Below, piece by piece: positions 1 through 64,000 of a DNA stretch of 64,000 nucleotides. Below the pieces are notes generated by a model, which was not told where the DNA came from, ran no database searches, and saw only the letters and a list, made by a program, of their open reading frames with translations. Every line of letters starts with the position of its first letter. The first letter of the stretch is position 1. Origin of the DNA: the human T2T-CHM13v2.0 reference genome, Homo sapiens. Position numbers and translations under genes: made by a program. The DNA is taken from the NCBI RefSeq assembly GCF_009914755.1, contig NC_060927.1; one strand, given 5' to 3'.

Positions 1-290
1 TTCATACAGTGTTGATGGACATGTCAAATGACACAGCCGTTAAAAAAATAGTTTGGTAGTTCCTCATAAAGTTTAAACATATATTTACCACGTTTATATT
101 TGGCCCAGCCATCCCACTTCTAAGGTGTTTGTATAAGAGAAATGAAGATATATGCCTACATACAAAGTTGTAACATGAATGTTTGTACCAGTTTTATTCA
201 TGCTTACCCCAAGCTGGAAGTAACCCAAAGGTCCATCAAATGTGAATGGGTAGACACACTGTGGTTCACCAGTATGATGGAGTACTAGTT
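1..290 (+). mobile_element. Old L1 (L1M-type) 3' ORF2-region fragment
   Basis: cccagccatcccacttcta...agagaaatgaa...ctggaagtaacccaaaggtccatcaa resembles the degenerate L1 3' consensus; boundaries approximate. Confidence 0.75.
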
Positions 291-1436
291 CATGTCTGCT
301 GAGTTATGCATCCTAGGAGAAACCCAGCTGTGAGCGGGACAGTCTTTAGTGTCCTTAGTAGAGTTTTTCCACGCTGGCCAACATGTTAGAAGCTGCTCTT
401 TCCATTGGAACCTGCACAGCAAGAGTAATAATAAAATACACCTTACTTGATCCAGGTTTTGGTAAAGAGTTGGCACAACTCTTTCTCTGCTCACTTCCTG
501 GGTTACAGATTTTCTTTTTGCCTAGCAACACAGCTGAGTCAGCCAGGGCTGCAGCTTGGGTAGCCTGGAGATTCCTCTTGACTCAGGCCCCCAGAGGAAG
601 TACCCCATTGTCGTTAGTGAGGCAGCACAGCCTGGAGAGGACTGACTTTACCAATTGGCTGACCTTTCCACGGGATCTGGGTCACTGAGCTGCAGCTCAT
701 GGCACACTTTACCAAAGCATCCCCTTGTGGCAGGGAAGGTTTTCTAGAAGGAGACAGGCTAAGGGAGAGAATATTTTCTCTAATCACAATCAGGAACTGA
801 AGGTAGGTGGAGGACATGCTACTTGTCTGTTTGGCTGAGCTCATTTTATTTTTATGAAAACACGATTCAATATTGGCTCTTCTCCTAAAGGTATATTTTG
901 AGCATCACTAGTTAGAAAGGGCACCTGATGACTCAGTATGAAGATTCATGTCCTACTCAGCTTTGACAACTCTGCCAGGCTCTGGAGGAACCTCAGAGAT
1001 TTAAGAAAGGATTGAAAAGGTTCCCTTTAAAAAAAAAAAAACTAGCTTTGTAGCACTTTGCTGCCTGGTAAATTCTGTATGGTGATTGAGATGCTGCAAG
1101 AGATGTGTATAATAAGCGAAGTGGCTCTCTGCACTGATTGCATGAGCAGATCCACGTCCCATATGGTGGATATAGGAACTGCATATGTGTGCAAGTGTAG
1201 TTTTGCATCTGCACGTGAATCTATGAATATCTAGATTTTCTAACCCACTTAAGGGCTGCATATGACAGATTCTGGAGTTATCTATAAGCCATAAGGAAGG
1301 ACTGATAGCATGATCAAGTCAAGATTATACTTTTAAAAGTCGCATTTTAAGACCAACATAATTTTTATGATGAAGTCTGTTAATTTCTGTGCCATTTGTG
1401 CTCATCTTTCTTTCCTGCACTCCCACCCCAATCTAG

Positions 1437-1730
<294 letters not shown>

Positions 1731-2575
1731 TAGAGATTTCTGTGGCTGTCCAACTGCCATTTGGTCTTATCTGATCGCTGCATGATGAAGTATCGCAACA
1801 TTTCTAGTGAGGACAAACTTGGTAGAACCATCCAGACACAGCAACTACCAGAGCGAGGGTGCCATCTGTGCCGCGTGGTGAAGCACCTTGGAGCCACTTA
1901 ATGCCAAGCATCTAATTGTCCTAACCCTGAGCCAACCTAGGACCAAGAATTCTTGAAGCTGGAAGGGACCTCGTAATCCCTGCTCCCTGCCCTCATCGGG
2001 GAAGCTTCATTTTCCCCTATAGTACTTCTGGCAAATGGTTTTGGTTCCCCTGCTTTGAATGCTCCAGCACTGGGGTGTGGGACACTCATCCCTAGAGACA
2101 GCCCATTCTGGGTTTGACAGTTTTGAGCCTTTGAAAAGTCCTTCCTTTCATCCAGTCAAACCCGTTTCCCTCTACCTCTCCAGCCTGCTTGGTGATATTT
2201 TCAGCTGTTAGAAATGACATTGATAGGTGACTGCTTCTGATATCGTCATGCCATAAATGAATTCAGACAGATCTTTTCTGTGTGATTGAATGAAAAAATA
2301 TGTATAACCTGATGGTGTCAACGCAGAATCGTAGGCTTTTAGGGCTGGAAGGCGTCAGAGATTATGTGATGAGCTGCCCCTTCCCATTTTGTCATCAGTG
2401 ACACTGAGACCTGGAGAAATCAAGTAACTTCTCCAGAGTCACACACATAGCTAGTAGCAGAAGCAGGACCAGAACCTGGTGGACAGACTGTCCACGCGAA
2501 GGCCACGTTTCTGTCCTGAGTGAGGTAGTGAAGAGAGAGACAAGGTATTGGCGTATTTCCTGTGGGGCCTGATAG

Positions 2576-2881
<306 letters not shown>

Positions 2882-2986
2882 TAAGGAAATGTGGGTCCCA
2901 CTGCAAATGTTTTATGAACATGAGGCGGCAACCAGTCACATCCCCGGGCAGGTGATGTTCTGCTCTGTCCTGCATGGGTGTTCTGA

Positions 2987-3412
<426 letters not shown>

Positions 3413-4299
3413 TGATGTAATTTTTTTAAAGACTTCTAGCTACATTACAAAATAATAAACCAAAAAAACCGTTTTTCACACTCAAGCTCTTCCAAGAAAA
3501 CTTTTTGATTGATTTTATGAGGTTTCTTTGAAATAGACTCTAAAATTCTTTTCTCTTTGGTACTTTTTGATGGCAGGCCAGTTCATAATCCTAGTTATAA
3601 TAGATTTACACAAGAAGTGAATTCTCATGCCTCCATGCTTTGGTGTGTAGTTGGAGGAATCAGAGTGGTAGGAACTGTGGCAGCCATTGGTCCCTTCTGT
3701 CCTCCTCCTGGGATGCAGTGAGGACACAAAGATTCTGAGGGTGCCTGTCCTGTGGGGCCTCTGCAGGCAGTAGCTGAGAAGGGAGCGGTGGTTGCAGAGA
3801 GGCACCGATGGCTCTGCTGCTCAGAGCAGCAGCACATGCTCCCCTGACTCTACGCTGAGGTGCTCAAAACCCTCCTCCTTGGACAGGGTCTGATGGAGAA
3901 GTTTAAAAGACCCACCTGTCCTCATTGCTTTTCCTGTGTGATGTGAGCTGCAGAGCCCTGCCAGAGAGGAAAGGCAGCAGACAGCTGGGTCCTGTGGTGG
4001 CCCTTTCCATGCCCAGCTCTCTGCTGTGGATGAGTCACTTACCCATTTCTGAAGAAATCCAGAGACCAAAGGGAATGATCTGGACAATTCTCTCCCACTT
4101 GGTCATTTTCAGGTATATATAATCTGCTGTAAGCCATAGTATTTTTGTTTGAATTATACTTAAATTTTGGCTGCTGATCAGTGATTCTTTTTTAAAAAAA
4201 AATTTCTTTCAGAGAAACTGGTGTCTTTTTTTTTTTTTTTGGTAATGCATGCATATGGCACAAAATTCTAATGTTACAAATGAATAATAATTCTCCCAG

Positions 4300-5000
4300 C
4301 CAGCCACAAATTTCCTCTTCTAGGAAGCAACCACCATTAAACAGTTTCTTGTGAATTCTTAGATCTGCATTTTCTGATAGCTACAACTCAGTTAAGCTAC
4401 CTATAGGAGACTTTCCACAGACAGGAGCTCACTGTACGTGCTGTTTTGCATCTTGCTTTTATCACTTTGAGTGTCCTCAAGAGCCTTCCTGCTTGGTCCA
4501 TAAAAGGCTGCCCCTCCTTTGAAACGCTGCGTCCATGCGGTGGTAGATGTGCCGTTGTTCATATGACCAGTCCCTTGCTGACAAGCATTGAGTTCTGTCT
4601 GGTCTTAGCCCACATACACAGGGCTCCAGTAGGTGACCCTGAACACGCATCAGAGGGCACATGTGTTGGCTGTAGATCTGTGGGATAAACTCCCAGAGAT
4701 GGAATTGCTGCTTTAGAGGGTGTGTCCATTTTAAATGTTGACACACGTGCCCAAGTGCTCTCCTTATGGTTGTATTAGCTCATTGTCTTCACACTGCCCA
4801 TTGCCTCACTGCCTCTCCCCTCAGTGGAGAGCATGCTTTGGGATGCCCATCAGTTAGGTGAAAATGGCATTTCATTGTACTTTTAAAAGATACTGTTCTT
4901 ATCAGGAGTGAGGTTGAACGTCTTTTCCTATGACTCAGAGCCATCAGTAGTGCCTTTTCTGTGAATTACTTTATCTTTTCAAATCATTTGCCCATTTTTG
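4300..5000 (-). mobile_element. Ancient L1 (L1ME-like) fragment
   Basis: ggataaactcccagagatggaattgctg...gaggttgaacgtcttttc...tttgcccatttt is typical antisense old-L1 sequence; edges approximate. Confidence 0.6.
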
Positions 5001-5478
5001 TTTGGTTGTGATCCATAACAGTTTAAATTTTAAAAATATCTAGTTCAGATTGAAGATAAAGGAGCTCTGTCTGTCGTCGGAAGATAGCATTTTTTTCATT
5101 ACTGTTCTTATTCATCTGATTCTATTTCATCATGGATTGAATTATCAAGTATGATCAGTAGAGAAGATTAAATTTCAGGTCATTGGTGATATCTACTCTT
5201 GAGGTAGTTTTGTAAATTTACATGAGACATTTAGAATTTCCTGCTTCTGTAATTTCATAGGTATAATTATCCATTTCCACAGTTGATGGACTATGTGGAA
5301 TGCTATGCAGCAGTTAAAAGAATGAGATGCACCTTCTGACACAGAGGGTCTCCAGAGTATGTTGTTGAATGAAAAAACAAGCCAGTTGCAGAAAACTTTG
5401 CATAGCATGATATCCTTTATGTCTGAAAACTCAGAGAAGACACCTAGTGCTTGTTTTCTTTGTGTGTAAACGTGTTTA

Positions 5479-6021
<543 letters not shown>

Positions 6022-6067
6022 CTAGGCAGCCACCGAGGGGCTCTAAGAGAGCGGCTGCAATTTGTGA

Positions 6068-6334
<267 letters not shown>

Positions 6335-7331
6335 TAAATGCCTTTACCTTATTAGCTCAATATCTGCTTTTCTTCCATGCTGCTGGGGGACAGCGTCCTG
6401 TAAGCAGAATTCCAGAGAGGCTTTGAGGGATGCGCTCTGGCTAAGAGAAGCAAGCCCAGGGAAGGAGCGTGAGACAGCACACATACTGGTCCCAGAGGTC
6501 ACTCAGTTTGGCATCATGTCTCCTGTACAGGTCCCGAGGGATGGCTGAGCGCAAGGCCAGGTGGTTCTTTATGTTATCATTATTGGGAGCTTAGGCGTCC
6601 ATCTGTGACTTCCTAAGACCCTTCGTGACTGATGAGAGCCATCTTTGTGGACTGATCTGTGCTCCCCTGGGCTAATTTCACTTTGCTGATCTGTCCATCT
6701 TTGCGGATCAAGTGTCCATTGGCTAGCTGCTAAATCATGCTGCATAACTTCTCTCTGCCTTACTTTACCCCTTTTCCCTGTCGAGAGGCACCCTCTAATC
6801 CTAGACTTCTGGAATTGGCCCTTAGATCTGTATTTACCTCATTCAGACCCTTCCTGATCCTATAGCCTTTGGTTCTCGGTGTTTTATCTCCAGGTCCTCC
6901 ATGCCTAGCACCAGACCTGGTACACAGAGGCCTTTAATGAATGTTTGATGCATGAACGACGTACACACTCATGATACTACATCTGGGTTTTCACCCTTCC
7001 ATTTTAAAAGGTCCTAATCTGGATTCTGCTTCTAAGGTGGCCCAGATCTCTGTAGGTGTTTTCTTCTTTATCTTGTCTGGCTCACTGATAAATTTTCTTC
7101 AGTGTGGTAACCTCAGTGCAAACCTGCCCCCTTTTCTACAAGGACAATGCTTTGTGCTATAAGGTATTTTATAAAAACCCCATCTCAACACATATACATC
7201 CTTGTAGTCCCTTGACTCGGCTCTAAGGCCCCCTCCACAAGAGCCACCCCTGCCCTGTCTCCCACCCAGAGAAGGTTCTTCTACCTCTGAGCTCCCCCTC
7301 AGATTTTATCCACGTCTCTTACTGCCTGTAG

Positions 7332-7727
<396 letters not shown>

Positions 7728-9467
7728 TCAGGAATCTTTTTGTATTCACATCTCTCAATAGAGTACAGGATCTTGCACATAGTTGGCCCTTGGTAAATGA
7801 AAGGTCATTATTTTCTTTTTCTGCTGTCCTATGGTTGACTCTTTAGGCCACAGCAACATCCTGGACTTGAATCTGCAGAGAAGTATTCCCTGGTGCTTGT
7901 CTGTGGTTGCATGTTGTTTTCTTTATAGCACATGCCACTGTATCAGAGGTGCTTAGGGAGCTGCTTATGCTCTGTCTTCCCCAACTAGAGTAGACATTCC
8001 AGTGTGTGGTGTTTCTTCCTGTGCCCTCAGCACCCACAACAGTGCCTGACACATTGGAGGTACTTGGTAGATCTTTCTGGATGAATTCCAGAGCATGCCA
8101 CTCTTTAGGAGGGTCTGAGTAATGCCTCTCAATACAGATGATGGATTTTGCTCTGGAAAGTTGTTACAAGCTTGTAAGATCTTCCTGTGGCTCATCACTC
8201 TGGATTTGCTTTCCACTACCCAAAGGAGTTGAGTGTCATGGCAAGACTAGAGAGATTATTGTTTCTTCACTGAGATCATGGAGGGAATACTCAGTACAGC
8301 TAGTCTCATCACTAGCCCCTGTCCGAGTTACCATTACCCCAGGCCTAGCAGAGGAATGCTCATGTTACCAAGCCATCTCCAGCCCAGGACTAATTGCTTC
8401 CTGAGGCTCATTGCAGCTCCAGTTAAAAAATAGGCCAGCATGTCAAAGGCTTTTTGAGTCTTAATGTAATTCACTTACGTTTCTCTCCTCTTTAAAACCT
8501 TGAATAGATTAGTCAGGCGTGCTATTCCCTCACAGAGATTTCATCATCTGTTCCTTGTTAGGTTATGTTGGTTTACGTGTTCAGCAACCCATCCAAGACA
8601 ACAAATTGCACAGGGCGTATGGGACAGTGCTATGCTGCTCCTGTCTCGGGGTCTCTGGGCTCCTGCAGTTTTGCCTGCAGATGGCCGGGCATCAGGCAGA
8701 GAGAAGCATTTGTCACAGAAGGGGGCCTTCTCACTTATTGCCCTCTCATCCCTGTGCTTCTCAAAAACATGCTTCACTGCTAGTGGGTAAGAAACAGGCA
8801 TCTTCTGATTTAGGAGTCTTGTTCAGAATACTTGTTAAAAACAAAAACATTCAAGAAAGCCATGTATACAACATTAGAGTAAGAGTGAAAAAATATGATA
8901 ATTTGTTCAGTCACCTAACCTTTTATTGTGTTTTTTAACTGGAACTGCAATGAGCCTCGGGAAGCAATTTGTCCTGGGCTGGAGAGGGCAAAAATCAAGT
9001 TCAGGTACAGTGATCAAAGATCGAGCTGCAGTGAGACTATTCACAACAGTCCAGCACCAGGTGGCAGTAAGTCAGACACATTATAGTCAGTCAGTGTTTG
9101 TGGAGTGAAGGAATGAATGAGTTATCTGTAGACTCTGAAGGTTATTTCAAAGGAGAAAGTCTCATACTGTCTTGTGCAAGGGCATCATCATTTGAATAAC
9201 TTGCAACCTTTGAAGTGGTCTGTTTTGGAAAGCACTCCCCTGAATATATATGTTGTAGTTGTAGTATGTGTTTAAAAAAAAAACCCAAACTACTTTTTAA
9301 TTATACCATGTTTATGTTATAGATTGTTTTATAAAATGTATAACATAGCTATAGATACGTAGATGTTTGGACACACACACACACAGAGAAAGGTTGAAAT
9401 TAGTGGGTTTTCATGGGTTTTAGTGAATCTTAATTTTACTTCTGTAGACTGTCCTTTTACAGGTTTT

Positions 9468-9503
9468 TACTTTTGTTTTGTTTTGTTTTGTTTTGTTTTG
9501 TTT
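9468..9503. repeat. (TTTTG)n simple repeat
   Basis: ttttgttttgttttg... read directly. Confidence 0.9.
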
Positions 9504-9623
9504 GAAAAGCAGGGCTCTGGTACTCTAGTTTTGCTGTGTGAGTATAACACTTGGGACGGTCACTTACTACCAGCTTCCCGGGATGCAGAGGTGTGTGGCG
9601 TTGCCATTGTTGGCCGCACGTAG

Positions 9624-9782
<159 letters not shown>

Positions 9783-10224
9783 TAACCCTATTTTCCCCTG
9801 ACGTGTTTGTCCAGGGGCTGTGTTGGGAGCCCTGCAACAGTTGCAGCCTGCCAGGCTTACCCCCGCATCACGGCAGCTGCAGCCCCCGGGTTGCTGCTTT
9901 GTGGATCATGGTTGACCATGCACTGCAGACCAAAACGGATGGAATCTTGGGCAGAAGCCAGGCTCTTGGCTGTCATCCCTCGGGGCTGAGAGTGGGAGTC
10001 ACGTGTCCCCATGCTTAAAGAATCACTGCAGTTAATTTTGGTGTCATAAAATAAATGATGCATTCAATGCTGATTAGCTCTCAGATGAGAATTTTAATAA
10101 GATGGTCTGTGTAATGAATCCATCGCATTGAGATTACCAGGAAGCTCTGAGTTTGGGTTGTGCTAGGCTCTTGTGGTTAGTGTTGTTTCTAATTAAATTC
10201 TGTCCTTCATTGGAGCATTATTGA

Positions 10225-10488
<264 letters not shown>

Positions 10489-11240
10489 TGAAGAATATGG
10501 CACACCATATAGACCCTGGCTTCCCAGGGGGGATTCTGGTTGAATTTAGGCAGTTAGTTGTGTTTACTGATATTTCACCAGAAAACCAATATGATAAAGA
10601 ATTGACTAGTTTGACCACTTATGTTTTCTTTATTGGAATTGTGCAATCAGCCCTGACCCGTGGTCAGGATCACGTTAGCATCTTCTGAGTGGGTATGAAA
10701 ATCGCGGATTTTTAATAGATGTCTGTTTCCAGAGGTAATCCCAGGATCAGGTGGCCTCAGGGCTATACTGTAAAACTGAATCCCATTTATGACAGCCCTG
10801 GTTGTTTTGTTCTTTCTCTGTTCATCGAGTTGATAAATGCTTACTGAGTGGCTATCATGTGTCAGACACTGAGGATTCAGGAATGAAGAAGACAGGTCCC
10901 TGCCTTCATGGGGCTCACAGTCTGGCAGGAAGACAGGAGTATGAGATGCATTATCACATGGTATGAGTGAATGTGCTGGCACAGGGCAAGGACAGAGCCC
11001 TGAATGGTGCTGGCTAACCACGACTGGGTCAGGGTTCAGCCTTCTTCTCACCTGCCCTCAGGCCTTCTGTCTGAAGCAGAATCACCATCTGGGGACATCT
11101 GCCTGTCCCTGCACACTCAAATACAGATGCAGCTTTGGGGAGGAATCCATGCCCTATGCTGGACCACCAGGGTGACTTTTCCTCTCTGAAGTGATTTTAA
11201 GTCAGTCTCCCCTCCTCCCAAGACGTCTTTGTCATCCTAG

Positions 11241-11498
<258 letters not shown>

Positions 11499-11999
11499 TG
11501 ATGGGGAGGGAAAGTGCAGGTGGGTCAGGGCAGTCCCAGCTTCTGCTGGGAGACTGGTCCAGGAGGCCCCCCGGTGTTAGCGCTCACCTGACACTTTTAT
11601 ATTTGACTGGCACATTTATTGGCTGATGTGGGTGGGACTGTGGAGTTGGGAGCCTAGGAGCTGATTGAGACTGAAAGTCCCACACAGTTTCTCAGGCTAG
11701 TCTGAGCGAGGAGGTTACTGGGGAAACAGCCAGGTGTTGGGAGGTTGGCAGTGAGAATCTCAGCACTGCCACCTTTCATCTGTGGTCAGATCTTACGCTG
11801 GTGGGAATCTCATCATTCCCGCAAACTAAACATGCTCACCAGACGGGGACACTTCTCAGCACCCCCCACCCCTGCAACACACACTCAGTCCATGTTCTGA
11901 AGGAGCAGGAGGGTTTTGATTCATGTAAGCAGGTAGATGTTGTTAAAGTTTAAGCCAAATTTGCATGTGAAATTAAGAATAATTCAAACCCATATGTAG

Positions 12000-12188
<189 letters not shown>

Positions 12189-13137
12189 TAAATACTCCCC
12201 TTCTAGTCTCTCACGGCTGCCTCTTGCCAGTGACCCTACAGGTTGCTTGAGGGTGGCTCGGGTGGGGGTGAGGGGAAGTGGTTCACAGCCCTTTCTGAAC
12301 CTGAGTGTCCCTGGCGCCCTCACCCAAGTCCCCTCCAACCCCTCTCTCCTCCACTGTTGCTCTTGCCCTCAGCTCATCTCTTCCTAGCTGCCTCCTTCCC
12401 ACAGGGGTGTGGCCAGGTCCTGGGAGGAGCTCCATTCTAGGTTCTCCTCCCTGCCTTCACCCCTGCATGGGGACAGCAATGGGGAAAGCCTTGTCCACCC
12501 CAGCATATTCCAGCTGGAGCTCACTGCTCTGGTGTTCCATGCTTCGGCCAGCCGTGGAAATTTTTCCTAATGAGTGGATCTTCTGTTAGGATGCCTTGTG
12601 GGATGAGAATTTTTGTGACCAAGGTCCGCATAGCATCCTCATCCTCATAGATCCCCCACTTGATTGATCAGTTTTCCCAATTGAGTTTTATCTTTGTAAA
12701 GTCATATTGCACAGTGATATTTTATGGGTTGTAAGTATTCAGTTCAGCTCTATGATAGTCTACTTAAAATAGCATTTCTCATGTTAAAATGATAAGGTGC
12801 TCACAAGGAACAGGGTAATGACTCACAAGTACTATAAGAGGAAGACGTTTATTTACTAGCTAGTTTCTAGGTTTTAAATCATCTGGGACTGAGTGGAATG
12901 CCAGGGGAAATAAATGGCTCCTGGAAAGGTTTCTAGAATTGCAGAAGTAGTTCTTGGCTGTCAGAGAACAACTCTTTATAATTCATTGGCCCTAGGGAGA
13001 CACAGGTGGGAAGCAAGGCCTGCTGGCATCCTCAGAGATATGAAGATGTGATGGTAGCTTTTACAGCTCACCACTGTTTGGGTGTTCTTTAAAAAAAAAA
13101 GGTTATTAAACTGATATTGCTGACACCTACAGCCCTT

Positions 13138-13139
13138 TG

Positions 13140-13196
<57 letters not shown>

Positions 13197-13235
13197 ATAT
13201 GTATATATATATACATATACATATACATATATATA

Positions 13236-13268
<33 letters not shown>

Positions 13269-13269
13269 G
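13138..13269. repeat. Compound (TG)n/(TATG)n/(TA)n microsatellite
   Basis: Read directly; followed by TA/CA-rich low-complexity sequence at ~13520-13735. Confidence 0.95.
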
Positions 13270-14533
13270 TTGAGGGAATGCATTTATTTTCACCTAAAGC
13301 TACAAAGCACTCCTGCCCTCACTAGCTTGGAAGTTCTTTCCCAGACTCAACTGCTAACCACCTTCAGGTCCTCAGGGGGGTACGCCCAGCATTAAATAGG
13401 CCCAAAAGGGAGGACTTGAAGTGAGGGGTCGCCTTACATAAAGTTGACTCCAGTTTGAAAGTGGAAAAAATCTTTTCCAAGGAAAAGCTATCTATCTATA
13501 ATAGTCTTATAGAATACAGGAATACAGATAGGTATATATACATATACACACGTATATACTTTAGAATTTAAACATATACATACATATTTTAGATATACAT
13601 ATATACACACATATACTTTACAATTTAAATATATGTGTATACATATATTTATGTGTATGTTTTATATATATGTTTTATGTGTATACATATATGTACATAT
13701 ACATACATAAATACATACATGTGTATATGTATATGTTTAAATTCTAAAGTCAAACATTGAGGGTATGGATAACCAGTTGCTAACCAGGCGCAGGGCACAT
13801 TGAGGACAGCAGCGAGGTTCTGATGGCCCAGAGAGCCATCGTTTGAGCCCAGGTGTCAGGCATGAGCCACCCTCCATTGCTTCACGAGACCACAGGACTT
13901 GGTGAGAACTCTCATGCCGGGCCATGAGATCCTTGCATGTTAGCAAATGATGCTCCAACCTTCACTTTCTGAGGACTGCTTGTGGGTCAACTCCAAAATT
14001 TAAAAAAATAATAATAACATCTATTACAAAATCTGCAGACAGCCAGAGATGTCCTGAAGTCTCAGTTACTGCAGGTCACTATAAATAGTATGACCTTGCA
14101 CCTGCAGGACAAGCCTGGGATTCATCTCATTCTGTGTGAACTGTTGAGGGCAGGCCTGGCCTCAGTTTCCTCTCTCAGTCAGGGAAGATAAACAGATGAG
14201 TTTCTTGTCATAGTGGAAAAACTTCAGTGATGTAGACCTGGATCGATTCTGCCCCTGGTCCTTACTAGTGTCACTTTAGAATTCTCTTATTAAGCCTCAG
14301 TTTCCCCATCTTGAGGAAGACAACAAGCCCCACTTCCAAGGACTTGGCAGAGTGGTCTGTGTGGCACCCCCAGCACAGAGGTGACACACCACCCACAGTC
14401 CACAGGTTGCCTTTGGTGGGCTTCGAGAGGCTGACGGACAGGTTGCTCAGGTGTGCCGGGCAGGGTGCATGGGCAGCACAGCAGACAGCTGCCCTCTGCC
14501 TGGCCTCTTGCTGCAGTGGCCCCACACTCTTAA

Positions 14534-14785
<252 letters not shown>

Positions 14786-15277
14786 TAGAGATGGGAGCTG
14801 TGGAGGCCCTCAAGGTGACAGCTAGAGTAGGTCTTTCCTTCAGCTGGGGACGTTGGCTGTTTCCGGTTTGTAAGTGCCAGAGAGCTTGTGTTTTAGCTGG
14901 GTAAATCTGAATGGAATCATTAACTTAGAACTTCATCTTAAATACTCTGCAGGAACAGTCAGTGAATTCAGGGAGCCTGCTTCTCCGCCTCTTTGCTCCC
15001 TGCTGCTGATATTTAGGTCCTCCTTTCCCTCCCTGCTCAGGTTTACACTCACCCCTGTTTTGAGATTCATGCCTCGTGGAAGCACACAGCAGGGAGGAAG
15101 CAGAATTCAAACCAGGCACACCACATGCCCAGGCTGTCTTGTTCAGGGTTGGAGGCAAGATGCCTATGTCGTGTAGACTTAAATACACCAAGCTGCTAGG
15201 CTCCACGACTCAGGAGAAATACAAGTTAGGGAGATGATAGGATGTCAAGTTGAGGTGTTCAGTGGAGAAGAACATTA

Positions 15278-15575
15278 GGCCAGGTGCACTGGCTCACACC
15301 TGTAATTCCAGTGCTTTGGGGGATAGAGGGGGAGGATCACTGAAGGACAGGAGTTCAAGACTAGCCTGGGCAACATAATGAGACCTAATCTGTACAAAAA
15401 ATAAAAAAAATTAGCTGAGCGTGGTGTCACATACCTGCAGTCCCAGCTACTCAGGAGACTGAGGGAGGAGGATCGCTTGGGCCCAGGAGGTCAAAGCTGC
15501 AGCAAGCAATGTTTGCACCACTGCACTCCAGCCTCAGTGATACAGTGAGACCTTGTCTCAAAGAAAAAAAAAAGA
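15278..15575 (+). mobile_element. Alu (J-like, diverged)
   Basis: ggccaggtgcactggctcacacctgtaat...gagaccttgtctcaaagaaaa. Confidence 0.9.
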
Positions 15576-15828
15576 ATATATAATGAATGTTAAAAAATTT
15601 CTTCTCTGGGAAGATTTATTATAAAATATGTGATTATGTTATATATTTCACAAGTATCTCCAAAGAAAGTGCTGACCTTGGCCCCAGATAGCCAATATTA
15701 AGTTTGAGTAACTTCATGAAGCAGAGTGCACCAGGCAGAGCCACTTGGACCCTTAAGCATGTTAACTTAGCGGTTTACAATATTACTTTTCATTGGTAGA
15801 ATTAGGAATATACAAAGAGTTATTAATT

Positions 15829-16128
15829 GGCTGGGCGTGGTGGCTTATACGTATAATCCCAGCATTTTGGGAGGCCAAGACAGTAGAATCGCTTGAGCCC
15901 AGGAGTTCAAGACTAGTCTAGGCAACATAGTGAGACCCCATCTATATAAAAATTTAAAAATTAGCCACACGTATTGGCACATGCCTGTCCCAGCTACTTG
16001 GGAGGCTGAGGTGGGAGGATTGCCTGAGCACAGGAGGCTGAGCCTGAAGTCAGCTGTGTTCACACCACTGTATTCCAGCCTGGGTGACAGAGCAAGACCC
16101 TGTCTCTAAAAAAAAAAAAAAAACAAAA
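15829..16128 (+). mobile_element. Alu (J-like)
   Basis: ggctgggcgtggtggcttat...gcaagaccctgtctctaaaaaa. Confidence 0.9.
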
Positions 16129-16164
16129 AGAACTCTAGATTTTGGTGTGGCAGAGGTGGCTATC

Positions 16165-16738
16165 CAGTTAGCCCTCTGTATCCATGGGTTTGGCATCCAT
16201 GGATTCAACCAACCACAGATAGAAAATGTTTGGGGGTGGCCAGGCGTGGTGGCTCACCTGTAATCCCAGCACTTTGGGAGGCCGAAGTGGGTGGATCGCT
16301 TGAGGTCAGGAGTTTGAGACCAGCCTGGCCAACATGGTGGAACCCCGTCTCTACTAAAAATACCAAAAATTAGCCAGGTGTGGTGGTGCACGCCTGTAGT
16401 CCCGACTACTCGGGAGGCTGAGGTATGAGCAGTGAGCTGAGATCGCACCACTGCACTCCAGCCTGGGCAACAGAGTAAGTGAGACTCTGTCTCAAAAAGA
16501 AAAAATATTTTGGGGGAAAAAATGTACTGAATTTGTGCAGATTTTTTTCTTGTCATTTCCTAAATAATTTACATGGCATTTACTTGACCTTGGGTATCTT
16601 GGGAAATCTAGAGATGATCTAAAGTCTACAGGAGGATGTGCATAGATTATATGCAAACACTACACCATTTTATATCAGAGACTTGAGATTTTGGGGTCTG
16701 AGAGAGTCCTGCAACCAATCCCTTATGGATACTGACTG
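16165..16738 (-). mobile_element. MER2-like (TcMar-Tigger) DNA transposon interrupted by an Alu
   Basis: Ends cagttagccctctgtatccatggg...ggattcaaccaacc and ccaatcccttatggatactgactg(ta) resemble the MER2 termini. Confidence 0.75.
16238..16505 (+). mobile_element. Alu (S-like) with a right-arm internal deletion, nested in MER2
   Basis: ggccaggcgtggtggctcacc...gggaggctgaggtatgagcagtgagctgag lacks the gagaatcgcttgaacc segment. Confidence 0.9.
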
Positions 16739-16743
16739 TACTA

Positions 16744-17104
<361 letters not shown>

Positions 17105-19498
17105 TTAGAGATGGTGCCCGCTGACTGTGTCTGTGTTGTAAGGAAACTTGCACCTAAATTGGCTCTTGCCTCAGCAGCCCCACCTTAGCTGTGCAGCTTA
17201 CTCGGCACTGAGGACCATTCAAAGGCAAGACGGCTAGAAGCAGCAGCCTGTTGACTCTCAGGCCTAGATATTATCGTGCAGTTTCAGGTTATTACCAAGA
17301 AACCCGACCAGCAGAGGGAGGCTGGCGAGTGTGCAAGCATCAGGTGTCCCTGGCTTGCTGGTGGGCACCTTTTTCTGAGCACCAGGTTGTTAGAGATTTT
17401 AGGGTTAAGACACACCTGCAGATCTGTGCCTCCAGGACTCTGTTGGGACAACCAAGCCTCATGCTGTTGCTTCCCATTTCTGGAGCCTGGCAAGCCCTAC
17501 CTATCAGATTTATGAAACACGCACTCCGATATGAAGAGAAAAAGTGCTTTCCCCATGGTGCGTGTTAGTGTCAATATAAAGAGGAAGGCACTGGGCCTGT
17601 CTTGATTTGTCCTCACAGATTAGGGTTTTTGTTAGAGAGGGTTTAGTTGCTCTAGATGCCCCAATAGAAGAAAGACCTCTGTGTCATTTCATTCCATCAT
17701 AAAAAAAGGACACAAGGGCAGTGTTTGGAAAAAAACAGCATTAGGTGACAAACTAGGCCAGGAGCTAGTCTAGGATTCGCATTGACAAGGGATTAATTTA
17801 CATGGGGGTTTCATGTCTTATTTTTAATTATAACTGCTTCTCCATAAGTTTATTTCCCTGCTGCCTTACCCAAAAATGTTACCGTTCTGCTTAAATAGAT
17901 GTACATATGTGTATGAGTATTGCTTTTTAGATTCTGCAGTGTTTTGTATGTTTTTTAACCTTAGCCGAATTCTTAGTTTAAAAAAGAGAGCGAGAGAATG
18001 CAAGCAGAGTGAGGGAAAAAAACAGCTTAAATTTCAACTTCAGCCCTGGCGCCAGGTTGCCTTGTAGACTTGTGGGCTGCAGTGTCTTTCTGGGCTACTA
18101 GATGCTTTCCATGTTAATATTCCCACTGTGACCTAGGAAGGAGTAAGGAAAAGTTGGCTGAGGCCTGGCAGTGCACGGGAAGACACCTTCCATAGCCTGG
18201 CCAAGAAACTCCATTACACAGAAGTGGTCCCACAGAATTCATAAGTCCAAAACCAGAAACAGTTTGGAAAATGAATACCCTCTGAAGAGAGAGACTGGGC
18301 TTGAAACAGAGGTCCTCGCATTATTGTGACACAGCCCCCAGGCGACTCCTCTACCTCCAACAGCTCACCCCTGTGACTCTTCGCTGGCATACGCCAGGCC
18401 TACTCCTTGCTCTGCAGTGCCTGTGACTAGCTGCGTGGCCTATGCGTGTGTCCACTCCCTGCTCCCAGCAGCCACATCTGTTAAAGGATTAGGCCTGGGT
18501 GGTCTCCACAGTCCCTTCTAGCTCTGGTCTCTTCAGTTCTTTCAAAACCATAGATCATAGTTGTCATGAAGATCAGTGGCCAAGACCAACTCGCCTTTGC
18601 AGATAAGGGTGCTACGGTCAGAAGCTCCCGGTGAGCAGCTTTCCTGGTGGTCAGACTTCTTGCTGCTGGCCCACTTGCCTCCACGGCTCCGAGGAGAAGC
18701 AGGGACCCCAGAAAGGGCTAGCAGGACTCTGCTGATGGGATAATAGATGGTATTGTCACCAATGAGGATAGAGTTGCCTGGACTGAAAATTCAAAGACCA
18801 GGTCAGTCTGTTATTTGAGTGGGCCCAGCAAGGTTTTTTAAAAAAAACCCTGAGTTTAGAGAGAGCAGTGTGAGATGCAGAACAACGGGCAGGAGTGCTG
18901 GAGACCACCAATGCAGGAGTCTGTAAAACCATCCCTTGCAGACTTAGCCAGCCCAGCGCATGAGCAGGGAAGGGTGCTGACGCCCTGATTACACAGGCTG
19001 GAATGCGAGGGGGCATATGGAAGCTACTGGCTCCGACAGATGCCGCTGCCATCTTCATTTATGCTTCTCCACCAATCTGATGCTCAGATGGAGGGCAACA
19101 TACTTCATTCAGCCAGAAACGCGGTTAAAAATCGAAAATGTGTATAAGCCTCTAATTTATTTGGTGCCACAAGTCGTTTGTAGATGTAGCACTCTCTGAT
19201 GAGAAAAGCTTGTTAACAAAGCACTCTTAGAAATGAGCCTCTCTGCCTGTCCAAGACACAAGACTGGGAAGCAAGTCGGTGAGTGGTTAAAGGAGGTCAG
19301 GATTCTCAAACGCTCTTTGGGAATGATGTAATTGACCAAAGTGGGCATTCACCCGTGGCTCTGCACTTACCTTCAGAATGGCAGGGTTTTCCTGGAGGGA
19401 TGGGTCTCTGACTGGATCGGGGGTTTCTGCCTGTAAGCATGCAGATGTCAGAGTTTGTCTGAATTCCTTTTCTCACTCCCACATGTTGTGCCTTGCAG

Positions 19499-19558
19499 AT
19501 ACTGGGTTACTTTGACTATGCCTTCACAGCCATCTTTACTGTTGAGATCCTGTTGAAG
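19499..19558 (+). CDS. CACNA1D: Exon ~22: IIIS2, common form (ILGYFDYAFTAIFTVEILLK)
   Basis: ccttgcag|ATACTG ... TTGAAG|gtaatg; 60 nt, phase 0-0. Confidence 0.96.
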
Positions 19559-19637
19559 GTAATGAATTTTCCTTGATCTTCACATACTCCACAGCAGCTG
19601 GAGCAATAATAGTTGCACTTCTTTGTTTGCCTTCCAG

Positions 19638-19697
19638 ATGCTAGGTTACGCAGACTATGTCTTCACTGGTACTTTTGCATTTGAGATCATTTTAAAG
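19638..19697 (+). CDS. CACNA1D: Alternative IIIS2 exon (22a-type; MLGYADYVFTGTFAFEIILK), predicted mutually exclusive with 19499-19558
   Basis: ccttccag|ATGCTA ... TTAAAG|gtaaca; same 60-nt length and phase, homologous helix, 79-nt intervening intron. Confidence 0.85.
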
Positions 19698-22229
19698 GTA
19701 ACAGGTTACCCGGCAGTGTGTTTAAGGGCTGCTCCTGCGTGTGACACACAGGAAAGAAGCGTGGAGTGCTTTTGATTTTTTATGGGTTTTTTTTTTGTCT
19801 TTCGTGGTTGAGCTAAGTTTTTTTTTTTTGTTTTTTAAACCGAAGGATTTTTTTTTCCTGTGACCATTCCAACTTGTTTTTGCTCTTTTTAACCTTTGAA
19901 TGCATGTAGGAGCCACTCTGGCTTCATGATAGTGGTTGAGAATTACATTTTGCTCATTTAAAAAAAATACCCTCTGTAATTTGTCAACTGATAACACATA
20001 TATCTCTATGTGTGAACTTTTTTCCACCCTTTCTGACATCAAAGTCAGAGGAAAAGCATTTATCCTATGAAGAGGATGTCTCTCTTTTTGTTTCTCTGAC
20101 TGCATTATGCTTTTGGGGACCTAAAATAGTAACACACTATTTTCTTGCAATAGGATTTGCAAGATGACTTGGGTCTATTTGTGTTAAGGTATTTTCTGTC
20201 TGTTTTAATGGATGGGCTTACATTTACACAAAAGGAGCGCCCTTTGGCCGGGGTGACCTAAATGTACTGCCCATGCATGAGCTAATGGCTGCCATTGCTG
20301 CTTGTGGTTTGTGGACTGACTGTGAAGTCTGCCCCATGGGGAGCCCATTCCTTATGTGCTTAGAGTGCTGGAGACCACAGCAGAGCTCCAAGAACCTATC
20401 CAAAACTGGCCAAGAACCACAGGGCGTGGGTCATTGTGGTTCTGGGAGAACGTGGCCCATCAGAACTGTCAGGGCAACCATCTCCTAGCAGGAAGACAAG
20501 CTGGGAAATGAAGACTTTTAACCATGGTTTTCTTTAAGCCATTGGGGAATTTTTGTGTGTGCAATTCAGGCAAAATGTATTTTGCATCGGACTACTGTGG
20601 AACTTGGGCTCTTTACAAAATCTTATATAAAATGAAACCTCAATTAATATGGTCAGGGAATGAGGTGGTTAGTTTTTTGAGGTTGGTTTTTTTATTTTTT
20701 TATTTTTTGGTTCATGAAACAGCATAAAGCCAACCAACAACTGTTTACCCCTTTCTTAAAAGTCTTCTAAAAATGTGAGTTCATTTTCCTGCCTTTAAGC
20801 CGATGAATTTGGTTGACACTTCTCCTAAGTCAGAGGTGTGCAGTGGGATGGTGACCAGCTCTTGTTGATGAGGCCTCTGTGGGAGGGCCTGTGGATGCAG
20901 AATGCACAGTGGTGGGGGTCGGAGGGATGCTGCCAGAACACTCACCGGCTCAGCTTCTGCCTCAGCTTCTTGGTTTTAGAATTTGACTTCTTTTCAAAGT
21001 GAATGGGGAGCTGTTCTACTTAGTCTGTTAGCCTGGTTAATTGAGGTTTTATTTTACTCTCCACATTTTTTAGTTGTTAAATGAATATAGTTACCCTTGG
21101 GCTTTGGGGAAAATTAGACACAGGATTATTTAAAAGGAAAAAAATGATTGTTACTTTTTAATTTCTGTAGAATTGCTTCACCGACTTAAATCTTCTGAGT
21201 CATTCTTCATTTTGAAGGTATTTTAGAGAATGGAAAATAAGCTAAAACAAGAAGGATTCAGAAAATGGAGACTCACCAAGAAGTGTCTAATATCTGAGAC
21301 GATGGTTCCTGGTGGCCTTGGGGACATTTGGAAGGCTGTTTGGTTATTTGCTTAAGCCCTATGAAATTGCCATTTTTGTAGGTCAAAAAGGGTTGAACAC
21401 TGGCGATTTCATAAGGTTCAATGTAATATTTCCCACCTCTACCTCTCTTATACTGTACTTACCTGAGCCTTCTCCAACCTTTTTTGTTTTAAAATAAATA
21501 GTGAGCTGTATATATTTTGCTATTTTTACTTTGGGGAACTAAACTCTTTTTCCATCACCAATAGAAATCTCACTGAAGCACCCATAATAGGTGCTCCAGG
21601 TACATGTGGCAGGTGAGCACAGAGCCGTTGAGACTGGCTCAGGTGAGATGCCACCTGGCTTCCTAGCCATGCCTGGCACGTGTCATCAGACTTGGAGGAA
21701 TTGCTTAAGATGGATGCGTCATTAAAGACCATTAGGAACAATAAGGGGCCTCTGTGGAAAAGTGACGTAGGTCCATAGAGCCTGGGAGCCCTGAATTCAA
21801 GCCCCCACTGGAAAGGCTTAATTGAAACAAGGTAGGCTCTACCAGGGCCTCAGAGGGGCCAGAACCAGCGCTTTGTGGGGAAGTGGGCTCTCCGGACAGC
21901 ACTTACCTTTTGACGAATGTAGTCCTGTGGAGCCTCTCTTAGACAGGCTCTTTGGACATGCCAACAGTGTATTCATACTTGAAACCTGTGATCACTGTAA
22001 TAAAGCCTAAATTGGTTTCTTCTTTTAAAATGTATCCAAAATAAGCTGGCCCTTTTTGATTTTGGTTTGAAGAAATTATCCTGTGGCTCAACCCCGTTGG
22101 TTTACATTTCTGACTTCTTAATGCACACTTGTTAATGAAGTTATACTTTCCTCAAGATTTTGCAAAGAGCCCAGGTTTCTTTTCCTCTGGAGACAAAAAA
22201 TGGTAAATCATCCATGATTCTGCTTCTAG

Positions 22230-22337
<108 letters not shown>

Positions 22338-23958
22338 TAAGTATTCTGGGGTGTGTGCCCAGAATTGTTGGGCTGAATGGTTTATGTAAGGGATTTTAAC
22401 ATAATTGATAAAGGCTGGGCATCATTTTCATGATTATATTTAGTTATATAGGTTTATTTAATTTGCTCCCATTCCAGAAAGATTTAAACAATTCATGTTT
22501 TCTTGTGTGTGTGTGTTTTTTTCTTTTTGTGCCTGCTGCTAAGTTGAGCTTATTACTGTCTGTGAAATTTGCTTTCAACTGAGGTGAAAGAAGTGTTGAC
22601 TAGGAGGGAGGGAATCTAGGTTCTAGTCCTGGTTCCTCCAAAGGCTGATTCCAGGGCCTTGAGGGCATCCTCTCTCAGGAACCCTGTGCCCCTTTTATAT
22701 AGGAGGGGCTGGGGCCAGGTGGCCTTTCAGTTTTTCCAGCTTAGATATTGAGAACTTCCTTTGATTTTCAGGATATAGAACCTGCTAGGACTTTTTCTTT
22801 GGCCTCAAAATTTTTCAGCTAGGAGGGAGCCAAGGCTGAAAGTCAGGGCCCCAGGTCTTTTCCATGGCATTTAGCGATTTCTGGTGGGAACAGCCATTGC
22901 TGAGTACTGCTTACCATCCCCAGGGGTGTGGGGCAGAGGCTCCAGTAGAGCATCAGGTGTGGCCTTGCTTTCTTGCTGGCCTGTGAGCACTTCTGTTCAG
23001 GTGCTGAGCATAGAATCTCCCCTGTATGAGCACACATGCACACACCTGCCCTCTAAGCTAAAGAGAAGTGGAAAGGACCTGCCCTCCTAGGAAGACCAAA
23101 AACCTCTGCTTGGAACAGCCCTTTGTGTTATCCTTCTCGCCTGCCACTGAGGGAACCCTGTGATCATAGCTTGGAAGGCCATTTGCATTAACATCTTTGC
23201 AGCTCCTATTAACTCCCAGGCTGTTCATGTCCAAGCTGCAGCCTTGCCCACTTCCTCCTGAGCATGTGTTCTGGCCACACTCAGCCACCTAGGGTAAAGC
23301 AGAAAGCTGCATTCTCTTGTGTCGCATCTTTGTACATGCTGCTCCCTCACACTGGAGCCCCCCTCCCTATTGTCCTCGCTAACCCCTACTCCTCCTTTGG
23401 GACTCACCTGGCTATCACCACCCCCACCCCAGAGTCCTTCCCAGGCTCCCCCTGCCCCACCCCCACAGGTTGTGCTCCCCTGGCTGAGCACACCACATTT
23501 ACCCCCGTCATGTGCCACACTGGGTTGGGATTGCCCATCTCTCCACCAGACTGTGAGCTCCTTGAAGGCCAGAGAAGCCCTGGTACCAAAGTGCTACAGC
23601 AGACCTCCAACCTTAAACAAAAACAAATGATATATGAAGCCTAAAAGCCAGCTACTACCTAGTATTTACAGTGAGTGGAAAGAACAAAGAGAGTTCGTGA
23701 GTTGTGTCTCTGCCAAGGTTAGCTGTGCACCTGTCAGCCTCTGTGAGTGCCATGGGCTGGGCTTGGGAGGTGCTGCCTCGTGTGGGCGGGGAGGAGAAGT
23801 CGCCTCTGAGTGGTGAAGAGAGATCAGCTCAGCACCACATGGATCCCACGCTAACTGTGCAGGGATACTAAAGTGAAGATCCAGTGAAAGGGTGAATCTC
23901 AAAGCATCCTGTCCATTTATAACACGCTCTGCCTGCCGTCTTTCTGCTCCTTCCCTAG

Positions 23959-24046
23959 ATCCAGTGCCATCTCCGTTGTGAAGATTCTGAGGGTCTTAAG
24001 GGTCCTGCGTCCCCTCAGGGCCATCAACAGAGCAAAAGGACTTAAG
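23959..24046 (+). CDS. CACNA1D: Exon ~24: IIIS4 ([29 protein letters not shown])
   Basis: tccctag|ATCCAG ... CTTAAG|gttttg; 88 nt. Confidence 0.96.
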
Positions 24047-24393
24047 GTTTTGATTCCTCTCCTCCCGGCTGGGCTGGCTTGGGTTGGGGTTGGCTGTAAT
24101 TACTGGCTCTTCTGGGCAGAGCTGAGCTGAGGCCTGATGGATTTTTAAAGTGAGTTATAAGGACCTTTCTAACCAATTCAGCCACCTGTGCCAAGTGCTA
24201 ATGGCATTTTAAAAATTATTATTTATTGTCTTTATTTTTGGTAATTGAAGATATTTTTCTTTGTAATTATTGTTCATTTATTACCTTTTTATTAGTAGTT
24301 CTTTGTGTTTATTTTAGTCTTTTATTTAGTTTATTTAGTCTTTCAGTTTTCATGTAGACTGTATAAAAGGCTACTGGGTTTCTGTTTTCCTGA

Positions 24394-25094
<701 letters not shown>

Positions 25095-26422
25095 GTGAGC
25101 GTCCTGAGAGTGGAGTAGGGGACTTAGAAGAGCAAATAGCAGACTTCAAGGATTCACACATGTTGGCACGTCAGAAGTTTTGGTCGTGAAATAAAATAGG
25201 CCTGTGTGCTCAGCTTGTGGGTAGATAGATGGTGTTTGTTTTTCATTGAGGTGAAATTCACGTAACATCAACCGTTTTCAGTATACAGTTCCTTAGCATA
25301 TAGTATCCATGGCATTGTTGTGCAACCAACATCTCTATCTAGTTGCAAACTTTTTGTCATCCCAAAAGAATGGCTAGATGGCTTTTGTGGTGGAGAATCT
25401 ATAAATGACGGGAGTTGGGGGAACCCTGAAATAACAATTATGAAATGCCCCAAATAGCTTCCATGACAGCCATGTGGATGATTTCCCCAAATCAGAATTT
25501 GGAACTCAACTCCCTGGTGTTTGGGAACTGGCTCCCTCTTCTTATACACTTTCTAGACTTCCTCTCTCCTGGCTCCTATTACCTACATCTTGGCCATATT
25601 TCCATAGACAAGAACTGGCAGAGGAGAGACAAGGTGGGAGATATTCATGCCTCCCATTCCAGGATGTCCAGTGACCATGAAGGCAGTCATGGAAGCCATT
25701 GCCTAAAGTTTCAGACTGTGCAGAGGCCTGTGTCTCCCCACCCGCGAGAGACATAACTGACTGGGCTCTGGCTGACTGTGCCTGTACATTGGTTTGGGGT
25801 TTATTTTAAGCAGAAGGTGCAGTCAGAGAGCACCAATTGCAATTTGGCTGTGTCTCTGCACCTCCAGAGGCACCGTTCACACACCGTTCATGGCGTCCCT
25901 GGAGGTGAGCAGCCTGGCATTGGCGTGAGGACACTGTTTCTTCCCTCTTGAAGCCTCTGTGTCTTCATTTGTAAAATAAAGATATTGCGCTTTATCTCTT
26001 GGGTTCCTTCCAGAAATGAAGTTCTGGGAGAAATAATTTGCCAGAAATAATGCAATTCTTTCGGAAAGAAAATTGGGAATGTCATTAGTAAGAAGAGAAA
26101 GGGATTTGATTAAAACTAAAATGCAGGAAGAGTATACGTGGGTTTGTTTCCTAGAGCCTACAGAGTTCTCTATGGCTGAGCTTTGATCCTTCAGAGCGCG
26201 CCTCAAGCCCATTGTGTAAGAGATGCACTCACCATGCTGTGGTTTTTATCGGCCAACGACATATGCCCGGTGTCTGGGTGGCTGCTCTGGAGAATACACG
26301 TTGCACTGGTAGTTATTCAATGGTTATTTGAGCCGCGAAGTAGATTAAATGGAGGGCGAGGAGAGGAGAAACGGCGCCGGTGTTATGCTCAGCTGTGTGA
26401 CAGGCGGGCGGACTGAGTGTGA

Positions 26423-26668
<246 letters not shown>

Positions 26669-27000
26669 TAAGTACAGGGAGCACACAGTCTTCTGGAGAG
26701 GCACCTGCGTGCCCAGGGCTGAGCCCTCCCTCCTGGAGTCAGTCCCATTTCTGTTCTCCAGTGTCGCAGGATTGCCCTGTGGCTTTTTAACCTTGGGCCA
26801 CTTCTCAGTCACTTCTTGACCCACAGGGCCTCTTTCTGTGTAGGTGGATGATTTGTGAAGCAGGGTTGGTAGAGGTGCCTGGCAGCATCTCTGGGTGGAA
26901 GCAGGGAGGCCTGAGATGCCTCAGTCCCGTGAACTCCCATTGGATGTCAGGAAAGCTGCCATCCGCTGCTCCCAAAGAGGGTCTGAATGGTGTCCCAAAC

Positions 27001-27032
27001 CATTCATTCATTCATTCATTCATTCATTCATT
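27001..27032. repeat. (CATT)n tetranucleotide repeat, probably an L2 3' tail
   Basis: cattcattcatt... followed by tttactgagcacct, typical of an antisense L2 end. Confidence 0.8.
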
Positions 27033-28327
27033 CTAATATATTCCCAGTTGCGGACAGTTGCTGTTATGCCATCTCTTTTACTGAGCACCTGCTCGCTCAT
27101 TTACAGACCATGCTGTGCAGAGGCTTGTGTCTCCCCACCCGTTAGAAATGTCTAACTGGGCTCTGGCTGACTGCGTGCTTAGATACCAGCTCTGTGCAAC
27201 ATGGCATGTTAGGCACTGTGGAGGAAACAGTGTCTAAACATGCTTCCTCTCCTCAAGCCCAAATCAAATCAGTGTCAAGTGGTCAAACCAGGCAGGTGGT
27301 CTGGTGTGTCCTAGATGTGCAGAACAGAGTCCTGAAGAATGGCTAAGATGTTGATGGGTAAAGTAAGAAGAGCAGGTAAGGAGAAGTTAGAATTTGAAAG
27401 GGAGAATCCTCTGTGCTTTCGTGTTGCTCTTTGCTTCTGGAGCTCCCACCCCCAGCTCCTGCCATCAGTGTGCAAACACACCTAGAGTCCTGGATACCCG
27501 GTCCCCATGCATAGATGAGCTGCAGGAGGTGGGCAGGCTGGGGCTCGCAGGCCAGCAGAGTTCTTGGGGTGTGTGTAAGAGTCAGATATTTTCAGGAGCT
27601 CCTGTAGGATAAAGAGACAGTCAGGTGGGGCTTGTTCATTAGGGATTTAATCCTGGGAGAACAGAGGCATGGAGTAAGGCCCTTCACTGTGTGCAGGCAC
27701 AGGCTATAGTGTCAGGCTTTGAACACTGTACTTGAGCAAATCATGGTGGCAGCTGAGGAGAAAGGAGCAAACCTGGGACTCGGGGCTTGGAGGAACTGGC
27801 TCAACTCCTGGCTCTGCCCCCAAGGAGTGTGACTGTGGCACTTTGATACCTCCCTGAATATTCCTATGATGGGGATGATAGTAATGTCTGCCTTCCCAGA
27901 TGGATGTGAGGATTAAGGGAGAGGCTGTGAAAGTGTCTCGGGAAGCCTATGCATGGGCTGGGTGCCCCAGAAGTGTTGAATCTGCATCAGAATGGGGATC
28001 AATGGACCCCAAGGGTGTTACAGTAATCCCCCTCTTCCTGTTAAGAGTTCCGCTAGGCATAGCTTTAATTTTAGTGCATATCTCTGTTTGGGGAAGCACC
28101 CTTAGTTCTTTGGAACTACTCTGGTTGGTCACTTACTGTCTTGCCAGTGTGCATAGTTTTCACTTCCTCCAGTGTCTTACACGTGATATTCTTCCTCTCT
28201 GAATAGAAAGGAGTGTTTTAGGATATTTGTGAAATCTTTTGATTTTCAGTTCCTCAGAACAGTCCCTCGATGATGATATCCTGGGTGCCCCCTCCTCTTA
28301 GTGCTGGCTGTTTGGGCCTGAGGCTGA

Positions 28328-28885
<558 letters not shown>

Positions 28886-29057
28886 TAATTATGAAATCCA
28901 TCGCCAGACCTGGTGGTATGAAATCAGAGAGTGCTTACGCCACCTGCCATGGTCATGACCCACTAGTGATGGCTCAGAATCTTAGTTGGGGTGCTGTGGC
29001 CACTCACACAGACATTCACAGTCCCTACTGGGAGATGGTCTTTAAAGCCACTTAGGG

Positions 29058-29267
29058 CAGTTTCTTACCCTTGGTGCTATTAGCATTTCAGTCTGGGATG
29101 ATTCTTGGTTGTGTTTCCTGGGCTTTTTAGGCTGTTTAGCAGCATCCGTGGCTTCCAGCTGTTAGATGCCAATGGTTCGTCTTCCCCTGGTAGCAGTAAC
29201 CAAAATGTCTCCAGACATTGCCAAGTGTCCTTTGGGGGGCAAAGCTGCCCCTTGTTGAGAACTGCTG
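29058..29267 (-). mobile_element. MER20 (hAT-Charlie) DNA transposon
   Basis: aaccaaaatgtctccagacattgccaagtgtcc...gttgagaactgctg is the reverse complement of the MER20 5' consensus. Confidence 0.85.
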
Positions 29268-30151
29268 ACCGAGGGGGGAATACCCTGCATCACCCCAGGG
29301 AAGTCAGTAACTTTGAATTTGGGACTAAGATTGTATTGGCATCATTCTTGATCTGACACCGTGTTTTAGCCAGTCTGGTAGAAGTAGGAGCCTTTTGCTC
29401 GGGTGACGTGGTGAGGAGAGGGAGCCCTGTGCTCTGGGCTATCTTCCTACACCTGCACTGTGACCCTAGGTGCCCTCTGATCCCTGCTGGGGCTTGATCC
29501 CTCATCTCTAAATCGAGGGCATTAAGGAGCTGCTCTTTAGAGATTCCTTGCAGCCCTGAAAGAGTCTACAAGATCGAGATTCTTTTCTGGGAGTTTCCCC
29601 GGGTCCTCTATCAGTAGCATCTCTGTTTTGATGACGACGTCGCAAGCAAGAATGATCTGGTAGCCTAGGCTTCCTCAGAGGAAGTGGCCCGGGCACGGCA
29701 AGCCAACCATAGCTGGCTGTACCCACTGGGAAATGTGAGAACATGCCGGTTTGTGTTTGCAGGAAGATTTTCCTTTGAGTTGTCAGGGTGTCCCTGTAGA
29801 CTCCACCAGTGATTGTCAGGGAGAGGTCTGGCCCAGCAATTTGCTCACCCAAGGAAGAGGAGTGTCAGAGCAAGGCCAGGCCAGCCACGCAGAGCCAGCG
29901 CTGAAAGTGTGTCAGCCTCTGAGGTCCAGCACAGGCTTGAATTGGGGGTCCCTGGAGTGAGCATGTGAGGTCAGAGCAGCGCCGGGTCCCAGACACTGGG
30001 AACCTGTCCGAAGCCTGCACCCAGAGTCAAAGCAGGAGAGCGGGGGTAGGTCTAGGCTCTCAATGCTGAGCTGAGGGCTCTTGGGGCTAGAGGTTCCCTC
30101 TGGGCCTGCTGCAGAGGGTGGACCAGCCCCACTACCCAGAGTAAGTGAGAA

Positions 30152-30296
30152 AGTGCTCCAGCTGGGTCCCAACCTGTGTTCAATCCAATTGTCACTACAG
30201 TGCTCCAGCTGGGCCCTAAACTGCGTCCAATCAATCCAGCTGTCGCTACAGTGCTCCAGCTGGGCCCCAACCTGTGTTCAATCCAGCTGTCACTAC
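30152..30296. repeat. Three-copy 47/51/47-bp minisatellite
   Basis: Unit agtgctccagctggg(t/c)ccc/taa...caatcca(g/a)(c/t)tgtc(a/g)ctac at 30152, 30199 and 30250. Confidence 0.92.
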
Positions 30297-30792
30297 TGAC
30301 CACATCCTAGGGATTCTGAAATGAACACAACAAGCTCCCCAGCCCAGAAGCTCCCCGATGGACATGTGGATAGCTCCCCATAAGATGTGTATTGTTAACA
30401 CACTCTGGCTCCTGAAGGGTATCTCATGTGGTTCCAACTGGGAGCATCCAGGAGGCTACTAGTCTTGGGGAATGAGCCAGCCCCTCTCGTTCTTGTGAGT
30501 TTCTGTGGTTACTTGGCCTCCTTTCCTGGAGGACAGCACAGGCAGGGGAACTATAGGTGTGATCCACCTATAGATCCCCCGTATGTGTGATAAAGAGGAA
30601 AGGCAGTGATAAGGCCTGGACCCAGTCCTCACTCCTGCTTGTGTATACACTGCAGGGCCTCAGGAAAGACAGCTAAAAGCTCTGAGCCTCAGTTTTTAGT
30701 AAGCAAAATGGAAGCCACATGGGTAGGTACCCAGCTTACCCGGAGCTTGCTGGGAGGGTCAGCGAAGGTAATGGAGGCAGGGCCCTCGGTGA

Positions 30793-31221
<429 letters not shown>

Positions 31222-31605
31222 TGATTTTTCTGATGAGTCTGGGCTATAGGTTGGCCAGAGTTCTGTTCTGGCTGACAGTTGTCACGGTAGGAGTTTAAGA
31301 TAGTTCTTTTGTTGAAGAAATTATCCGTACAGCATGATGGTAGGTAACATTTCCATGGAGCCTGGCATTGGTGCTCAATTCTGTAAACATTTACCATGGG
31401 CCTCCTGTGGCCAGCTAGTGGTTGAGAACTACAGCTCTGGAGATACACAGCTGTTTCAATCCTGATTTTACTCTGAATTTTTTGTGACTTGGGGAAAGTT
31501 GTTTAAATTCCCCGAGGCTTGATTTCTTTATCAGTAAAATGGGGAAATCTGTCACACCTACGTTAGAGATAAGGTTTATGCTGTAGATAATTCCCCTCAG
31601 ACACT

Positions 31606-31911
31606 TTGTTTTTTATTTTTTGCCTTTTGTTTTTGAGGCAGTCTCACTCTGTAGCCCAGGCTGGAGTGCAGTAGCGCGATCTCGGCTCACTGCAACCTCC
31701 GCCTCCTGGGTTCAAGTGATTCTCATGCCTCAGCATTCTGAGTAGCTACGATTACAGGCATATGCCACCATGCCCAGCTAATTTTGTATTTTTAGTAGAG
31801 ACAGGGTTTCACCACGTTGGCCAGGCTGGTCCCGAACTCGTGACCTCAGGTGATCCGTTGCCTCAGCCTCCCAAAGTGCTGGTATTACAGGCGTGAGCCA
31901 CCGCGCCCGGC
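31606..31911 (-). mobile_element. Alu (S-like), antisense
   Basis: Reverse-complement Alu ending gagccaccgcgcccggc; gacactttg on both sides. Confidence 0.94.
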
Positions 31912-32786
31912 ACCTTTGGACACTTTGATCTGGGCCTGTCACAGAGTAACACTCAATGTTGGAAAACAAAACATAAGTCACACTCCTGTCCTCAGGTGGC
32001 TCTCAGCATGGCAGTAGGGAATTTTCCAGTTGATGAAGTGTTGAGTTTGACCTGAGTTACAGCTACTTCTTATTCCAGTGGGGGCAAGAAATGCAATTGA
32101 GTTTAATTGGCCAAGTCAGATTATAGTATGGTATTAACAGCGAATGTTTTCAAAAGTTACATTGCCTAGTAGATACTCTACGAGGACAGGAAGCAAAGAC
32201 CAAGGTCTAGAGCCAGCTTTTGCACTGACTTTAAGAACTCCAGCACATCAAACCAGCTCTCAGTGCTGTCTGGACAGTAGGTCTAAAGATAGGGATAAAT
32301 TTTCTGGCATTTTTCTTAACCTAAGAGTTCTTTTTGAATGAAAAGGACTGTGTGCTGACGTAGAAGAAAGTGTAAAATCAAGAAAACACTGCCTTTTATT
32401 CAACATAAACTTACATGGCATAAAATTTATCCCTAACCAAATTCTACCTCTATTCATAGACATTTTGGTGGTATCTGCATTGTGCTCTGGTCAAGGCCCT
32501 CAACATAAAGCCCTGCCAGAAGAAAGGGTGAATTCCCTTTATCCTGAGCAGAGGAAATGGATATGTTTTCCCCCTTCATCATTCAATCATCCTCATCTTG
32601 TCACAGACCCTCCTGCACTTTGTGGGAGTTCACCACATGACCTTGCAATGCCGGTGGAATTGCCCAGCGAGGGTGCTGGGCTGTGGAGGATGCCCACAGG
32701 GGCACAGAGGGCTGGGAGCCTCCATGTGCAAGCATGTGAGATCGTGGCTGAGGCTCTGAGAACGGTCCCTCTGTCTTCATCCATAG

Positions 32787-32942
<156 letters not shown>

Positions 32943-33552
32943 TAGAGAAGTACCCGCTTCCTGTTAGTCTTGTGTTACTGAATTATGCTAAAGTGTTCTG
33001 GCCGCTAACTGGGTTACCACCTGAGAACATTAAAATCTGATTAGAGCATGTGTGTATATATGGGAAAATGAATCTGCAAGAACAAAACCTCATGAAAACA
33101 ATTCTGAGAAACAGAAGCAGGGAGATTAGAATTGGGAATTTGTAAACTGCAGATTATTTTGAAAGCCAGTTTTCTGTTTCTAGAATAGTACATATCATGC
33201 TGTGTCAGGGAAACCTGCCTCATTACTTGAGCACTAGAGAAAATGTTTGAACATAACCCATCAGAAAGAATTTGACCCTGATTATACTTTCAGATATCTA
33301 GTCTAAAGACTTTGTTTTGTTTGTTCTTGGTCTGCAGCATCCTTTTTACCCTTTAAGGGAAGTGCTGATACCAGCTGCAGACCTCTCACAGCCATACCAT
33401 CTTTTGTTTGCTTAATTTAGAAAAATTTCACTTGACTTTAACACAAAATGAGACATGAAATGTGTTCAACTGTGCTCGACGACTCAGCGTGTTGTACCCC
33501 TTTGGGAGGGAGTGAATTCAGTTCCCCACTTGTCAGTGGCTGCCAGATGAGG

Positions 33553-33790
33553 GGCAGTGTAGTTCAGTGTCAAATTGCATAGTTGTGGAACTGGACTGGA
33601 TTCAAATCTCTACTCTGGCACTTACAGCTGAAACAAGTTCCTTTCTTCCCTGCGCCTCGACTTCCTCACCCATAAAATGAGGACGCTAATAGTGCTGTTT
33701 CATGGGGTTGTCATGAGGAGTAAAGAGTTCCCATATACGCACTGCTTAACAGAGTGCCTGGCATGTAGCGCCACGCTGCGGACTGTCGGC
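33553..33790 (+). mobile_element. MIR SINE
   Basis: ctggattcaaatctctactctggcacttac...cttcctcacccataaaatgagg...gcttaacagagtgcctggcatgtag MIR core; several other MIR/L2 relics in the window are not individually listed. Confidence 0.75.
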
Positions 33791-34129
33791 CACTGCTGTT
33801 CCTACCCGCACCACCACCCTCATCATCATCAAGCAAGGATGTTCCCTCATTCTAAAAGCCTAGACAGAAGAGCCACACCAAGCTGAAATGTGGGATATTT
33901 GGCCCTCATTTTCTTTCCCCGTACAGCCAAAAACTCTCAGAGTTAGAGATGACAGAGTTCAGTGACCCAGTTAGTTATCTCTGTGTAAGGTATCTGACGA
34001 CACTGATTTAATTAAGTTAGGCATGGATTATGAAATGGATGGTTTCACATACTCCATAGTTACATGAAATTCTAATTCCAAACTGTTCCTTTCTTTAATT
34101 TGAATTAATCTCTATGCAATCTTTATCAG

Positions 34130-34159
34130 ATCTTTGTGGACCAAAAAGAAAGGACATTT
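34130..34159 (+). CDS. CACNA1D: Candidate 30-nt cassette microexon in the IVS2-S3 loop (IFVDQKERTF), exon-30a-like
   Basis: tctatgcaatctttatcag|ATCTTTGTGGACCAAAAAGAAAGGACATTT|gtaagt; phase 0-0, no stop, UGC at -15. Confidence 0.65.
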
Positions 34160-37100
34160 GTAAGTGATTAATTGGGGTGATTGCAGTGGGGTCAAATTTG
34201 GCACCTAATACATGGCCAGATGTTATTATCTACTGTGACTTGTCCATATCTACATACATAAACATTTCCTCCTTTTCCAAATTCATCTTAATTTCCTTTG
34301 AGATTTTGGTTTGCTTCCCTCTCACCTTTACTTCTTTGAACAATATTTGTCTGGACTGATGGAAAAGGTTGCAAAGTAAGAACATCGAAGGTACTTGAGA
34401 AATGCAACATGGAACCTCTCTGTGGAACATTTCCCAGATACCTGGGCCATGTCTTCCCTTGCCAGATGATTAAGCTCTGAAGTTTTTGAAAGCTTGCTCT
34501 AGGCTGAAGAGAAAGCACACTCACCCATGGTGTGTATGTGTGTGTGTCAGTGTGTGTGTGTGCACATGCGTGTGTGTTCATGTGTGTGCTTGCTCCCTTC
34601 AGCCGGCCAGTGCATTGACAGCCCAGTAGTGCACTGCCCAGTAGGCTGACAGTTGCCCAGAAGATCTCCAAACCTGGGAGGAGAGTTCAGTAGCGCGTGA
34701 ACAGATAGGCGATACCAAAGGGAAGTGAGTAGCTAAGCTATAATCAGTACTGATAGATCGGAGTTTTTAAATGGTTGATTTCTGCTGGAAATTGTACTGC
34801 TTGTAGTTTCACTCAGCAAGATATCTTCATAGCATTAGACAACCTCACGTTACAATTGGGAGAACTTTTAAGACAGTAGCAGCAGCATCTCCACACTTGA
34901 AGAGCACTGTCACTGCGTTCCCCCCGGCCAGGGGAGGTTGAGTTTATATCGTGTGCCGGGATGAGTGGGAGAGTATCGGTTCACCAAGAAGCAATGCCCT
35001 CCTTAAAATTTTTCCTGCCCTTTTTTTCTTGCTCTTCTCTTTGGTGTTCACAAGCCCAGCCCGAGCAAGTGGTCTTTCACAAAGAAGCCAGGGAGGCCTC
35101 CTCCCTCCTGGTCGGTGGGGTAGTCGGGCTGAAGAACAAGGTTGTCAAGGCTGCAGAAGGAGGAATATTCTGAGGAGATGGCCACATGGGACCTCAGCCT
35201 CCTCTCAGGAGAGCCTTTGTCTCATGGGAGGAGCTTTGTAACAGGGTCCCTCATGGCAGAGTTCTCCACTGAGTCAGGTACACCTTCTAGCAGGACTCGT
35301 CAGTATCTCTGTTAGGGGACACAGGCTGGCAGAGTTTCAGTTGCTTCATAAAATAAGTATAGAAAGTGAGGTAAGACAAAATTCTTACTGGTAGGTGAGA
35401 AGGCATTTCAAGAGGGAACGGTTAAAGAAAGTTGAGAAATCTGACCTTAAGGACTTATTTTATGTAAGGGAGCTTGATGGAGAAACTGGGCCTCCTAAGA
35501 GAGTATATTTAGAGGGAAATGGCCCAAGGTCATGGGAGATGAGATGACCCAGCCTCTGCCAACCCAGAGGGAGGTGGGAAGTAGACAGAGGGAGAAAACT
35601 CCGAGCTGGAAGCCTCCATGATGGAAGAGGCCATCTCACCTCAGGGGAGGAGGCATTTTGGAGCACTGGTCAGGCAAGAGTGGAAGGTAGTTAGGAGCCG
35701 AAGCGCAAAAGCATCCGGGAAAAGCAAGCAGGTGATTTAGCCGATTGTGGGTTCCCGAAGGGAAAGTTCACCAGCTGGGTGTTGACCTGGTGCAGCCTAG
35801 GTCCTGCTTTCAACTTGGGGTCAACTAGACCTCTGTAGGGTTTTCAAAAGCAGGCCCTAGTTTAGGTGACACAAGCCCCATTCTCCAAGCCTTTCCCTCC
35901 AGCTGCTAGAATTCTCCAACAAGTTCTCTTGCTCCAAGGAGGAAGATTGATTAAGAAGGGCCTTTTTCAAAGTGCTGGCTGCAGCAGGTATAGAGAGCAC
36001 TTCTGTGGAGTAAGAAGAGCCTGGTCTGTCTGGGATTCTCTTTGTGGGATGTTACCCATCTGGCGTTTTGTCCAGGCTGCATTCTAGGCCATGTTGTTTG
36101 CTGCGGTTACTGGCCTTCTCCAGTGAGCCATACTTCGTTCCCATCTTAGTCCTTTAAAGTGTTTTGATCTTGATTCTACCCTGAAAATATACTAATTTAT
36201 ACTCCTAGCTACTTGGGCTGGAAAAAGTAAGGAGAAATTAGGTTTGGGGAAAGAAGAAAGTGTTTTGGTGCTGTCCTCATGCTGCTGTGCAGAGCTGATG
36301 CAGAATGGGCACTGAGTCCTCATCTGCCTTCAAGGGCTCTGTTCGCTGCTCCAGGGTCCCTTGCAAGAGTAGAGCTTCTTCATGATCTTCCTAGAGTACC
36401 TTTTCCACCTGCTGGAGAGAAAATTTGACACTGTTTTTTTTTCAGTTCTTCATGACCCCATCTGTTCTAGATTTACTTTTAATGGCAAATAATACTTGAA
36501 ACCAAGTATTACTGTCCTTAGAACTTTACATTGGGCTTCTTGTTGGGCTCCATCCTGTCCTTTTGACATTGAGGTTTCCCAGAGCCCTCTCCTGGTCCCC
36601 TTCTTGCCTGGTAAGATGCATACATGCCAGAGCGTCAGTGGCCGCCTCTGTGGCATGCAGACCTGCACTGCCCTTCTCTCTCCTGAGCTTCTATGCCTCC
36701 CTGCCTTCAAAATGATCTCCCTGCCTCTGGCCTCAGCCCTTCTACCTACTCCCTTTGTAAGCCCAAAGCTGACCAGACCACTCTTGCAGTGATATTTTGG
36801 CACTGGCCACCTATTGCTTGAGAAAGCATATACAATTTTCTTAGTCGAATATTCAAAGTCCTCCATGAAGCACTGGCCCCTGTATATTTCTGCCTCATTT
36901 CCTGCCATTCCCTCCCTGCTATTTCTTCGTCCCCACCCCATCCCCAGGTGTTGGCATGCTAGACCTTTCCCTGCCCATGCGCCTCTGTCTAGATACCCTG
37001 CTTCCTCTTTGTTATCCTTGAAGGCCTGTGGGAAATGTTATCTTCTCTGAGACAGCATCCTCACCCCAGCCAGAGCCAGCCCTGTCCTCTGCTCATGCAT

Positions 37101-40100
37101 CCGTTGGGGGCCTACTATGCACCATCGTTACCAACACTACTCCATGTCTGCCTCTCTGTTTGTTGGTGAGCAGCTGCTTGAGGTCTCAGGCTGAGTCTTC
37201 TGCTTCTGGCTCTGTGGTACCTCACATGATGCCTGGTGGTAGCTTCCTGGTGGTAGCTCAGTAAGATTGGTGGAATGAAGAAAGGAATAAAGGGATGATC
37301 CTGGAAGTGCAGCCTCTGGGCATGAGACGATACCTGCTTTTCTGTCGCAGGGTATCTGGGTAGAGCAGAGTGGAGCACATCTTCCCTTAATTCCCCGCTT
37401 ACCTTTGGAAAGGCTTTTGCTAGTTAGAAAGCTGTCAGGCATAGTTTCTACCAAAAGTTGGCACTTTGGGTTATCACTTGGGTCAAATGCTACCCAAATA
37501 ATCCCTGCCAGCATGGGTAAGAGATCTGGCTGCCATGATCAATGACAAAAGGCACATTATTTATATAGGCTTCTACCGATCTGCAGATGGGAGTGAATCC
37601 AGGCAGCAAAAGGAATCTGAACTTGGGTCACTTTTCTTGTTTCCCATTTGCAACCGTTCCACAAACATTGCCCCCTTACCATGTGCAACGCCTGTGCCAT
37701 ATCCTGGCAAGAGGGCCAGGAATAAGAGATGTGCCTTCCAGGAGCCCACTGTCCAGCAGGAGACAAACATTGATGGATGGTGACAATAGGGTTCTTAGAC
37801 ATAGTGGTGCTTCCTGACCCTGAGGCCCACATTAGTCTGGTTTATGATTTTAAATTTCCAGAGTCAGAAATGTTTCTGCGCAATACATATTGCATGTGGC
37901 TGACTTGTTTGGTCTTTTCAGACAGGTAGAGCTGGACACAAAAATAATATAGATTTGACTGCTGGTTCCACTTGAGAGGTTCTGGCCTCAGAATTCAGTT
38001 GTAGGAGAACACATCATCATAGGCCAAGAGGAGAGAGCAGGGAGAGGGGCCCTCTGTTAGGAGCCGTGTCATTTCTTATATCTTATCTTCTGGTTACAAA
38101 GGCAATATGGTGCCTTTGGTGGGAGAAGGGTGGGGGAACTGAGTCATGCCACTTGACGGTGATTTTATTAAACAAGAGGCTACTAAATAGGGAAACAGTA
38201 TGTGGGAAGAATGGGAGGGCTGACATTTTCTCCCTCCCCTGGACTCCTGTCAGAGCCACCTGGTCAGAGCCTGTGATTTCAGCCACCTGCCTTCTGCTTC
38301 CTAGATTAAGGGTGTCAACCTTCAGTCCATCAATCATTCCAATTTGGGCACAGTTTTATGAGTGTGAGGGGTTTCTGGAGAGAGAGTCAATGAAATTGCC
38401 AAAAAATTCCAAGACCCCAAGGAAATATTAAGCCCCTATTGTGTTGATTTAAACGGATTTTATCCATCACAGTGCACCAGCATTGAGAATATCTTATAGG
38501 CTGATGGAAATGGCCTGAAGGGGAGAACACTGATAATTCTGGAGAGAGGGAGAGAGGAGCTGTTCAGGAATAAAATCTCAAAGTCAGAGGCTGGCCTCCA
38601 GCACCCATGTGGTGGGTTTGGCCTTTGGGAAATGACATAAATAATGGAGAGAAGCGGCGCACACGGTACAAATGCAGGCGGGGCTGGGGCACGCACCACA
38701 GCAGGTGCGAAGGGCGAACGCTGGGTCTCCTCCGCCTTGTCAGTACTCTGGAGGTCTAGTTGCTACTTGTGACCAAGTTTTTGATCAAGGTGTAAATTCC
38801 TTCCTAGAGGGGAGGGGAAGGATCACTGTGCTTTCTTTAGCTTTTGAGTTACTCTTAACTCCATGAAGAAAAGGGCAGGCTCTGCCCCTCCAAGTGTGGT
38901 CTGTGGCACTGCCACCAGTCAGAGAACTGCTTGTTATCCATTCGCAACAAGAGCTGTCAGCTCTAACACTAAGCACATTGATTCAGCTGGCTTTCTTGTT
39001 AGGAGACTTCTTGGACGAAGGAAACTGCTGTGTTCCCTTACAACCTGAGGCTAGCTCTTGATCTCACCTCTGACTGCTAGTCTAGACCTCAAAGGCAGCC
39101 CATCTCTGCTCAGTTTTGCCAGCCAAGAATCATGAATTCATGCAAAGGAAAGCTAGAAAGCATAAGCTGTGCTGTTTTTAAAATAGCCCTTCCCATTAGA
39201 CTTTTATACATAGATCATCAGATTTGGGGCTCACAAATTCCTTTTGTCTGCTGATAGATGGGCCAGGGAGGGTAGCAGTCAGTGAGGGTAAAATGGGAGA
39301 GAGGCACTGTGATCATAGGGCAGGGAGAGAGGTGGAGAGTTGGTTAGGAACCACGGCGGTTGGGTGGGGGAATCTTACATTATTAAGATTAAATTTAAGA
39401 AGCAAACCCGAAGTCAGTGTCGTAGCTCCCCCATAAATGCACCTAGACTGATGGATGGTGACTAGAATAAACATCCCTACTCCAGCTGTTAGGACAGTCA
39501 GTACGTCCACATCTTCTATACTGTCGCAAAAGGCTGTGGTTCTGCAGTGGCTTCTTCTGGGTCTGTGTTTGATCACAAGTTTCTGGGACCTGACACCTCA
39601 AAGTACTTTTTGTTCTGGTTTTCTTAATGCAGCACTAAATGTACCCCGTTGTAAACAGGCTGGGCCCCATTTTATATAATATGTACCTGAATTTTCATTT
39701 CCAAAAAGCGTCCAGACTCTTTGGAAAAACACAGTTGGTTTATAGACAGAGCTGTTGATCTTGACAGTCAGTCCGTTGCCTCTTTGGCTGTCTGTGCAGT
39801 ATCTCCCCACCACCCTCTCCAACCGGGAGCTTCCCAGGGGTGTCGAGAGACCACAGGCACTCATTTAGCACCTGCTGTGCTGATGCTGGAAGAAGATGTA
39901 TAATGTCCGGCACATACATATAGATTTTAAGTTACAATTGTGGGGATGTTGTACCCTCAAAATTGTTGCAAGATAGCAGGACCTGAACAAACAACCAGAC
40001 AAAGCTGGATGACAGGCAGGGTGCAAGTTGGTGGACAAAGGGGACATTGCACATGTCAAGCACTGACTGGGTTCAAGGCTCTGGCTAGATAATGGGGTTA

Positions 40101-41212
40101 GGGAAGTTGGGGGACTGAATATGCAGCACAGTCATCATCCTTCAGGGCTTTTGATTGGTAGAGCTGCAGACAAAGACCCCACATTCAGCCATCAGTACGT
40201 AAGAGATTCAGCGTCAGCCTGAGGGAGTGCAGACAGCCGGGACTGCGAAGGTTCCATCAGGGAACATTTATCTGACCTTGAAGAAGGGTGAAGTTGAACA
40301 GATGGAGTTGGGGTTAGGCAATTAGGATTGCAGAGACATCAGGAGGTGGGGAGGAACCTGGTGCTATTTTCGAAGGATGGGAAGGACTCCTCTCAGCCTA
40401 GAGGGTGAAAAGTGGGAGGGAAAGAAAGCAAAAGCTGAGATGGAAGAAGGAGCCTATTGGCTTCTTTGAAGGACAGAGGGAGCCCTGGAACATCCTCTTC
40501 ATTCCATACTCTTTTCTACTATAGAGCCTGCCTTGACTTCCCCACACTAAGCACCACCCCCATGACAAGGAGCCAGTGTCTCTGCCACGACGCTGTGCCT
40601 CACGGTGCCTGTGTCCCCGTAAGCCATTATCTACCCGTCTGTGTCGTCTACACTGAGAGTTCTTTGAAGACAGGGACTTGTCTCAGTCATCCTGCCACAA
40701 GGCATGGCCTTTGTAATACAGGCTGGACTTGCGAGGACTGGAGAGCATTGCTGGCCCATTTGAAGGAGCACAGAAATGGAAATGTGTGCAATGCCTGGTG
40801 ACAGTGCTCTTTAAGTGGGGTGAATGGAGATTCTAAGGAAGGAGTCCATCAGATCGTGAGGGTTTGGGATCATCCCTCTGGGTACCAGGACAAGGTTGCC
40901 AAAATGCCTTCCTCTGCCCTGTAGATATCCTGCTTGGTTTGGTGCCACTCAGGACCGTGAGTGTGTGTGTGTGTGTGTGTATGCACACGTGTGTGTGTGC
41001 GTGGGCGTGCACCTTCTCTCACACATAAAGGTGCACAACCACCCTGCTGTGCCCCTTTCCACCAGTGGACAGTATTGTTACTTCCCCTTTGGCTTTCCCA
41101 CCCTACCTGGGTGCCATGGGTGCGGCAGGGACTCGGATTCGCCCCTATACGGTCCGTGTGGTGGGTCATTCATACATGCTCATAAACATCTGCCCTCGCC
41201 TGCTCTGTCCAG

Positions 41213-41296
41213 GGGTATTTTAGTGACGCCTGGAACACGTTTGACTCCCTCATCGTAATCGGCAGCATTATAGACGTGGCCCTCAGCGAAGCAGAC
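41213..41296 (+). CDS. CACNA1D: Mutually exclusive IVS3 exon, first copy (31a-type; [28 protein letters not shown])
   Basis: ctgtccag|GGGTAT ... GCAGAC|gtgagt; 84 nt. Confidence 0.96.
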
Positions 41297-41765
41297 GTGA
41301 GTATGCACCTGGCGTGGCCGCCACCTGTGTCCTCTCTCCTCTGTCTGTGCATACTCCGCTCCCTGCCCTGCAGTGGCATCACCTGGACAAGTCACAGATC
41401 CCAGTCACTTGATCTGAAACTAGGATTTCCTAATGAGAGCTGTAGGCAAGACGTGTTTCAGGGTAGAGCCTTATCCCAGGGCCTTTTGTAGACACAAATC
41501 ACCTTTTGGAGGACAGGCCTTTTTGCAGCATTTACCCTGGTCACTAGTAGGCAAGGTAAGATAGGATGTCTCTGATTGTTTTCATTTGCTGTGTCAGAAG
41601 TGATACCCACAGTGGCGTATCTATAACATGTTTATTTTAGGGGGATGTTTCAAGTCGCCGTGTGGCGCGATGCTAGAATGTTCCCCTTTTGTAACACTGT
41701 CCTTTTCTTCTTTTTTCCTGTGGTGCTTCCTCTCCTCTGTGGCTTCTGAATGCTTGCCCTAACAG

Positions 41766-41849
41766 CACTATTTCACTGATGCATGGAACACTTTTGATGC
41801 CTTAATTGTTGTTGGTAGCGTCGTTGATATTGCTATAACTGAAGTGAAT
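41766..41849 (+). CDS. CACNA1D: Mutually exclusive IVS3 exon, second copy (31b-type; [28 protein letters not shown])
   Basis: ccctaacag|CACTAT ... GTGAAT|gtaagt; 84 nt; missed by the ORF track. Confidence 0.94.
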
Positions 41850-44800
41850 GTAAGTAGCAAACTTTGTGTCCTATATCATGGTTGTTTTCATTAAGTCTGA
41901 CATAGAAGAGACTAGAGGCCCTGCCCTTAAACCTCCACACACTTTAGAAATCCAGACACAAATTTATTTTGAAAGACTAAGGATAATTTGTAGTTTCCTC
42001 TATCTCACCCCATCTCTATCTCCTTCCCCTGAAAAAGAGTGGGGAAGTCTATGTAGAATTGCCTTTTGGAACTAGAATAGTATTTCAAAAGATCTAATTA
42101 AAGTTATAAGGGCTGGGAGTTAATTGTGTGTCCGTGTGAATGTTGTCACTCACCAGTCGTGTGACCGTGGAAGTCATCCGAGTGCTATGTGCCTCAGTCT
42201 TTCCAGCTGTACATGGAGTTACTGATGTGCACCCTCGTCCCCGCAATGGTTCTGTGAGGGCACAGGCAGGAGACCCCACAGCCAGCTATGCCCTGAGCCT
42301 GTGGTGGCTGCTGCTGGTGCCCTCACCTGTACCGTGTCTGCTCTGAGTCTGACTGGTGACACTGGTGAACGTCCCACACCCAAAGGGTGATGCCAGCCAG
42401 TGGAAGGCTGCTTGGGGCCAGGGAAAAGAGGGCCGAGTGCAAACCAGGGAGAGGGTGTCAGTCCGCCTTTGTTACATCCAGTAGATTCACTTGAGGGGGA
42501 ACAAGTGCAGTAGTGGCATTGTAGATGGAGTGAACCACTCTCCCTAGAAGCACTCTGAGCACCTCTCCCCCTGCAAAATTAAGAAGCGTGAGAAAGGGAG
42601 CCCCTCCTTCTGCCTGGCTCCCCTTGGGTCTGACCCATGCTAGACCGGAAGGCCTCAGGCAGGCAGAAAGGGCCCTGTCTACCTGATCTGTTCCCAGTTC
42701 ATCAGCAAGTCTTAGTGGGCGTCCAGTGTGTGTGCCGAGCCTGTGCAGAGCCTTTCGAGAGAGTGGGCGGAGCACGGGGAGGGACTGTTGTGTGGTATTG
42801 GCTTTTGCTCCACAATGTCCAGCCCACCCCCTGCCCCTGATGCTCTGCCTGGTGACATCTGCAGGATTGAGGATTATAAGGTCCATCCTGGTGCCCAGAC
42901 AGCCTGCATCACACAAGGACTGTGAAATCCCTGTATGCCACCTATCTGGGTCCATGCTGATCCTGGCGTGTGAATAGTAAGACAGCCACCAGCCTGGCAG
43001 TCCTAAGACCTGGCAGTTGCAGCCCTAGTTCCAAACTGACTTGGATTCCAGCTCCCTCATGGGCCAAGTGGGGTGAATAACATCTGCCCCCTTGCTGCAG
43101 ATATGTTATAGTGATAAAATGATCGGAATATTCGGGAAAATGCTTGCTAAAAACCCCAAAGTTTTAGGGAGATACAAGTTTTGTATTATTCTAAGTGTAG
43201 ATTTTCCCTGTAATAAGTAAAACAGACTGTCAGACGTGACTGTGCCCATGAGGGTGTGATTTAAGCCTCGTCATGCCACGCTATGACCAGGCACTCAGAT
43301 GGTATTTTGCTAGACCTAGGTATACACATATTCCAACTTCTAAAGCCCAGACATGTAAATTCTACTTCATGTGAAATGTTCCATGTGTCAGCTATAAAAT
43401 TGCCATTCAGATATGTAAATGATGCTTGGTTGTAAAATAAGCTGGTGCTAATGGGAGAACAGCAGGTCCCTAACTGGGCTGCCCTGAGCTCTCTCCGAAG
43501 TTTATGGCTAGACATCTGCCAGTTTAATCATCTCACAACGCAAAGTGCTTACAATCTACTCGGAGGTATATTTACATGAAAATTCTGGAACATACCCTTC
43601 TGTGAGCCAGAGATGGCCTATAATGGAAGCAAAAATACAATAAACCAGCAGCTCGGCAGATATCCCTGGACTGCTCAGCACTTCAAGTGCTGTGCAGGTG
43701 GTGGGTGTAAACACTTAGCTTCCGGGCACCAGGATGTGGCCAAGGTCTGTCCACCTGGGGACACCCAGCTTTCTCACGCCTGACCTGCCTGCTGGCTGGC
43801 AGGGGTGTAGCACCCATGTACTCAGGGACAGCACGCGCCCGGCTTCCTGGCTGCCTCACGTGTGCTGCAGGCTGGCCCTGCTCCTCCCGCTGCCCCTGTC
43901 CCCTGTGGCCCAGCTTTGCTCATCAGTGTATCAGTGTTGCTGTGTTCACCTTGCACCAGTCAGGAAAGGGGCAGGTCTACGCTGAAGTTTCTAGTTAGCA
44001 TTTGACATTGGGGTATCTGTGCAACACAGGCTTTCAGGGGGCCCCTTCTTGGCATGCAATTAAACTTTCAAAATCACCTAGGCAGACACTCCCATAGTGT
44101 GCTTTCAGTCAGTGACCTTTTTCCTGGTCAGCTGTGGCCTGAGACCAGATATATTCCTCAGCCATGGCAATGCCAGTTCCCTACCCCAGGCCAGCAGAAC
44201 ACCACCTTCAGAAATCTCAGTGTCTCCTTGCTGGGCCTTGGAACAGAGGGGATGCTCAAGGCCACCTTCACATTTATTCCATCTTTCAACACACATTCAC
44301 TGGGCATCTATCACTTACAGGCTCTGGGCTAGGCTGTGGGGAGGCACAAAGATAAAAAAGGACTGGGTGTCCTTAACCTCTGGTGTAAATACATGACAGT
44401 GGGACTGTTGGTTCTGACACCCCACTCCCCTCCACATGTAGTTCCCCTGGGGAGCAGTGCACATCACATCCTTGGTGGCCTTGTCCCCTGAGCTGAGGGG
44501 TCAGCTGTCAGCTGGGTGTGAACACCTTTGGTTCATCATTGGCTGGTTGTAGCTGCCATAAGTCATCATTGTTTGCAATGTTTAACCTGCCATGCTCTCT
44601 TCCCCAAACTCTGTTGATCTTTCTTTTCTGTTGCCTAATTGATTTTCATGTTGGTTTTATTTTTAGAAAATTGTAGCGGCAAGTATATATAAGCATATAT
44701 ACGGTGAAGTCCTTAAAGCAAAGCACTTCTAAAGAATGTGTGCTTGTTTTTGGCCTCTCCACCTTTGGTTTTCACTGCGCTCCACAGGACGTGCTAAGGA

Positions 44801-46433
44801 TTGGTTGCAATCATCTAAATTGTTCCCCATCCCATAGATTGTCATCTCCAGCCTGGGGCCATCTTGGTCAGTCACACTTGGCTCTGTGACTTGCCAACAT
44901 AGTCTTCCAGAATGAATGATCTGGCTGAGAAATGATTGAATTCAGCCTGCGTTTGTATTCTTTGCAAAAACGTTTTGGGTAGTCCTTTGCATGGTCCTGC
45001 CTGCGCACGCACCAGCCTGCTTCATCCTACTGTCCCCCTCCCATGTCCCCACACCCCGCTCAGTTCCTGGTTTGGCAGCACTCATGGACTTATCTCCATC
45101 ACATTTGGTCCTAACCTCACCAGGCTGCTAAAATGACACACTGTGACTGCTGGGCTCCCTCTTGCTCCGTCCCTCTTTGATGCCTGTTTGTTCCTTGAAT
45201 GATGAAATGACCCAGCAACATACTGTCCCTAACCCATGGATGGCTGTCACTGACATTTGTCTCTTCTCATTATCATTAGTGTCTGGGAGGCAAAACACTT
45301 GTTTAGAAGCTGTATCTGCCTTATTATTACTTACTTTGAAGGAGCAGGTAAAAAGTCATTAGGGAGCTCACTCTCAGAGATCCAGGAATGGTCCCTGCCT
45401 TTTAAGGTATGCTGTTTGGACCAGGTGGCTGACAGTCTCACTCATCTTCTTTTTCTGACCCCACAGTAAGGTTGTGTAGTCCCCCATTTCATATGTGAAC
45501 CCTTTCCCAGGAGCCAGCTCAGCTGGGCACTGGGTTGTGGACACAGACCCAGCAACCCCAAATAAAGAAGCCCTCCTCCCAGAGGTGTTACCTGTGAGCT
45601 CAGAAATAGTCAGAGGGAAGACTGGCTTCTCCGCAATGCCTCGGATTACCTGGCCCAGCTGTTCTGGGATGCTGGTTTGCTTCCTGTCTGAATTAGAAAG
45701 CTGCATCCTCTCAGCTCTTCCAAGCACAGATAGAAATTAAAACAGAAAATGAAATGGACTGATTTCATTGATTTCACTTGGGAACCTCAGGGTCTTTTTG
45801 ACTTCCACGGTTGCAGGGGGCTGCCCCAGAGCCTATGTGGTAAGAGCCTGCTTGAGAGCCCTGTGGGAAGAGGCTCGAGGGAACATCAGCAGAGCCCCAG
45901 GAATCTAAGGAGCTTTCTGGACCCTGACATGTAGTCCGGCCTCCTGAGGCTAAGGGGCTGTCTCCTGTAGGGTTCCCAGCTGAAGAATGTGACATCTTAG
46001 GGTGGGAAGGGACTGCCAAGTTTGTCTTGTCCAAGCCCTGAGGTGACACTGGAATTCCGCTTATTGAAAACTGATTAGTAGCCCCTTGTGGCCATGTTTG
46101 GAAAGCTACCTAGTGAAGAGTCCTTCCCCAGTCTGGTGTCCTCTAGGGGTGTCCAGCATAGCGTAGCCCACTTGCGTTCCAGCTCCACCAGTTCCCTTCA
46201 TGTTGAAACCTCCTCCATCCCTTGTAGGGGAGATGGGGATGGAGTCTAATCGCTCTCTCTTCATCCGTGTACTGTTCCCTCGTCAACCCAGAAAGAACCC
46301 ACTGTTCAGCCACAGCAGCCTGAGTGGGCTTTTCTAGTGACCCCACTCTGTATGGCCGCTCGAGATCTAAAGGGCATTAGCTGGTATAGGCCACCTGTTA
46401 ACTACTCGGGCCAGCTTTACCCTGGCCCAGGAC

Positions 46434-46932
<499 letters not shown>

Positions 46933-49188
46933 GCCTCCCCTTTTCATTGGGCTGACATTTGTCATTTGGGAAAAGCCATCCTCAGGGTTCTTTAAATTTG
47001 TAAGATATTTTGGCAACTTGCACTGTCCCCCCGGGGCTGCCAGTCACATCCTCCCCTGAAGCAGCCCCCCATGCCCAGTGGTGTGTGGTGGGAGGGGAGG
47101 TGTCGCAGGCGCACTGAGGGTGCATGAAGCCTGGTGTGCTGTTTGCTCTTTCCTTCCTCCCTCCCTCGCATGTTGTGCTGCCCTCTCCCTTTACAAATGC
47201 TGTCTCCTCTTCCCTTTTGTTCTTTTAAACAGAATATTCATGGTTTGAAGTTCATAGTCCATAGGTTGTCAGTTTCAAAGATATCAGTTGAAGAGATGTA
47301 CACTTCGAAATTCAGTTCGGTTGCTGACTTTCACAAACTCTAAGGAAGGGGGCCGTGGATGGCGTATCAGACTTGAAGCAGAATAGGGAGAGGCCCGCAG
47401 GAGGGTCTTAGGCCAGACTGTGGCCAGGAGTGTCTTCCCTGACCAACAGGCTCCTTACTGTCTTGCAGGTCTGATACATAAGTCGTGCACATTTCAGAAG
47501 GATAACTGTAGAGCCGTCTCTCTCGTGCACACTGCCTGGTCCCCTGAACACAGGCAAGCAGAGGTGCACATGCAGGCACACTTAGCATGCACACTCACAC
47601 CCCACACTCCAGCCAGAGAGGGAAGAGTGGAACCTTCCTGTGCACAGCCTTAGTGAGAATGATGTGGAAAATGATGAGAACTTTAAAAAATTAGTTCCTT
47701 CATTTGTTAAGGTCTTAAGTTGAAAAACATTGTCTGTCCCTTTAAGGAGCTGATATTTCTTTTGAGACGAACTAATAGAAGAGGGAAATAAAAATAGCAA
47801 TCCTGGGTTTTTGATAAGCCTGTGGCAGAGTTCCCATTCTGAGCATCCCAGGAGAAGCAAGGACCCCTTTTAAACTCTGTCAGAACCTGTTCCTCTTGGG
47901 TTCATTGTCACATTACTGAATTTCAGTTTTTCTGTGATATGCTGAAACCCCTTATTTTCTGTGAACTTTGTAGAATTTCCCTTTGGTCTCAGGAGGTAGC
48001 CCTTGATGCTAGAGAGGCTTCAGAACTGAGCTCTACCTTTCCCCAGATCCCCAGGGAGGAGGCCCTCGAGAAGTGAGCACATCCAGACGTGCACACATGT
48101 CCCTTAACTTTGCAGACACACTGTACAGAAAGCGTCCTTGAAGCCCCTAACCGGAAGAGCCTCATTTCTCTCTGTCGGCTCCTGGTGACACCACTGAGGG
48201 GAAAAGAGAGGCTGGCACATGCTGGCTCTGGTTCCGCTGACTGTTGCTGTTTAATGTAAAGATGCCTCCTGGTGCTGGCTGGAGTTTGCTTCCAACTCCT
48301 CTGTGTTCTCTCAGACACTTTCTGAACACTCAGGTAGTGCTAGGCACCATGCTGGGCACGGAGTGGAGTGAGGCAAGGCCCCTGCCCTCCCTGGGGTGGG
48401 GGTTGGGGGGCAGGTAAGCACCAGTCATTACAGATTCTGCATCCTGGGGCCGAGGGACAGGAGCACAGCCAGACCCTGGAGGAGGTGGAGCTGCTGAACC
48501 ACAGGGGAGCTGGTCCTCCACTGTTTCTTCCAAAGACTCATACGGACCTGCACTCCCTCTTATGTGAAAGCTGTCTGAGCTGTGGGGCAGGCAGCGAGGG
48601 TTTCTGTAGGGAAGCCTGCCTCTCTCCTCCTCGCCCTGACTCAGTCTGTCCAGCTTTTCAGCAGCCCTGCCTAAGAGGCTGTTGTCAGACATACACCACC
48701 CAGGCGTTTAGTCTCATAGGAACAGAGTGTGGTCCAAGGGGGTTTGTGGCCCGCAGGCAGGCACCACTGCTTGCCCCTCTGCTAGAGACATTCTGTTCCT
48801 CGGGGCTAGGAGGCCTGCTGCAGAGCGGTTAGTTCCTGAGACCCACAGCCCTGACTAAGCCAAGAGAACTAGCCTCCTCGCGAGAAGCGGGGGCACACTC
48901 TGCATCTGTTGAGGTCTTGCAGCACTGCCTTTACTGGATGCCTGTCAGCCTGGGCACAGCATGTCCCCAGATGTGAATTAGAAAGTGGTACTGTGTCCAT
49001 GCCCATGTCCATGGCTGCCTGCCCTCAAGTCCACCTCCAAGGAGAGCCACTGGTATTTTCTCAGGGAGGGAGCAGGTGTGGTGTCTAAAGATGGGAACCA
49101 CACATTTTTTTAAAGGGGGAAATGCTCTCTGGAACCATTGACTCCTTCCTGGTTCATTAATCCATTTTCAATCTTTGATTTCTTAAAG

Positions 49189-49233
49189 CCAACTGAAAGT
49201 GAAAATGTCCCTGTCCCAACTGCTACACCTGGG
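49189..49233 (+). CDS. CACNA1D: Exon ~32: alternatively spliced IVS3-S4 linker (PTESENVPVPTATPG)
   Basis: tcttaaag|CCAACT ... CCTGGG|gtaaga; 45 nt, phase 0-0. Confidence 0.93.
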
Positions 49234-49639
49234 GTAAGATCAGTGACTAGTCCCCAGGGGCTGGGCCTTTTCCTTAAGTTTATTTGACCATGTCGAGTTT
49301 TCCACTGGTTTTTCTGTATTCTCCATGATTGTCCTTCCAGAACAGTGTCTGCAGTGGTTTGCATTCATCATCAGTGTCCAGTACTCTTGACCAGCCCAGC
49401 GTTCTCCTCTAACACAGTAGAATACGTGGACATGCATGTGCTGTGTGGACGCAGTTTTCCGAGCTCTGTGTTGTTAGCATGTAACTCTTCCTTTCATATC
49501 ATGCTTTTTAAGATGAAAAGGCCCTAGAATCACATCTTCAGTTCTTACCTCTGTCACCTTTGCATCTGTTGCTGTTTTTCTGAAAGTGTTGCATGTTCTA
49601 CTTTCCATTGGGTTTGACCTCTCCATGATAACCCTTCAG

Positions 49640-49768
49640 AACTCTGAAGAGAGCAATAGAATCTCCATCACCTTTTTCCGTCTTTTCCGAGTGATGCGAT
49701 TGGTGAAGCTTCTCAGCAGGGGGGAAGGCATCCGGACATTGCTGTGGACTTTTATTAAGTCCTTTCAG
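49640..49768 (+). CDS. CACNA1D: Exon ~33: IVS4 ([43 protein letters not shown])
   Basis: cccttcag|AACTCT ... TTTCAG|gtaaga; 129 nt. Confidence 0.97.
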
Positions 49769-52048
49769 GTAAGAGCCATGCCAAGGACTTCTCTCTTTGT
49801 CTTTGAAGATCATATGTAAGTCAGTGATTGTCCCCATCCTAGAGGACCCAGGCTCCCCCTGTGTGGCCACTCTGTGGACCTAAATCAATAGAAAACATGG
49901 AATGCTGGAGAGACCCAAATCAGCATTTCTTGGGTCAATCACATGGGATTACTTGCCTAAAGGAAACAGAAGAGAAAGCAGGAAGGATCTGTAGCTGAGA
50001 GATCTGTAGCATTTCCAAGACTGAGAGAGGTGTGGGGCCTGCAGCCCTGCAGTGCCCCCGGGATGCCTGGTGGTGGTGGTGAGTGCCAGGTCCCAGCAGA
50101 CTGCCTGGAAGCCCAACAGCCTCTCTCTGACACCTTTTCCTCATAAGGCTACAACAGTGCTGTGTCTGTTGGCTAGTCTAGATACAAATCAGAAACCACC
50201 ACCTGGGCCAGCGCACTATCACTGGGTTATCCTGCACCTGGAAGGGTCACAGAGTTCGGGATGTTTGGGCATACACCATGTCTCATTTGTCACCTCTGAT
50301 TCTCCAGGCTGGCACAGCTCGGTTCTAGACTTTCCCAAGTAGAACCAGCTTTTCCCGTACCTGCCAGTACCCTGCCCCAGACATTCTAGCCTTCTGGACT
50401 GATTCCATTTGGAAGAGAAGGTGTGGGAAATATAGATTCTTAGTAAAAGGTGGACCCATGTAGGGAATTTGTGGATATCTACAAGCATTAGAAAGTGAAT
50501 CCTGCATCTTCATTTTTTAAATTATTTGACTATTTTTCATTCAAAAGTTATAAATGTTTACAATAACAAATGAAGCTGTCCAAAGGTATATAAAGAGAAA
50601 TTTCAAACTTGGCCCTCACCCACCCCTGGGGTAACCAGTGTTACCCTCCCAGTAAGCATTTGTCCCTAGTAGATGGGATTTTCACAGGTAAAAGGGAGAA
50701 GGGACAGCAAGCGGGGTGGTGCAGGCACTCACAAGGGAAGTCACAGATCCTGCTGGGGAGAATGACGTTGGAGGAAGGTAAAGTGGGGGCCTCAGGCAGG
50801 TGAGCCTTGAACTTGCTAAGGCACAGAATCCTCGACAGTTATTATTCATTTAAAGTACCAAAACTTGGGAACAAACTGCTATAAAAATAGATAATTCAGA
50901 GGTAATGTTATCTCACTTTTTAAAGAAATTCTTAAAGATTCAATCTGCCACAGATAAGAAAGTCATGTTCCAGAGCAGCAGTTCATAAAAGCAGAGAAAC
51001 TGTGCAAACAAAAATCGTAAACATTTGGCAATCTAGGAAGAAAATGCACGTAGGTATGTTGAGGAAAGCCTGAAACGAACTCTGTGGGACCCTGCTGAGC
51101 AGTCCAGCTGCAGGGAGGGCCAGGCTGGCAGGCACAGGTCAACAGCTGGCACAGGTCTGAAGGTGGCTGAGCACCTGTGAGCCACTGACTTTCTGACAAG
51201 CTCTCTCGGATGGTAGAGAAAGCGGGTGCTTTAAGCATGTGTTCCCAGAATTAAGCCTAACACTCTGGGCACCCTGTGCAGGTAGACGTGTTGGTCACAT
51301 GTGATGAGGTAAGACAGCAGTTGACATTCAGTGAAAGGACGGGGGATCTGTCAGACACTCGTACTTGTATTTGGTGTTTATGAAGGGAGCCACACTTGGC
51401 GACCCCCCAGCTCACTCCTTTTCTTCCCTGGCCCAGCCCCCCAACTTAGCAGTTCTTTCAGAAGGTGTACATCTTAAGAGAGGTATTTTGCATCCTACAG
51501 CCACAGCCAGAAAGTGGTTCTTCCCCTCTGACCCAGTAATTCCACTCCTAAGACTTCACCTTAAGGAAATACTTCAGCAGAAGCAAGGTGGTTTTGCATA
51601 AAGATATTCCTTTGCGACATTATCTACAATACCGCCCCCCAAAACATACCCACAAAAGAAAGTGGAAGTACTCTAAATGTCCAGTGTTCTGGAATGGTTT
51701 GATCAATTATAATTTCACCCCAAAAATCCAGTAATGAATTTAAGGATTATGAGAGTTACGTGTCTGTGTTGAAAATGTTTAGGGTTAGGCTACAGGGTTA
51801 ATGACCGTGGAAAGCACATCCTGCCTGTAATATTGTAACACTGGGCGTGCATGTGGATGGTGTCTTCAGGACTAAAGTAGTTGGGCAGGGCTGGGATTTA
51901 AACGGTTCTTCCTCACTGTCGATATTCTTTCACGGTAACACGTGGAATAGAAAGGAAGCATGTGGCCACTCATGGGTCTTCTCAGGCTGTGCCGGGCCGT
52001 CACGGGGACAGCCGGCTGGTGCTGAGCCAAGTGCCTTTTCTCTCCCAG

Positions 52049-52114
52049 GCGCTCCCGTATGTGGCCCTCCTCATAGCCATGCTGTTCTTCATCTATGCGG
52101 TCATTGGCATGCAG
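52049..52114 (+). CDS. CACNA1D: Exon ~34: IVS5 (ALPYVALLIAMLFFIYAVIGMQ)
   Basis: ctcccag|GCGCTC ... ATGCAG|gtaagc; 66 nt. Confidence 0.97.
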
Positions 52115-53801
52115 GTAAGCTCCAGCCATCTCGCCCTCAGGGGCCCTTTCACTGGGTAGCCCCAAATCTGTGGCAAGATGTACCCTGACCAAGTGAAGTA
52201 GAAGCATTGTGATTTTTCAGCCAAATGCCTCTGCTGAAGCCTAGGAAGATGAGAAAGACAAAGCTGCTTAGTAGAGAGCTCCAGGGGAGGCCCAGGCTCA
52301 GATGAATGTGGAGAGGTTAGAATGCACCAGGAAAAATTGCATGTCATGGCAGAAGAATTATGCTTTATCATAACAAAGTGAAATTCACTTGAAACTAACT
52401 ATTTCCAGATGCCAAGACTGAAGAGAGAAGCAAGTAGCCCCTCGTGGGTCTTTTCAGTCTGTGCCGAGCCGTCGCGGGAACAGAAGGCTGGTGCTGAGCC
52501 AAGTGCCTTTTGTGACCATTGTTGTGCTTTAGTAGCTCACCTTTAAAAAGAGGCATGAAACTGGGCTCTTCTGTGACCCAAGCAGAGGGGCTGCACCCTG
52601 TTTCCCAGTTCCTCCTGGGCATGGGAAAGGGACTGGGCCTGCCTAACAGAGGAGCCCTAACATCAAGTGGGCAGTGGGATGGGTTGTGGGTGGAGGGAGG
52701 CAGCCTAGTCTAAGAATGGAGGCAGTCGAAGAGCCCAGGTGGCTGTAGATCTCTGCTGGCAGGCTCCTTGCAGATTCTCCACGTGTGCAGGTGCTGTCTT
52801 TCAGGTAAAGGAGGGATGTAAGTCAGAAAGAAGTAAAGTGATTCTATGATTTTTGGGGCAGAGAAATGGTAGTGCTTTTTTCTTTTTTCTTTTTTTTTTT
52901 AAAATCCTGAAAGCATAGAAGCATTTGCAGATCTCTGGGAATCTTACCAGGAGTTATGAAACAAAAGTCAGCATACTTGAGCCTCTGTGATTCAGCAGCA
53001 CGTGGTGCTATGTGCCCTGGAAGGTCTTTTATCACATATGTTCTCATAAAAAAAAGCCATCTCAGAACTGCAAGCTGCATGGCACACACAACCCCAGATT
53101 CACCCAGCAGGCGTTTGTAAGCATCTGCAGGTTTCTCTAGAATGTCAGTCTGCTCCCTAAATCTCACAAGTAAAACTCTTTAGTACCTTCCCATTGCCCT
53201 GAAGATAAAGCCCACTCTTCTGCCCGGGGCTCACAGCCCCTGCCTGTTGCCTCCTGCCCTTGTCTCCAGCCTGGTCTTTTATCTGTCTGCTCATCACACG
53301 TTATTTTCATTCCCTCGGTATCTATGCTGTCACCCTGCTCCTATGCACATGGTGCTCCCTCCACCCGAAACACTCTTCGCCTTTCTTATCACCTGATGTA
53401 TCTTTCAGTTCTGAGTTTACATGTCACTTCCCCCTAGAGGCCTTCCCTGACCCAGCCCCCCAGCCTTCAGTAGATGAGCCTGTCTCACGCTTCCCTGTGT
53501 GTCTGGACCACCCCAGCATCATCACTGGGGTTTGATGTTGCCTGGCTACCTTTGTGTCTCCCCCAGGGGAGATCCGCGAATGTGAGACCGTGCCCCTCTG
53601 GAGCACCACGTTCCCAGTGTGTAACCTGCTGCCTGGCACATGGTTGTGCCTGGCAGATCTTTTTTGAATGAGTGAAGTGCCAGGTACCATGAGAAAACCC
53701 TAGCTGGTAAAGATCAAACCTGAGTTAGTTCTAAATTCACATACGGATTTTTTTTGCATGACGAAATCTATTCTCTTTTTCCTGACAACTTCTCCACCTA
53801 G

Positions 53802-53894
<93 letters not shown>

Positions 53895-54509
53895 TGACTG
53901 CAACTGGCTTGGGCGGTGCTCCTGGGCAGGGGGGTCCGCTAGGCGTGGGTCCAGAGGGACGGAGGACACAGGTTATTAAAGCAGTGTGCCTTTCTCAGTT
54001 GATTGTGATGGCTTTTTGTTTTTGTTTGTTCTGTATTCTTAAACACAGACCCTAGCATTTCAAACACAGGAATTTTGCTGGATTGTTAAAACTGCTGTGG
54101 TAATCCCGATTGTGGCTGGCATAAGGTTTATTCATTTGGGAGTTAGTAGGGCTACTTAGGCCACCTGAAAAATTGTAGGATGTACGTTTATGCATGGAGG
54201 CATGCACTTGAACACGACCAGGAAGACAGAAACTTAGCAAAAACGTCAAGGCCTTTTGCACAGCCAGTGGGGAACATCCTAAGATGTATGATTTCAAATT
54301 TTTTGGGATTGCTTTTAACGTCAGTTAATTAACTTTGTAAAACAAGCTGCCCTCATAGTGAGAAAACTTTCTAGAGATCATGAAGTATTTCTAATGACTC
54401 TAGTGACTGACAAGTCATTTGCAAGTTAGGTGGTTTCCAGCTCTGCCTTCAACAAAATTGAACAGAGACTTAAGTTGTTAAGTATTTTGGTCATTAAAAA
54501 TAATCAATA

Positions 54510-54790
54510 GGCCAGGTGCAGTGGCTCACGCCTGTAATCCCAGCACTTTGGGAAGCTGAGGTGGGTGGATCGCTTGAGCCCAGGAGTTCGAGACCAGCCC
54601 AGGCAACATGGCAAAACCTTGACTCTACTAAAAATACAAAAATTAGCCAGGTGTGGTGGCAACTGCCTGTAGTCCTAGCTACTGGGGAGGCTGAGCCCAG
54701 GAGGTCGAGGCTGCAGTGAGCCAAGATCACACCACTGCACTCCAGCCTGGGCAACAGAGCAAAACCTTGTCTCAAATAATAATAATAATT
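54510..54790 (+). mobile_element. Alu (J-like) with a short right-arm deletion and (TAA)n tail
   Basis: ggccaggtgcagtggctcacgcctgtaatcc...ccttgtctcaaataataat. Confidence 0.92.
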
Positions 54791-55095
54791 AATTACTGTT
54801 AATTATACAAATGTTTAAAGTAGAGAAGACACAAAAACAAGCATCCATTTATATGCAGACAGTTAGCGCGCTTGCATCAGATGATGGCTGTAAATCCAAG
54901 GGAATTGCAGCAGGACCTCCAGTTACTGTGATAAGTTGCACGTGAAAATCAGTAGGAATTTCACATTTCCATTAATTCAAATTGGATTTTCTTCAAATGA
55001 CTTAGGTTTTGCTCTAATTATGAGTTTTTCTCCCCTAAGATCTAAGCTTCAAATTCCTTCTTTCCCCCACTAAAGCCCCTTTGTTCTTCATCTGA

Positions 55096-55443
<348 letters not shown>

Positions 55444-55817
55444 TAAGCAGAGATTTGGTGCTCACTAATCGGCTTGGAGCAATTACCAATCACCTTAGCT
55501 TCTTAGGGTTCCTTTCTAAAATTTCAAAGCCAGTGCATATGGTGGTGACCTAAGAGTGTGAATTATTTGGTGATAATGAAATTATAAAACTGCAATGTGT
55601 TTCAGAAGGCCTTCCTTCCCCAGGACTTAATTAAAGCCATTCCAGAAAGCTAGAATCACACTCTTTTCTTAAACATTCTCCAAATAGAAAGTTTTTACAA
55701 CTTCTCTTGGAGACATGGGTTCCCATGTTTCATGTCCATGTCATTAGAAAGCCTGTGCTCAGTTCTAACGCAATCCAGCTGCAGCTGAAGTTCTTCCTTT
55801 CCTATTTGCTTTTTCAG

Positions 55818-55945
55818 ATCATCAATCTGTTTGTGGCTGTCATCATGGATAATTTCGACTATCTGACCCGGGACTGGTCTATTTTGGGGCCTCACCATTT
55901 AGATGAATTCAAAAGAATATGGTCAGAATATGACCCTGAGGCAAA
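55818..55945 (+). CDS. CACNA1D: Exon ~37: IVS6 and EF-hand start ([43 protein letters not shown])
   Basis: ttttcag|ATCATC ... GCAAA|gtaggt; 128 nt. Confidence 0.97.
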
Positions 55946-55949
55946 GTAG

Positions 55950-56225
<276 letters not shown>

Positions 56226-58230
56226 TAACAAACACTTGTTAAGTGACACAGCCAGGCCTTCTGTCAGTTGCTAGGGATGCAGCAATGAATAATATGTGGT
56301 TCCTACCTCTGGGGAAATCTCAGATTTGTAACTCTTTGGACACCCTCTCAGGAACCATCAGAAGAGGAAGGGAATTCTGTAATTTGTCATTGGGTGGATG
56401 GTAGAGAAGGCGACATTTCAGTCCGGTCCAGAAGGAACACAGGAGTTTGTCAGAGGCAGGGAGGGCTCAGAAGGAGGCAGGAGAATGGACATCATAATGG
56501 CAAAGGGTGAGCCATTGGGTCATCCTTTGGCTAGGACATAAGAGGAAGTCAGAAGGCCCCAGGTACAAGCTGAGCCTTCTCTGTCCTGCTGAGGTCCAGG
56601 AGAATGGGGAGGAAACGTGAATTTCAGGTTCCCATGTTAGGAAGTTGGCTGTTGGCAATGGAGAAGTAGACCTGAGGCAGGGGGATCAACCAGGAGAGCC
56701 AGAACGAAGGCAGCAGAAGTGGGAAGAGATAGGAGCAGTCGCTTGGAGATCCACTTAGGATGTGGAGTGGGGAGGACTTGGTGGCCTGGGTGAGGGGAGG
56801 GGGAGTGCTAGGAGAGCACATCTCCCAGCCTCGGCATTGGGGGACATGGTGCTCTGTGTTCCACACGTCCCCTCTGCTACAGAGCTTTGTGGCCACCACA
56901 GGAAATGGGGCCCCTTTGCTGGCACACTAGGCTCTAGTCTCTCAGGGATGGATGCAGATCTCCCAGTGCAACGCAGTTCTGTGTTTCCATGCCAGAGCAC
57001 GCTCTCAGGAACCCTCAGTGAGACTTTTCCTTCCACAGAACTCACGGTGTAGCACCTTACATTTGTTGCAGCGACAAAAAAGATTTTCCTTTTTCAAGGA
57101 AAACGCAAGGTTTGCCTCTTGAAACTCTGCCTTCTAGAAATTCATACAGTCTGCATAGCAACTAGTTCTTGCTCCTCATGGATCCAAGGAGATCCTGGGG
57201 TCAGGCGTTTTTACCACTCCAGGATGCTGAGCCAGCTCTAGACAGAAACCAAGGTAGCAGAACAGAGTCTAAAATATGTTTCAGACTCTCAAAGAAATCC
57301 CTTGAGCCAGACTCATGTTCCCTGCCCTGAAAATCCAGAAAGCCTTCTAGGCAAGGCCTTAGGGTCCTTGCCTCTCTTCAGGCCGGACTCTGGATATTGA
57401 AACAGAGCTTGACTTTTTTTTTTCCATAAACTTCCCAGTACTGGCCTCTTTTCTGCTTTCCAAGAACAGTGTGGGATCCCGTTCACTGATGTCTTCTTGT
57501 GTTTAAATTTCCAGACCCTTTTACATAAAGCTTTCAAATGTCCTTGAGGCACAGTCATCCATTTTGCTGACTCAGGAACTTACCAGGAAAAGTGAACAAA
57601 TGTCCAGGGTTCCCTGGCTGCCTGTGCTGGTTTTGAAGAGGGTGCCGGGGTTGGTAGGAGGACTAGGAATTTGGGTGGGATGGACTTATGCAGACACAAG
57701 ATTCCAAATCATCAATATGGAAGAGAAAGAAAATCTTTTCTTTTGGAACATGCTGTTAATGAAAAATAAGAAGTTTTTAAATATTATCAACATCACCATT
57801 AATTTAGTGCTTGCCATTTGCCTCACACAAAACTCTTTGTGTCCGTGAGTCCTTTAATCCTTGCAAGTTCCCATCCATTGGGCATGTCATCTGCATTTAC
57901 AGGTTGAAGTGACTGGGGTCCAGAGAGGGTGTACCTCACCCAAACCCCCTCCAACTCTCATTGCTGGTGTTAAAGGGATCAGGATATAGAAGAGGAGTGG
58001 GGAGCATGGATCCTGCTCTGAAAGACCAAAGCCTGGGAGAAGCCACATAGGCTCATGCAAAATGCCACAAGATGTACATGATGGTCTAACTAGGCAAGGT
58101 CTGAAGGACATTCCCTGAGTTGGGAATAGTAATGGATCCCGTCGGTTGAGAACCTAAGTCCCAGGCCCTGTGCCTAGCCCATTGTCTTTTACTTCCTTTA
58201 ACCCTCACAACAGCTTTAAAAACATGCTTG

Positions 58231-58372
58231 GAGCCGGGCACGGTGGCTCACACCTGTAATCCCAACATTTTGGGAGGCCAAAGCAGGAGGATCCCTTGAG
58301 GCCAGAAGTTCAAGACCAACCTGGGCAACAAAGCGAGACCTCATCTCTAAAAAAACATAACAAAACAAAAAC
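58231..58372 (+). mobile_element. Alu monomer (FLAM-like)
   Basis: gagccgggcacggtggctcacacctgtaat...gagacctcatctctaaaaaa, single arm. Confidence 0.85.
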
Positions 58373-58555
58373 AATGTGCCTGGAATGGAGGTCTGACCCT
58401 AAGATCTCCATTGAGATTAATGAAAAAAAGGAGAAGACTGTTTGAACAGTGAAGTTTCACGGTTTAAAAAACAAAACATCATCTGCGTGTTAACATTTAT
58501 ATTTCATGACTAAACCTTTGATCTTTGTCATCCCAGAGTCCCCTAAGTGGTAGGT

Positions 58556-59097
58556 TGTATTAATCAGGGTTCTCCAGAGAAACAGAGCCAATAGGATGGA
58601 TATGGAGGTGTATATGTATGTATGTGTGTGTGTGTGTGTGTATTTGTGTGTATATATGTGTATATGTATATACACACACACAGAGGTTTATCATGGGGAA
58701 TTGGCTCACGTGATCATGGAGGCTGGGAAGCCCCATGGTCTGCCATCTGCAAGCTGGACCTGGTGTTGGTGTCCACTCTGAGTAAAGTCCTGAGAACCAG
58801 GGGAGCCCATGGTGTAAGCCTCAGTCAAAGGGCAGGAGACAATTGATGTCCCAGCTTAATCAGGCCTATAGAGAGAGAATTAAATCTTCCCCCACCTTTT
58901 TGTTCTCTGTGGGCCCTCATCAACAGAATGAGGCCCACCCACATTGGGGAGGGCATTGCTTTACTCACTCTACCCACTCTACCAATTCACATGCTAATCT
59001 CATCTGGAAAAACCCTCGCAGACACACCCAGAAATCATGTTTAACCAAATTGGCATCTCGTGGCCCAGTCAACTTGACACCTAAATTAACCATCATA
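58556..59097 (-). mobile_element. MLT2-type (ERVL) solo LTR with an internal (TG)/(TA) microsatellite
   Basis: tgtattaatcagggttctccagagaaacag ... ggcccagtcaacttgacacctaaattaaccatca resembles the reverse complement of the MLT2 termini. Confidence 0.8.
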
Positions 59098-59171
59098 TGC
59101 GTACCCCCAAATGGCTGTTGAATGGAATTGAGGGTTGACTAGAAAAGAGATGAGTGATAAACGGAAAATAA

Positions 59172-59471
<300 letters not shown>

Positions 59472-60746
59472 TGAAGATGTCCATGCTGGGCTTGCTGGCT
59501 GGCCCCTGCCTCCTGTTTCCTCATCCTTTATCTCCTTCCTTTATGCTTCACTTTGTCCCAGAATGTTTTGAGTTGACTCATACTACTGCTTACTACATAG
59601 CAAGGGAAACAGGCAGGGTATCGGAGCAGAGACGAAGCCATCACAAATGAACTCACTCCAACCATCCCTAACTAGTTGTATGACCTGCAGTGAGGGATTT
59701 CACTGGTCTGAGCTGTAGTTTCTTTCCCTATGAAAAGGAAATACGGGGATGTCTAGGAGGTCCTGAGGATGAAATGAGGTGATGTCTGCAAAAGCTCCTT
59801 TGCAGTGCCTAGCACACAGTCAGCACTTGAGAAATATAGTGGGATCAGCATCTTCCCAGCTGAGAGACCAAACCAGAATGGCCTTCACAGCCATGCTCAG
59901 CCCTGGTCAAATCCTGGTAAAACAGGCACTAGAGTGTGGCCATTGGAGCTGGCTCAGTGGTGACTTCAGAGGTGGAATGGAGAGCAGATTGCAACAGGCT
60001 GAGGAGTGACCAGGAGGTGGGGGGAGGTGGGAGGTGGAGACCTCAAGGAGAGCTGACTCTCTGAGGCACTGGTGGAGGAGAGGGAAGAGGAGGCAGCAAG
60101 GGACTCATGCTGAGTGCAGGCAGGTGACTTCTTACAACCCTAGAGCCCAGGGAGACTTGATCCAGCAAAGCCAGCCTCTTCCAGCCTAACTAACAGGGGC
60201 GCCTTGTAGCATGCTTGTCTGTACCTGGCCCCAGGCCAGCATTGTTAAGGGCTCCAGAAGGCAGAATGGTCCTCTATACTGACATGTTAGTTGAAAAGAC
60301 AAGTGTCAGCTCATATAATAAAAGGCCAAGGTTATGTTGTATGGATGAGTACATATAGTAGGAATTGAGAGTCTTATTTGGGTGAAATTTAGGCTGGATC
60401 TTCAAGGAAGGAGGTACGATTTGGAACAACCCATGAAAGAGCAGAAGGCAAAGACATTCTGGGTTGGGAACAATGGAAAGCAAGTAGTAGGTCTCAGCTG
60501 TGGGAGGGCAGGATGGAATCAGAGTGGGACAGGCCTTGAATCCCAGGGTGAACCGTGTTTGTTCCCATGGTGGAGGGACTTCCCACTGGGAAGGCATGAT
60601 CGCTATTGCTGAATATAGGAAGTGTGTTTGCCCCTGACTGGGGAGAGCCTGGTGGGAGTGGAGCCCCATCAGAGGGCAGCATGTTCATCCAGGTCAGGCT
60701 GGGACAAGGCTGTGCAAGCAGAGGAGGAGCTGGGGAACAGAAATGA

Positions 60747-60905
<159 letters not shown>

Positions 60906-61454
60906 TAGTCCTTGGCCAGTGCTTTGGTTTTAATGCTAGTGTCTCCAGAAAGTCCAGAGAGTGTTTGCAAAATGCTTTATGTATCATTTAGAGCATTAAG
61001 GCCAACTGATAAAGAAAGCCCTTTGGCCATTTGGTGTGATTATTTTGGGGGTAATATGAAGAACATTCCAGACAAAGGAGAGGCTTCAGTGAAAAACCAA
61101 AACTCACATGGCTGGAGCAGGGATTTTCTTTTTGGTGGAGGAATTAATGTTTGAGGACAAGATTGTGATCTCAAAGTGAAAAGCCTATATTTTTTGTCCA
61201 AAATGAAATATTCAAAACTAGTTTCCAATTACCCTTCAGTATATTGTTGAAAATGTCCCATGAAAAATAGACAGCTTTCAGGAAATTGTATTTTTGAAAT
61301 GTTCTTATCAAGACTGAATTTACTACCGTAATTACCAAAAATGTCCTTTTAACTAACAGGCATGCTTATTTCCTTTTGTTATTTATCACAAAATAACTAA
61401 CCTTCTTTAAATTTTTATATATATAAAAAACATCTATATATATACACACATACA

Positions 61455-61512
<58 letters not shown>
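61455..61512. repeat. (TG)n(TA)n microsatellite
   Basis: Read directly. Confidence 0.95.
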
Positions 61513-61515
<3 letters not shown>

Positions 61516-62214
61516 TACTGGCTTTGCATTTTTATTTAAGTACATGTGGACTTAGACGTTGAGATGGTTGTTTTTGACTGTTCTGTTTCCAAGTTTTAAA
61601 GGTGCAGGATCTGTTCACCCAGTGCCACCACACCAGCATTCTAGCATCCTTGGGCCGGGCACGTGATGAGCCTTTGGTGTGTTTCGTGACCAGCGAACTT
61701 TTATAGCGTCGCTGCCGCCACGGCTTTCGAGACTGGTCTGGCTCAGGTCTGGTAGCTGACTTCAGGACCCAGGCCAGGACGGTGACCGAGGCCCTGCCCC
61801 TGAGAAGGTGATGAGCTCTGGCTCTTGGGGCGCAGACAGAGCAGCATGCCAGCCAGCTCTGCTCCTTAGCATGAAGCGAGAAGCAACGTGAGCTTTTGTT
61901 GCTGAAGGGGTTACCCGTAGCTGGCACAGCCACAGGCTCAAAGCTGGGGAAGATGGCCCAGAAAGAAATGATAAAAGGAAGACAAACCAACAACAACAAC
62001 AAAACAAAACAAAAGTCCTCCCACCTGGAGGGCCCTGGCTTCCCACAGGAGAACCGATACTGCACATTTAAAACAACTCCTTGGTTTTCATTCTTTTCTT
62101 TTTAGCTGCACACCTAAGAGCTTGCATGGCTTACATGAAATGCTTTGGAAAAATTGTAACAATGTGCTTGAGCTTTTCCTGCAGCCTCCATTCCTTTCAC
62201 CTCTCAGTCTTTCA

Positions 62215-62257
62215 GAATATTCTGAAGCAATTCTGTTTTAGGGTGGTGGCATGGAAT
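62215..62257 (+). promoter_or_regulatory. Probable editing-site complementary sequence (ECS) for ADAR2 editing of the Cav1.3 IQ exon
   Basis: GAATATTCTGAAGCAATTCTGTTTTAGGGTGGTGGCATGGAAT pairs ungapped (38 of 43 positions incl. G-U) with my recalled exon-41 sequence GTTCTATGCCACTTTCCTGATACAGGACTACTTTAGGAAATTC, which is outside the window. Confidence 0.8.
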
Positions 62258-64000
62258 CAGAGTTATCTCTTGCCAACTGTATTCCCCTACGTTGTTTCTT
62301 TAAATACAGATGCATGCTTCAGAATAGTGGGCTATGTCTGTCTATGTAAACCTTCCCCCTGCGAGCTGAGGACCCCGCTCCTCCCTCGCTCCACCTCACA
62401 TCTCTCTTGGAACGCCACCTTCATCACAACCAGCCAGACTCCCACATTGATGCCCATCCTCGTGAAATGCCCTCGGAGGGTGTCATTTGCATTAGTGTGA
62501 AACTTCATTTCTTTTCATTTTACCAAAAGAAAAGTCCAGAATTTAGCTCTCCATCGAAGCTCCCTTCCTTTGAAAAGCTGATCAACTTTTAGCTTTATCA
62601 GACTTCTAGTAGAGTAGAAATCTTCTTCTTTCTTGGTCCAATAACTGGACCTCGCCTTTTCTCTCTATTTCTTAAAATGGATTGGAGTTTAGGATGACAG
62701 GTTTTAATCTATTCCACAACGGCAGCGAGAGGCAGTGTGAGGCACAAGAAGAGAGAAGTGGGGCCTTAGGAGGGATGCAAGGCTTTGCAAGCTCCCTGCC
62801 TGTGTTGAGTGATGTGCCCAGTGCAGGGCTTATCCGGGCTGAATCTCATGTGAGTGCTGTGGCCACGAAGGAAGTTCCGAAGGCAGTGGCCATCAGGCTT
62901 TGGTGCATAGACTCTGGAAGAGTTGCCGGACAGGGCTTGGTTCTCCACATTCATCATTTGTCTGTCTTTCCTCTTTTATCCTTCAGTAGGCCCATGTCCC
63001 CAACCTTTCCTGCATCACAGCATACTTAGAAAAGGATATTTGCATACCCCTCTGGGAACAGATGTGGAGTTCTTGAGGCTGAGGGCCTCAGCATCCCCTA
63101 CACCATCACCTGGTCAAGAAGCAGGAGACTGAGTAAGGCCAGCCTCCACTCCAAGTGGCTGGGACTGGCAGATGTGGGGTGCTCAGGAAGCCCCTTTTAG
63201 CCCTGGTGATAGAACTGAGTCAGATGCTTGTCTTGGGTGGCTTTGCTAGTGTGCTGTGAGGTGTGGCCTGGCTCCTCATGAGCCTGATGATGAGATCAGG
63301 AATGAGCTGTGGATCTGTGGATACATGTCAGGCTTGCTTCACTCCCAGTGGCCCGGGGGTCTCCGCTGCCCCCTCACCATCAGTGCTGAGCCGCCTCATC
63401 TCTGCCTCTCAGCTCAGGTTCTCACCTCTGCTCTTCAGCCTTCCCGTGCCATCTTGTGGGTCCTTTCCCTTCATTTCAGAAGCTCTCTCTCCTCCCCAGG
63501 ACTCTCCTCCATCCATGACCTGGATCCTTTGCTCCTTTGCCCTGAAGAGCACACTGAGCTGCCTCCATTGCCTTCTTTTCAGTCCGGAGCCCAGATGGCC
63601 TCCTTGTATTCATTCCTTCTCTTCCTTCCTGTTCTGTCCTGCTGTAGCTTTGACTTTTCTTGTTCTTAGGAACTCTTCCTTGGGCCCAGTCTCCTAATTA
63701 GCACAGTGTCTCAATGGAGAAGACGAAGTGACCCTTGAGTTCTCTCCTGCAGAGCTCTGGGTGGGTCTGCCTCTACTCTGGAGGCTGAAGGGAGATCAGA
63801 GTTAGGCCTGTATTTGCTAGAAGCATCAGGGTGGAATGGGGTGTGGGTCTTCTTCAGGTAGAGCCAGGGCGTTTTCTGGGCCCCACAGAGAAGACACAGA
63901 GCCCTGGAATATAGAGGAAGGCTGTGGCATGGCAGGCCACCAGAGACTCTCCCTGGGGTCCCTGGAGTCATTAGCCAGACAACAGCGTGTCCACTTTTTG

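What the first reader, a model, noticed from the sequence alone, without database searches (positions are those of the whole stretch)
34085..34165. Intact 30-nt microexon IFVDQKERTF in the IVS2-S3 loop: likely human counterpart of the hair-cell exon 30a
Seen: 1.2 kb into the 8.3-kb intron after ...AFKPK there is a pyrimidine-rich acceptor region with a ttaat branch-like motif and TGC at -15. It is followed by AG, exactly 30 stop-free nt in phase 0, and a consensus gtaagt donor. Known (from memory, verify): chicken cochlear alpha-1D carries a 10-aa IVS2-S3 insert, exon 30a, that I recall as IFVRKKERWL (6/10 identical). UGC just upstream of the acceptor is the SRRM3/SRRM4 microexon signature, and SRRM4 is required in hair cells. 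Inference: humans retain a functional or recently silenced sensory-cell microexon that is absent from the canonical protein. It has lost basic charge (RK to DQ) relative to the recalled bird peptide.
Basis: partly seen in the sequence, partly recalled or inferred. Interest (0 to 1): 0.8.

Follow-up and report, generated by a model that had tools for sequence, protein, structure and literature searches.

The report
Silent human copy of exon 30a
An intron of the human calcium-channel gene CACNA1D holds an intact, unannotated 30-base copy of a small optional exon that fish, reptiles and birds splice into this channel, but nothing found here shows that mammals still use it.

Summary
Window 34130-34159 (+) is AG | 30 stop-free nt in phase 0 (IFVDQKERTF) | GTAAGT. 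It lies 1,233 nt into the 8,315-nt intron after exon 30.

The recalled bird peptide was right. Chicken UniProt isoforms 5-7, other birds and turtles carry AFKPK-IFVRKKERWL-GYF. In all, 38 retrieved proteins from sharks, rays, teleosts, lizard, tuatara, turtles and birds carry a 10-aa insert at this junction, consensus [ILV][FC]V.KK[EDK]R.L. The human peptide scores 13.7 bits on that profile, second of all six-frame 10-mers in the window. None of 1,500 simulated introns gave such a hit with AG/GT flanks. Orthology is therefore secure.

Use in humans is not shown.
- 0 of 62 mammalian models carry the insert.
- Two of five invariant residues are changed (K5Q, L10F).
- A mouse hair-cell single-cell study lists the counterparts of chicken exons 9a and 22a but no 30-nt exon here.

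A decay simulation rules out loss at the mammalian stem but allows loss within roughly the last 100 My.

Verdict: a real ortholog, most likely silent or rarely used. About 0.2 that it is a working, cell-type-restricted microexon.

The parts
32787..32897 (+). CACNA1D exon 30 (IVS1-S2 loop and IVS2), ends ...VIAFKPK in phase 0. It is the upstream splice partner. It matches residues 1226-1262 of the solved human Cav1.3 chain 7uhf_A.
   Evidence: hub annotation table
34060..34129 (+). Acceptor region: 68-nt AG-free zone, TTAAT branch-like motifs (34095-34099, 34105-34109), interrupted pyrimidine tract, TCTCT-A-TGC with TGC at 34115-34117 (-15..-13), and CAG acceptor (AG at 34128-34129).
   Evidence: Acceptor score exceeds 10 of 28 annotated acceptors.
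34130..34159 (+). 30-nt phase 0-0 cassette encoding IFVDQKERTF: the human ortholog of CACNA1D exon 30a, the 10-aa IVS2-S3 linker insert.
   Evidence: sequence, translation; orthologous inserts in 38 non-mammalian proteins; significance
34160..34165 (+). Donor GTAAGT. The intronic part is a perfect consensus. The exonic part (TTT) is poor.
   Evidence: donor score exceeds 8 of 28 annotated donors
41213..41296 (+). Exon 31a (GYFSDAWN..., IVS3), the downstream partner used in 37 of the 38 insert-bearing models.
   Evidence: hub table
41766..41849 (+). Exon 31b (HYF..., alternative IVS3), the downstream partner in 1 of the 38 insert-bearing models (Cathartes, P0134).
   Evidence: hub table

Best explanation
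Window 34130-34159 is the human ortholog of an ancient jawed-vertebrate cassette exon of CACNA1D, 'exon 30a'. The exon is 30 nt, phase 0-0. Where it is spliced in, it adds 10 residues ([ILV][FC]V.KK[EDK]R.L) to the short cytoplasmic hairpin between S2 and S3 of the domain IV voltage sensor.

In the human genome the element is still formally spliceable: AG acceptor, 68-nt AG-free zone, branch-like motifs, GTAAGT donor, open frame. In mammals it is most likely a silent exon, or at most a very rarely or very narrowly used one. It has lost two of the five residues that are invariant from sharks to birds (K5Q, L10F) and its net charge has fallen from +1..+4 to 0.

Its small size, poor exonic donor context (TTT|GT) and interrupted pyrimidine tract would make skipping the default unless an activator acts on it. 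Candidates are SRRM3/4 on the UGC at -15, or RBM24.

Shown: sequence, position, phase, orthology, absence from the retrieved models. Inferred: default skipping, dependence on an activator, the effect on the voltage sensor, and that selective constraint lasted well into mammalian evolution.
For: Anatomy.

Orthology:
- 38 of 223 proteins retrieved carry a 10-aa insert directly after AFKP[KRM].
- There are 12 distinct peptides. Taxon names come from the tables: birds including chicken UniProt isoforms 5-7, turtles, tuatara, Anolis, a shark, rays, a skate and teleosts.
- In the catfish Pangasianodon, isoforms X1, X2, X3, X7, X8 and X13 have the insert while X9-X12 lack it. It is therefore an alternative cassette.
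- The human peptide shares I1, F2, V3, K6, E7, R8 with birds and T9 with tuatara and catfish.
- PSSM 13.7 bits, rank 2 in the window. 0 of 1,500 simulated introns gave such a hit with AG/GT flanks.
- The stretch is single-copy.

Long-lasting constraint. In a neutral-decay simulation from an ancestor chosen as close to the human codons as possible, P(AG, GT, frame and PSSM >= human all kept) was:

| substitutions per site | P |
|---|---|
| 0.1 | 0.32 |
| 0.15 | 0.16 |
| 0.3 | 0.013 |
| 0.5 | 0.00035 |

Silence in mammals:
- 0 of 62 named mammalian models carry the insert. 56 join AFKPK directly to G/HYF. The other 6 show exon skipping or intron read-through.
- 0 of 25 short-fragment hits carry it (21 new proteins read, the other 4; search).
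- The hub's RefSeq table of 22 human transcripts lacks it.
- Ranum 2019 (PMC6424336, passages and Table 1 seen) lists unannotated Cacna1d exons 1B, 9B, 22B and 31B in mouse hair cells, but no 30-nt exon after exon 30. That table includes exons as short as 24 bp, and the text reports a 6-bp exon.
- As a control, the 22a-type exon appears in 13 mammalian models and is 16/20 identical between human and bird, against 6/10 for 30a.
Against: - The element is fully intact after about 320 My. Under neutrality that is only moderately likely even for a loss about 100 My ago (0.16-0.32), so continued use cannot be excluded.
- Gene models rarely draw on hair-cell, photoreceptor or pineal RNA.
- The protein database is clustered at 90% identity, so a mammalian isoform differing only by this insert could be hidden behind a representative that lacks it.
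- Only the best 120 of 3,441 hits and 120 of 1,902 were visible.
- The Ranum table is a selected list of 20 exons, not an exhaustive junction catalogue. Its supplements could not be opened.
- Nakano 2012 (PMC3464207, passages seen) reports an Srrm4-dependent splicing defect in Cacna1d in the mouse inner ear without naming the exon in the main text.
- Zheng 2021 (RBM24-dependent, cochlea-specific Cacna1d exon, cited in PMC10018040) was not held.
- No mammalian genome other than human could be compared.
Confidence: 0.68

Rival explanations
1. The element is a working human microexon, included only in rare sensory or neuroendocrine cell types (hair cells, photoreceptors, pinealocytes, islet or chromaffin cells) under SRRM3/4 or RBM24 control. 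It gives a Cav1.3 isoform with a modified IVS2-S3 linker that annotation has missed.
For: - Both splice sites and the frame are intact, and the boundaries equal those of the non-mammalian exon.
[quoted passage not shown] Nakano 2012 describes this arrangement upstream of Srrm4-regulated exons (PMC3464207, passages seen).
- The AG-free zone is long.
- The decay simulation disfavours old loss.
- The other two chicken hair-cell exons went unannotated in mouse and human until single-cell data appeared, and exon 22a is still missing from the hub's human RefSeq table.
- Cacna1d has an unnamed Srrm4-dependent event in the mouse inner ear.
Against: - 0 of 62 mammalian models and 0 of 25 short-fragment hits carry it.
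- It is not in Ranum's Table 1, which holds exons 9B and 22B.
- Two of five otherwise invariant residues are replaced, and the PSSM is 13.7 bits against 29.6-34.8 for true members.
- The UGC is not discriminating (12 of 29 ordinary exons).
- No UGCAUG on the + strand lies nearer than 3.7 kb.
- The RNA shows no special structure (z = +0.79).
Confidence: 0.22
2. The stretch is kept for a non-coding reason, for example as a decoy or recursive-splicing intermediate, or as an intronic splicing element that helps removal of the 8.3-kb intron or the choice between exons 31a and 31b. The open frame would then be a leftover.
For: The splice signals are intact although no mammalian model includes the exon. 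The insert is coupled to the GYF-type exon 31 in 37 of 38 models, which hints at an interplay with exon 31 choice.
Against: There is no direct evidence. A non-coding role would not preserve the reading frame and 6-7 of 10 residues. The 37/38 coupling may be a bias of model building.
Confidence: 0.07
3. It is a chance pseudo-exon with no relation to exon 30a.
For: Splice-like frame-preserving decoys of equal crude strength occur about 4 times in the window's 56 kb of intron.
Against: The peptide match ranks 2 of all six-frame 10-mers in the window. 13 of 1,500 simulated introns reach the score anywhere and 0 of 1,500 with AG/GT flanks. The intron, strand, phase, length and boundaries are all the right ones.
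Confidence: 0.02

Closest known systems
CACNA1D exon 30a of non-mammalian vertebrates (10-aa IVS2-S3 insert). Chicken UniProt isoforms 5-7. Described for chicken cochlear hair cells by Kollmar et al. 1997, PNAS 94:14889; that paper was not held and is cited from reference lists and from recall.
   Same: Same gene. Same intron (after ...AFKPK, before GYF/HYF). Same length (30 nt), same phase and same boundaries. I1, F2, V3, K6, E7, R8 are shared with chicken and T9 with tuatara and catfish.
   Different: The human copy has Q for the invariant K5 and F for the invariant L10, plus D at the variable position 4. Net charge is 0 rather than +1..+4. PSSM is 13.7 against 29.6-34.8 bits. It is absent from all 62 mammalian models seen. 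Inclusion in mRNA is unknown.
Mammalian counterparts of the other chicken hair-cell exons: Cacna1d exons 9B and 22B of Ranum et al. 2019 (PMC6424336, Table 1).
   Same: They are unannotated, conserved, in-frame small exons of the same gene with non-mammalian orthologs. Exon 22B lies in this window at 19638-19697.
   Different: 9B and 22B were seen in mouse hair-cell reads. The 22a type is in 13 mammalian models and is 16/20 identical between human and bird. The 30a counterpart is not in that table and is in no mammalian model.
SRRM3/SRRM4 (eMIC)-dependent neural and endocrine microexons, for example the 27-nt CACNA1D exon 44.
   Same: Small, in-frame, in the same gene. UGC lies close upstream of the acceptor, after a C/U-rich stretch.
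   Different: Exon 44 is the CACNA1D microexon named in the one text where I saw the exon identified. The zebrafish paper names no exon and cites a C-terminal splicing paper. The islet preprint names none. The present element is 30 nt, slightly above the 3-27 nt class. Its SRRM dependence and tissue pattern are untested, and the UGC is not discriminating here.

Membership tests
CACNA1D exon 30a (IVS2-S3 cassette) | Lies in the intron between exon 30 (...AFKPK) and exons 31a/31b, on the coding strand | tested here: met
   1,233 nt downstream of exon 30, + strand
CACNA1D exon 30a (IVS2-S3 cassette) | 30 nt, phase 0-0, bounded by AG and GT at the same peptide boundaries as the non-mammalian insert | tested here: met
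CACNA1D exon 30a (IVS2-S3 cassette) | Peptide motif [ILV][FC]V.KK[EDK]R.L, with V3, K5, K6, R8 and L10 invariant in 12 distinct peptides | tested here: inconclusive
   V3, K6 and R8 are kept; K5 is Q and L10 is F. 13.7 bits against 29.6-34.8 for members, yet far above background.
CACNA1D exon 30a (IVS2-S3 cassette) | Actually spliced into mRNA as an alternative cassette | not testable with these tools
   No RNA-seq access. Indirect evidence: 0 of 62 mammalian models, 0 of 25 short-fragment hits, not in Ranum Table 1.
SRRM3/4-dependent (eMIC) microexon | Length 3-27 nt (strict) or up to 51 nt (broad); the size limits are recalled | tested here: inconclusive
   30 nt: outside the strict class and inside the broad one
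SRRM3/4-dependent (eMIC) microexon | [quoted passage not shown] | tested here: met
   TGC at -15..-13. 12 of 29 ordinary exons of the window also have TGC in -20..-5, so meeting this carries little weight.
SRRM3/4-dependent (eMIC) microexon | Inclusion depends on SRRM3/4 and is neural, sensory or endocrine-specific | not testable with these tools
   No expression data.

The most novel reading that the evidence does not exclude
Humans still splice this 30-nt exon into Cav1.3 in a rare cell type (inner or vestibular hair cells, photoreceptors, pinealocytes or similar). That would give a mammal-specific, charge-neutral version (IFVDQKERTF) of the ancient basic IVS2-S3 insert. A coding exon of a deafness and bradycardia gene would then be missing from current annotation and from diagnostic panels, and domain IV voltage-sensor tuning by this cassette would be conserved from sharks to humans.
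Probability: 0.2. Interest if true: 0.7.

Novelty: new member of a known kind. Interest (0 to 1): 0.45.

Why it matters
CACNA1D (Cav1.3) carries the hair-cell synaptic calcium current. According to the reference titles seen (Baig 2011), its loss causes deafness with bradycardia.

Chicken hair cells were reported to use three special exons: 9a, 22a and 30a. The first two now have mouse hair-cell counterparts. This report shows that the third also survives intact in the human genome, and that the cassette dates back to the jawed-vertebrate ancestor.

If the exon is used, it is an unannotated coding exon of a disease gene and a handle on domain IV voltage-sensor tuning. If it is silent, it is a clean example of a lineage-specific shutdown of an ancient alternative exon whose sequence has not yet decayed. 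It would also serve as a natural test substrate for what SRRM3/4 or RBM24 need in order to activate a microexon.

Tried and rejected
Literature
- The Kollmar 1997 paper was not held under DOI, PMC id or PubMed id. Zheng 2021 and Shen 2006 were not held either.
- Full-text searches for 'exon 30a' with channel terms returned no paper with 'exon 30a': none at all, and no listed paper with it.
- A search for the peptides IFVRKKERWL, IFVDQKERTF and VRKKERW and for 'IVS2-IVS3' returned nothing relevant. Its 'exon 30a' hits concern NF1, latrophilin-3 and NOVA2 papers.
- So I found no printed statement on a mammalian exon 30a in the held library. The library lacks most subscription papers.

- Supplements.
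- Earlier findings.
- Structure prediction. No model of the insert in the voltage sensor was made.

Paralogs
- The equivalent introns of CACNA1F and CACNA1S are short and hold no 30a-like peptide.
- 20 kb downstream of CACNA1C exon 30 gives no hit above 7.3 bits.
- A kakapo Cav1.2-like model (P0169) has a 13-aa insert at the same junction. The best human CACNA1C look-alike is a weak 18-nt AG|RQGTWL|GTTTCT, judged to be chance.

Other checks on the window
- Repeat origin is rejected: the stretch is single-copy.
- Rbfox sites: no + strand TGCATG between 27950 and 37891.
- RNA structure around the exon is no more stable than shuffles (z = +0.79).
- A look for Ranum's exon 31B by ORF listing was uninformative.
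- The open frame around the microexon is only 20 codons, too short for a protein search.

An earlier count of 7 mammalian models with the 22a-type exon used too narrow a pattern. One search gives 13.
Full report
**1. The observation**

Exon 30 of CACNA1D (window 32787-32897) ends ...GCA TTT AAG CCT AAG | gtgagt, that is ...AFKPK with a complete codon. The next annotated exons are 31a (41213-41296, GYF...) and 31b (41766-41849, HYF...), so the intron is 8,315 nt.

The candidate starts 1,233 nt into this intron. The + strand reads ...tttaatttgaattaatctctaTGCaatctttatcAG | ATC TTT GTG GAC CAA AAA GAA AGG ACA TTT | GTAAGTgatt. Translation gives IFVDQKERTF.

- two TTAAT motifs (34095-34099 and 34105-34109);
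- TGC at -15..-13 (34115-34117);
- 30 stop-free nucleotides in phase 0;
- a GTAAGT donor.

In addition, no AG occurs between 34060 and 34127. The 401 bp around the element occur once in the genome, so it is not a repeat.

**2. Is it more than chance?**

The splice-like pattern alone is not. I scored sites with a crude donor matrix (frequencies recalled from memory) and a simple pyrimidine and YAG acceptor score:
- The candidate donor beats 8 of 28 annotated donors of the window.
- The candidate acceptor beats 10 of 28 annotated acceptors.
- Among 3,009 frame-preserving, stop-free AG..GT intervals of 51 nt or less in the 56,061 intron bases, 4 others are at least as good on both sites.
- 43 lie within 2 bits on both.

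A TGC within -20..-5 precedes 12 of 29 annotated exons, so it is not a signature on its own. The peptide is what carries the weight.

**3. The peptide and its relatives**

I searched the protein database with the translation of exon 29 (1,902 hits, best 120 listed, lengths 94-2,000). I then searched with the 50 residues around the insert of a hornbill protein (3,441 hits, best 120 listed, lengths 832-2,648). Together these gave 223 proteins.

Thirty-eight of them carry a 10-residue insert directly after AFKP[KRM] and before GYF/HYF. Taxon names are taken from the tables.

| Insert | Count | Taxa |
|---|---|---|
| IFVRKKERWL | 14 | chicken UniProt isoforms 5, 6, 7 (P0121, P0122, P0124), ten other birds... 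see note |
| ICVRKKERWL | 1 | soft-shelled turtle |
| ICVSKKERTL | 1 | tuatara |
| ICVPKKKRYL | 1 | Anolis |
| VCVEKKERWL | 6 | a shark and an electric ray |
| VCVKKKERWL | 1 | a skate |
| LFVPKKERTL | 6 | Pangasianodon catfish |
| LCVEKKDRML | 3 | teleosts |
| LFVAKKDRML | 2 | teleosts |
| LCVAKKDRLL | 1 | teleost |
| ICVQKKDRML | 1 | teleost |
| LCVPKKDRML | 1 | teleost |

Note on the first row: the 14 are the three chicken isoforms, nine other birds and two turtles.

The cassette is alternative within a species. Pangasianodon isoforms X1, X2, X3, X7, X8 and X13 have it, and X9-X12 do not.

The consensus is [ILV][FC]V.KK[EDK]R.L, with V3, K5, K6, R8 and L10 invariant. The human peptide keeps I1, F2, V3, K6, E7, R8 and T9 (T9 as in tuatara and catfish). 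It has a new residue (D) at the hypervariable position 4. It departs at two invariant positions: K5 is Q and L10 is F.

On a profile of the 12 peptides:
- The human peptide scores 13.7 bits. True members score 29.6-34.8.
- It is the second-best 10-mer in all six frames of the 64-kb window. The best, 13.8 bits, is a lysine-rich stretch on the minus strand without splice flanks. The third scores 8.1.
- Of 1,500 first-order Markov simulations of the intron, 13 contained any + strand hit that good, and none had one flanked by AG and GT.

The intron, strand, phase, length and boundaries are also the right ones. I regard orthology with exon 30a as established short of a genomic alignment.

**4. How old is the cassette?**

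Its presence in cartilaginous fishes, teleosts, lepidosaurs, turtles and birds places it in the jawed-vertebrate ancestor.

The human paralogs give no sign of it. The equivalent introns of CACNA1F and CACNA1S are a few hundred bases long and hold no similar peptide. Twenty kilobases downstream of CACNA1C exon 30 give nothing above 7.3 bits. A kakapo Cav1.2-like model has a 13-residue insert at the same junction, but its best human look-alike is weak.

All 14 amphibian representatives join AFKPK directly to the next exon.

**5. Is it used in mammals?**

I found no positive evidence.
- Of 62 proteins with mammalian names (a list compiled by hand from the tables: placentals, marsupials, platypus), 56 join AFKPK directly to GYF/HYF. 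Six show exon skipping or intron read-through. None has the insert.
- A mammalian protein with a human-like insert would have aligned to the bird query without a gap and ranked above the mammals lacking it. None did.
- A search restricted to proteins of 30-831 residues, meant to catch transcript fragments, gave 25 hits. None has the insert (21 new proteins read, the other 4; search).
- The hub's RefSeq table (22 human transcripts) has no exon here.
- Ranum et al. 2019 (PMC6424336; passages and Table 1 seen) list unannotated Cacna1d exons 1B, 9B (84 bp), 22B (60 bp) and 31B (an alternative 3' end) from mouse single hair cells. No exon lies between exons 30 and 31. The table contains exons as short as 24 bp, and the text mentions a 6-bp exon, so size alone would not have hidden it.

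Exon 22B serves as a control. I located it in this window at 19638-19697 (AG...GTAACA, MLGYADYVFTGTFAFEIILK). The same type of exon is in 13 mammalian models and in the chicken isoforms that also carry the 30a insert. It is 16/20 identical between human and bird. Exon 30a is 6/10 identical, and constitutive exon 30 is 33/37.

Caveats:
- The database is clustered at 90% identity.
- Only the top 120 hits of each search are visible.
- Gene models seldom rest on hair-cell RNA.
- Ranum's table is a selection.
- A review (PMC10018040; passages seen) cites an RBM24-dependent, cochlea-specific Cacna1d exon from Zheng 2021, which was not held.
- The CACNA1D microexon named in the one SRRM3 text where I saw it identified is the 27-nt C-terminal exon 44. 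The zebrafish paper cites a C-terminal splicing paper. The islet preprint names no exon.

**6. How long has it been constrained?**

I simulated neutral decay of AG + 30 nt + GTAAGT from a hypothetical ancestor whose codons were chosen as close to the human ones as possible. That choice favours the neutral model. Substitutions followed Jukes-Cantor, and indels occurred at one tenth of the substitution rate.

| Substitutions per site | P(AG, GT, frame and profile score >= human all kept) |
|---|---|
| 0.1 | 0.32 |
| 0.15 | 0.16 |
| 0.3 | 0.013 |
| 0.5 | 0.00035 |

The exon therefore cannot have been dead since the mammal-sauropsid split. Constraint must have lasted well into mammalian evolution. 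A loss within roughly the last hundred million years on the slow human lineage is not excluded. (The conversion of distance to time rests on my general knowledge of mammalian neutral rates, not on a call.)

At least four nucleotide changes separate the human exon from the nearest plausible ancestor, and all four change the amino acid.

**7. Mechanism**

*Shown.* In non-mammals the cassette adds ten residues to the very short cytoplasmic S2-S3 hairpin of the domain IV voltage sensor: a hydrophobic start, a KK[ED]R core and a conserved leucine. The insertion point follows the residue matching K1262 of the solved human Cav1.3 chain 7uhf_A.

*Inferred.*
- The insert lengthens the hairpin and places a basic patch at the inner membrane face.
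- There it could alter voltage-sensor IV movement or contacts with lipids or cytoplasmic parts of the channel.
- No structure model could be made, and no functional study was found.
- In human pre-mRNA the exon is short, its donor has a perfect intronic half but a poor exonic half (TTT), and its pyrimidine tract is interrupted by purines. Skipping should be the default unless an activator binds.
- The UCUCU-A-UGC at -20..-13 is the arrangement that Nakano 2012 describes for Srrm4 targets. It is common among ordinary exons here.
- No Rbfox site lies nearby, and the local RNA has no unusual stability.

**8. Verdict**

- Most likely (0.68) it is a true but silent or nearly silent ortholog of exon 30a, switched off or fading in mammals.
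- A working, narrowly expressed human microexon remains possible (0.22).
- A non-coding role (0.07) and chance (0.02) are unlikely.
- It is a new member of a known kind.
- Interest is moderate. It rises sharply if junction reads or mammalian conservation turn up.

Noticed in passing
window 19638-19697 (+): A 60-nt twin of exon 22 (19499-19558) lies 79 nt downstream of it, with AG...GTAACA flanks, and encodes MLGYADYVFTGTFAFEIILK (alternative IIIS2). It is not in the hub's RefSeq exon table. It corresponds to 'Cacna1d exon 22B' of Ranum 2019 Table 1. 13 mammalian models and the chicken isoforms 5-7 carry this exon type, and human and bird are 16/20 identical.
   Followed up: partly
window about 44,670-46,146 (+), estimated: Ranum 2019 Table 1 lists a Cacna1d 'exon 31B' (coding, with a 3' UTR, hg19 chr3:53,799,478-53,800,954). 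With the 808-bp offset measured at exon 22B, it would fall in the intron between exons 31b and 32 of this window. That would be an alternative truncating 3' end after domain IV S3. An ORF listing did not pin it down.
   Followed up: no
L006 8738-8755 (G000:C12, CACNA1C intron after the exon 30 equivalent): A kakapo Cav1.2-like model (P0169) has a 13-aa insert VGTIGVEKQETWL at the same IVS2-S3 junction. The best human CACNA1C look-alike is an 18-nt AG|RQGTWL|GTTTCT with a weak donor, which is probably chance.
   Followed up: partly
proteins: In 37 of 38 insert-bearing models the insert is followed by the GYF-type exon 31, and in only one (Cathartes, P0134) by the HYF type. All 14 amphibian representatives lack the insert. 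Either result may reflect how the models were built.
   Followed up: no
window 62086-62115 (-): The only 10-mer in the window that scores as high as the candidate on the insert profile is RCAAKKKRMK (13.8 bits). It lies on the minus strand, has no splice flanks and is lysine-rich, so it is a chance match.
   Followed up: no
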